Shown: piece by piece, positions 1-64,000 of the stretch
Position numbering within the stretch: the first letter of the stretch is position 1
Layout of the letters: every line of letters starts with the position of its first letter
Assembly: GCF_036365525.1 (NCBI RefSeq)
Contig: NC_090416.1
Coordinates: 16,464,945-16,528,944 of the forward strand
Reading direction: 5' to 3'
DNA from: Heterodontus francisci
Lineage: Eukaryota
DNA: 64,000 nucleotides
The notes under the pieces: generated by a model
Seen by the model: only the letters and a program-made list of their open reading frames with translations
Told to the model about the DNA's origin: nothing
Database searches by the model: none
Program-made: the position numbers and the translations under genes

Positions 1-3000
1 GAGCGGCAACTGGAAGCACTTGGGAGCATGCAGGTGGCAGAGAGCGTCATAGACAGGAGTTTTAGAGAAGTGGTTGCACCCAATGTGCAGGCAGATAGAT
101 GGGTGACCGCTAGAAGGAGCAGGCAGTCAGTGCAGGAATCCCCTGTGGCTATCCCCTTCTCCAACAAGTATACAGTTTTGGATACTGTTGGGGGGGATGG
201 CCGAGCAGGGGAAAACAACAGCAGCAGCCAGAGCAGTGGCACCACGGCTATCACTGTTGTTCAGCAGGGAGGGACAAAGCGCAAAGAACAATAGTTATAG
301 GGGACTCTATAGTCAGGGGCACAGATAGGCGCATCTGTGGACGTGAAAGAGACTCCAGGATGGTATGTTGCCTCCCTGGTGCCAGGGTGAAGGATGTCTC
401 TGAACGGACAGGGGGCATTCTGAAGGGCGAGGGTGAACAGCCAGAGGTTGTGGTACACATCGGTACCAATGACAAAGGCAGGAAGAGTGCTGAGGGCCTG
501 CAGGGGGAGTTTAGGTAGTCAGGTAGAAAGTTGTAATCTCTGGATTAAACCCTGTGCCACGTGCCAGAGAGGATAGAAATAGGAAGATACTGCAGCTAAA
601 CACGTGGCTGAGCAGCTGGTGTCGAAGGGAGGGTTTCAGATATCTGGACCATTGGGCTCTCTTCAGGGACAGATGGGACCTGTACAAGAAGGACGGGTTG
701 CATCTAAACTGGAGGGGCACTAATATCCTGGCTGCAAAGTTTGCCAGCGTCACTCGGGAGGGTTTAAACTAGTGTGGCAGGGGGGTGGGAACCAGAGCAG
801 TGGGACAGCTAGAAAAATAAATGAGGAGGACATAGTAAATAAGGCCAGTAAGACTAAGTGGAAGAGCAGGCAGGAAGATGTTGCTGAGCACAGCGGGACT
901 GGTGCTCTGAAGTACATTTCTTTCAATGCGAGAAGTATAGCAGGTAAGGCAGATGAAATTAGAGCTTGGATTAGTACTTGGAAATATGATGTTGTTGCTA
1001 TTACAGAGACTTGGTTGAGGGAAGGGCAGGATTGGCAGCTAAATGTTCCAGGCTTTAGAAGCTTCAGGTGGGATAGAGGGGGATGTAAAAGGGGTGGGGG
1101 AGTTGCATTACTGGTTAAGGAGAATATCACAGCTGTACTGCGGGAGGACACCTCAGAGGGGTCATGCAGCGAGGCAATATGGGTGGAGCTCAGGAATAGG
1201 AAGGGTGCAGTCACGAAGTTGGGGGTTTACTACAGGCCTCCCAACAGCCAGCGGGAGGTAGAGGACAAGATATGTAGACAGATTTTGGAAAGATGTAAAG
1301 GTAACAGGATTGTGGTGGTGGGTGATTTTAACTTCCCCGATATTGACTGGGACTCACTTAGTGCTAGGGGCTTGGATGGGGCAGAATTTGTGAGGAGCAT
1401 CCAGGAGGGCTTCTTGAAACAGAATGTAGATAGTCCAACTAGGGATGGGGCCATTCTGGACCTGGTATTGGGGAATGAGCCCGGCCAGGTGGTCGAAGTT
1501 TCAGTGGGGGAACATTTCGGGAGCAGTGACCATAATTCCATAAGTTTTAAGGTACTTGTGGATAAGGATAAGAGTAGTCCTCGGGTGAAGGTGCGAACTT
1601 GGGGGAAGGCTAATTATAACAATATTAGGCAGGAATTGAAGAATTTAGATTGGGGGCGGCTGTTTGAGGGTAAATCAACATCTGACATGTGGGAGTCTTT
1701 CAAACGTCAGCTGATTAGAATCCAGGACCAGCATGTTCCTGTGAGGAAGAAAGACAAGTTTGGCATGTTTCGGGAAATTTGGATAACACTGGATGTTGTG
1801 AGCCTAGTCAAAAAGGAAAAGGAAGCATTTGTAAGGGCTGGAAGGTTAGGAACAGACGAAGCACTTGAGGAATATAAAGACAGTGGGAAGGAACTTAAGC
1901 AAGGAGTTAGGAGGGCTAAAAGGGGTCATAAAAAGTCATTGGCAAACAGGATTAAGGAGAATCCGAAGTCTTTTTATACATGTATAAAGAGCAAGAGGGT
2001 ACCAGGGAAAGGGTTGGCCCACTCAAGGATAGAGATGGGAATCTATGTGTGGAGCCAGAGGGAATGGGCGAGGTGCTAAATGAGTACTTTGCATCAGTAT
2101 TCACCAAAGAGAAGGACTTGGTGGATGATGAGCCTAGGGAAGGGAGTGCAGATAGTCTCAGTCATGTCATTATTAAAAAGGAGGAGGTGTTGGGTGTCTT
2201 GCAAAGCATTAAGGTAGATACGTCCCCAGGGCCTGATGGGATCTACCCTAGAATACTGAGGGAGGCAATGGAAGAAATTGCTGGGGCCTTGACAGAAATC
2301 TTTGCATCATCATTGGCTACAGGTGAGGCCCCAGAGGACTGGAGAACAGCCAATGTTGTTCCTTTGTTTAAGAAGGGTGGCAAGGATAATCCAGGAAATT
2401 ATAGGCCGGTGAGCCTTACGTCAGTGGTTGGGAAATTATTAGAGAGGATTCTTCGGGATAGAATTTACTCCCATTTGGAAACAAACGAACTTATTAGCGA
2501 GAGACTGCATGGTTTTGTGCTGGGGAGGTCATGTCTTACTAATTTGATTGAGTTTTTTGAGGAAGTGACGAAGATGATTGATGAAGGAAGGGCAGTGGAT
2601 GTTATCTAAATGGAATTTATTAAAGCCTTTGACAAGGTCCCGCATGGCAGACTGGTACAAAAGATAAAGTCACACGGGATCAGAGGTGAGCTGGCAAGAT
2701 GGATACAGAACTGGCTCGGTCATAGAAGACAGAGGGTATCAGTGGATGGGTGTTTTTCTGAATGGAGGGATGTGACTAGTGGTGTTCCGCAGGGATGAGT
2801 GCTGGGACCTTTGCTGTTTGTAGTATTATAAATGATTTGGAGGAAAATGTAGCTGGTCTGATTAGTAAGTTTGCGGACGACACAAAGGTTGGTGGAGTTC
2901 CGGATAATGATGAGGATTGTCAGAGGATACAGCAGGATATAGATCGGTTGGAGACTTGGGCGGAGAAATGGCACATGGAGTTTAATCCGGACAAATGTGA

Positions 3001-3800
3001 GGTAATGCATTTTGGAAGGACTAATGCAGGTGGGAGGTATACAGTAAATGGCAGAACCCTTAGGAGTATAGACAGACAGAGAGATCTGGGCGTACAGGTC
3101 CACAGGTCACTGAAAGTGGCAACGCAGGTGGATAAGGTAGTCAAGAAGGCATACGGCATGCTTGCCATCATTGGTCGGGGCATAGAGTATAAAAATTGGC
3201 AAGTCATGTTGCAGCTGTACAGAACCTTAGTTAGGCCACACTTAGAATATTGCTTGCAATTCTGGTCGCCACACTACCAGAAGGACGTGGAGGCTTTGGA
3301 GAGGGTACAGAGGAGGTATACCAGGATGTTGCCTGTTCTGGAGGGCATGAGCTATGAGGAGAGGTTGGAAAAACTCGGATTGTTTTCACTGGAACGATGG
3401 AAGTGGAGGGGCGACATGATAGAGGTTTACAAAGTTATGAGCGGCATGGACAGAGTGGATAGTCAGAAGCTTTTTCCCAGGGTGGAAGAGTCAGTTACTA
3501 GGGGACATAGGTTTAAGGTGAGAGGGGCAAAGTTTAGAGGGGATGTGTGAGGCAAGTTTTTTACACAGAGGGTGGTGAGTGCCTGGAACATGCTGCCAGG
3601 GGAGGTGGTGGAAGCAGATACGATAGCGACGTTTAAGAGACATCTTGACAAATACATGAATAGGAAGGGAATAGAGGGATATGGGCCCCGGAAGTGCAGA
3701 AGGTGTTAGTTTAGGCAGGCATCAAGATCGGTGCAGGCTTGGAGGGCCGAATGGCCTGTTCCTGTGTGGTACTGTTCTTTGTTCTTGTTCTTTGTTCTCT
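1..3800 (+). mobile_element. CR1-clade LINE copy A (5' part outside the window), decayed
   Basis: ORF1 esterase remnants (GDS, GTND, DGLH). ORF2 APE endonuclease (ITETW, GDFN, LDLV, SDH) and RT (PGPDG, NYRPVSL, GVPQG, FADD), broken by a frameshift ~2000 and stops at 2607 and 2796. Ends in a GTTCTTT-type microsatellite tail. Confidence 0.95.
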
Positions 3801-4032
3801 GTCTATCTGTCCATCTCTCTGTCTATCTATCTGTCTATCTGTCTATCTGACTATCTATCTATCGATTTATCTATCTGTCCATATCTATCTATCTATGTAT
3901 CTATCTATCTGTCTATCTATCCACCTGTCCATCTCTCTCGCTCTATCTATTTGTCTGTCTGTTTATCTCTATCTATCTGTCTGTCCATCTCTATCTATCT
4001 GTCTGTCCATCTCTGTCTGTCTGTCTGTCTAT
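3800..4032 (+). repeat. (TCTA/TCTG)n microsatellite 3' of CR1 (also ~20538-20750, ~37036-37248, ~52277-52488)
   Basis: Direct reading; partly N in units B and D. Confidence 0.9.
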
Positions 4033-4084
4033 CCCTCAGTACTGACCCTTTGTCAGTGCGGCACTCCCTCAGTACTGACCCTTT

Positions 4085-5310
4085 GGGAACTGAATATTCC
4101 AGGGTATTTGACAGTTTGGAATGACAGGAAGCAAGGAAAAGGAGGTGGTGTAGTTCAGTTAATAAAGGATGAGATCAGTACAGTAGTGAGAAATGATCTT
4201 GGCTCAGAAAATCAAGATGTGGAATCAGTTTGGGTGGAGATATGAAATAGCAAAAATTCATACAGGAGCTGCACTGTGGGACAGAGTATAAATCAAGAAA
4301 TAAGGGGGGGCTTGTAAGGAAAATACTGCAGTAATCCTGGGTAATTTTAATCTTCATATAAATTGGAGTAATCAAACTGGTAAAGTTAGATAGAGGATGA
4401 GTTCATGGAGTGTACTCAGGACAGTTTCTTAGAACAATACATTCTGGAACCAATCCGGGAGCAGGCTATTTTAGACCTGGTAATGTGTAAGGAGACGGAA
4501 TTAATTAATGACCTCTTAGTAAAGGAAGAATAGAAAAGTAGAATATTATTTACATGGAGAGAGACCGCAGAATGCTGCAGTACAGAGGGATCTGGGTGTC
4601 CTTGTACATGAATCACAAAATGTTAACATGCAGGTACAGCAAGTAATTAGGAAGGCAAATGGAATGTTGGTATTTATTGCAATGGGAATGGAGTATAAAA
4701 GTAGGGACATCTTGCTACAACTGTCCCGGGTATTGGTGAGACCGCACCTAGAATACTGCATACAGTTTTGGTCTCCTTATTTAAGGAGGGATATACTTGC
4801 ATTGGAAGCAGTTCAGAGAAGGTTCACTTGGCTGATTCCTGGGATGAAGGGATTGTCTTATTAGGAAAGGTTGAGCAGGTTGGGCCTGTTTAGAGTTTAG
4901 AAGAATGAGAGGTGATCTTATTGAAAAATATAAAGTCCTGAAGGGGCTTAATTGGGTGGATGGTGAGAGGATGTTTCCCCTCGTGGGGGAATCTAGAACT
5001 AGGGGGAACAGTTACAGAATACGGGGTCTCCCATTAAAGACGGAGATGAGGAGGAATTTCTTCTCTGAGGGTCATTAATCTTTGGAATTCTCTTCCCCAG
5101 GGAGCAGTGGAGGCTGGGTCATTGAATATATTCAAGGCTGAGTTGGAGAGTTTTTTGATCTACAAGGGAGTTGAGGGTTATGGTGGGGGGCAGACAGGAA
5201 AGTGGAGATAAGGTCACAATCAGATCATCCATGATCTTATCGAATGGCGGAACAGGCTCGAGGGGCCGAATGGCCTTCTCCTGTTCTTATTTCTTATGCT
5301 TTTATGTTGA
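4085..5310 (+). mobile_element. Second, older CR1 family, internally deleted fragment (also at ~20801-22021, ~37300-38529, ~52540-53762)
   Basis: Endonuclease remnant LNIPGY...GGGV, ORF2 C-terminal remnant VRPHLEYCIQFWSP, and a CR1 3' hairpin/tail aggctcgaggggccgaatggcct...cttatt tcttatg. Confidence 0.85.
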
Positions 5311-5939
5311 AGATATCGTACCTGCTGTATTCAATAGCTGTCCAGGTCTTTAAAGCCCAAAGTGGCCGTAACTGTTCCTATCTGTGCAGAGAGCCCTTGG
5401 CAGTAATATAATATAATGAAAATGGCCTGGCTGAAACTCCCCGGGTCTGGATATCTCAGTACAGATCGGGGAAGGGGTGGTCGGAGTGCTGGAATCTGGG
5501 CCTTCCCAGCAAGTGTCCTGTAAGGGAACTGAATGACCTCAACGAAGGAACGAGTTCACAGAGGGAGATGAGGCTGATGTGATTGCAGTGTGTGCGAACA
5601 AGAGGAGGCCATTCAGCCCTTCGAGACTGCTGTACCATTCCATTAGATCATAGCTGGTCTGTACCTTAACCCCATATACCCTGCCTTAGCTCCATAGTCC
5701 TTGCTGCCCTTACCCAATAAAAATCTATCAACCACAATCTTTATAACTCCAATTTTTAATGAAGTGCATTTCTATAGCGTCTTTCACAACCTCAGGATGT
5801 TCCCAAAGTGCTTCGCAGCCAATGAAATACCTTGAAAAGCAATATTGGGAAATGAAGAATGGGATGTAGAGCAGGAGGAGTTCAGTTCAGTTCTCCTGAG
5901 GGGCCCAGTCCAGATAATGGGTTGTTTTGTTGTAAATGT

Positions 5940-6150
5940 GTGACGTGTCCAAGAATGTAACCGTTTAACGGTGTTTCTCGGATTTCCGTCCTGTTTCTGT
6001 GTGTTTCAGAGCAGGGGAACTGGGCCCAGATGCTGCTGCTCTCTGCTGCTTATCAGACAGTGAACAGGGATGTTTCGGTTCCTCCCCGAGGCTCCTCTCC
6101 CACCCCCTGCAGCGAGTGACCACACCACCTGCACCACATCACAAACAAGA
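5940..6150 (-). promoter_or_regulatory. Candidate IgL 3' enhancer, cluster 1
   Basis: EICE GAGGAACCGAAAC (minus, 6084-6072), E-boxes CAGATG 6027-6032 and CACCTG 6126-6131, RUNX ACCACA 6119-6124 and 6133-6138, CRE-like TGACGT 5941-5946. Confidence 0.55.
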
Positions 6151-7269
6151 CAAAAACAGCATCGATTTGGGTATCAGGATCTAAAATAAGGCTTTCAGAA
6201 CACCGCCCAGGTCCCCTGTGGTTGATGACGAGGGCCTGATCTGAGCTGCATTCAGTGCCATTCTCAGACCCAGTCTGGAACCTGGCTGTTCGGCCATGTG
6301 AATCATCAACATTGTAGATTTAACTGGACTGATAAACGTTTGATGGCCTTTAAGATACTCCTTAAAACCTACCTCTTTGACCGAGCTTTTGGTCACCTGC
6401 TCTAATATCTCCGAATGTGGCTCAGCATTAAACTTTGTTTGCTGACGCCCCTTGCGACGTTTTATTACATTAAAGGCGCCATATAAATGCAGATTGGTGG
6501 TTGTTTGCAGATGACAATTCGTTGAAGACCTTAATAACTAACCGACTGCAGGCCATGAAGTACATCAACTAAAGCCACAATTAAAACTCAAGGCTTCTGA
6601 TGTAAGTACAATACTGAAGGAATACCGCACTGCCGGAGGGGCTATCTGTCACTTGGAATCTGCCCTCTGTTAAAGATACTGCAACCCCCATTTATAAAAG
6701 AGTTGGGGAGTTCTCCCCCACCCCCGTGTCTTGGCTGATATTTATCCTTCAATCAATATCACAAAAAAAGATCACCTGGGTCATTATCTCATTGTTATGT
6801 GTGTGGGATCATGCTGTGCACAAATTGTCTGCTGTGTTTCCTACATTGCAACAGTTGACTAGACTTCAAAAAAAATACTTGGTTGGCTGTAAAGCGCTGT
6901 GGGACATTCTGAAGCTGTGAAAGGAGGCTCACTGTCACCTTCTCAGGGGGACAAATAGTGATGGACAATAAATGGCTGGTCTTACCAGAGATGCCCACAT
7001 CTCGAGAATGAAGAAGTGCAGGTTCTGTCTCTCTGGACGCTGTGATGTCCCCTTGTAAAACATACTGAAACTAAATAGTTCTAAAAACATCTGCATAAAT
7101 ACAGCATCCTCAGACTCGAGATGAGGATTAAACCTACATTTAATACCTCTTTAAGTGCGTGGCCCCTTTAAGGTGTGCTGAGGGACTGGGCTTTTCCAGC
7201 ACTCTCTGTCCATTTACTCTTTGAGGTGATGCAACCGATACTCTCTCCACAGCCGGGGGCTCAGTTAAC

Positions 7270-7870
7270 AGCCCTTCCCTCTTATGGCCCCTAGTTCTGC
7301 TCTCACCCGCAAGTGGAAACGTCTCGACTTATCGAGTCCTTTCATAACCTTAAAGGGCTCCATCAGGTCCTACCCTCCCCCCCTCTCAGTCTTCTCTTTT
7401 CAACCTATCCTGGCAGCCTATCTCAGTACTGGTACCATCCCAGCACATCTTTTCTTGCACCTTCTCCAGTGTCATTTTATAATATGGAGACGGGAACAGT
7501 GCACAGTAATTCCAAGTGTGGTCTAACTGAGGTTCCCTACAAGTTTGACTTAATGTATCTGCTTCTCAATTCTATCCCTCGAGAAATTAACCCCGGTGTT
7601 TGGATTGCTTTTTATATGGCCTTATTCAGCAGCATTGCTGCAGTTACTCTATAACCCTCGATCCACAACCCTATTTAGACTCTTTCTTCCCCACCTCCCC
7701 CTCCCTCCAGGACTAGGTGACCTCATTCATCCTCCCAAAAAGTAGCACCTCACACTTATCCAGACTGACCTTCATTTGCCAATTACACACCCATTCTGCA
7801 TGTCCTGTCATTTGTGATGGACCTAATATTAACTGCAGCCTCCCCCAATTTGGAGTCATCAGCAAACTGA
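7270..7870 (-). mobile_element. Degenerate minus-strand CR1-like fragment (present in all units)
   Basis: Resembles reverse-complemented CR1 ORF2 3' region (tccaagtgtggtctaac; aatttggagtcatcagcaaa is the RC of a FADD-region sequence). Confidence 0.55.
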
Positions 7871-7994
7871 TCCCGTGCCATCCTATCTCTCGGACCGGGA
7901 TAGTGAGCAGTTCTCCCTGGGAGGGACGGTATTTTATTCCAAACAGAGGCTTTTCCTGTAAATCACATACAATGATGGTCTAGTATGGGAGAAA

Positions 7995-8545
7995 CTACAC
8001 TTTAGGATGGGAGGGTTGTTGAGAGGGTGCAGAGGAGGTTTACTGGAATGGTTCCAGGGATGGGGGAATTCTAGTTATAAGGTCAGCCTGGAGAAGCTGG
8101 GATTGTTTTCCTTGGAGCGAAGGAGATTGCAGGGAGATTTAATAGAGGTGGACAAGATTATGACAGATCTGGATAGAGTAGACAAGGAAAAACAGTTCCC
8201 ATTAACTGATGGTACAAGGGCTAGGGGACACATATTGAACGTTTTGGGCAAGGGATACAAGGGGGGGGGGGGGGGGATGTGAGGAAGAATTTATTTATTT
8301 TTAAATGCAGTGAGTGACAATGACCTGGAACTCAGTGCCTACCAGAGTGGTGGAAGCTGGAGACAATGATTTCAGTAACAAACTGGGGTGGGGGGGGGGG
8401 GGGGGGGGGACACTTGAAGGAAATAAATTCGCAGGGGGCCACGGGGGTGCGGAGAGTGGGACTGACTGGATTGCACTACGGGGAGCTGGCACGGACCCGA
8501 GGGGCCGAATAGCCTCCTTCTGTGCCAGAAATGAAATCGAATTCG
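7995..8545 (+). mobile_element. CR1 3'-end fragment (also ~24707-25257, ~41222-41763, ~56483-56995)
   Basis: LEKLGLFSLERRRLQGDLIEV remnant and 3' motif gaggggccgaatagcctcctt. Confidence 0.8.
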
Positions 8546-8716
8546 TTTAAAATAGTTAACTCTGCTTGAATATTTTTTTTTAAATCTGCCCAAAAGAAAA
8601 TTCCTCTAATCGCCATTATTCGTACAGTTAACCACTGACTTGCACCAATATCCACCTCAACTCACCCCCACCCCCTCCCCACAAAAAATAACAGAGCAAT
8701 TTGAATTCATGTCATC

Positions 8717-8722
8717 TTTATT
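8717..8722 (-). terminator. Poly(A) signal, cluster 1
   Basis: AATAAA ~330 nt after the stop codon, followed by a GU/U-rich tract; present in all four units. Confidence 0.75.
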
Positions 8723-9051
8723 AAAACAGCCACACACAGAGAGATACATTTTTCAATTCTAACAAATGGTACTACTGAGAGAAAGGAGAGAGGGAGCAGA
8801 ACCCATCCAGCTCCAAATGGGAATGTACTCCCGGGATAGGTGGTCCTGATATTCACTGTCACCCACCTGCGCCCCCCAGTTAAAATTGGATCCAAAATTG
8901 GATCGTTAAACTGCGATTGAAGTGACTGTTTCAACATCGTTGGCCACATTTGCTACAGTGATTACATTGTAAAACAACAACAACAACATTCCACATATTG
9001 AATAATATTTCATCAGCAATAAATCAAACTCTAAACCCCAGTTGCTCCCTC

Positions 9052-9380
9052 TCAGTCGGAACAAGCGGTGGAGCTGATGGTTTTGAGGAGAGGTGAGCTC
9101 AGAGAGCCGTGGTCCACACTGCAGGTATAGCTGGAGCCCTTATTCCAGGCAGTGGCGGGGACTCTCAGGTAACTGCTCAGGCTGTAGGTTTGATCACTGT
9201 CCGTGGACACAGTGCCTGTGGTCACCCCGCTGTCTGTCTCTTTATCATCCACTCTCCAGAGAACCCGCACGAAACCCGGCTTAAAGCGGCTCACCAGGCA
9301 GGACAGAGTAGCCCATCCCGAGTCTATTTCTTCCGAGGAAGGAGGGAGCAGGAGAACTGATGGTTTCCGATCCTCACTAC
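9052..9380 (-). CDS. IgL constant exon, cluster 1
   Basis: Acceptor cag|GTAGTGAG (phase 1). Encodes SEDRKPSVLLLPPSSEE...ATLSCLV...W...YSLSSYL...YTCSVDH...TACSD*, a C1-set domain with a C-terminal Cys for the heavy-light bond. Confidence 0.96.
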
Positions 9381-10400
9381 CTGTGTGTGAGAGACAGGGT
9401 GGAAGAAAGGAATCTCACTGTTAGTATCAATCATTTTTTCTAAAAGGCACATCCAGAATTAGTAACACATACTATAATTTAAAACAAACATTTAACTTGA
9501 CTTCAGACTTAGGTAGAGACAGTAAATAATACAATAGCCTGAGTGTTTCCAGCACTCGATTTCAGATTTCCAGCATCTGCAGGATTTTGCTTTGATTGGA
9601 TTAAAATTAAATATTTAGTCCAATCTTAACTCCCTGTCAATTGAGAGCTGGACTTGTACATGGATTCGAGACATTCAATATAAATTAATTAACTGAATAT
9701 TAAATACAACAGACAATATCGAATTGTTTAAAATTCAGGGGCAGATTAAAATCAAAAGTTTAAAAATTGAGGAAGTTTCACATTTCGGATAGGCTGTACT
9801 GGAGGTCTTATGGAGGTGCTCGGAGTATGTATTGGGAGTAACTCAACCTCCCAGATCCACACTCAGAGTTCGGTGATCACCTCACCAGGAAAAATTCTTT
9901 ATTTATAAAAAAAGAGTTTTAAAAGTAATAAAGTTCGGGGCGGTTTCCATTTAGAAAGTAGGTTAGACACTTCACATGAACGAACGACAGTCGGAAGGAG
10001 GGGGCTGGGAAGGGAGACGGGGGGTCGTGGGTAGAGGGACCGGGTGCGTTAGGAACAGACAAGATGGGGGCGGGGGGGGGGGGGGGCGCAGAATGAGGCC
10101 ATTCGGTCCATCGAGTCCGTGCCGCAGCCTAACCCACTTCCCAACTTTGGGAGTCTTTTTTTGAGGTGGGGGAGGGGGTGCTAGTGTCAAACTCGACCCC
10201 CTTTGAGTGTGAGTAAAATTCCTGTTTGTAAATCTTCCAGCAACACCCGGGGCAGGCTCGCTATTTATACAACAGTGCAGCGAATAGACGGAGAAGTCCA
10301 CACCTGCACACTGCAGACCTGGCCGAACAGACTCGAGGGGCTGAATGGCCTTTCTCCCCTTTTCATTCTGCATTTTTATTTTGCCAATGGAGTTTTTCCT

Positions 10401-10440
10401 CGGTTCTGAGGAAAGGTCAGAGACCCGAAACTGTTCACCG
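10401..10440 (+). ncRNA. Degenerate minimal type I hammerhead ribozyme motif (Penelope-derived) in the J-C intron; copies at 27103-27142, 43609-43648, 58837-58876
   Basis: CGGTT CTGAGGA A AGGTC aga GACCC GAAAC T GTT CACCG: catalytic core CUGANGA and GAAA, with stem II GGTC/GACC and stem I CGGT/ACCG. Confidence 0.55.
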
Positions 10441-10724
10441 TTTCTCCCTCTCTCTCCGCAGAGGCTGCCCACATCTGCTGAGTATTTCCAGCATCTTCTG
10501 TTTTTTTTATTTCAGATTTCCAGCATCCGCAATTGTTTTGCTGCTATTTTAGTGTTTATTTTTCTACCCTCCAGAATCCAAATTCCCAGCACTGAATCAG
10601 TGGACAGAAAAATAAAAATCTGACCCAATTTTTTTTCACCGTTATCAGGGCAGATCCGATTCTGCAACAATAAATGAATAAATAATTGAAACAATATGAA
10701 TGATAGGATGAAGGAATTACTTAC

Positions 10725-10761
10725 TCCGTAAACTCAGGGCGGTCCCAGGTCCGAAGGTAAA
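10725..10761 (-). CDS. IgL J segment, cluster 1
   Basis: TTT ACC TTC GGA CCT GGG ACC GCC CTG AGT TTA CGG A|GTAAGT = FTFGPGTALSLR, with the FGxG motif and a consensus donor. Confidence 0.95.
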
Positions 10762-10800
10762 CACAGTGCAGTGTTTTAATGGGACGGGTCACCTAAAACC
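10762..10800 (+). other. 23-RSS of J1
   Basis: CACAGTG, 23-nt spacer, CCTAAAACC (consensus nonamer ACAAAAACC). Confidence 0.92.
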
Positions 10801-11114
10801 CAGGCTGGGAAGAAAGAGGGGAAATATTAATAATCTGTCCTTTATCACATTCCCTTTCACATTCTGCCTTTCACAGGGGCCGGAATGCTGAGAGTCTGGA
10901 GAAAGATTTTCACATATCAGTGAGGAAACCTTGAGAATATCAGTGTTTACCTACCCAGCTAATAGTCCAAATATTGGGGAAAATCCAAATAAACCCATGG
11001 AAACCCAGTGAGATTTTCCACAAGTTACATAAGGAATATTTCTGAAACTCATCACACAGTCTCAGGCAGGAATATTTCAGTAGCTGTTGGAATTCTGAGT
11101 GGTTCTGTTGATAC

Positions 11115-11142
11115 AGTTTTTGTATTGCCCTGTCTCACTGTG
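11115..11142 (-). other. 12-RSS of V1
   Basis: Minus strand CACAGTG, 12-nt spacer, ACAAAAACT. Confidence 0.95.
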
Positions 11143-11470
11143 TATGTAGCTGCTGAGCCATCCCCGGCAGCACAGTAATAGACGGCGGAGTCTCCCGGTT
11201 CCAAGCTGCCGATGGTCAGAATGTGACTGTTACTGGAGGTGTCTCTGGAAGGTTTAAAACGGTCCGTGAAGCCGGTGCCTCGATAGATGCTACCACTTGG
11301 ATAGTGCTCTAACACCCACACCGGAGCCTCCCCGGGTCTCTGTCGGTACCAGCTCATGTAGTAACTGCCCACATTGCCGTTCTGCATCGCACACTTTAAC
11401 TCGGAGGTCTCACCGGTGGAGACTGGGTCTGAAATTGGGGTCTGATTGAGGACAGGAACCGCCAGGATAC
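11143..11470 (-). CDS. IgL V exon, cluster 1 (1 nt shorter at the 3' end than V2-V4)
   Basis: Acceptor aag|GT. Encodes GILAVPVLNQ...LKC...WYRQRPG...DSAVYYCAAGDGSAAT with both V-set cysteines and the Trp; 328 nt. Confidence 0.95.
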
Positions 11471-11633
11471 CTTCAACACAAAACACAAGAGAGAGGAAAA
11501 CACATTCAGTTTATTGGAGCAAAAAAAGCACACTGAGAAATAAACAGGCCGGGCAACCAAATCCCTTTGCTTCCTAATCTAATGGTTTACAAATGAATAA
11601 TTGAGTAACGTTCTGTTAACATAAGTCTCTCAC

Positions 11634-11682
11634 CTGTTAAATGGAGTAGCAGGGTCCCCAGGAGATACATTACTGCAGCCAT
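11634..11682 (-). CDS. Leader exon, cluster 1
   Basis: ATG GCT GCA GTA ATG TAT CTC CTG ... ACA G|GTGAGA = MAAVMYLLGTLLLHLT(G), a hydrophobic signal peptide with a phase-1 donor. Confidence 0.92.
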
Positions 11683-11787
11683 TCCCTCCGGGGGGGAAAA
11701 AAACCCGTGAAGAATTAGAGAGCAGGGTTTTACTGTAATTCCAGAAAGTGGATCCAGTTACAGTGCCGGACAAGGTGAGACCAGTAT

Positions 11788-11812
11788 CTATTATATGAAC
11801 CTGTATGCAAAT
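11788..11812 (-). promoter_or_regulatory. V1 promoter: octamer ATTTGCAT (11805-11812) plus TATA-like TATAATA
   Basis: Perfect octamer in light-chain orientation ~125 nt upstream of the ATG, with a TATA-like element just downstream. Confidence 0.88.
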
Positions 11813-12724
11813 ACAGGGAGGGTTGAGAGGAGCAGGGGCGGCGGGGGGGCGGGGGGGTGGGGGGAGGGGGACTGGACCAGATTTTTTAATTTGAGCCTCT
11901 ATTGGTCCCCAATTAAACATTTCCATGTATTTATTTCCACCGAGTTGAGGGTTAATTCACAATAATTTCTGATTTTAACCCCCCCTTCTCATGTCAAGAG
12001 TGTGAGATTTAAAAGAACAACTGTAGAAATTGCACATTTTATCCCAGATGGGCAAAGACAAAAGCCCTTCGGAATCCAGTGCCTTAAATTCATCCAGAAC
12101 AAGTTTAACCCAGCGATCGTTAGGATTTGTTTTTTTTATATTTGGGTCTGCAATGTGTACTTAAACACATATCTTTATATCCAACACGCTGGTGTTTGCA
12201 ACAAAGCAGTTCATTGGAAGGATTGGAATGGAAGAGATTGACTGGACTGCTTCTCTCAGCTGCTCTTTTTTCCTATCCGCCACTGTGCAAGTGCACTGCT
12301 TGTCCTGGCGTTTGAGCCGAGTGTAGGGTCAAAACACTCGTTTCTCACTCAGGCCGACGTTCAGAAACAGCCAGAATCAACTCCAATATCCGTTTTAATT
12401 GGTAATGCAACGAGGAGTGAGATTCTGACCGGGCAAGCTGACTGCTCGGCTAGTTTCTGTGTTGTGTCCGGATCCTGTGTTAAGTCCAGTTTCAATGAAA
12501 TGTGTTTTCCTGCTGCAACAGTTCCTGCCCTGACTTTTTTGTTGTTGCAACTAAACCACATGTATCGGAACCTCAGTCCCAGGCTTACATTTGTTTTAAC
12601 ATTCCATTTCAGATGTTTTATGTCAATCACTCGATGCCAAGGGAAAACGTTCAACAAGTTGCCCGTGAGAGGAGTTAGTTTCTTTAAAATGAATATTTTC
12701 TATCTATTTGTTTAAGTTCACTTC

Positions 12725-13154
12725 ATGGGATATGGGCATCACTTGGCCCTGCCCGCATTTATTGTCCATCCCTCATTGCCGTTGAGATGGTGGTGGTGGA
12801 GCCGCCTTCTTGAACTGCAACAGTGCAGTGGTTTTTGTACAACAGAACGTCCATTTCTGAGGGCAGTTAAGAGTCAACCACGTCCCGTGGGTCTGGAGTC
12901 ACATGTAGGCCAGACCAGGTGAGGACGGCAGATTTCCTTCCCTAAAAGGACATTTGTGAACCAGATGATTTTTTGTTAATGAACATTTAATGGTAGTTTT
13001 ATGGTCACCATTACTGAGACTAGGTTTCAATTCCAATGTTTTATTGTTAATTAGTTGAATTTAAATTCCATGGTGGGATTTGAACACGTGTCTCCAGAGC
13101 GTTATCCTGGGCCTCTGGATTAGTAATATCTAGTGACATTACTACTACGCCACC
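12725..13154 (-). mobile_element. Old tRNA-derived SINE (also ~29446-30213 interrupted, ~45940-46372, ~61165-61932 interrupted)
   Basis: The reverse complement starts ggtggcgtagtagtaatgtcactag with a B-box-like gttcaaatccc, and ends in a tail ...ggacaataaatgc...gatgcccatatccc. Confidence 0.7.
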
Positions 13155-13189
13155 TTGTGATGGATCAATATTAATTCTAGAAATGTGAT

Positions 13190-13530
13190 AGGATTTGAGA
13201 CAGTGAAAGGGAGAGTGTGGGAAGAAGAACAGCAGGGAAGGTCTGTGACACGGGTGGAGGGGAGGAGAGATTAAATGACAAAAAGTGTTTCAAGGTGCAA
13301 AGCCAAAGGGAGTGGTAATAAAAGATGTGTCTGGACGAGGTGTGAATGGCAGGTACTGAACACAAGGTAAAGGAAATAAGAGGTAAACAAGAGAGATAAA
13401 ATAACAAATCAGCAAAAAAAAAGGGAAATAAAAATGAGGGCAGGGGGGTTACAAACTAAAATTGTAGAATTCAGTGTTGAGTCCGGAAGGCTGTAGAGTG
13501 CCCAGTCGAAAGATGAGGTGCTGTTCCTGG
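13190..13530 (-). mobile_element. Penelope-like element 3' fragment (also ~30250-30597, ~46410-46747, ~61970-62306)
   Basis: The minus strand at 13530-13456 translates EQHLIFRLGTLQPSGLNTEFYNF, typical of the GIY-YIG C-terminus of vertebrate Penelope-like elements. Confidence 0.7.
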
Positions 13531-13794
13531 AGTTAGTCTCCTATTACTGACATGTTCAGTCAAGTCAGTGTCGACTAGCTGCCCCCTAGACAGAGAATTT
13601 GACCCCTCCAACATTAAAAATCCGTTTCTGATTGGTCTCCACAGCAGAAACAGACCCACCTCCCTCCCCTCCCACCAGGCAGTTTCTCTGGGTCATTTTC
13701 AACTAAACCTAACCTGCATTACTATAGAGACCTCAGGGTGTCCTAAAGACAGACAAATAAACACCTGTTTTGAAGTCTGGTCATTGTAACATCG

Positions 13795-13931
13795 TAACCC
13801 AATGCACAATGGAAATAAATATTTGGAAATGTTTACTCAGGGACAAATATATTTTTAATAAAGTGTTTTCCCCTGCTCCCCTTGACCCCCTCCCTGTATT
13901 TGCATATTGACTAATATGTAGATACTAGTCT
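13795..13931 (+). promoter_or_regulatory. Inverted paralog of the V promoter (octamer ATTTGCAT 13898-13905), unit A
   Basis: Aligns by eye to the reverse complement of ~11780-11955. Confidence 0.65.
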
Positions 13932-14016
13932 TCTCCGGGTTCCCGGAGTCACAGTAATCTTGTTGAAGTGAAAGCACAATTGCTAAATGTGTGAGAAGCT
14001 GAACTCAGCTTTGCCC

Positions 14017-14110
14017 ATGTAGTTGAATAGAGGGTGCACATATGTAGTTGAATAGAGTCATCCACGTATGTAGTTAAATGGAGTCATCCACGTATGTAGT
14101 TAAATGGAGT
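14017..14110 (+). repeat. 26-bp tandem repeat (GTATGTAGTTAAATGGAGTCATCCAC), ~3-5 copies per unit
   Basis: Direct reading; also at ~31082-31175, ~47235-47352, ~62792-62858. Confidence 0.85.
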
Positions 14111-14377
14111 GTGCCAGTGTGTAGTAAAATGGGGTTGTGCACATGTCTAATGGAAAGCAGTTCAGCACCTCTAGGTTCATAGAATCTCTCACTTTGCACA
14201 GCAGATGTCACATGGCTGCAGCTTTGCCCAGGGAGCCTACCCGGTTCACACAGGATAGGCCAGGTGTTAAAGCAAGAGCATTTGGTGTTGCCTATTGAAG
14301 CTTGCACAGCGGTTAAAGGAAAATACAATTAAAGCTCACAAGATGGGAATCTTGTAAAGTGCCAGCCATGGCCTCGT

Positions 14378-15270
14378 GGGTTCAAGTCAAAATCCAGAGA
14401 CTTGAGCACAAAAAACAGTCTCACATTCCCCGTGTCGTACTGAGGGAGCGCTGCACTGTCGGAGGGTCAGTACTGAGGGAGTGCGGCACTGTCGGAGGGT
14501 CAGTACTGAGGGAGCGCTGCACTGTCGGAGGGTCAGTACTGAGGGAAAGCTGTATTGTCAGAGGGTCAGTACTGAGGGAGTGCTGCACTGTCAGAGGGTC
14601 AGTACTGAGAGAGTGCTGCACTGTCGGAGGGTCAGTACTGAGGGAGTGCGGCACTGTCGGAGGTTCAGTACTGAGGGAGTGCCGCACTGTCAGAGGGTCA
14701 GTACTGAGGGAGTGCGGCACTGTCGGAGGGTCAGTACTGAGGGAGCGCTGCACTGTCGGAGGGTCAGTACTGAGGGAAAGCTGTATTGTCAGAGGGTCAG
14801 TACTGAGGGAGTGCTGCACTGTCAGAGGGTCAGTACTGAGAGAGTGCTGCACTGTCGGAGGGTCAGTACTGAGGGAGTGCGGCACTGTCGGAGGTTCAGT
14901 ACTGAGGGAGTGCCGCACTGTCAGAGGGTCAGTACTGAGGGAGTGCTGCACTGTCAGAGGGTCAGTACTGAGAGAGTGCTGCACTGTCAGAGGGTCAGTA
15001 CTGAGGGAGTGCTGCACTGTCTGAGGTGCTATCTTCACAAGTCCCCCTCAGGTGGACATTATCGATCCCATGACTCTATTTGAAGGAGAGCAGGTGCCCT
15101 GGACAATATATATTCCAACATTAACACCGAAAACTGTAACTGGTCATTATCACATTGCTATTTCTGGGAGCTTGCTGTGTAAATGACTGTCAGATTTCCA
15201 GCATTTCAACAGTGACTACACTTCAAAACACACTTCAAAAGTACGTCATTGGATGTAAACCACTTTGGGG
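14378..15270 (+). mobile_element. Deu-domain-type (SacSINE1/AmnSINE-like) SINE hosting the 33-bp minisatellite
   Basis: B-box-like gggttcaagtc...gagacttgagcac head, and body ctggtcattatcacattgct...gactacacttcaaaa recognisable as the common shark SINE. Confidence 0.6.
14437..15021 (+). repeat. 33-bp minisatellite (CAGTACTGAGGGAGTGCTGCACTGTCGGAGGGT), ~18 copies
   Basis: Direct reading; 11-aa periodicity in the overlapping ORFs. Confidence 0.95.
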
Positions 15271-15289
15271 CTGCCTAGGGATCAGACCT

Positions 15290-15877
15290 CTCTGTCTCTC
15301 CATCTGTCTATCTGTCTATGTATCTGACCACCCATCTATTTATCTATCTGTCTGTCTATCTATCTGTCCATATCTATCTCTCTATCTATCTATCCGTCCN
15401 NNNNNNNNNNNNNNNNNNNNNNNNNNNNNNNNNNNNNNNNNNNNNNNNNNNNNNNNNNNNNNNNNNNNNNNNNNNNNNNNNNNNNNNNNNNNNNNNNNNN
15501 NNNNNNNNNNNNNNNNNNNNNNNNNNNNNNNNNNNNNNNNNNNNNNNNNNNNNNNNNNNNNNNNNNNNNNNNNNNNNNNNNNNNNNNNNNNNNNNNNNNN
15601 NNNNNNNNNATCTCTCCATNNNNNNNNNNNNNNNNNNNNNNNNNNNNNNNNNNNNNNNNNNNNNNNNNNNNNNNNNNNNNNNNNNNNNNNNNNNNNNNNN
15701 NNNNNNNNNNNNNNNNNNNNNNNNNNNNNNNNNNNNNNNNNNNNNNNNNNNNNNNNNNNNNNNNNNNNNNNNNNNNNNNNNNNNNNNNNNNNNNNNNNNN
15801 NNNNNNNNNNNNNNNNNNNNCATCTCTTGCTATCTGTCTATCTCTCTGTCTATCTATCGATCTATCTATCTGACTGA

Positions 15878-15919
<42 letters not shown>

Positions 15920-15921
15920 GT
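15290..15921 (+). repeat. (TCTA/TCTG)n microsatellite 5' of CR1, with N runs 15400-15609 and 15620-15820 (also ~32155-32626, ~48138-48323)
   Basis: Direct reading; every N run in the window falls inside one of these microsatellites. Confidence 0.85.
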
Positions 15922-16670
15922 CTCGGAGGGCGGAGTTCCAGACCGAGAAGTCTAAAAAACTTACTTCGGGGATTCTCGGACAGACTCGGAGGGCGGAATT
16001 AACCTCGGGGATTCTCGGACAGATTCGGCGGGCGGAGTTCACCTCGGGGATTCTGGGACAGACTCGGAGGGCGGAGTTAACCTCGGGGATTCTGGGACAG
16101 ACTCGGAGGGCGGAGAGAACCTCGGGTATTCTCGGACAGACTCGGAGGGCGGAGTTAACCTCGGGGATTCTCGGACTGACTCGAAGGGCGCAGTTAACCT
16201 CGGGGATTCTCGGACAGACTCGGAGGGCGGAGTTAACCTCGGGGATTCTCGGACAGACTCGGAGGGCGGAGTTAACCTCGGGGATTCTGGGACAGACTCG
16301 GAGGGCGGAGAGAACCTCGGGTATTCTCGGACAGACTCGGAGGGCGGAGTTAACCTCGGGGATTCTCGGACTGACTCGAAGGGCGCAGTTAACCTCGGGG
16401 ATTCTCGGACAGACTCGGAGGGCGGAGTTAACCTCGGGGATTCTCGGACTGACTCGGAGGGCGGAGTTAATCTCGGGGATTCTCGGACAGACTCGGAGGG
16501 CGGAGTTAACCTCGGGGATTCTCGGACAGACTCGGAGGGCGGAGTTGACCTCGGGGATTCTCGGACAGACTCGGAGGGCGGAGTTAATCTCGGGGATTTT
16601 CGGACAGACTCGGAGGGCGGAGTTAACCTCGGGGATTCTCGGACAGACTCGGAGGGCGGTGTTCACCTCG
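15922..16670 (+). repeat. 39-bp CpG/GC-box-rich minisatellite (GTTAACCTCGGGGATTCTCGGACAGACTCGGAGGGCGGA), ~18 copies
   Basis: Direct reading; 13-aa periodicity in the overlapping ORFs. Confidence 0.95.
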
Positions 16671-16734
16671 ATGGGTCGAAGGGCCTGTTTCAGTGCTGTA
16701 TCTCTAAATAAAAAATAAAAATAAATAAAATAAT

Positions 16735-19700
16735 GTTTATAGTAGAAATCTAGCACGAGGGACCATATCGTTAATTATAACAATTTAGTAAGGATTTAAT
16801 AAGTATTTATTTTATATTAATTAACTAATTAGTGATAGAAATGTCAGTTAAAGGGGTGAAGTGCTTCACCTGTGAGATGTGGGAAGTCCGTGACACTTCC
16901 AGCATTCCGGGCGACTCCGCCTGCAGGAAGTTTACCCAGTTGCAGCTCCTCACAGACCGCATGGATCGGTTGGAGCGGCAACTGGATGCACTTAGGAGCA
17001 TGCAGGTGGCAGAAAGCATCACAGACAGGAGTTTTAGAGAAGTGGTTACACCCAAGGTGCAGGCAGATAGATGGGTGACCGCTAGAAGGTGCAGGCAGTC
17101 AGTGCAGGAATCCCCTGTGGCTATCCCCCTCTCTAACAAGTATACCGTTTTGGATACTGTTGGGGGGGGATGGCCTATCAGGGGAAAACAACAGCAGCAG
17201 CCAGAGCAGTGGCACCACGGCTGGCTCTGTTGTTCAGCAGGGAGGGACAAAGCGCAGAAGAGCAATAGTTATAGGGGACTCTGTCGTCAATGGCACAGTT
17301 AGGCGCTTCTGTGGACGTGAAAGCGACTCCAGGATGGTATGTTGCCTACCTGGTGCCAGGGTCAATGATGTCTCTGAACGGACAGGGGGCATTCTGAAGG
17401 GCGAGGGTGAACAGCCAGAGGTTGTGGTACACATCGGTACCAATGACATAGGCAGGAAGAGTGATGAGGTCCTGCAGGGGGAGTTTAGGGAGTTAGGTAG
17501 AAAGTTAAAAAACAGGACCTCTAGGGTTGTAATCTCCAGATTAGTCCCTGTGCCACGTGCCAGAGAGGCTAGAAATAGGAAGATACTGCAGCTAAACACG
17601 TGGCTGAGCAGCTGGTGTCGAAGGGAGGGTTTCAGATATCTGGACCATTGGGCTCTCTTCAGGGACAGATGGGACCTGTACAAGAAGGACCGGTTGCATC
17701 TAAACTGGAGGGGCACTAATATCCTGGCTGCAAAGTTTGCTAGCGTCACTCGGGAGGGTTTCAACTAGTGTGGCAGGGGGATGGGAACCAGAGCAGTGGG
17801 ACAGCTAGAAAAATAAATGAGGAGGACATAGTAAATAAGGCCAGAAAGACTAAGTGGAAGAGCAGGCAGGGAGATGTTGCTGAGCACAGCGGGACTGGTG
17901 CTCTGAAGTGCATTTTTTTCAATGCGAGAAGTATAACAGGTAAGGCAGATGAACTGAGAGCTTGGATTAGTACTTGGAAATATGATGTTGTTGCTATTAC
18001 AGAGACTTGATTGAGGGAAGGGCAGGATTGGCAGCTAAATGTTCCAGGCTTTAGAAGCTTCAGGCGGGATAGAGGGGGGTGTAAAAGGGATGGGGGAGTT
18101 GCATAACTGGTTCAGGAGAATATCACAGCTGTACTGCGGGAGGACACCTCAGAGAGGTCATGCAGCGAGGCAATATGGGTGGAGCTCAGGAATAGGAAGG
18201 GTGCAGTCACGATGTTGGGGGTTTACTACAGGCCTCCCAACAGCCAGCGGGAGGTAGAGGAGCAGATATGTAGACAGATTTTGGAAAGATGTAAAGGTAA
18301 CAGGGTTGTGGTGGTGGGTGATTTTAACTTCCCCTATATTGACTGGGACTCACTTAGTGCTAGGGGCTTGAATGGGGCAGAATTTGTGAGGAGCATCCAG
18401 GAGGGCTTCTTGAAACAGTATGTAGATAGTCCAACTAGGGATAGGGCCATTCTGGACCTGGTATTGGGGAATGAGCCCGGCCAGGCAGTCGAAGTTTCAG
18501 TGGGGGAACATTTCGGGAGCAGCGACCATAATTCCATAAGTTTTAAGATACTTGTGGATAAGGATAAGAGTAGTCCTCGGGTGAAGGTGCTAAATTGGGG
18601 GAAGGCTAATTATAACAATATTAGGCAGGAATTGAAGAATTTAGATTGGGGGCGGCTGTTTGAGGGTAAATCAACATCTGACATGTGGGAGTCTTTCAAA
18701 CGTCAGCTGATTAGAATCCAGGACCAGCATGTTCCTGTGAGGAAGAAAGACAAGTTTGGCATGTTTCGGGAAATTTGGATAACACTGGATATTGTGAGCC
18801 TAGTCGAAAAGAAAAAGGAAGCATTTGTAAGGGCTGGAAGGCTAGGAACAGACGAAGCACTTGAGGAATATAAAGACAGTGGGAAGGAACTTAAGCAAGG
18901 AGTTAGGAGGGCTAAAAGGGGTCTTAAAAAGTCATTGGCAAACAGGATTAATAAGAATCCAAAGGCTTTTTATACATATATAAAGAGCAAGAGGGTAACC
19001 AGGGAAAGGGTTGGCCCACTCAAGGATAGAGAAGGGAATCTATGTGTGGAGCCAGAGGGAATGGGCGAGGTGCTAAATGAGTACTTTGCATCAGTATTCA
19101 CCAAAGAGAAGGACTTGGTGGATGATGAGCCTAGGGAAGGGAGTGCAGATAGTCTCAGTCATCTCATTATCAAAAAGGAGGAGGTGTTGGGTGTCTTGCA
19201 AAGCATTAAGGTAGATAAGTCCCCAGGGCCTGATGGGATCTACCCTAGAATACTGAGGGAGGCAAGGGAAGAAATTGCTGGGGCTTGACAGAAATCTTTG
19301 CATCATCATTGGCTGCAGGTGAGGCCCAAGAGGACTGGAGAAAAGCTAATGTTGTTCCTTTGTTTAAGAAGGGTGGCAAGGATAATCCAGGAAATTATAG
19401 GCCGGTGAGCCTTACGTCAGTGGTAGGTAAATTATTAGGGAGGATTCTTCGGGACAGAATTTACTCCCATTTGGAAACAAACGAACTTATTAGCGAGAGA
19501 CAGCATGGTTTTGTGCAGGGGATGTCATGTCTTACTAATTTGATTGAGTCTTTTGAGGAAGTGACGAAGATGATTGATGAAGGAAGGGCAGTGGATGTTA
19601 TCTATATGGACTTTATTAAAGCCTTTGAGAAGGTTCCGCGTGGCAGACTGGTACAAAAGGTGAAGTCACACGGGATCAGAGGTGAGCTGGCAAGATGGAT

Positions 19701-20537
19701 ACAGAACTGGCTCGGTCATAGAAGACAGAGGGTATCAGTGGAAGGGTGCTTTTCTGAATGGAGGGATGTGACTAGTGGTGTTCCGCAGGGATGAGTGCTG
19801 AGGAGTATTGACAGACAGAGAAATCTGGGCGTATAGGTCCACAGGTCACTGAAAGTGGCAACGCAGGTGGATAAGGTAGTCAAGAAGGCATACGGCATGC
19901 TTGCCATCATTGGTCGGGGCATAGAGTATAAAAATTGTCAAGTCATGTTGCAGCTGTACAGAACCTTAGTTAGGCCACACTTAGAATATTGCGTGCAATT
20001 CTGGTCGCCACACTACCAGAAGGACGTGGAGGCTTTGGAGAGGGTACAAAGGAGGTTTACGGATGCTGCCTGGTCTGGAGGGCATTAACTATGAGGAGAG
20101 GTTGGAAAAAGTCGGTTTGTTTTCACTGGAACGACGGAGGTGGAGGGGCGACATGATAGAGGTTTACAAAGTTATGAGCGGCATGGACAGAGTGGATAGT
20201 CAGAAGCTTTTTCCCAGGGTGGAAGAGTCAGTTACTAGGGGACATCGGTTTAAGGTGCGAGGGGCAAAGTTTAGAGGGGATGTGCGAGGCAAGTTTTTGA
20301 CACAGAGGGTGGTGAGTGCCTGGAACTTGCTGCCAGGGGAGGTGGTGGAAGCAGATACGATAGCGACGTTTAAGAGACATCTTGACAAATACTTGAATAG
20401 GATGGGAATAGAGGGATACGGTCCCCAGAAGTGCAGAAGTTGTTAGTTTAGACAGGCATCAAGATCGGTGCAGGCTTGGAGGGTCGAATGGTCTGTTCCT
20501 GTGTGGTACTGTTCTTTGTTCTTGTTCTTTGTTCTCT
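16735..20537 (+). mobile_element. CR1-clade LINE copy B, decayed, with a ~260-nt RT deletion at ~19800
   Basis: ORF1 N-terminus MSVKGVKCFTCEMW (zinc-finger-like plus coiled coil) and SGNH esterase. ORF2 has stops and frameshifts. The junction atgagtgctg|aggagtattg removes the xADD motif. Confidence 0.95.
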
Positions 20538-22651
20538 CTGTCNNNNNNNNNNNNNNNNNNNNNNNNNNNNNNNNNNNNNNNNNNNNNNNNNNNNNNNNNN
20601 NNNNNNNNNNNNNNNNNNNNNNNNNNNNNNNNNNNNNNNNNNNNNNNNNNNNNNNNNNNNNNNNNNNNNNNNNNNCTCGCTCTATCTATTTGTCTGTCTG
20701 TTCATCTCTATCTATCTGTCTGTCCATCTCTGTCTGTCTGTCTGTCTATCCCTCAGTACTGACCCTTTGACAGTGCGGCACTCCCTCAGTACTGACCCTT
20801 TGGGAACTGAATATTCCAGGGTATTTGACAGTTTGGAATGACAGGAAGCAAGGAAAAGGAGGTGGTGTAGTTCAGTTAATAAAGGATGAGATCAGTACAG
20901 TGGTGAGAAATGATCTTGTATCAGAAAATCAAGATGTGGAATCAGTTTCGGTGGAGATATGAAATAGCAAAAATTCATACTGGAGCTGCACTCTGGAACA
21001 GAGTATAAATCAAGAAATAAGGGGGGCTTGTAAGGAAAATACTGCAGTAATCCTGGGTGATTTTAATCTTCATATAGATTGGAGTAATCAAACTGGTAAA
21101 GTTAGATAGAGGATGAGTTCATGGAGTGTACTCAGGACAGTTTCTTAGAACAATACACTCTGGAACCAATCCGGGAGCAGGATATTTTAGACCTGGTAAT
21201 GAGTAAGGAGACGGAATTAATTAATGACCTCTTAGTAAAGGAAGAATAGAAAAGTAGAATATTATTTACATGGAGAGAGACTGCAGAATGCTGCAGTACA
21301 GAGGGATCTGGGTGTCCTTGTACATGGATCACAAAATGTTAACATGCAGGTTCAGCAAGTAATTAGGAAGAGAAATTGAATGTTGGTATTTATTGCAATG
21401 GGGATGGAGTATAAAAGTAGGGACATCTTGCTACAACTGTACCGGGTATTGGTGAGACCGCACATAGAGTACTGCATACAGTTTTGGTCTCCTTATTTAA
21501 GGAGGGATATACTTGCATTGGAAGCAAGGTTCACTTGGCTGATTCCTGGGATGAAGGGATTGTCTTGTGAGGAAAGGTTGAGAAGGTTGGGCCTGGACTC
21601 ATTGGAGTTTAGAAGAATGAGAGGTGATCTTATTGAAAAGTGTAACGTTCTGAAGGGGTTTGACGGGGTAGATACTGAGAGGATGTTTCCCCTCGTGGGG
21701 GAATCTAGAACTAGGGGGAATAGTTACAGAATACGGGGTCTCCCATTTAAGACGGAGATGAGGAGGAATTTCTTCTCTGAGGGTCATTAATCTTTGGAAT
21801 TCTCTTCCCCAGGGAGCAGTGGAGGCTGGGTCATTGAATATATTCAAGGCTGAGTTGGAGAGTTTTTTGATCTACAAGGGAGTTGAGGGTTATGGTGGGG
21901 GGCAGACAGGAAAGTGGAGATAAGGTCACAATCAGATCATCCATGATCTTATCGAATGGCGGAACAGGCTCGAGGGGCCGAATGGCCTTCTCCTGTTCTT
22001 ATTTCTTATGCTTTTATGTTGAAGATATCGTACCTGCTGTATTCAATAGCTGTCCAGGTCTTTAAAGCCCAAAGTGGCCGTAACTGTTCCTATCTGTGCA
22101 GAGAGCCCTTGGCAGTAATATAATATAATGAAAATGGCCTGGCTGAAACTCCCCGGGTCTGGATATCTCAGTACAGATCGGGGAAGGGGTGGTCGGAGTG
22201 CTGGAATCTGGGCCTTCCCAGCAAGTGTCCTGTAAGGGAACTGAATGACCTCAACGAAGGAACGAGTTCACAGAGGGAGATGAGGCTGATGTGATTGCAG
22301 TGTGTGCGAACAAGAGGAGGCCATTCAGCCCTTCGAGACTGCTGTACCATTCCATTAGATCATAGCTGGTCTGTACCTTAACCCCATATACCCTGCCTTA
22401 GCTCCATAGTCCTTGCTGCCCTTACCCAATAAAAATCTATCAACCACAATCTTTATAACTCCAATTTTTAATGAAGTGCATTTCTATAGCGTCTTTCACA
22501 ACCTCAGGATGTTCCCAAAGTGCTTCGCAGCCAATGAAATACCTTGAAAAGCAATATTGGGAAATGAAGAATGGGATGTAGAGCAGGAGGAGTTCAGTTC
22601 AGTTCTCCTGAGGGGCCCAGTCCAGATAATGGGTTGTTTTGTTGTAAATGT

Positions 22652-22862
22652 GTGACGTGTCCAAGAATGTAACCGTTTAACGGTGTTTCTCGGATTTCCG
22701 TCCTGTTTCTGTGTGTTTCAGAGCAGGGGAACTGGGCCCAGATGCTGCTGCTCTCTGCTGCTTATCAGACAGTGAACAGGGATGTTTCGGTTCCTCCCCG
22801 AGGCTCCTCTCCCACCCCCTGCAGCGAGTGACCACACCACCTGCACCACATCACAAACAAGA
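22652..22862 (-). promoter_or_regulatory. Candidate IgL 3' enhancer, cluster 2
   Basis: Copy of 5940-6150; EICE at 22784-22796. Confidence 0.55.
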
Positions 22863-25428
22863 CAAAAACAGCATCGATTTGGGTATCAGGATCTAAAATA
22901 AGGCTTTCAGAACACCGCCCAGGTCCCCTGTGGTTGATGACGAGGGCCTGATCTGAGCTGCATTCAGTGCCATTCTCAGACCCAGTCTGGAACCTGGCTG
23001 TTCGGCCATGTGAATCATCAACATTGTAGATTTAACTGGACTGATAAACGTTTGATGGCCTTTAAGATACTCCTTAAAACCTACCTCTTTGACCGAGCTT
23101 TTGGTCACCTGCTCTAATATCTCCGAATGTGGCTCAGCATTAAACTTTGTTTGCTGACGCCCCTTGCGACGTTTTATTACATTAAAGGCGCCATATAAAT
23201 GCAGATTGGTGGTTGTTTGCAGATGACAATTCGTTGAAGACCTTAATAACTAACCGACTGCAGGCCATGAAGTACATCAACTAAAGCCACAATTAAAACT
23301 CAAGGCTTCTGATGTAAGTACAATACTGAAGGAATACCGCACTGCCGGAGGGGCTATCTGTCACTTGGAATCTGCCCTCTGTTAAAGATACTGCAACCCC
23401 CATTTATAAAAGAGTTGGGGAGTTCTCCCCCACCCCCGTGTCTTGGCTGATATTTATCCTTCAATCAATATCACAAAAAAAGATCACCTGGGTCATTATC
23501 TCATTGTTATGTGTGTGGGATCATGCTGTGCACAAATTGTCTGCTGTGTTTCCTACATTGCAACAGTTGACTAGACTTCAAAAAAAATACTTGGTTGGCT
23601 GTAAAGCGCTGTGGGACATTCTGAAGCTGTGAAAGGAGGCTCACTGTCACCTTCTCAGGGGGACAAATAGTGATGGACAATAAATGGCTGGTCTTACCAG
23701 AGATGCCCACATCTCGAGAATGAAGAAGTGCAGGTTCTGTCTCTCTGGACGCTGTGATGTCCCCTTGTAAAACATACTGAAACTAAATAGTTCTAAAAAC
23801 ATCTGCATAAATACAGCATCCTCAGACTCGAGATGAGGATTAAACCTACATTTAATACCTCTTTAAGTGCGTGGCCCCTTTAAGGTGTGCTGAGGGACTG
23901 GGCTTTTCCAGCACTCTCTGTCCATTTACTCTTTGAGGTGATGCAACCGATACTCTCTCCACAGCCGGGGGCTCAGTTAACAGCCCTTCCCTCTTATGGC
24001 CCCTAGTTCTGCTCTCACCCGCAAGTGGAAACGTCTCGCCTTATCGAGTCCTTTCATAACCTTAAAGGGCTCCATCAGGTCCTACCCTCCCCCCCTCTCA
24101 GTCTTCTCTTTTCAACCTATCCTGGTAGCCTATCTCAGTACTGGTACCATCCCAGCACATCTTTTCTTGCACCTTCTCCAGTGTCATTTTATAATATGGA
24201 GACGGGAACAGTGCACAGTAATTCCAAGTGTGGTCTAACTGAGGTTCCCTACAAGTTTGACTTAATGTATCTGCTTCTCAATTCTATCCCTCGAGAAATT
24301 AACCCCGGTGTTTGGATTGCTTTTTATATGGCCTTATTCAGCAGCATTGCTGCAGTTACTCTATAACCCTCGATCCACAACCCTATTTAGACTCTTTCTT
24401 CCCCACCTCCCCCTCCCTCCAGGACTAGGTGACCTCATTCATCCTCCCAAAAAGTAGCACCTCACACTTATCCAGACTGACCTTCATTTGCCAATTACAC
24501 ACCCATTCTGCATGTCCTGTCATTTGTGATGGACCTAATATTAACTGCAGCCTCCCCCAATTTGGAGTCATCAGCAAACTGATCCCGTGCCATCCTATCT
24601 CTCGGACCGGGATAGTGAGCAGTTCTCCCTGGGAGGGACGGTATTTTATTCCAAACAGAGGCTTTTCCTGTAAATCACATACAATGATGGTCTAGTATGG
24701 GAGAAACTACACTTTAGGATGGGAGGGTTGTTGAGAGGGTGCAGAGGAGGTTTACTGGAATGGTTCCAGGGATGGGGGAATTCTAGTTATAAGGTCAGCC
24801 TGGAGAAGCTGGGATTGTTTTCCTTGGAGCGAAGGAGATTGCAGGGAGATTTAATAGAGGTGGACAAGATTATGACAGATCTGGATAGAGTAGACAAGGA
24901 AAAACAGTTCCCATTAACTGATGGTACAAGGGCTAGGGGACACATATTGAACGTTTTGGGCAAGGGATACAAGGGGGGGGGGGGGGGGGATGTGAGGAAG
25001 AATTTATTTATTTTTAAATGCAGTGAGTGACAATGACCTGGAACTCAGTGCCTACCAGAGTGGTGGAAGCTGGAGACAATGATTTCAGTAACAAACTGGG
25101 GTGGGGGGGGGGGGGGGGGGGACACTTGAAGGAAATAAATTCGCAGGGGGCCACGGGGGTGCGGAGAGTGGGACTGACTGGATTGCACTACGGGGAGCTG
25201 GCACGGACCCGAGGGGCCGAATAGCCTCCTTCTGTGCCAGAAATGAAATCGAATTCGTTTAAAATAGTTAACTCTGCTTGAATATTTTTTTTTAAATCTG
25301 CCCAAAAGAAAATTCCTCTAATCGCCATTATTCGTACAGTTAACCACTGACTTGCACCAATATCCACCTCAACTCACCCCCACCCCCTCCCCACAAAAAA
25401 TAACAGAGCAATTTGAATTCATGTCATC

Positions 25429-25434
25429 TTTATT
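25429..25434 (-). terminator. Poly(A) signal, cluster 2
   Basis: AATAAA at the homologous position. Confidence 0.75.
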
Positions 25435-25763
25435 AAAACAGCCACACACAGAGAGATACATTTTTCAATTCTAACAAATGGTACTACTGAGAGAAAGGAG
25501 AGAGGGAGCAGAACCCATCCAGCTCCAAATGGGAATGTACTCCCGGGATAGGTGGTCCTGATATTCACTGTCACCCACCTGCGCCCCCCAGTTAAAATTG
25601 GATCCAAAATTGGATCGTTAAACTGCGATTGAAGTGACTGTTTCAACATCGTTGGCCACATTTGCTACAGTGATTACATTGTAAAACAACAACAACAACA
25701 TTCCACATATTGAATAATATTTCATCAGCAATAAATCAAACTCTAAACCCCAGTTGCTCCCTC

Positions 25764-26092
25764 TCAGTCGGAACAAGCGGTGGAGCTGATGGTTTTGAGG
25801 AGAGGTGAGCTCAGAGAGCCGTGGTCCACACTGCAGGTATAGCTGGAGCCCTTATTCCAGGCAGTGGCGGGGACTCTCAGGTAACTGCTCAGGCTGTAGG
25901 TTTGATCACTGTCCGTGGACACAGTGCCTGTGGTCACCCCGCTGTCTGTCTCTTTATCATCCACTCTCCAGAGAACCCGCACGAAACCCGGCTTAAAGCG
26001 GCTCACCAGGCAGGACAGAGTAGCCCATCCCGAGTCTATTTCTTCCGAGGAAGGAGGGAGCAGGAGAACTGATGGTTTCCGATCCTCACTAC
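25764..26092 (-). CDS. IgL constant exon, cluster 2
   Basis: Same protein as C1; acceptor cag at 26095-26093. Confidence 0.96.
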
Positions 26093-27426
26093 CTGTGTGT
26101 GAGAGACAGGGTGGAAGAAAGGAATCTCACTGTTAGTATCAATCATTTTTTCTAAAAGGCACATCCAGAATTAGTAACACATACTATAATTTAAAACAAA
26201 CATTTAACTTGACTTCAGACTTAGGTAGAGACAGTAAATAATACAATAGCCTGAGTGTTTCCAGCACTCGATTTCAGATTTCCAGCATCTGCAGGATTTT
26301 GCTTTGATTGGATTAAAATTAAATATTTAGTCCAATCTTAACTCCCTGTCAATTGAGAGCTGGACTTGTACATGGATTCGAGACATTCAATATAAATTAA
26401 TTAACTGAATATTAAATACAACAGACAATATCGAATTGTTTAAAATTCAGGGGCAGATTAAAATCAAAAGTTTAAAAATTGAGGAAGTTTCACATTTCGG
26501 ATAGGCTGTACTGGAGGTCTTATGGAGGTGCTCGGAGTATGTATTGGGAGTAACTCAACCTCCCAGATCCACACTCAGAGTTCGGTGATCACCTCACCAG
26601 GAAAAATTCTTTATTTATAAAAAAAAGTTTTAAAAGTAATAAAGTTCGGGGCGGTTTCCATTTAGAAAGTAGGTTAGACACTTCACATGAACGAACGACA
26701 GCCGGAAGGAGGGGGCTGGGAAGGGAGACGGGGACTGGGGGGTCGAGAGACCGGGTGCGTTAGGAACAGACAAGATGGGGTGGGGGGGCGCAGAATGAGG
26801 CCATTCGGTCCATCGAGTCCCTGCCGCTGCCTAACCCCACTTCCCAACTTTGGGAGTCTTTTTTTGAGGTGGGGGAGGGGGTGCTAGTGTCAAACTCGAC
26901 CCCATTTGACTCTGAGTAAAATTCCTGTTTGTAAATCTTCCAGCAACACCCGGGGCAGGCTCGCTATTTATACAACAGTGCAGCGAATAGACGGAGAAGT
27001 CCACACCTGCACACTGCAGACCTGGCCGAACAGACTCGAGGGGCTGAATGGCCTTTCTCCCCTGTTCATTCTGCATTTTCTTTTGCCAATGTAGTTTTTC
27101 CTCGGTTCTGAGGAAAGGTCAGAGACCCGAAACTGTTCACCGTTTCTCCCTCTCTCTCCGCAGAGGCTGCCCAGACCTGCTGAGTATTTCCAGCATCTTC
27201 TGTTTTTTTTATTTCAGATTTCCAGCATCCGCAATTGTTTTGCTGCTATTTTAGTGTTTATTTTTCTACCCTCCAGAATCCAAATTCCCAGCACTGAATC
27301 AGTGGACAGAAAAATAAAAATCTGACCCAATTTGTTTTCACCGTTATCAGGGCAGATCCGATTCTGCAACAATAAATGAATAAATAATTGAAACAATATG
27401 AATGATAGGATGAGGGAATTACTTAC

Positions 27427-27463
27427 TCCGTAAACTCAGGGCGGTCCCAGGTCCGAAGGTAAA
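27427..27463 (-). CDS. IgL J segment, cluster 2
   Basis: FTFGPGTALSLR followed by a GTAAGT donor. Confidence 0.95.
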
Positions 27464-27502
27464 CACAGTGCAGTGTTTTAATGGGACGGGTCACCTAAAA
27501 CC
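27464..27502 (+). other. 23-RSS of J2
   Basis: CACAGTG-23-CCTAAAACC. Confidence 0.92.
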
Positions 27503-27817
27503 CAGGCTGGGAAGAAAGAGGGGAAAATATTAATAATCTGTCCTTTATCACATTCCCTTTCACATTCTGCCTTTCACAGGGGCCGGAATGCTGAGAGGCT
27601 GGAGAAAGATTTTCACATATCAGTGAGGAAACCTTGAGAATATCAGTGTTTACCTACCCAGCTAATAGTCCAAATATTGGGGAAAATCCAAATAAACCCA
27701 TGGAAACCCAGTGAGATTTTCCACAAGTTACATAAGGAATATTTCTGAAGCTCATTACACAGTCTCAGGCAGGAATATTTCAGTAGCTGTTGGAATTCTG
27801 AGTGGTTCTGTTGATAC

Positions 27818-27845
27818 AGTTTTTGTATTGCCCTTTCTCACTGTG
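27818..27845 (-). other. 12-RSS of V2
   Basis: CACAGTG-12-ACAAAAACT. Confidence 0.95.
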
Positions 27846-28174
27846 TATGTAGCCTGCTGAGTATTCCGCGGCAGCACAGTAATAGACGGCGGAGTCTCCC
27901 GGTTCCAAGCTGCCGATGGTCAGAATGTGACTGTTACTGGAGGTGTCTCTGGAAGGTTTAAAACGGTCCGTGAAGCCGGTGCCTCGATAGATGCTACCAC
28001 TTGGATAGTGGGCTAACACCCACACCGGAGCCTCCCCGGGTCTCTGTCGGTACCAGCTCATGTAGTAACTGCCCACGTTGCCGTTCTGCATTGCACACTT
28101 TAACTCGGAGGTCTCACCGGCGGAGACTGGGTCTGAAATTGGGGTCTGATTGAGGACAGGAACCGCCAGGACAC
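27846..28174 (-). CDS. IgL V exon, cluster 2
   Basis: GVLAVPVLNQ...YYMSWYRQ...AHYPSG...YYCAAAEYSAGYI; 329 nt, open. Confidence 0.95.
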
Positions 28175-28339
28175 CTTCAACACAAAACACAAGAGAGAGA
28201 AAAAAAACACATTCAGTTTATTGGAGCAAAAAAACACACTGATAAATAAACAGGCCGGGCTACCAAATCCCTTTGCTTCCTAATCTAATGGTTTACAAAT
28301 GAATAATTGAGTAACGTTCTGTTAACATAAGTGTCTCAC

Positions 28340-28388
28340 CTGTTAAATGGAGTAGCAGGGTCCCCAGGAGATACATTACTGCAGCCAT
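28340..28388 (-). CDS. Leader exon, cluster 2
   Basis: MAAVMYLLGTLLLHLT(G) followed by a GTGAGA donor. Confidence 0.92.
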
Positions 28389-28510
28389 TCCCTCCGGGGG
28401 GGAAAAAACCCCGTGAAGAATTGGTGAGCAGGGTTTTACTGTAACTCCAGAAAGTGGATCCAGTTACAGTGCCGGACAAGGTGAGACCAGTATCTATTAT
28501 ATGAACCTGT

Positions 28511-28518
28511 ATGCAAAT
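28511..28518 (-). promoter_or_regulatory. V2 promoter octamer
   Basis: ATTTGCAT on the minus strand in the same context as cluster 1. Confidence 0.88.
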
Positions 28519-29504
28519 ACAGGGAGGGTTGAGAGGAGCAGGGGCGGCGGGGGGGGGGGGGGGGGGTGGGGGGGGGGGGTGGGAGTGGACCAGACCAGAT
28601 TTTTTTTATTGAGCCTCTATTGGTCCCCAATTAAACATTTCCATGTATTTATTTCCACCGAGTTGAGGGTTAATTCACAATAATTTCTGATTTTAACCCC
28701 CCCTTCTCATGTCAAGAGTGTGAGATTTAAAAGAACAACTGTAGAAATTGCACATTTTATCCCAGATGGACAAAAACAAAAGCCCTTCAGAATCCAGTGC
28801 CTTAAATTCATCCAGAACAAGTTTAACCCTGCGATCGTTAAGGATTTGTTTTTTTTTATATTTGGGTCTGCAATGTGTACTTAAACACATATCTTTATAT
28901 CCAACACGCTGGTGTTTGCAACAAAGCAGTTCATTGGAAGGATTGGAATGGAAGAGATTGACTGGACTGCTTCTCTGAGCTGCTCTTTTTTCCGATCCGC
29001 CACTGTACAAGTGCACTGCTTGTCCTGGCGTTTGAGCCGAGTGTAGGGTCAAAACACTCGTTTCTCACTCAGGCCGACGTTCAGAAACAGCCAGAATCAA
29101 CTCCAATATCCGTTTTAATTGGTAATGCAACGAGGAGTGAGATTCTGACCGGGCAAGCTGACTGCTCGGATAGTTTCTGTGTTGTGTCCGGATCCTGTGT
29201 TAAGTCCAGTTTCAATGAAATGTGTTTTCCTGCTGCAACAGTTCCTGCCCTGACTTTTTTTTTGTTGCAACTAAACCACATGTATCGGAACCTCAGTCCC
29301 AGGAATACATTTGTTTTAACATTCCATTTCAGATGTTTTATGTCAATCACTCGATGCCAAGGGAAAACTTGCAACAAGTAGCTGGTGAGAGGAGTTAGTT
29401 TCTTTAAAATGAATATTTTCTATCTTTATTTAAAATTCACTTAATTGGATATGGACATCACTTGGCCCTGCCCGCATTTATTGCCCATCCCTTATTCCCG
29501 TTGA

Positions 29505-29856
29505 GGGCGGCACAGTGGCGCAGTGGTTAGCACTCCAGCCTCACAGCTCCAGGGACCCGGGTTCGATTCCGGGTACTGCCTGTGAGGAGTTTGCAAGTTC
29601 TCCCTGTGTCTGCGTGGATTTTCTCCGGGTGCTCCGGTTTCCTCCCACAAGCCAAAAGACTTGCAGGTTGATAGGTAAATTGGCCATTATAAATTGTCAC
29701 TAATATAGGTAGGTGGTAGGGTAATATAGGGACAGGTGGGGATGTTTGGTGGGAATATGGGATTAGTGTAGGATTAGTATAAATGGGTGGTTGAGGTTCG
29801 GCACAGACTCGGTGGGCCGAAGGGACTGTTTCATTGCTGTATCTCTAATCTAATCG
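29505..29856 (+). mobile_element. Young tRNA-derived V-SINE (HE1-like), inserted in the older SINE
   Basis: A box TGGCGCAGTGG, B box GGTTCGATTCC, V-domain-like gtctgcgtggattttctccgggtgctccggtttcctcccac, CR1-like 3' end and (CTAAT)n tail. Absent from units A and C. Confidence 0.85.
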
Positions 29857-30859
29857 AAAGGTGGTGGTGGAGCCGCCTTCTTGAACTGCGACAGTGCAGT
29901 GGTTTTTGTACAACAGAACTGAGGGCAGTTAAGTGTCAACCACATTGCCGTGTGTCTGGAGTCACTAGTCGGCCAGACCAGGTGAGGAAGGCAGATTTCC
30001 TTCCCTAAAAGGACATTTGTCAACCAGATGGTTTTTTGTTAATGAACATTCAATTTATGGTCACCATTACTGAGACTAGGTTTCAATTCCAATTTTTCTT
30101 TTAATTAATTAGTTGAATTTAAATTCCATGGTGGGATTTGAACTCGTGTCTCCAGAGCATTATCCTGGGCCTCTGGATTAGTAATATCTAGTGACATTAC
30201 TACTACTCCACCTTGTGATGGATCAATATTAATTCTAGAAATGTGATAGGATTTGAGCCAGTGAAAGGGGGAAGGTGGGAAGAAGAACAGCAGGGAAGGT
30301 CTGTGACACGGGTGGAGGGCAGGAGAGATTAAATGACAGAAAGGGTGTCAAGGTGCAAAGCCAAAGGGAGTGGTAATGAGAGATGTGTCTGGAGGAGGTG
30401 TGAATGGCAGGATCAGAACACAAGGTAAAGGAAATAAGAGGTCAACAAGAGAGATAAACTAACAAATCAGCAAAGAAAAGGGCAACAAAAATGAGGGCGG
30501 GTGGGGGGGGGGGGTTACAAACTAAAATTGTTGAATTCAGTGTTGAGTCTGGAAGGTTGTAGAGTGCCCAGTCGAAAGATGAGGTGCTGTTCCTGCAGTT
30601 AGCCTCCGATTACTGACGTGTTCAGTCAAGTCAGTGTCGACTAGCTGCCCCCTAGACAGAGAATTTGACCCCTCCACCACTAAAAATCCATTTCTGATTG
30701 GTCTCCACAGCAGAAACAGACCCATCTCCCTCCCCTCCCACCAGCAGATTCTCTGGGTCATTTTCAACTAACCCTAACCTGCATTACTATAGAGACCTCA
30801 GGATGTCCTAAAGACAGAAAAATAAACACCTGTTTTGAAGTCTGGTCATTGTAACATCG

Positions 30860-30996
30860 TAACCCAATGCACAATGGAAATAAATATTTGGAAATGATTA
30901 ATTAGGGACAAATATATTTTTAATAAAGTGTTTTCCCCTGCTCCCCTTGACCCCCTCCCTGTATTTGCATATTGACTAATATATAGATACTAGTCT
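30860..30996 (+). promoter_or_regulatory. Inverted promoter paralog, unit B (octamer 30963-30970)
   Basis: Copy of 13795-13931; has TATATA after the octamer. Confidence 0.65.
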
Positions 30997-31500
30997 TCTC
31001 CGGGTTCCCGGAGTTACAGTAATCTTGTTGAAGTGAAAGCACAATTGCTAAATGTGTGAGAAGCTGAACTCAGCTTTGCCCATGTAGTTGAATGGAGAGT
31101 GCACACATGTAGTTAAATGGAGTCATCCACGTATGTAGTTAAATGGAGTCATCCACGTATGTAGTTAAATGGAGTGGACCAGTGTGCAGTAAAATGGGGT
31201 TGTGCACATGTCTAATGGAAAGCAGTTCAGCACCTCTAGGTTCATAGAATCTCTCACTTTGCACAGCAGATGTCACATGGCTGCAGCTTTGCCCAGGGAG
31301 CCTACCCGGTTCACACAGGATAGGCCAGGTGTTAAAGCAAGAGCATTTGGTGTTGCCTATTGAAGCTTGCACAATGGTTAAAGGAAAATACAATTAAAGT
31401 TCACAAGATGGGAATCTTGTAAAGTGTCAGCCATGGCCTCGTGGGTTCAAGTCCCAATCCAGAGACTTGAGCACAAAAAACAGTCTCACATTCGCCGTGT

Positions 31501-31888
31501 AGTACTGAGGGTGTGCTGCACTCTCGGAGGGTCAATACTGAGGGAGTGCGGCACCGTCGGAGGGTCAGTATTGAGGGAGTGCTGCACTGTTGGAGGTTCA
31601 GTACTGAGGGAGTGCTGCACTGTCAGAGGGTCAGTACTGAGGGAGCGCTGCACTGTCGGTGGATCAGTACTGAGTGAGTGCCGCACTCAGAGGGTCAGTA
31701 CTGAGGGAGTGCTGCATTGTCAGAGGGTCAGTACTGAGGGAGTGCTGAACTGTCGGAGGGTCAGTCCTGAGGGAGTGCTGCACTGTCGGAGGGTCAGTAC
31801 TGAGGGAGTGCTGCACTGTTGGAGGTTCAGTACTGAGGGAGTGCTGCAGTGTCAGAGGGTCAGCACTGAGGGAGTGCTGCACTGTCTG
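31501..31888 (+). repeat. 33-bp minisatellite, ~12 copies
   Basis: Direct reading. Confidence 0.93.
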
Positions 31889-32626
31889 AGGTGCCATATT
31901 CACAAGTCCCCCTCAGGTGGACATTATCGATCCCATGACTCTATTTGAAGGAGAGCAGGTGTCCTGGACAATATATATTCCAACATTAACACCTAAAGCT
32001 GTAACTGGTCATTATCACATTGCTATTTGTGGGAGCTTGCTGTGTAAATGACTGACAGATTTCCTGCATTTCAACAGTGACTACACTTCAAAACACACTT
32101 CAAAAGTACGTCATAAGATGTAAACCACTTTGGGGCAGCCTAGTGATCAGACCTCTCTGTCTCTCCATCTGTCTATCTGTCCATNNNNNNNNNNNNNNNN
32201 NNNNNNNNNNNNNNNNNNNNNNNNNNNNNNNNNNNNNNNNNNNNNNNNNNNNNNNNNNNNNNNNNNNNNNNNNNNNNNNNNNNNNNNNNNNNNNNNNNNN
32301 NNNNNNNNNNNNNNNNNNNNNNNNNNNNNNNNNNNNNNNNNNNNNNNNNNNNNNNNNNNNNNNNNNNNNNNNNNNNNNNNNNNNNNNNNNNNNNNNNNNN
32401 NNNNNNNNNNNNNNNNNNNNNNNNNNNNNNNNNNNNNNNNNNNNNNNNNNNNNNNNNNNNNNNNNNNNNNNNNNNNNNNNNNNNNNNNNNNNNNNNNNNN
32501 NNNNNNNNNNNNNNNNNNNNNNNNNGCGATCTGTCTATCTATCTGTCCATCTATCGATCTATCTATCTGACTGACTATCTATCTTTCTATCTATCTATCT
32601 ATCTATCTGTCTATCGATCGATCTAT

Positions 32627-32908
32627 CTCGGAGGGCGGAGTTCCAGACCGGGAAGTCTAAAAAACTGACTTCGGGGATTCTCGGACAGCCTCGGAGGGCG
32701 GAATTAACCTCGGGGATTCTCGGACAGACTCGGAGGGCGGAGTGAACCTCGGGGATTCTCGGACAGACTCGGAGGGCGGAGTGAACCTCGGGGATTCTCG
32801 GACAGACTCGGAGGGCGGAGTTAACCTCGGGGATTCTCGGACAGACTCGGAGGGCGGTGTTCACTTCGGGGATTCTCGGACAGACTCGGAGGGCGGTGTT
32901 CACCTCGA
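32627..32908 (+). repeat. 39-bp minisatellite, ~6 copies
   Basis: Direct reading. Confidence 0.93.
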
Positions 32909-32971
32909 TGGGTCGAAGGGCCTGTTTCAGTGCTGTATCTCTAAATAAAAAATAAAAATAAATAAAATAAT

Positions 32972-35900
32972 ATTTATAGTCGAAATCTAGCACTGGGGAC
33001 CATATCGTTAAATATAACAATTTAGTAAGGATTTAATAAGTATTTATTTTATATTAATTAACTAATTAGTGATAGAAATGTCAGTTAAAGGGGTGAAGTG
33101 CTTCACCTGTGAGATGTGGGAAGTCCGTGACACTTCCAGCATTCCGGGCGACTCCGCCTGCAGGAAGTTTACCCAGTTGCAGCTCCTCACAGACCGCATG
33201 GATCGGTTGGAGCGGCAACTGGATGCACTTAGGAGCATGCAGGTGGCAGAAAGCGTCATCGACAGGAGTTTTAGAGAAGTGGTTACACCCAAGGTGCAGG
33301 CAGATAGATGGGTGACCGCTAGAAGGGGCAGGCAGTCAGTGCAGGAATCCCCTGTGGCTATCCCCCTCTCTAACAAGTATACAGTTTTGGATACTGTTGG
33401 GGGGGGATGGCCTATCAGGGGAAAACAACAGCAGCAGCCAGAGCAGTGGCACCACGGCTGGCACTGTTGTTCAGCAGGGAGGGACAAAGCGCAGAAGAGC
33501 AATAGTTATAGGGGACTCTGTAGTCAGGGGCACAGATAGGCGCTTCTGAGGACGTGAAAGAGACTCCAGGATGGTATGTTGCCTACCTGGTGCCAGGGTC
33601 AATGATGTCTCTGAACGGACAGGGGGCATTCTGAAGGGCGAGGGTGAACAGCCAGAGGTTGTGGTACACATCGGTACCAATGACATAGGCAGGAAGAGTG
33701 ATGAGGTCCTGCAGGGGGAGTTTAGGGAGTTAGGTAGAAAGTTAAAAAAACAGGATTCTGGGGTTGTAATCTCTGGATTATTCCCTGTGCCACGTGCCAG
33801 AGAGGCTAGAAATAGGAAGATAGTGCAGCTAAACACGTGGCTGAGCAGCTGGTGTAGAAGGGAGGGTTTCAGATATCTGGACCATTGGGCTCTCTTCAGG
33901 GACAGATGGGACCTGTACAAGAAGGACGCGTTGCATCTAAACTGGAGGGGCACTAATATCCTGGCTGCAAAGTTTGCTAGCGTCACTCGGGAGGGTTTAA
34001 ACTAGTGTGGCAGGGGGATGGGAACCAGAACAGTGGGACAGCTAGAAAAATAAATGAGGAGGACAGAGTAAATAAGGCCAGTAAGACTAAGTGGAAGAGC
34101 AGGCAGGGAGATGTTGCTGAGCACAGCGGGACTGGTGCTCTGAAGTGCATTTCTTTCAATGCGAGTAGTATAACAGGTAAGGCAGATGAACTTAGAGCTT
34201 GGATTAGTACTTGGAAATATGATGTTGTTGCTATTACAGAGACTTGGTTGAGGGAAGGGCAGGATTGGCAGCTAAATGTTCCAGGCTTTAGAAGCTTCAG
34301 GCGGGATAGAGGGGCATGTAAAAGGGATGGGGGAGTTGCATAACTGGTTAAGGAGATTATCACAGCTGTCCTGCGGGAGGACACCTCAGAGGGGTCATGC
34401 AGCGAGGCAATATGGGTGGAGCTCAGGAATAGGAAGGGTGCAGTCACGATGTTGGGGGTTTACTACAGGCCTCCCAACAGCCAGCGGGAGGTAGAGGAGC
34501 AGATCAGTGGACAGATTTTGGAAAGATGTAAAGGTAACAGGGTTGTGGTGGTGGGTGATTTTAACTTCCCCTATATTGACTGGGACTCACTTAGTGCTAG
34601 GGGCTTGGATGGGGCAGAATTTGTGAGGAACATCCAGGAGGGCTTCTTGAAACAGTATGTAGATAGTCCAACTAGGGATAGGGCCATTCTGGACCTGGTA
34701 TTGGAGAATCAGCCCGGCCAGGTGGTCGAAGTTTCAGTGGGGGAACATTTCGGGAGCAGTGACCATAATTCCATATGTTTTAAGGTACTTGTGGATAAGG
34801 ATAAGAGTAGTCCTCGGGTGAAGGTGCTAAATTGGGGGAAGGCTAATTATAACAATATTAGGCAGGAATTGAAGAATTTAGATTGGGGGGGCGGCTGTTT
34901 GAGGGTAAATCAACATCTGACATGTGGGAGTCTTTCAAACGTCAGCTGATTAGAATCCAGGACCAGCATGTTCCTGTGAGCAAGAAAGACAAGTTTGGCA
35001 TGTTTCGGGAAATTTGGATAACACTGGATATTGTGAGCACAGTCAAAAAGAAAAAGGAAGCATTTGTAAGGGCTGGAAGGTTAGGAACAGACGAAGCACT
35101 TGAGGAATATAAAGACAGTGGGAAGGAACTTAAGCAAGGAGTTAGGAGGGCTAAAAGGGGTCATAAAAGGTCATTGGCAAACAGGATGAAGGAGAATCCC
35201 AAGGCTTTTTATACATATACAAAGAGCAAGAGGGTAACCAGGGAAAGGGTTGGCCCACTCAAGGATAGAGATGGGAATCTATGTGTGGAGCCAGAGGAAA
35301 TGGGCGAGGTGCTAAATGAGTACTTTGCATCAGTATTCACCAAAGAGAAGGACTTGGTGGATGATGAGCCTAGGGAAGGGAGTGCAGATAGTCTCAGTCA
35401 TCTCATTATTAAAAAGGAGGTGGTGTTGGGTGTCTTGCAAAGCATTAAGGTAGATAAGTCCCCAGGGCCTGATGGGATCTACCCTAGAATACTGAGAGAG
35501 GCAAGGGAAGAAATTGATGGGTTCTTGTCAGAAATCTTTGCATCATTTTTGGCTACAGGTGAGGCCCCAGAGGACTGGAGAATAGCCAATGCTGTTCCTT
35601 TGTTTAAGAAGGGTGGCAAGGATAATCCAGGAAATTATAGGCCGGTGAGCCTTCCGTCAGTGGTAGGGAAACTATTAAAGAGGATTATACGGGACAGGAT
35701 TTACTCCCATTTGGAAACAAACGAACTTATTAGTGAGAGACAGCATGGCTTTGTGAAGTGGAGGTTGTGTCTTACTAATTTGATTGAGTTTTTTGAGGAA
35801 GTGACGAAGATGATTGATGAGGGAAGGGCAGTGGATGTTATCTATATGGACTTTATTAAAGCCTTTGAGAAGGTCCCGCATGGCAGACTGGTACAAAAGG

Positions 35901-37035
35901 TAATGTCACATGGGATCAGATGTGAGCTGGCAAGATGGATACAGAACTGGCTCGGTCATAGAAGACAGAGGGTATCAGTGGATGGGTGTTTTTCTGAATG
36001 GAGGGATGTGACTAGTGGTGTTCCGCAGGGATCAGTGCTGGGACCTTTGCTGTTTGTAGTATATATAAACGATTTGGAGGAAAATGTAGCTGGTCTGATT
36101 AGTAAGTTGGCGGACGACACAAAGGTTGGTGGAGTTGCAGATAATGATGAGGATTGTCAGAGGATACAGCTGGATATAGATCGGTTGGAGACTTGGGTGG
36201 AGAAATGGCAGATGGAGTTTAATCTGGACAAATGTGAGGTAATGCATTTTGGAAGGACTAATGCAGGTGGGAGGTATACAGTAAATGGCAGAACCCTTAG
36301 GAGTATTGACAGACAGAGAAATCTGGGCGTTTCGGTCCACAGGTCACTGAAAGTGGCAACGCAGGTGGATAAGGTAGTCAAGAAGGCATACGGCATGCTT
36401 GCCATCATTGGTCGGGGCATAGAGTATAAAAATTGGCAAGTCAAGTTGCAGCTGTACAGAACCTTAGTTAGGCCACACTTAGAATATTGCGTGCAATTCT
36501 GGTCGCCACACTACCAGAAGGACGTGGAGGCTTTGGAGAGGGTACAAAGGAGGTTTACGGATGCTGCCTGGTCTGGAGGGCATTAACTATGAGGAGAGGT
36601 TGGAAAAAGTCGGATCGATTTCACTGGGACGACGGAGGTGGAGGGGCGACATGATCGAGGTTTACAAAGTTATGAGCGGCATGGACAGAGTGGATAGTCA
36701 GAAGCTTTTTCCCAGGGTGGAAGAGTCAGTTACTAGGGGACATAGGTTTAAGGTGCGAGGGGCAAAGTTTAGAGGGGATGTGCGAGGCAAGTTTTAGACA
36801 CAGAGGGTGGTGAGTGCCTGGAACTTGCTGCCAGGGGAGGTGGTGGAAGCAGATACGATAGCGATGTTTAAGAGACATCTTGACAAATACTTGAATAGGA
36901 AGGGAATAGAGGGATATGGGCCCCGGAAGTGCAGAAGGTTTTAGTTTAGGCAGGCATCAAGATCGGTGCAGGCTTGGAGGGCCGAATGGCCTGTTCCTGT
37001 GTGGTACTGTTCTTTGTTCTTGTTCTTTGTTCTCT
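32972..37035 (+). mobile_element. CR1-clade LINE copy C, near full length, decayed
   Basis: ORF1 and ORF2 fragments 33069-36797. Stop at 34341 and frameshifts at ~33405, ~34885 and ~36560; RT motif reads LADD. Confidence 0.95.
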
Positions 37036-39159
37036 CTGTCTATCTCTCCATCTCTCTGTCTATCTATCTGTCTATCTATCTATCTGAGTATCTCTCTATC
37101 GATTTATCTATCTGTCCATATCTATCTATCCATGTCTCTATCTATCTGTCTATCTATCCACCTGTCCATCTCTCTTGCTCTATCTATTTGTCTGTCTGTC
37201 CATCTCTATCTATCCGTCTGTCCATCTCTGTCTGTCTGTCTGTCTATCCCTCAGTACTGACCCTTTGACAGTGCGGCACTCCCTCAGTACTGACCCTTTG
37301 GGAACTGAATATTCCAGGGTATTTGACAGTTTGGAATGACAGGAAGCAAGGAAAAGGAGGTGGTGAAGCTCAGTTAATAAAGGATGAGATCAGTACAGTC
37401 GTGAGAAATGATCTTGGCTCAGAAAATCAAGATGTGGAATCAGTTTGGGTGGAGATATGAAATAGCAAAAATTCATACAGGAGCTGCACTGTCGGACAGA
37501 GTATAAATCAAGAAATCAAGGGGGGGTTTGTAGGAAAATACTGCAGTAATCCTGGGTAATTTTAATCTTCATATAAATTGGAGTAATCAAACTGGTAAAG
37601 TTAGATAGAGGATGAGTTCATGGAGTGTACTCAGGACAGTTTCTTAGAACAATACATTCTGGAACCAACACGGGAGCAGGATATTTTAGACCTGGTAATG
37701 TGTAAGGAGACGGAATTAAATAATGACCTCTTAGTAAAGGAAGAATAGAAAAGCAGAATATTATTTACATGGAGAGAGACTGCAGAATGCTGCAGTACAG
37801 AGGGATCTGGGTGTCCTTGTACATGAATCACAAAATGTTAACATGCATGTTCAGCAAGTAATTAGGAAGAGAAATGGAATGTTGATATTTATTGCAATGG
37901 GGATGGAGTATAAAAGTAGGGACATCTTGCTACAACTGTACCGGGTATTGGTGAGACTGCACCTAGAATACTGCATACAGTTTTGGTCTCCTTATTTAAG
38001 GAGGGATATACTTGCATTGGACGCAGTTCAGAGAAGGTTCACTTGGCTGATTCCTGGGATGAAGGGATTGTCTTATGAGGAAAGGTTGAGCAGGTTGGGC
38101 CTGTACTCATTAGAGTTTAGAAGAATGAGAGGTGATCTTATTGAAATGTGTAAGGTTCTGAAGGGGCTTGACGGGGTAGATACTGAGAGGATGTTTCCCC
38201 TCGTGGGGCAACCTAGAACTAGGGGGAACAGTTACAGAATACGGGGTCTCCCATTTAAGACGGAGATGAGGAGGAATTTCTTCTCTGAGGGTCATTAATC
38301 TTTGGAATTCTCTTCCCCAGGGAGCAGTGGAGGCTGGGTCATTGAATATATTCAAGGCTGAGTTGGAGAGTTTTTTGATCTACAAGGGAGTTGAGGGTTA
38401 TGGTGGGGGGCAGACAGGAAAGTGGAGATAAGGTCACAATCAGATCATCCGTGATCTTATCGAATGGCGGAACAGGCTCGATGGGCCGAATGGCCTTCTC
38501 CTGTTCTTATTTCTTATGCTTTTATGTTGAAGATATCGTACCTGCTGTATTCAATAGCTGTCCAGGTCTTTAAAGCCCAAAGTGGCCGTAACTGTTCCTA
38601 TCTGTGCAGAGACACCTTGGCAGTAATATAATATAATGAAAATGGCCTGGCTGAAACTCCCCGGGTCTGGATATCTCAGTACAGATCGGGGAAGGGGTGG
38701 TGGGAGTGCTGGAATCTGGGCCTTCCCAGCAAGTGTCCTGTAAGGGAACTGAATGACCTCAACGAAGGAACGAGTTCACAGAGGGAGATGAGGCTGATGT
38801 GATTGTAGTGTGTGCGAACAAGAGGAGGCCATTCAGCCCTTCGAGACTGCTGTGCCATTCCATTAGATCATAGCTGGTCTGTACCTTAACCCCATATACC
38901 CTGCTTTAGCTCCATAGTCCTTGCTGCCCTTACCCAATAAAAATCTATCAACCACAATCTTTATAACTCCAATTTTTAATGAAGTGCATTTCTATAGCGT
39001 CTTTCACAACCTCAGGATGTTCCCAAAGTGCTTCGCAGCCAATGAAATACCTTGAAAAGCAATGTTGGGAAATGAAGACTGGGATGTAGAGCAGGAGGAG
39101 TTCAGTTCAGTTCTCCTGAGGGGCCCAGTCCAGATAATGGGTTGTTTTGTTATAAATGT

Positions 39160-39370
39160 GTGACGTGTCCAAGAATGTAACCGTTTAACGGTGTTTCTCG
39201 GATTTCCGTCCTGTTTCTGTGTGTTTCAGAGCAGGGGAACTGGGCCCAGATGCTGCTACTCTCTGCTGCTTATCAGACAGTGAACAGGGATGTTTCGGTT
39301 CCTCCCCGAGGCTCCTCTCCCACCCCCTGCAGCGAGTGACCACACCACCTGCACCACATCACAAACAAGA
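39160..39370 (-). promoter_or_regulatory. Candidate IgL 3' enhancer, cluster 3
   Basis: Copy with all motifs intact; EICE at 39292-39304. Confidence 0.55.
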
Positions 39371-41931
39371 CAAAAACAGCATCGATTTGGGTATCAGGAT
39401 CTAAAATAAGGCTTTCAGAACACCGCCCAGGTCCCCTGTGGTTGATGACGAGGGCCTGATCTGAGCTGCATTCAGTGCCATTCTCAGACCCAGTCTGGAA
39501 CCTGGCTGTTCGGCCATGTGAATCATCAACATTGTGGATTTAACTGGACGGATAAACGTTTGATTGCCTTTAAGATACTCCTTAAAACCTACCTCTTTGA
39601 CCGAGCTTTTGGTCACCTGCTCTAATATCTCCGAATGTGGCTCAGCATTAAACTTTGTTTGCTGACACTCCTTGCGACGTTTTATGACATTAAAGGCGCC
39701 ATATAAATGCAGATTGGTTGTTGTTTGCAAATGACAATTCGTTGAAGACCTTAATAACTAACCGACTGCAGGCCATGAAGTACATCAACTAAAGCCACAA
39801 TTAAAACTCAAGGCTTCTGATGTAAGTACAGTACTGAAGGAATACCGCACTGCCGGAGGGGCTATCTGTCACTTGGAATCTGCCCTCTGTTAAAGATACT
39901 GCAACCCCTATTTAGAAAAAGAGTTGGGAATTCTCCCCCATCCCCGTGTCTTGGCTGATATTTATCCTTCAATCAATATCACAAAAAAAAATCACCTGGG
40001 TCATTATCTCATTGTTATGTGTGTGGGATCATGCTGTGCACAAATTGGCTGCTGTGTTTCCTACATTACAACAGTTGACTAGACTTCAAAAAAAAATACT
40101 TGGTTGGCTGTAAAGCGCTGTGGGACATTCTGAAGCTGTGAAAGGAGGCTCACTGTCACCTTCTCAGGGGGACAACTAGTGATGGACAATAAATGGCTGG
40201 TCTTACCAGAGATGCCCACATCTCGAGAATGAAGAAGTGCAGGTTCTGTCTCTCTGGACGCTGTGATGTCCCCTTGTAAAACATATTGAAACTAAATAGC
40301 ATCCTCAGACTCGAGATGGGGATTAAACCTGCATTTAATACCTCTTTCAGTGCGTGGCCCCTTTAAGGTGTGCTGAGGGACTGGGCTTTTCCAGCACTCT
40401 CTGTCCATTTACTCTTTGAGGTGATGCAACCGATACCCACTCCACAGCCGGAGGCTCAGTTAACAGCCCTTCCCTCTTATGGCCCCTAGTTCTGCTCTCA
40501 CCCGCAAGTGGAAACGTCTCGCCTTATCGAGTCCTTTCATAACCTTAAAGGGCTCCATCAGGTCCTACCCTCCCCCCCTCTCAGTCTTCTCTTTTCAACC
40601 TATCCTGGTAGCCTATCTCAGTACTGGTACCATCCCAGCACATCTTTTCTTGCACCTTCTCCAGTGTCATTTTATAACATGGAGACAGGAACAGTGCACA
40701 GTAATTCCAAGTGTGGTTTAACTGAGGTTCCCTACAAGTTTGACTTAATGTATCTGCTTCTCAATTCTATCCCTCGAGAAATTAACCCCGGTGTTTGGAT
40801 TGCTTTTTATAAGGCCTTATTCAGCAGCATTGCTGCAGTTACTCTATAACCCTCGATCCACAACCCAATTTAGACTCTTTCTTCCCCACCTCCCCCTCCC
40901 TCCAGGACTAGGTGACCTCATTCATCCTCCCAAAAAGTAGCACCTCACACTTATCCATACTGACCTTCATTTGCCAATTACACACCCATTCTGCATGTCA
41001 CTTCATGTCCTGTCATTTGTGATGGACCTAATATTAACTGCAGCCTCCCCCAATTTGGAGTCATCAGCAAACTCTCAAATTGTACCTGGGGCTAGTCTGT
41101 CCCGTGCCATCCCATCTCTCGGACCGGGATAGTGAGCAGTTCTCCCTGGGAGGGACGGTATTTTATTCCAAACAGAGGGTTTTCCTGTAAATCACATACA
41201 ATGATGGTCTAGTATGGGAGAAACTACACTTTAGGATGGGAGGGTTGTTGAGAGGGTGCAGAGGAGGTTGACCGGAATGGTTCCAGGGATGGGGGAATTC
41301 TAGTGATAAGGTCAGCCTGGAGAAGCTGGGATTGTTTTCCTTGGAGCGAAGGAGATTGCAGGGAGATTTAATAGAGGTGGACAAGATTATGACAGATCTG
41401 GATAGAGTAGACAAGGAAAAAGAGTTCCCATTAACTGATGGTACTAGGGCTAGGGGACACAGATTGAACGTTTTGGGCAAGGGATACAAGGGGGGGGGGA
41501 GGATGTGAGGAAGAATTTATTTATTTTTAAATGCAGTGAGTGACAATGACCTGGAACTCACTGCCTACCATGGTGGTGGAAGCTGGAGACAATGATTTCA
41601 GTAACAAACTGGGGTGGGGGGGGGGGACACTTGAAGGAAATAAATTCGCAGGGGGCCACGGGGGTGCGGAGAGTGGGACTGACTGGATTGCACTACGGGG
41701 AGCTGGCACGGACCCGAGGGGCCGAATAGCCTCCTTCTGTGCCAGAAATGAAATCGAATTCGTTTAAAATAGTTAACTCTGCTTGAATATTTTTTTTTAA
41801 ATCTGCCCAAAAGAAAATTCCTCTAATCGCCATTATTCGTACAGTTAACCACTGACTTGCACCAATATCCACCTCAACTCACCCCCAAACCCCCACAAAA
41901 AAATAACAGAGCAATTTGAATTCATGTCATC

Positions 41932-41937
41932 TTTATT
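41932..41937 (-). terminator. Poly(A) signal, cluster 3
   Basis: AATAAA at the homologous position. Confidence 0.75.
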
Positions 41938-42266
41938 AAAACAGTCACACACAGAGAGATACACTTTTCAATTCTAACAAATGGTACTACTGAGAGTAAG
42001 GAGAGAGGGAGCAGAACCCATCCAGCTCCAAATGGGAATGTACTCCCGGGATAGGTGGTCCTGATATTCACTGTCACCCACCTGCGCCCCCCAGTTAAAA
42101 TTGGATCCAAAATTGGATCGTTAAACTGCGATTGAAGTGACTGTTTCAACATCGTTGGCCACATTTGCTACAGTGATTACATTGTAAAACAACAACAACA
42201 ACATTCCACATATTGAATAATATTTCATCAGCAATAAATCAAACTCTAAGCCCCAGCTGCCCCCTC

Positions 42267-42595
42267 TCAGTCGGAACAAGCGGTGGAGCTGATGGTTTTG
42301 AGGAGAGGTGAGCTCAGAGAGCCGTGATCCACACTGCAGGTATAGCTGGAGCCCTTATTCCAGGCAGTGGCGGGGACTCTCAGGTAACTGCTCAGGCTGT
42401 AGGTTTGATCACTGTCCGTGGACACAGTGCCTGTGGTCACCCCGCTGTCTGTCTCTTTATCATCCACTCTCCAGAGAACCCGCACGAAACCCGGCTTAAA
42501 GCGGCTCACCAGGCAGGACAGAGTAGCCCATCCCGAGTCTATTTCTTCTGAGGAAGGAGGGAGCAGGAGAACTGATGGTTTCCGATCCTCACTAC
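42267..42595 (-). CDS. IgL constant exon, cluster 3
   Basis: Same protein as C1, with two silent substitutions. Confidence 0.96.
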
Positions 42596-43931
42596 CTGTG
42601 TGTGAGAGACAGGGTGGAAGAAAGGAATCTCACTGTTAGTATCAATCATTTTTTCTAAAAGGCACATCCAGAATTAGTAACACATACTATAATTTAAAAC
42701 AAACATTTAACTTGACTTCAGACTTAGGTAGAGACAGTAAATAATATAATAGCCTGAGTGTTTCCAGCACTCGATTTCAGATTTCCAGCATCTGCAGGAT
42801 TTTGCTTTGATTGGATTAAAATTAAATATTTAGTCCAATCTTAACTCCCTGTCAATTGAGAGCTGGACTTGTACATGGATTCGAGACATTCAATATAAAT
42901 TAATTAACTGAATATTAAATACAACAGACAATATCGAATTGTTTAAAATTCAGGGGCAGATTAAAATCAAAAGTTTAAAATTTGAGGAAGTTTCACATTT
43001 CGGATAGGCTGTACTGGAGGTCTTATGGAGGTGCTCGGAGTATGTATTGGGAGTAACTCAACCTCCCAGATCCACACTCAGAGTTCGGTGATCACCTCAC
43101 CAGGAAAAATTCTTTATTTGTTAAAAAAAAAGTTTTAAAAGTAATAAAGTTCGGGGCGGTTTCCATTTAGAAAGTAGGTTAGACACTTCACATGAACGAA
43201 CGACAGTCGGAAGGAGGGGGCTGGGAAGGGAGACGGGGGCTGGGGGGTAGAGAGACCGGGTGCGTTAGGAACAGACAAGATGGGGGGAGAAGGCGCAGAA
43301 TGAGGCCATTCGGTCCATCGAGTCCCTGCCGCAGCCTAACCCCACTTCCCAACTTTGGGAGTCTTTTTTTGAGGTGGGGGAGGGGGTGCTAGTGTCAAAC
43401 TCGACCCCCTTTGAGTGTGAGTAAAATTCCTGTTTGTAAATCTTCCAGCAACACCCGGGGCAGGCTCGCTATTTATACAACAGTGCAGCGAATAGACGGA
43501 GAAGTCCACATCTGCACACTGCAGACCTGGCCGAACAGACTCCAGGGGCTGAATGGCCTTTCTCCCCTGTTCGTTCTGCATTTTTTTTTTGCCAATGGAG
43601 TTTTTCCTCGGTTCTGAGGAAAGGTCAGTGACCCGAAACTGTTCACCGTTTCTCCCTCTCTCTCCGCAGAGGCTGCCCAGACCTGCTGAGTATTTCCAGC
43701 ATCTTCTGTTTTTTTATTTCAGATTTCCAGCATCCGCAATTGTTTTGCTGCTATTTTAGTGTTTATTTTTCTACCCTCCAGAATCCAAATTCCCAGCACT
43801 GAATCAGTGGACAGAAAAATAAAAATCTGACCCAATTTCTTTTCACCGTTATCAGGGCAGATCCGATTCTGCAACAATAAATGAATAAATAATTGAAACA
43901 ATATGAATGATAGGATGAGGGAATTACTTAC

Positions 43932-43968
43932 TCCGTAAACTCAGGGCGGTCCCAGGTCCGAAGGTAAA
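43932..43968 (-). CDS. IgL J segment, cluster 3
   Basis: FTFGPGTALSLR followed by a GTAAGT donor. Confidence 0.95.
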
Positions 43969-44007
43969 CACAGTGCAGTGTTTTAATGGGACGGATCAAC
44001 TAAAACC
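43969..44007 (+). other. 23-RSS of J3
   Basis: CACAGTG-23-ACTAAAACC, one mismatch from the consensus nonamer. Confidence 0.93.
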
Positions 44008-44322
44008 CAGGCTGGGAAGAAAGAGGGGAAAATATTAATAATCTGTCCTTTATCACATTCCCTTTCACATTCTGCCTTTCACTGGGGCCGGAATGCTGAG
44101 AGTCTGGAGAAAGATTTTCACATATCAGTGAGGAAACCCTGAGAATATCAGTGTTTACCTACCCAGCTAATAGTCCAAATATTGGGGAAAATCCAAATAA
44201 ACCCATGGAATTCCAGTGAGATTTTCCACAAGTTACATAAGGAATATTTCTGAAGCTCATTACACAGTCTCAGGCAGGAATATTTCAGTAGCTGTTGGAA
44301 TTCTGAGTGGTTCTGTTGGTGC

Positions 44323-44350
44323 AGTTTTTGTATTGCCCTGTCTCACTGTG
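44323..44350 (-). other. 12-RSS of V3
   Basis: CACAGTG-12-ACAAAAACT. Confidence 0.95.
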
Positions 44351-44679
44351 TATATAGCCTGCTGAGGTATCCGCGGCAGCACAGTAATAGACGGCGGAGT
44401 CTCCCGGTTCCAAGCTGCCGATGGTCAGAATGTGACTGTTACTGGAGGTGTCTCTGGAAGGTTTAAAACGGTCCGTGAAGCCGGTGCCTCGATAGATGCT
44501 ACCACTTGTAGAGTGGGCTAACACCCACACCGGAGCCTCCCCGGGTCTCTGTCGGTACCAGTACATGTAGTAACTGCCCACGTTGCCGTTCTGCATCGCA
44601 CACTTTAACTCGGAGGTCTCACCGGCGGAGACTGGGTCTGAAATTGGGGTCTGATTGAGGACAGGAACCGCCAGGACAC
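44351..44679 (-). CDS. IgL V exon, cluster 3
   Basis: ...YYMYWYRQ...AHSTSG...YYCAAADTSAGYI; open. Confidence 0.95.
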
Positions 44680-44844
44680 CTTCAACACAAAACACAAGAG
44701 AGAGAAAAAAAACACATTCAGTTTATTGGAGCAAAAAAACACACTGATAAATAAACAGGCCGGGCTACCAAATCCCTTTGCTTCCTAATCTAATGGTTTA
44801 AAAATGAATAATTGAGTAACGTTCTGTTAACATAAGTCTCTCAC

Positions 44845-44893
44845 CTGTTAAATGGAGTAGCAGGGTCCCCAGGAGATACATTACTGCAGCCAT
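44845..44893 (-). CDS. Leader exon, cluster 3
   Basis: MAAVMYLLGTLLLHLT(G) followed by a donor. Confidence 0.92.
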
Positions 44894-45015
44894 TCCCTCC
44901 GGGGGGGAAAAAAACCCGTGAAGAATTAGAGAGCAGGGTTTTACTGTAATTCCAGAAAGTGGATCCAGTTACAGTGCCGGACAAGGTGAGACCAGTATCT
45001 ATTATATGAACCTGT

Positions 45016-45023
45016 ATGCAAAT
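45016..45023 (-). promoter_or_regulatory. V3 promoter octamer
   Basis: ATTTGCAT on the minus strand. Confidence 0.88.
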
Positions 45024-47011
45024 ACAGGGAGGGTTGAGAGGAGCAGGGGCGGCGGGGGGGTGGGGGGGGTGGTGGGGTGGTGGACCAGACCAGATTTTTT
45101 TTATTGAGCCTCTATTGGTCCCCAATTAAACATTTCCATGTATTTATTTCCACCGAGTTGAGGGTTAATTCACAATAATTTCTGATTTTAACCCCCCCCC
45201 CTTCTCATGTCAAGAGTGTGAGATTTAAAAGAACAACTGTAGAAATTGCACATTTTATCCCAGATGGGCAAAGACAAAAGCCCTTCAGAATCCAGTGCCT
45301 TGAATTCATCCAGAACAAGTTTAACCCAGCGATCGTTAAGGATTTGTTTTTTTTTTATATTTGGGTCTGCAATGTGTACTTAAACACATATCTTTATATC
45401 CAACACGCTGGTGTTTGCAACAAAGCAGTTCATTGGAAGGATTGGAATGGAAGAGATTGACTGGACTGCTTCTCTCAGCTGCTCTTTTTTCCTATCCGCC
45501 ACTGTACAAGTGCACTGCTTGTCCTGGCGTTTGAGCCGAGTGTAGGGTCAAAACACTCGTTTCTCACTCAGGCCGACGTTCAGAAACAGCCAGAATCAAC
45601 TCCAATATCCGTTTTAATTGGTAATGCAACGAGGAGTGAGATTCTGACCGGGCAAGCTGACTGCTCGGCTAGTTTCTGTGTTGTGTCCGGATCCTGTGTT
45701 AAGTCCAGTTTCAATGAAATGTGTTTTCCTGCTGCAACAGTTCCTGCCCTGACTTTTTTTTGTTGCAACTAAACCACATGTATCGGAACCTCAGTCCCAG
45801 GAATACATTTGTTTTAACATTCCATTTCAGATGTTTTATGTCAATCACTCGATGCCAAGGGAAAACTTGCAACAAGTAGCTGGTGAGAGGAGTTAGTTTC
45901 TTTAAAATGAATATTTTCTATCTTTATTTTAAATTCACTTCATGGGATATGGGCATCACTTGGCCCTGCCCGCATTTATTGCCCATCCCTCATTGCCGTT
46001 GAGAAGGTGGTGGTGGAGCCGCCTTCTTGAACTGCTGCAGTGCAGTGGTTTTTTACAACAGAACGTCCATTTCTGAGGGCAGTTAAGAGTCAACCACATT
46101 GCCGTGGGTCTGGAGTCACATGTAGGCCAGACGAAGTGAGGACGGCAGATTTCCTTCCCTAAAAGGACATTTGTGAACCAGATGGTTTTTTGTTAATGAA
46201 CATTCAATGGTAGTTTTATGGTCACCATTACTGAGACTAGGTTTCAATTCCAATTTTTAAAAATTAATTAGTTGAATTTAAATTCCATGGTGGGATTTGA
46301 ACACGTGTCTCCAGAGCATTATCCTGGGCCTCTGGATTAGTAATATCTAGTGACATTACTACTACGCCACCTTGTGATGGATCAATATTAATTCTAGAAA
46401 TGTGATAGGATTTGAGCCAGTGAAAGGGGGAAGGTGGGAAGAAGAACAGCAGGGAAGGTCTGTGACAGGGGTGGAGGGCAGGAGAGATTAAATGACAAAA
46501 AGGGTTTCAAGGTGCAAAGCCAAAGGGAGTGGTAATGAAAGATGTGTCTGGACGAGGTGTGAATGACAGGTACTGAACACAAGGTAAAGGAAATAAGAGG
46601 TAAACAAGAGAGATAAAATAACAAATCAGCAAACAAAAAGGGAAACAAAAATGAGGGCAGGGGGGTTACAAACTAAAATTGTAGAATTCAGTGTTGAGTC
46701 CGGAAGACTGTAGACTGCCCAGTCGAAAGATGAGGTGCTGTTCCTGGAGTTAGTCTCCTAATACTGACATGTTCAGTCAAGTCAGTGTCGACTAGCTGCC
46801 TCCTAGACAGAGAATTTGACTCCTCCCCAATTAAAAATCCGTTTCTGATTGGTCTCCACAGCAGAAACAGACCCACCTCCCTCCCCTCCCACCAGGCAGA
46901 TTCTCTGGGTCATTTTCAACTAAACCTAACCTGCATTACTATAGAGACCTCAGGATGTCCTAAAGACAGACAAATAAACACCTGTTTTGAAGTCTGGTCA
47001 TTGTAACATCA

Positions 47012-47148
47012 TAACCCAATGCAGAATGGAAATAAATATTTGGAAATGATCAATCAGGGACAATTATATTTTTAATAAAGTGTTTTCCCCTGCTCCCCTT
47101 GAACCCCTCCCTGTATTTGCATATTGACTAATACATAGATACTTGTAT
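47012..47148 (+). promoter_or_regulatory. Inverted promoter paralog, unit C (octamer 47115-47122)
   Basis: Copy of 13795-13931. Confidence 0.65.
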
Positions 47149-47678
47149 TCTCCGGGTTCCCGGAGTTACAGTAATCTTGTTGAAGTGAAAGCACAATTGC
47201 TAAATGTGTGAGAAGCTGAACTCAGCTTTGCTCGTGTAGTTGAATAGAGGGTGCACATATGTAGTTAAATGGAGTCATCCACGTATGTAGTTAAATGGAG
47301 TCATCCACGTATGTAGTTAAATGGAGTCATCCACGTATGTAGTTAAATGGAGAGTGCCAGTGTGCAGTAAAATGGGGTTGTGCACATGTCTAATGGAAAG
47401 CAGTTCAGCACCTCTAGGTTCATAGAATCTCTCACTTTGCACAGCAGATGTCACATGGCTGCAGCTTTGCCCAGGGAGCCTACCCGGTTCACACAGGATA
47501 GGCCAGGTGTTAAAGCAAGAGCATTTGGTGCTGCCTATTGAAGCTTGCACAGCGGTTAAAGGAAAATACAATTAAAGCTCACAAGATGGGAATCTTGTAA
47601 AGTGTCAGCCATGGCCTCGTGGGTTCAAGTCCCAATCCAGAGACTTGAGCACAAAAAACAGTCTCACATTCCCCGTGT

Positions 47679-47869
47679 AGTACTGAGGGAGCGCTGCACT
47701 GTCGGAGGGTCAGTACTAAGAGAGTGCGGCACTGTCGGAGGGTCAGTACTGAGGGAGTGCTGCACTGTCGGAGGATCAGTACTGAGGGAGTGCTGCACTG
47801 TCAGAGGGTCAATACTGAGAGAGTGCTGCACTGTCAGAGGGTCAGTACTGAGGGAGTGCTGCACTGTCT
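47679..47869 (+). repeat. 33-bp minisatellite, ~6 copies
   Basis: Direct reading. Confidence 0.93.
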
Positions 47870-48324
47870 GAGGTGCTATCTTCACAAGTCCCCCTCAGGT
47901 GGACATTATCGATCCCATGACTCTATTTGAAGGAGAGCAGGTGCCCTGGACAATATATATTCCAACATTAACACCTAAAACTGTAACTGGTCATTATCAC
48001 ATTGCTATTTGTGGGAGCTTGCTGTGTAAATGACTGTCAGATTTCCTGCATTTCAACAGTGACTACATTTCAAAACACACTTCAAAAGTACGTCATTAGA
48101 TGTAAACCACTTTGGGGCAGCCTAGTGATCAGACCACTCTGTCTCTCCATCTGTCTATCTGTCTATGTATCTGACCACTCATCNNNNNNNNNNNNNNNNN
48201 NNNNNNNNNNNNNNNNNNNNNNNNNNNNNNNNNNNNNNNNNNNNNNNNNNNNNNNNNNNNNNNNNNNNNNNNNNNNNNNNNNNNNNNNNNNNNNNNNNNN
48301 NNNNNNNNNNNNNNNNNNNNNNNT

Positions 48325-48540
48325 AGTTCCAGACCGGTAAGTTTAAAAAACTTACTTCGGGGATTCTCGCACCAGGCTCGGAGGGCGGAGTTAACCTCGG
48401 GAATTTTCGGAGCAAACTCGGAGATTCTCGGTCAGACTCGGAGGCCGGAATTAATCTCGGGGATTCTCGGACAGAGTCGGAGGGCGTGGTTAACCTCGGC
48501 GATTCTCGGACAGACTCGGCGGGCGGAGTTCATGTCGATG
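48325..48540 (+). repeat. 39-bp minisatellite, ~5 degenerate copies
   Basis: Direct reading. Confidence 0.85.
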
Positions 48541-48604
48541 GGCCGAAGGGCCTGTTTCAGTGCTGTATCTCTAAATAAAAATAAAAAAATAAAAAATAAA
48601 ATAA

Positions 48605-51600
48605 TATTTATAGTAGAAATCTAGCACTAGGGACCATGTAGTTAATTATAACAATTTAGTAAGGATTTAATAAGTATTTATTTTATATTAATTAACTAAT
48701 TAGTGATAGAAATGTCAGTTAAAGGGGTGAAGTGCTTCACCTGTGAGATGTGGGAAGTCCGTGACACTTCCAGTATTCCGGGCGACTCCGCCTGCAGGAA
48801 GTTTACCCAGTTGCAGCTCCTCACAGACCACATGGATCGGTTGGTGCGGCAACTGGATGCACTTCGGAGCATGCAGGTGGCAGAGAGCATCATAGACAGG
48901 AGTTTTAGAGAAGTGGTTACACCCAATGTGCAGGCAGATAGATGGGAGACCGCTAGAAGTGGCAGGCAGTCAGTGCAGGAATCCCCTGTGGCTATCCCCC
49001 CTCGCTACACCATTTTGGATACGGTTGGGGGGGATGGCCTATCAGGGGAAAACAACAGCAGCAGCCAGAGCAGTGGCACCACAGCTATCACTGTTGTTCA
49101 GCAGGGAGGGACAAAGCGCAAAGAACAATAGTTATCGGGGACTCTATAGTCAGGGGCACAGATAGGCGCGAATGTGGACGTGAAAGAGACTCCAGGATGG
49201 TATGTTGCCTCCCTGGTGCCAGGGACAAGGATGTCTCTGAATGGACAGGGGGCATTCTGAAGGGCGAGGATGCACAGCCAGAGGTTGTGGTACACATCGG
49301 TACCAATGACAGAGGCAGGAAGAGTGATGAGGTCCTGCAGGGGGAGTTTAGGGAGTTAGGTAGAAAGTTAAAAAAACAGGACCTCTAGGGTTGTAATCTC
49401 TGGATTAGTCCCTGTGCCACGTGCCAGTGAGGCTAGAAATAGGAAGATACTGCAGCTAAACACGTGGCTGAGCAGCTGGTGTAGAAGGGAGGGTTTCAGA
49501 TATCTGGACCATTGGGCTCTCTTCAGGGACAGATGGGACCTGTACAAGAAGGACGGGTTGCATCTAAACTGGAGGGGCGCTAATATCCTGGCTGCAAAGT
49601 TTGCTAAGGAGAATATCACAGCTGTACTGCGGGAGGACACCTCAGAGAGGTCATGCAGCGAGGCAATATGGGTGGAGCTCAGGAATAGGAAGGGTGCAGT
49701 CACGATGTTGGGGGTTTACTACAGGCCTCCCAACAGCCAGCGGGAGGTAGAGGACAAGATATGTAGACAGATTTTGGAAAGATGTAAAGGTAACAGGGTT
49801 GTGGTGGTGGGTGATTTTAACTTCCCCTATATTGACTGGGACTCACTTAGTGCTAGGGGCTTGGATGGGGCATAATTTGTGAGGAGCATCCAGGAGGGCT
49901 TCTTGAAGCTGTATGCAGACAGTCCAACTAGGGATAGGGCCATTCTGGACCTGGTATTGGGGAATGAGCCCGGCCAGGTGGTCGAAGTTTCAGTGGGGGA
50001 ACATTTCGGGAGCAGTGACCATAATTCTATAAGTTTTAAGGTAGTTGTGGATAAGGATAAGAGTAGTCCTCGGGTGAAGGTGCTAAATTGGGGGAAGGCT
50101 AATTATAACAATATTAGGCAGGAATTGAAGAATTTAGATTGGGGGCGGCAGTTTGAGGGTAAATCAACATCTGACATGTGGGAGTCTTTCAAACGTCAGC
50201 TGATTAGAATCCAGGACCAGCATGTTCCTGTGAGGAAGAAAGACAAGTTTGGCATGTTTCGGGAAATTTGGATAACACTGGATATTGTGAGCCTAGTCAA
50301 AAAGAAAAAGGAAGCATTTGTGAGGGCTGGAAGGCTAGGAACAGACGAAGCACTTGAGGAACATAAAGACAGTGGGAAGGAACTTAAGCAAGGAGATAGG
50401 AGGGCTAAAAGGGGTCATAAAAGGTCATTGGCAAACAGGATTAAGGAGAATCCCAAGGCTTTGTATACATATATAAAGAGCAAGAGGGTAACCAGGGAAA
50501 GGGTTGGCCCACTCAAGGATAGAGATGGGAATCTATGTGTGGAGCCAGAGGAAGTGGGCGAGGTGCTAAATGAGTACTTTGCATCAGTATTCACCAAAGA
50601 GAAGGACTTGGTGGATGATGAGCCTAGGGAAGGGAGTGCAGATAGTCTCAGTCATCTCATTGTTAAAAAGGAGGAGGTGTTGGGTGTTTTGCAAAGCATT
50701 AAGGTAGATAAGTCCCCAGGGCCTGATGGGATCTACCCTAGAATACTGAGGGAGGCAAGGGAAGAAATTGATGGTTTCTTGTCAGAAATCTTTGCATCAT
50801 TTTTGGCTACAGGTGAGGCCCCAGAGGACTGGAGAATAGCCAATGCTGTTCCTTTGTTTAAGAAGGGTGGCAAGGATAATCCAGGAAATTATAGGCCGGT
50901 GAGCCTTCCGTCAGTGGTAGGGAAACTATTAGAGAGGATTATTCGGGACAGGATTTACTCCCATTTGGAAACAAACGAACTTATTAGTGAGAGACAGCAT
51001 GGCTTTGTAAAGTGGAGGTTGTGTCTTACTAATTTGAATGAGTTTTTTGAGGAAGTGACGAAGATGATTGATGAAGGAAGAGCAGTGGATGTTATCTATA
51101 TGGACTTTATTAAAGCCTTTGAGAAGGTCCCGCATGGCAGACTGGTACAAAAGGTAATGTCACATGGGATCAGATGTGAGCTGGCAAGATGGATACAGAA
51201 CTGGCTCGGTCATAGAAGACAGAGGGTATCAGTGGATGGGTGTTTTTCTGAATGGAGGGATGTGACTAGTGGTGTTCCGCAGGGATCAGTGCTGGGACCT
51301 TTGCTGTTTGTAGTATATATAAATGATTTGGAGGAAAATGTAGCTGGTCTGATTAGTAAGTTGGCGGACGACACAAAGGTTGGTGGAGTTGCGGATAATG
51401 ATGAGGATTGTCAGAGGATACAGCTGGATATAGATCAGTTGGAGACTTGGGTGGAGAAATGGCAGATGGAGTTTAATCTGGACAAATGTGAGGTAATGCA
51501 TTTTGAAAGGACTAATGCAGGTGGGAGGTATACAGTAAATGGCAGAACCCTTAGGAGTATTGACAGACAGAGAAATCTGGGCGTACAGGTCCACAGGTCA

Positions 51601-52276
51601 CTGAGAGTGGCAACGCAGGTGGATAAGGTAGTCAGGAAGGCATACGGCATGCTTGCCATCATTGGTCGGGGCATAGAGTATAAAAATTGGCAAGTCATGT
51701 TGCAGCTGTACAGAACCTTAGTTAGGCCACACTTAGAATACTGCGTGCGATTCTGGTCGCCACACTACCAGAAGGACGTGGAGGCTTTGGAGAGGGTACA
51801 AAGGAGGTTTATCAGGATGTTGCCTGGTCTGGAGGGCATTAACTATGAGGAGAGGTTGGAAAAAGTCGGATTGTTTTCACTGGGACGACGGAGGTGGAGG
51901 GGCGACATGATAGAGGTTTACAAAGTTATGAGCGGCATGGACAGAGTGGATAGTCAGAAGCTTTTTCCCAGGGTGGAAGAGTCAGTTACTAGGGGACATA
52001 GGTTTAAGGTGCGAGGGGCAAAGTTTAGAGGGGATGTGCGAGGCAAGTTTTTGACACAGAGGGTGGTGAGTGCCTGGAACTTGCTGCCAGGGGAGGTGGT
52101 GGAAGCAGATACGATAGCGACGTTTAAGAGACATCTTGACAAATACATGAATAGGAAGGAAATAGAGGGATTTGGGCCCCGGAAGTGCAGAAGTTGTTAG
52201 TTTAGGCAGGCATCAAGATCGGTGCAGGCTTGGAGGGCCGAATGGCCTGTTCCTGTGTGGTACTGTTCTTTGTTCT
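48605..52276 (+). mobile_element. CR1-clade LINE copy D, with a ~370-nt deletion across the ORF1/ORF2 junction
   Basis: Junction aagtttgct|aaggagaatatc at ~49605. A 773-aa open frame follows at 49879-52200. Confidence 0.95.
49879..52200 (+). pseudogene. CR1 ORF2 remnant: C-terminal half of the APE endonuclease plus a complete RT frame
   Basis: Uninterrupted 773 codons containing PGPDG, GVPQGS and LADD. The endonuclease N-terminus is deleted and a TAA lies at 49873-49875. Confidence 0.85.
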
Positions 52277-54393
52277 NNNNNNNNNNNNNNNNNNNNNNNN
52301 NNNNNNNNNNNNNNNNNNNNNNNNNNNNNNNNNNNNNNNNNNNNNNNNNNNNNNNNNNNNNNNNNNNNNNNNNNNNNNNNNNNNNNNNNNNNNNNNNNNN
52401 NNNNNNNNNNNNNCTTGCTCTATCTATTTGTCTGTCTGTCCATCTCTATCTATCTGTCTGTCCATCTCTGTCTGTCTGTCTGTCTATCCCTCAGTACTGA
52501 CCCTTTGACAGTGCGGCACTCCCTCAGTACTGACCCTTTGGGAACTGAATATTCCAGGGTATTTGACAGTTTGGAATGACAGGAAGCAAGGAAAAGGAGG
52601 TGGTGTAGTTCAGTTAATAAAGGATGAGATCAGTACAGTGGTGAGAAATGATCTTGTATCAGAAAATCAAGATGTGGAATCAGTTTGGGTGGAGATATGA
52701 AATAGCATAAATTCATACAGTAGCTGCACTGTAAGACAGAGTATAAATCAAGAAATAAGGGGGGCTTGTAAGGAAAATACTGCAGTAATCCTGGGTGATT
52801 TTAATCTTCATATAAATTGGAGTAATCAAACTGGTAAAGTTAGATAGAGGATGAGTTCATGGAGTGTACTCAGGACAGTTTCTTAGAACAATACATTCTG
52901 GAACCAATCCGGGAGCAGGATATTTTAGACCTGGTAATGTGCAAGGAGACGGAATTAATTAATGACCTCTTAGTAAAGGAAGAATAGAAAAGCAGAATAT
53001 TATTTACATGGAGAGAGACTGCAGAATGCTGCAGTACAGAGGGATCTGGGTGTCCTTGTACATGGATCACAAAATGTTAACGTGCAGGTACAGCAAGTAA
53101 TTAGGAAGAGAAATGGAATGTTTGTATTTATTGCAATAGGAATGGAGTATAAAAGTAGGGACATCTTGCTACAGCTGTACCGGGTATTGGTGAGACCGCA
53201 CCTAGAATACTGCATGCAGTTTTGGTCTCCTTATTTAAGGAGGGATATACTTGCATTGGAAGCAGTTCAGAGAAGGTTCACTTGGCTGATTCCTGGGATG
53301 AAGGGATTGTCTGATAAGGAAAGGTTGAGCAGGTTGGGCCTGTTTGGAGTTTAGAAGAATGAGAGGTGATCTTATTGAAAAGTGTAACGTTCTGAAGGGG
53401 TTTGACGGGGTAGATACTGAGAGGATGTTTCCCCTCATGGGGGAATCTAGAACTAGGGGGAACAGTTACAGAATACGGGGTCTCCCATTTAAGACGGAGA
53501 TGAGGAGGAATTTCTTCTCTGAGGGTCATTAATCTTTGGAATTCTCTTCCCCAGGGAGCAGTGGAGGCTGGGTCATTGAATATATTCAAGGCTGAGTTGG
53601 AGAGTTTTTTGATCTACAGGGGAGTTGAGGGTTATGGTGGGGGGCAGACAGGAAAGTGGAGATAAGGTCACAATCAGATCATCCATGATCTTATCGAATG
53701 GCAGAACAGTCTCGAGGGGCCGAATGGCCTTCTCCTGTTCTTATTTCTTATGCTTTTATGTTGAAGATATCGTACCTGCTGTATTCAATAGCTGTCCAGG
53801 TCTTTAAAGCCCAAAGTGGCCGTAACTGTTCCTATCTGTGCAGAGACCCCTTGGCAGTAATATAATATAATGAAAATGGCCTGGCTGAAACTCCCCGGGT
53901 CTGGATATCTCAGTACAGATCGGGGAAGGGGTGGTGGGAGTGCTGGAATCTGGGCCTTCCCAGCAAGTGTCCTGTAAGGGAACTGAATGACCTCAACGAA
54001 GGAACGAGTTCACAGAGGGAGATGAGGCTGATGTGATTGCAGTGTGTGCGAACAAGAGGAGGCCATTCAGCCCTTCGAGACTGCTGTACCATTCCATTAG
54101 ATCATAGCTGGTCTGTACCTTAACCCCATATACCCTGCCTTAGCTCCATAGTCCTTGCTGCCCTTACCCAATAAAAATCTATCAACCACAATCTTTATAA
54201 CTCCAATTTTTAATGAAGTGCATTTCTATAGCGTCTTTCACAACCTCAGGATGTTCCCAATGTGCTTCGCAGCCAATGAAATACCTTGAAAAGCAATATT
54301 GGGAAATGAAGAATGGGATGTAGAGCAGGAGGAGTTCAGTTCAGTTCTCCTGAGGGGCCCAGTCCAGATAATGGGTTGTTTTGTTGTAAATGT

Positions 54394-54604
54394 GTGACGT
54401 GTCCAAGAATGTAACCGTTTAACAGTGTTTCTCGGATTTCCGTCCTGTTTCTGTGTGTTTCAGAGCAGGGGAACTGGGCCCAGATGCTACTACTCTCTGC
54501 TGCTTATCAGACAGTGAACAGGGAGGTTTCGGTTCCTCCCCGGGGCTCCTCTCCCACCCCCTGCAGCGAGTGACCACACCACCTGCACCACATCACAAAC
54601 AAGA
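54394..54604 (-). promoter_or_regulatory. Candidate IgL 3' enhancer, cluster 4
   Basis: Copy with all motifs intact; EICE at 54526-54538. Confidence 0.55.
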
Positions 54605-57166
54605 CAAAAACAGCATCGATTTGGGTATCAGGATCTAAAATAAGGCTTTCAGAACACCGCCCAGGTCCCCTGTGGTTGATGACGAGGGCCTGATCTGAGC
54701 TGCATTCAGTGCCATTCTCAGACCCAGTCTGGAACCTGGCTGTTCGGCCATGTGAATCATCAACATTGTAGATTTAACTGGACTGATAAACGTTTGATGG
54801 CCTTTAAGATACTCCTTAAAACCTACCTCTTTGACCGAGCTTTTGGTCACCTGCTCTAATATCTCCGAATGTGGCTCAGCATTAAACTTTGTTTGCTGAC
54901 GCCCCTTGCGACGTTTTATTACATTAAAGGCGCCATATAAATGCAGATTGGTGGTTGTTTGCAGATGACAATTCGTTGAAGACCTTAATAACTAACCGAC
55001 TGCAGGCCATGAAGTACATCAACTAAAGCCACAATTAAAACTCAAGGCTTCTGATGTAAGTACAATACTGAAGGAATACCGCACTGCCGGAGGGGCTATC
55101 TGTCACTTGGAATCTGCCCTCTGTTAAAGATACTGCAACCCCCATTTATAAAAGAGTTGGGGAGTTCTCCCCCACCCCCGTGTCTTGGCTGATATTTATC
55201 CTTCAATCAATATCACAAAAAAAGATCACCTGGGTCATTATCTCATTGTTATGTGTGTGGGATCATGCTGTGCACAAATTGTCTGCTGTGTTTCCTACAT
55301 TGCAACATTTGACTAGACTTCAAAAAAAATACTTGGTTGGCTGTAAAGCGCTGTGGGACATTCTGAAGCTGTGAAAGGAGGCTCACTGTCACCTTCTCAG
55401 GGGGACAAATAGTGATGGACAATAAATGGCTGGTCTTACCAGAGATGCCCACATCTCGAGAATGAAGAAGTGCAGGTTCTGTCTCTCTGGACGCTGTGAT
55501 GTCCCCTTGTAAAACATACTGAAACTAAATAGTTCTAAAAACATCTGCATAAATACAGCATCCTCAGACTCGAGATGAGGATTAAACCTACATTTAATAC
55601 CTCTTTAAGTGCGTGGCCCCTTTAAGGTGTGCTGAGGGACTGGGCTTTTCCAGCACTCTCCGTCCATTTACTCTTTGAGGTGATGCAACCGATACTCTCT
55701 CCACAGCCGGGGGCTCAGTTAACAGCCCTTCCCTCTTATGGCCCCTAGTTCTGCTCTCACCCGCAAGTGGAAACGTCTCGCCTTATCGAGTCCTTTCATA
55801 ACCTTAAAGGGCTCCATCAGGTCCTACCCTCCCTCCCTCTCAGTCTTCTCTTTTCAACCTATCCTGGTAGCCTATCTCAGTACTGGTACCATCCCAGCAC
55901 ATCTTTTCTTGCACCTTCTCCAGTGTCATTTTATAATATGGAGACGGGAACAGTGCACAGTAATTCCAAGTGTGGTCTAACTGAGGTTCCCTACAAGTTT
56001 GACTTAATGTATCTGCTTCTCAATTCTATCCCTCGAGAAATTAACCCCGGTGTTTGGATTGCTTTTTATATGGCCTTATTCAGCAGCATTGCTGCAGTTA
56101 CTCTGTAACCCTCGATCCACAACCCTATTTAGACTCTTTCTTCCCCACCTCCCCCTCCCTCCAGGACTAGGTGACCTCATTCATCCTCCCAAAAAGTAGC
56201 ACCTCACACTTATCCATACTGACCTTCATTTGCCAATTACACACCCATTCTGCATGTCACTTCATGTCCTGTCATTTGTGATGGACCTAATATTAACTGC
56301 AGCCTCCCCCAATTTGGAGTCATCAGCAAGCTCTCAAATTGTACCTGGGGCTAGTCTGTCCCGTGCCATCCCATCTCTCGGACCGGGATAGTGAGCAGTT
56401 CTCCCTGGGAGGGACGGTATTTTATTCCAAACAGAGGCTTTTCCTGTAAATCACATACAATGATGGTCTAGTATGGGAGAAACTACACTTTAGGATGGGA
56501 GGGTTGTTGAGAGTGTGCAGAGGAGGTTTACCGGAATGGTTCCAGGGATGGGGGAATTCTAGTTATAAGGTCAGCCTGGAGAAGCTGGGATTGTTTTCCT
56601 TGGAGCGAAGGAGATTGCAGGGAGATTTGATAGAGGTGGACAAGATTATGACAGATCTGGATAGAGTAGACAAGGAAAAACAGTTCCCATTAACTGATGG
56701 TACAAGGGCTAGGAGACACAGATTGAACGTTTTGGGCAAGAGATACAGGGCAGAGGGGGGTGGGGGGGATGTGAGGAAGAAATTATTTATTTTTAAATGC
56801 AGTGAGTGACAATGACCTGGAACTCACTGCCTACCAGAGTGGTGGAAGCGGGAGACAATGATTTCAGTAACACTTGAAGGAAATAAATTCGCAGGGGGCC
56901 ACGGGGGAGTGGGACTGACTGGATTGCACTACGGGGAGCTGTCATGGATCCGAGGGGCCGAATAACCTCCTTCTGCGCCAGAAATAAAATCGAAGACGTT
57001 TAAAATAGTTAACTCTGCTTGAATATTTTTTATTAAATCTGCCCAAAAGAAAAATCCTCAAATCGCCAATATTCGTACAGTTAACCACTGACTTGCACCA
57101 ATATCCACCTCAACTCACCCCCCCACCCCCACAAAAAATAACAGAGCAATTTGAATTCATGTCATC

Positions 57167-57172
57167 TTTATT
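57167..57172 (-). terminator. Poly(A) signal, cluster 4
   Basis: AATAAA at the homologous position. Confidence 0.75.
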
Positions 57173-57501
57173 AAAACAGCCACACACACAGAGATACACT
57201 TTTCAATTCTAACAAATGGTACTGCTGAGAGAAAGGAGAGAGGGAGCAGAACCCATCCAGCTCCCAATGGGAATGTACTCCCGGGATAGGTGTTCCTGAT
57301 ATTCACTGTCACTCACCTGCGCCCCCCAGTTAAAATTGGATCCAAAATTGGATCGTTAAACTGCGATTGAAGTGACTGTTTCAACATCGTTGGCCACATT
57401 TGCTACAGTGATTACATTGTAAAACAACAACAACAACATTCCACATATTGAATAATATTTCATCAGCAATAAATCAAACTCTAAACCCCAGTTGCCCCCT
57501 C

Positions 57502-57830
57502 TCAGTCGGAACAAGCGGTGGAGCTGATGGTTTTGAGGAGAGGTGAGCTCAGAGAGCCGTGGTCCACACTGCAGGTATAGCTGGAGCCCTTATTCCAGGC
57601 AGTGGCGGGGACTCTCAGGTAACTGCTCAGGCTGTAGGTTTGATCACTGTCCGTGGACACGGTGCCTGTGGTCACCCCGCTGTCTGTCTCTTTATCATCC
57701 ACTCTCCAGAGAACCCGCACGAAACCCGGCTTAAAGCGGCTCACCAGGCAGGACAGAGTAGCCCATCCGGAGTCTATTTCTTCCGAGGAAGGAGGGAGCA
57801 GGAGAACTGATGGTTTCCGATCCTCACTAC
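57502..57830 (-). CDS. IgL constant exon, cluster 4
   Basis: Same protein as C1, with two silent substitutions. Confidence 0.96.
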
Positions 57831-59159
57831 CTGTGTGTGTGAGAGACAGGGTGGAAGAAAGGAATCTCACTGTTAGTATCAATCATTTTTTCTAAAAGGC
57901 ACATCCAGAATTAGTAACACATACTATAATTTAAAACAAACATTTAACTTGACTTCAGACTTAGGTAGAGACAGTAAATAATATAACAGCCTGAGTGTTT
58001 CCAGCACTCGATTTCAGATTTCCAGCATCTGCAGGATTTTGCTTTGATTGGATTAAAATTAAATATTTAGTCCAATCTTAACTCCCTGTCAATTGAGAGC
58101 TGGACTTGTACATGGATTCGAGACATTCAGATAAATTAATTAACTGAATATTAAATACAACAGACAATATCGAATTGTTTAAAATTCAGGGGCAGATTAA
58201 AATCAAAAGTTTAAAAATTGAGGAAGTTTCACATTTCGGATAGGCTGTACTGGAGGTCTTATGGAGGTGCTCGGAGTATGTATTGGGAGTAACTCAACCT
58301 CCCAGATCCACACTCAGAGTTCGGTGATCACCTCACCAGGAAAAATTCTTTATTTAAATAAAAAAGGTTTTAAAAGTAATAAAGTTCGGGGCGGTTTCCA
58401 TTTAGAAAGTAGGTTAGACACTTCACATGAAGGAATGACAGCCGGAAGGAGGGGGCTGGGAAGGGAGACAGGGGGTCGGGGCTAATGGGACCGGGTGCAT
58501 TAGGAACAGACAAGATGGGGGGGCGCAGAATGAGGCCATTCGGTCCATCGAGTCCGTGCCGCAGCCTAATCCACCTCCCAACTTTGGGAGTCTTTTTTTG
58601 AGGTGGGGGAGGGGGTGCTAGTGTCAAACTCGACCCCCTTTGAGTGTGAGTAAAATTCCTGTTTGTAAATCTTCCAGCAACACCCGGGGCAGGCTCGCTA
58701 TTTATACAACAGTGCAGCGAATAGACGGAGAAGTCCACACCTGCACACTGCAGACCTGGCCGAACAGACTCGAGGGGCTGAATGGCCTTTCTCCCCTGTT
58801 CATTCTGCATTTTTTTTTGCCAATGGAGTTTTTCTTCGGTTCTGAGGAAAGGTCAGAGACCCGAAACTGTTCACCGTTTCTCCCTCTCTCTCCGCAGAGG
58901 CTGCCCAGACCTGCTGAGTATTTCCAGCATCTTCTGTTTTTTTATTTCAGATTTCCAGCATCCGCAATTGTTTTGCTGCTATTTTAGTGTTTATTTTTCT
59001 ACCCTCCAGAATCCAAATTCCCAGCACTGAATCAGTGGACAGAAAAATAAAAATCTGACCCAATTTGTTTTCACCGTTATCAGGGCAGATCCGATTCTGC
59101 AACAATAAATGAATAAATAATTGAAACAATATGAATGATAGGATGAGGGAATTACTTAC

Positions 59160-59196
59160 TCCGTAAACTCAGGGCGGTCCCAGGTCCGAAGGTAAA
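59160..59196 (-). CDS. IgL J segment, cluster 4
   Basis: FTFGPGTALSLR followed by a GTAAGT donor. Confidence 0.95.
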
Positions 59197-59235
59197 CACA
59201 GTGCAGTGTTTTAATGGGACGGGTCACCTAAAACC
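59197..59235 (+). other. 23-RSS of J4
   Basis: CACAGTG-23-CCTAAAACC. Confidence 0.92.
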
Positions 59236-59550
59236 CAGGCTGGGAAGAAAGAGGGGAAAATATTAATAATCTGTCCTTTATTACATTCCCTTTCACATTC
59301 TGCCTTTCACAGGGGCCGGAATGCTGAGAGTCTGGAGAAAGATTTTCACATATCAGTGAGGAAACCTTGAGAATATCAGTGTTTACCTACCCAGCTAATA
59401 GTCCAAATATTGGGGAAAATCCAAATAAACCCATGGAAACCCAGTGAGATTTTCCACAAGTTACATAAGGAATATTTCTGAAACTCATTTCACAGTCTCA
59501 GGCAGGAATATTTCAGTAGCTGTTGGAATTCTGAGTGGTTCTGTTGGTGC

Positions 59551-59578
59551 AGTTTTTGTATTGCCCTGTCTCACTGTG
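59551..59578 (-). other. 12-RSS of V4
   Basis: CACAGTG-12-ACAAAAACT. Confidence 0.95.
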
Positions 59579-59907
59579 TATGTAGCCTGCTGAGGTATCC
59601 GCGGCAGCACAGTAATAGACGGCGGAGTCTCCCGGTTCCAAGCTGCCGATGGTCAGAATGTGACTGTTACTGGAGGTGTCTCTGGAAGGTTGAAAACGGT
59701 CCGTGAAGCCGGTGCCTCGATAGATGCTACCACTTGTAGAGTGGGCTAACATCCACACGGGAGCCTCCCCGGGTCTCTGTTGGAACCAGTACATGTGGTA
59801 ACTGCCCACGTTGCCGTTCTGCATCGCACACTTTAACTCGGAAGTCTCACCGGCGGAGACTGGGTCTGAAATTGGGGTCTGATTGAGGACAAGAACCGCC
59901 AGGACAC
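59579..59907 (-). CDS. IgL V exon, cluster 4
   Basis: GVLAVLVLNQ...YHMYWFQQ...WMLAHSTSG...RFQPS...YYCAAADTSAGYI; open. Confidence 0.95.
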
Positions 59908-60069
59908 CTTCAACACAAAACACAAGAGAGAGAAAAACACATTCAGTTTATTGGAGCAAAAAAACACACTGATAAATAAACAGGCCGGGCTACCAAATCC
60001 CTTTGCTTCCTAATCTAATGGTTTACAAATGAATAATTGAGTAACGTTCTGTTAACATAAGTCTCTCAC

Positions 60070-60118
60070 CTGTTAAATGGAGTAGCAGGGTCCCCAGGAG
60101 ATACATTACTGCAGCCAT
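60070..60118 (-). CDS. Leader exon, cluster 4
   Basis: MAAVMYLLGTLLLHLT(G) followed by a donor. Confidence 0.92.
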
Positions 60119-60240
60119 TCCCTCCGGGGGGGAAAAAAACCCGTGAAGAATTAGAGAGCAGTGTTTTACTGTAATTCCAGAAAGTGGATCCAGTTACAGT
60201 GCCGGACAAGGTGAGACCAGTATCTATTATATGAACCTGT

Positions 60241-60248
60241 ATGCAAAT
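60241..60248 (-). promoter_or_regulatory. V4 promoter octamer
   Basis: ATTTGCAT on the minus strand. Confidence 0.88.
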
Positions 60249-61223
60249 ACAGGGAGGGTTGAGAGGAGCAGGGGCGGCGGGGGGGTGGGGGGGGGGGGGG
60301 TGGTGGACCAGACCAGATTTTTTTTATTGAGCCTCTATTGGTCCCCAATTAAACATTTCCATGTATTTATTTCCACCGAGTTGAGGGTTAATTCACAATA
60401 ATTTCTGATTTTAACCCCCCCTTCTCATGTCATGAGTGTGAGATTTAAAAGAACAACTGTAGAAATTGCACATTTTATCCCAGATGGTCAAAGACAAAAG
60501 CCCTTCAGAATCCAGTGCCTTGAATTCATCCAGAACAAGTTTAACCCAGCGATAGTTAAGGATTTGTTTTTTTTTATATTTGGGTCTGCAATGTGTACTT
60601 AAACACATATCTTTATATCCAACACGCTGGTGTTTGAAACAAAGCAGTTCATTGGAAGGATTGGAATGGAAGAGATTGACTGGACTGCTTCTCTGAGCTG
60701 CTCTTTTTTCCTATCCGCCACTGTACAAGTGCACTGCTTGTCCTGGCGTTTGAGCCGAGTGTCGGGTCAAAACACTCGTTTCTCACTCAGGCCGACGTTC
60801 AGAAACAGCCAGAATCAACTCCAATATCCGTTTTAATTGGTAATGCAACGAGGAGTGAGATTCTGACCGGGCAAGCTGACTGCTCGGCTAGTTTCTGTGT
60901 TGTGTCCGGATCCTGTGTTAAGTCCAGTTTCAATGAAATGTGTTTTCCTGCTGCAACAGTTCCTGCCCTGACTTTTTTTTGTTGCAACTAAACCACATGT
61001 ATCGGAACCTCAGTCCCAGGAATACATTTGTTTTAACATTCCATTTCAGATGTTTTATGTCAATCACTCGATGCCAAGGGAAAACGTTCAACACGTTGCT
61101 CGTGAGAGGAGTTAGTTTCTTTAAAATGAATATTTTCTATCTTTTTATTTCAAATGCACTTAATTGGATGTGGACATCACTTGGCCCTGCCCGCATTTAT
61201 TGCCCATCCCTCATTGCCGTTGA

Positions 61224-61576
61224 GGGCGGCACAGTGGCGCAGTGGTTAGCATTACAGCCTCACAGCTCCAGGGACCCGGGTTCGATTCCGGGTACTGCCT
61301 GTGTGGAGTTTGCAAGTTCTCCCTGTGTCTGCGTGGGTTTTCTCCGGGTGCTCCGGTTTCCTCCCACAAGCCAAAAGACTTGCAGGTTGATAGGTAAATT
61401 GGCCATTATAAATTGTCACTAATATAGGTAGGTGGTAGGGTAATATAGGGACAGGTGGGGATGTTTGGTGGGAATATGGGATTAGTGTAGGATTAGTATA
61501 AATGGGTGGTTGATGTTCGGCACAGACTCGGTGGGCCGAAGGGACTGTTTCATTGCTGCATCTCTAATCTAATCTA
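61224..61576 (+). mobile_element. Same V-SINE insertion in unit D
   Basis: Same site (gttgag|aaggtgg) and near-identical sequence to 29505-29856. Confidence 0.85.
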
Positions 61577-62569
61577 AAGGTGGTGGTGGAGTCGCCTTCT
61601 TGAACTGCTACAGTGCAGTGGTTTTTGTACAACAGAACTGAGGGCAGTTAAGAGTCAACCACATTGCCGTGGGTCTGGAGTCACATGTCGGCCAGACTAG
61701 GTGAGGACGGCAGATTTCCTTCCCTAAAAGGACATTTGTGAAACAGATGGTTTTTTGTTAATGAACATTCAATTTATGGTCACCATTACTGAGACTAGGT
61801 TTCAATTCCAATTTTTCTTTTAATTAATTAGTTGAATTTAAATTCCATGGTGGGATTTGAACTCGTGTCTCCAGAGCATTATCCTGGGCCTCTGGATTAG
61901 TAATATCTAGTGACATTACTACTACGCCACCTTGTGATGGATCAATATTAATTCTAGAAATGTGATAGGATTTGAGCCAGTGAAAGGGAGAGTGTGGGAA
62001 AAAGAACAGCAGGGAAGGTATGTGACACGGGTGGAGGGCAGGAGAGATTAAATGACAAAAAGGGTTTCAAGGTGCAAAGCCAAAGAGAGTGGTAATAAAA
62101 GATGTGTCTGGAGGAGGTGTGAATGGCAGCTACTGAAAACAAGGTAAAGGAAATAAGAGGTCAACAAGAGAGATAAAATAACAAATCAGCAAAGAAATGG
62201 GCAACAAAAATTAGGGCAGGGGGGTTACAAACTAAAATTGTTGAATTCATTGTTGTGTCCGGAAGGCTGTAGAGTGCCCAGTCGAAAGATGAGGTGCTGT
62301 TCCTGGAGTTAGCCTCCGATTACTGACATGTTCAGTCAAGTCAGTGTCGACTAGCTGCCCCCTAGACAGAGAATTTGACCCTTCCCCATTAAAAATCCAT
62401 TTCTGATTGGTCTCCACAGCAGAAACAGACCCACCTCCCTCCCCTCCCACCAGCAGATTCTCTAGGTTCCTTTTCAACTAACCCTAACCTGCATTACTAT
62501 AGAGATCTCAGGATGTCCTCAAGACAGAAAAATAAACACCTGTTTTGAAGTCTGGCCATTGTAACATCG

Positions 62570-62706
62570 TAACCCAATGCACAATGGAAATAAATATTTG
62601 GAAATGTTTACTCAGGGACAAATATATTTTTAATAAAGTGTTTTCCCCTGCTCCCCTTGACCCCCTCCCTGTATTTGCATATTGACTAATATATAGATAC
62701 TAGTAT
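62570..62706 (+). promoter_or_regulatory. Inverted promoter paralog, unit D (octamer 62673-62680)
   Basis: Copy of 13795-13931; has TATATA after the octamer. Confidence 0.65.
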
Positions 62707-63185
62707 TCTCCGGGTTCCCGGAGTTACAGTAATCTTGTTGAAGTGAAAGCACAATTGCTAAATGTGTGAGAAGCTGAACTCAGCTTTGCCCATGTAGTTG
62801 AATGGAGAGTGCACATATGTAGTTGAATAGAGTCATCCACGTATGTAGTTAAATGGAGTGTGCCAGTGTGTAGTAAAATGGGGTTGTGCACATGTCTAAT
62901 GGAAAGCAGTTCAGCACCTCCAGGTTCATAGAATCTCTCACTTTGCACAGCAGATGTCACATGGCTGCAGCTTTGCCCAGGGAGCCTACCCGGTTCACAC
63001 AGGATAGGCCAGGTGTTAAAGCAAGAGCATTTGGTGCTGCCTATTGAAGCTTGCACAGCGGTTAAAGGAAAATACAATTAATGTTCACAAGATGGGAATC
63101 TTGTAATTTGTTAGCCATGGCCTCGTGGGTTCAAGTCCCAATCCAGAGACTTGAGCACAAAAAACAGTCTCACATTCTCCGTGTA

Positions 63186-64000
63186 GTACTGATGGAGTGC
63201 TGCACTGTCGGAGGGTCAGTACTGAGGGAGTGCTGCACTGTCGGAGGGTCAGTACTGAGGGAGTGCTGCACTGTCGGTGGGTCAGTACTGAGGGAGTGCT
63301 GCACTGTCGGAGGGTCAGTACTGAGGGAGTGCTGCATTGTCAGAGGGTCAGTACTGAGGGAGTGCTGCACTGTCGGAGGGTCAGTACTGAGGGAGTGCTG
63401 CACTGTCAGAGGGTCAGTACTGAGGGAGTGCTGCACTGTCGGAGGGTCAGTACTGAGGGACTGCGGCACTGTCGGAGGGTCAGTAGTGAGGGAGTGCTGC
63501 ACTGTCGGAAGGTCAGTACTGAGGGAGTGCTGCACTGTCGGAGGGTCAGTACTGAGGGAGTGCTGCACTGTCGGTGGGTCAGTACTGAGGGAGTGCTGCC
63601 CTGTTGGAAGGTCAGTACTGAGGGAGCGCTGCACTGTCGGAGGGTCAGTACTGAGGGAGTGCTGCACTGTCGGAGGGTCAGTACTGAGGGAGTGCTGCAC
63701 TGTCGGAGGGTCAGTACTGAGGGAGTGCGGCACTGTCGGAGGGTCAGTACTGAGGGAGTGCTGCACTGTCAGAGGGTCAGTACTGAGGGAAAGCTGTATT
63801 GTCAGAGGGTCAGTACTGAGGGAGTGCTGCACCGCCAGAGGGTCAGTTCTGAGGGAGTGCGGCACTGTCGGAGGTTCAGTACTGAGGGAGTGCCGCACTG
63901 TCAGAGGGTCAGTACTGAGGGAAAGCTGTATTGTCAGAGGGTCAGTACTGAGGGAGTGCTGCACCGCCAGAGGGTCAGTTCTGAGGGAGTGCGGCACTGT
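63186..64000 (+). repeat. 33-bp minisatellite, >24 copies, runs off the window
   Basis: Direct reading. Confidence 0.95.

Follow-up and report, generated by a model that had tools for sequence, protein, structure and literature searches.

A 477-bp intergenic block as a candidate B-cell enhancer of sigma-2 light-chain clusters in the horn shark

Sigma-2 genes in the window and in an older family

The window, i.e., the whole stretch of 64,000 nucleotides of Heterodontus francisci DNA which we analysed, holds four units of a tandem array, each about 16.5 kb long; the units are 96-98% identical. On its minus strand every unit carries a leader, a V segment with a 12-spacer RSS, a J segment with a 23-spacer RSS and a C exon. 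The gene parts are:

9052..9380, minus strand: sigma-2 / type I IgL constant exon, unit 1; the J-C splice at 9380 is observed
10725..10800, minus strand: J segment with 23-spacer RSS
11115..11682, minus strand: leader, V exon and 12-spacer RSS; unrearranged, frame open
11790..11812, minus strand: V promoter with octamer ATTTGCAT and a TATA-like box

Proteins labelled Heterodontus francisci match the C domain at 99-100% identity, those of other sharks and rays at 68-82%. Judged by sequence the light-chain genes of the window are sigma-2 (type I / NS5 / sigma-cart), neither kappa nor lambda; sigma-2 is the present name of this isotype (PMC5985310 Table 2; PMC5192425). The split V-J arrangement, with a 12-spacer at V and a 23-spacer at J, is that of the sigma-2 clusters of the literature, and sigma-2 is reported as the top-expressed isotype of the horn shark (PMC5985310, PMC5192425, PMC2435157). 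The complete array spans C46:16.27-16.88 Mb and has 37 sigma-2 C exons; the unit stretch 4527-8409 is present at both of its ends. For the nurse shark four NS5 loci are reported (PMC2435157). Two minor features accompany the array. A partial, inverted copy of the V promoter lies at 13800-13930 of the window, has a second octamer at 13898 and is also present at both array ends, and a V-like fragment (72.5% over 120 bp) is located just past the upper end (C46:16884862-16884981).

A second sigma-2 family, the older clusters, is found at C46:15.04-15.20 Mb. Around the same octamer its promoter is different. Within the family one V-J pair is duplicated, the octamer is missing from two V genes, the RSS spacer of one V measures 11 bp, and some C exons have no V. 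Adjoining these clusters, at C46:14.81-15.07 Mb, are weak matches to C1-set Ig domains (35-38%).

A bounded, locus-specific block

An earlier note, made from the letters of this DNA, had described a non-repetitive island of about 200 bp between TE fragments and had proposed it as a 3' enhancer of the kappa/lambda style. The island is larger, extending over 477 bp with sharp edges:

5873..6349, unstranded: candidate enhancer block, copy 1, 477 bp; at its edges lie the breakpoints of the inversion that sets it apart from the older clusters
22585..23061, unstranded: block copy 2, by offset from copy 1
39093..39569, unstranded: block copy 3, by offset from copy 1
54327..54803, unstranded: block copy 4, by offset from copy 1
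6348..6491, plus strand: high-copy repeat tail, presumably LINE-like, directly next to the block towards C; matches the flank on that side of the older clusters in register (71-76% identity)

The description as non-repetitive DNA between TE fragments was right. Two DNA searches of the genome returned 46 block candidates each (40 scored), all at the sigma-2 locus, and a repeat control searched in the same way gave 1352 candidates over many contigs. This speaks against the block being a common transposable element. Both flanks are very high-copy repeats (thousands to >100,000 summed contig depth). Pattern search, blastn and nhmmer over the extracted DNA account for all 46 copies: 38 reside in the array and eight among the older clusters about 1 Mb off (C46:15.04-15.25 Mb). 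Three older copies (C46:15036912, 15123072 and 15136047) possess an extra segment of 17-23 bp at block position 6001-6002 which is missing from the array; it contains a further ACCACA and, in two copies, GTGAAAC, an IRF-like half site.

Motifs within the block

Every motif listed in the earlier note, i.e., GAGGAACCGAAAC, CAGATG, CACCTG, two ACCACA, AGGGGAACT and TGACGT, is present where it had been placed:

6072..6084, minus strand: Ets-IRF composite GAGGAACCGAAAC (PU box plus IRF half site); GAGGAACTGAAA in three older copies
6027..6032, unstranded: E-box CAGATG, 39 bp 3' of the composite on the sense strand of the gene; intact in 46/46 copies
6119..6138, unstranded: RUNX-type ACCACA (6119), E2A-type CACCTG (6126), RUNX-type ACCACA (6133); E-box intact in 46/46, each RUNX site in 44/46
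5941..5946, plus strand: TGACGT, a CRE-like half site at chance level (14% of shuffles)
6013..6021, plus strand: second Ets-like AGGGGAACT, without IRF half site

The composite conforms to the EICE pattern GGAANNGAAA with a purine-rich PU-box flank. This predicted element is intact in 42 of the 46 copies (36/38 in the array, 6/8 among the older ones). Among the motifs of the block the composite alone is unusual. Of 20,000 dinucleotide-shuffled versions of the block, 40 had a PU-box composite, 461 a plain composite, 10,717 an E2A box, 7,586 CAGATG, 2,752 two or more RUNX sites and 2,876 TGACGT. The kappa 3' enhancer contains a CRE site. No NF-kB or MEF2 pattern matches within 5873-6349. Since the block was delimited by homology and not by motifs, the composite inside it is a fair test: its frequency is 0.2% by shuffling and 5 in 700 among real tiles from other Ig loci. 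At the scale of a complete unit 500 shuffles gave a plain composite in 337, a composite together with E-box and RUNX in nine, and a PU-box composite with both in none, all with a motif set chosen post hoc.

Composite words are also carried by repeats. Common repeats of the genome (L058, L127; C8:116973804), the context of which we take to be LINE-like, contain GAGGAACTGAAA or near matches. A composite close to a shark Ig gene should therefore be checked for being part of a repeat. A second cluster of composite, E-box and two RUNX sites at C46:15110820 turned out to be a common repeat.

Retention beside two families, inversion and position

When one array unit is aligned with one older unit three long alignments of high identity are left: the block (95.6%), C with the proximal 3'UTR (96.2%) and J-V-leader (90%). 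The remainder consists of repeat fragments at 70-84% and two pieces of 39-48 bp. No alignment between these two units was obtained for the promoter, the distal 3'UTR or the remaining J-C intron. Independently of any motif, the idea of an enhancer thus gains support: unique DNA was apparently kept beside two divergent gene families, and in both orientations.

In the older clusters the block runs the other way with respect to the gene. The repeat tail next to it towards C matches the array's flank on that side, in register, at 71-76% in five of the six older copies tested. A flank in the same register next to an inverted block indicates that the block turned round without changing its place. By distance the array copy is nested within the older set, being 0.030-0.103 from its members compared with 0.036-0.107 among the older copies themselves. 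We read the array block as derived from within the older family and then amplified along with the unit.

The array has 38 blocks for 37 C exons, with a block at both ends. Within an array unit 2.7 kb separate the block from the C stop and 10.9 kb separate it from the following leader. Of the eight older copies, six follow a C on its 3' side at a distance of 5.5-6.8 kb and precede the next V or J by 2.4-6.1 kb; one is found 2.8 kb upstream of a V, no C being present within 35 kb, and another is an orphan. Two C exons of the older family lack a block on their 3' side. The distances between block and V leader range from 2.4 to 10.9 kb. A non-coding element in both orientations and at varied distances has an enhancer-like trait, here by natural variation and not by assay. 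The designation as a 3' enhancer is open to doubt: the block is intergenic, has copies at both array ends and tracks the V promoter side in the older family. Given this intergenic placement and the C exons without a 3' copy, a 3' enhancer is not established, and reading the block as an upstream element fits at least as well.

Variation and gene conversion

Over 5940-6150 the four window copies are 100, 100, 99.5 and 97.6% identical, i.e., they differ at 0, 0, 1 and 5 bases, and copy 2 shows zero differences over 1.4 kb. It is correct that the motifs are intact in all four copies. That substitutions fall between motifs, as had been claimed, is uninformative; with so few differences the window copies say nothing about constraint.

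The older copies are more diverse. Across five of them the core is less variable than the flanks (31/211 versus 139/603 columns, p=0.010); the difference from the rest of the block is not significant (31/211 versus 51/266, p=0.22). Motif columns vary like other columns of the core (9/44 versus 30/167, p=0.73; this comparison leaves out window copy 4 and two older copies that are nearly identical). Among array copies the density of variable sites is 0.114 in the core and 0.11 in the flanks. The composite is broken in four of 46 copies by three different changes, and two array copies with a broken composite flank genes which retain octamer and RSS. Among the copies with a broken composite are L095, L096, the one at C46:15136047 and the orphan. 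Copies beside promoter-less or missing genes hold nine of the ten motif changes, a post hoc observation; for copies beside octamer-bearing genes the comparison is 1/132 versus 43/1269 (p=0.069, likewise post hoc, one gene having an 11-bp RSS spacer).

Several alleles are shared across the two families. Array copy L092 has four alleles at 5969-5980 in common with the orphan copy, array copy L096 has four at 6077-6092 in common with the copies at 15.17/15.18 Mb, and 14 of the 43 minor array alleles are also found in an older copy. Such allele runs point to gene conversion, which alone could keep the identity of the block high. Consequently, high identity by itself is not selection.

Comparison with known enhancers

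In the lambda enhancers of human, mouse (E2-4/E3-1) and chicken a second E-box lies, by eye, 35-45 bp 3' of the composite (PMC3972084 Fig S4). The block shares with them an E-box, a composite of the PU.1-IRF4 type and a second E-box 39 bp on. It differs from them in that its upstream E-box is 48 bp off (about 90 bp in lambda), RUNX-type sites are added, NF-kB and MEF2 patterns are absent and the genes are sigma-2. In lambda enhancers NF-kB and MEF2 both matter (PMC3972084). The likeness to the mouse kappa 3' enhancer is confined to motifs. GAGGAACTGAAA of three older copies is identical with it over 12 bases, followed by CATCTG, and the array composite has one change at an N position; CATCTG follows the composite after 13 bp in the mouse and after 39 bp in the block (PMC3972084 Fig S5). 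Beyond motifs no likeness is seen by eye, and the block is situated at a sigma-2 locus and not clearly 3' of C. Of the proposed kappa/lambda style, then, the order E-box/composite/E-box stands as in lambda; the isotype of the genes and the missing NF-kB and MEF2 patterns do not agree with it. On paper the block is laid out like the core of a lambda enhancer, yet we do not class it as a kappa or lambda enhancer. The further proposal that this light-chain enhancer logic dates to the jawed-vertebrate ancestor is not supported.

We found no description of an Ig enhancer from a cartilaginous fish or of the block itself in a search which missed most subscription papers, and a prior description is possible. 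Bengten and colleagues reportedly located enhancers inside IgL clusters of the Atlantic cod, a precedent for fish IgL clusters from a teleost and for another isotype. The sigma-2 literature, as far as its text is available, describes promoters only, and the available text of PMC5192425 does not contain the word enhancer (PMC5985310, PMC5192425, PMC2435157). The accessible parts of PMC9936319, PMC3308330 and PMC13320880 have no bearing on the block.

Other immunoglobulin loci and other species

We searched 500 kb around genes which we take to be of lambda, kappa, sigma and IgH type, labels in part drawn from our tree. No homolog of the block emerged with blastn and an nhmmer profile (best E=0.41). 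A site in the flank of a kappa gene resembling the mouse kappa 3' enhancer proved to be a repeat. The 500 kb of other Ig loci contain ten strong RGGAANNGAAAM sites, two of which have an E2A box within 100 bp upstream (78-79 bp). Both are single-copy, lie on the sense strand and have CAGGTG 78-79 bp upstream: GAGGAACTGAAAC at C34:835758 is 11.5 kb, and GGGGAAGTGAAAC at C34:15414347 is 9.5 kb, 5' of the V of a divergent single IgL gene. The V domains of these two genes are 46-50% identical to those of the window. In the V tree they are placed outside the lambda/sigma/IgH group (support 91/91, unstarred); the C tree gives no placement. Local alignments of the block with the two sites are not convincing, their scores being reached by 11, 19 and 193 of 300 shuffles. 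The C34 sites, spotted post hoc, may be a lead towards a shared upstream design.

A comparison with contigs from five of 24 sequencing runs showed that those of two other organisms cover the C exon at about 86% identity. None of the contigs from other species covers 5860-6340 at 80% likeness (X7, X12) or 6044-6287 (X15), a gap which is uninformative.

Interpretation

We consider it likely, with a probability of about 0.58, that the 477-bp block is a B-cell enhancer of the sigma-2 light-chain clusters. A Spi-family Ets protein (PU.1/Spi) and IRF4/8 would jointly occupy the composite, E proteins and RUNX would bind on either side of it and aid the Spi/IRF pair, and the block would activate the nearest or a neighbouring octamer V promoter in B cells. 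We infer binding, enhancer activity, B-cell specificity, the neighbour served and any role in rearrangement or hypermutation from the layout of the DNA. A skate has spi1, spib and spid (PMC13670022).

Several observations argue for the enhancer. The block is unique, with all 46 candidates at one locus, and is among the few segments aligning between array and older unit. Chosen by homology, it holds a PU-box composite. In five of six copies it is inverted against a flank in the same register, and its core in older copies is less variable than the flanks. The order of E-boxes and composite is that of lambda, GAGGAACTGAAA is as in the mouse kappa 3' enhancer, and two sites with composite and E2A box lie 5' of V at the divergent C34 IgL genes. 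Against it one has to set that motif columns are not spared, that the composite is broken in some copies, among them array copies flanking genes with octamer and RSS, and that array core and flanks are equally variable and the core does not differ significantly from the rest of the block. Further, alleles are shared in a conversion-like manner, NF-kB and MEF2 patterns are absent, a nearby common repeat has composite, E-box and two RUNX sites as well, no alignable homolog exists in the 500 kb of other Ig loci, and the motif set was chosen post hoc.

A rival reading is neutral unique DNA, in which a local inversion set the edges, gene conversion keeps the families alike and the composite is there by chance. 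The allele runs of L092 and L096, the 14/43 shared minor alleles, the lack of constraint at motif level and the ease with which a plain composite arises in shuffled units (337/500) agree with such a history. Yet it leaves unexplained why the block, and not the promoter, the 3'UTR or other unique stretches, stayed alike while the flank drifted to 71-76%. Further, the chance of a PU-box composite in such a block is 0.2-0.7%, and nine of ten motif changes fall on copies whose neighbouring gene lacks a promoter or is missing (p=0.069, post hoc). We regard a purely neutral block as rather unlikely.

Distinctly less probable is another cis-acting role, e.g., targeting of hypermutation or rearrangement, a cluster boundary or a myeloid-type PU.1/IRF8 element, in place of a V-promoter enhancer. 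An intergenic block with a copy at both array ends would suit such a role. A loose CTCF-like run is altered in three older copies, which counts against it. In Ig enhancers of chicken and mammals, motifs of the types found here direct hypermutation, and in a DT40 assay Ig enhancers with E-box and PU.1-IRF4 sites did so with negligible effect on transcription (PMC3972084). Enhancer and targeting roles overlap, however, so that this would in part be the same answer.

The block is a real, locus-specific and bounded candidate, better supported than by the motif list alone. A more far-reaching version of the enhancer reading, which we think unlikely, would be that an old upstream E-box plus Ets-IRF enhancer of sigma-2 light-chain genes has become unalignable between three loci on two contigs, and that the founder of the array, ahead of its expansion, acquired an inverted copy of this enhancer from the older clusters. 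If so, the founder's uptake of the flipped copy would explain the dominance of sigma-2 in horn sharks with their 37-gene array. The block would be the first Ig enhancer described from a cartilaginous fish, and would help to study the way in which a single cluster out of dozens is turned on and mutated in shark B cells. The block bears on the question why these cells activate only a few of their many Ig clusters; rare promoter-enhancer complexes have been proposed in a paper whose available text names no shark enhancer (PMC2435157). The 477 bp are a bounded test piece with natural controls, i.e., copies with intact composite, with broken composite and in inverted orientation.

RNA at the orphan copy

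Contigs from two RNA-type runs (one sample; the type of run is guessed) enter the block at 6007-6009. There lies:

6008..6009, plus strand: AG of a splice acceptor; in the orphan copy (C46:15.25 Mb) spliced RNA makes use of it

One may ask whether the block is an exon of a non-coding RNA, with the acceptor at 6009 and an AATAAA just beyond the right edge in older copies. We consider this very improbable: the unique upstream parts with their GT donors favour it, but the leaders of the spliced RNAs come from one copy only, the orphan, whose composite is broken, array copies face the opposite way without AATAAA, the kept block reaches 137 bp upstream of the acceptor, and an Rfam search of the block gave no match at E<=1. 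By eye no coding role is apparent, open frames past the acceptor having at most 57 codons.

One RNA contig continues into array-type flank and is without two of the orphan alleles. The contigs have 5' parts with a single map position each, 0.6 and 1.6 kb upstream of the orphan copy, where they stop at GT donors. No Ig gene was found near this copy (C46:15250496-15252470). As the spliced contigs map there, the orphan block with its broken composite has become an exon of two alternatively spliced RNAs with introns of about 0.6 and 1.6 kb.
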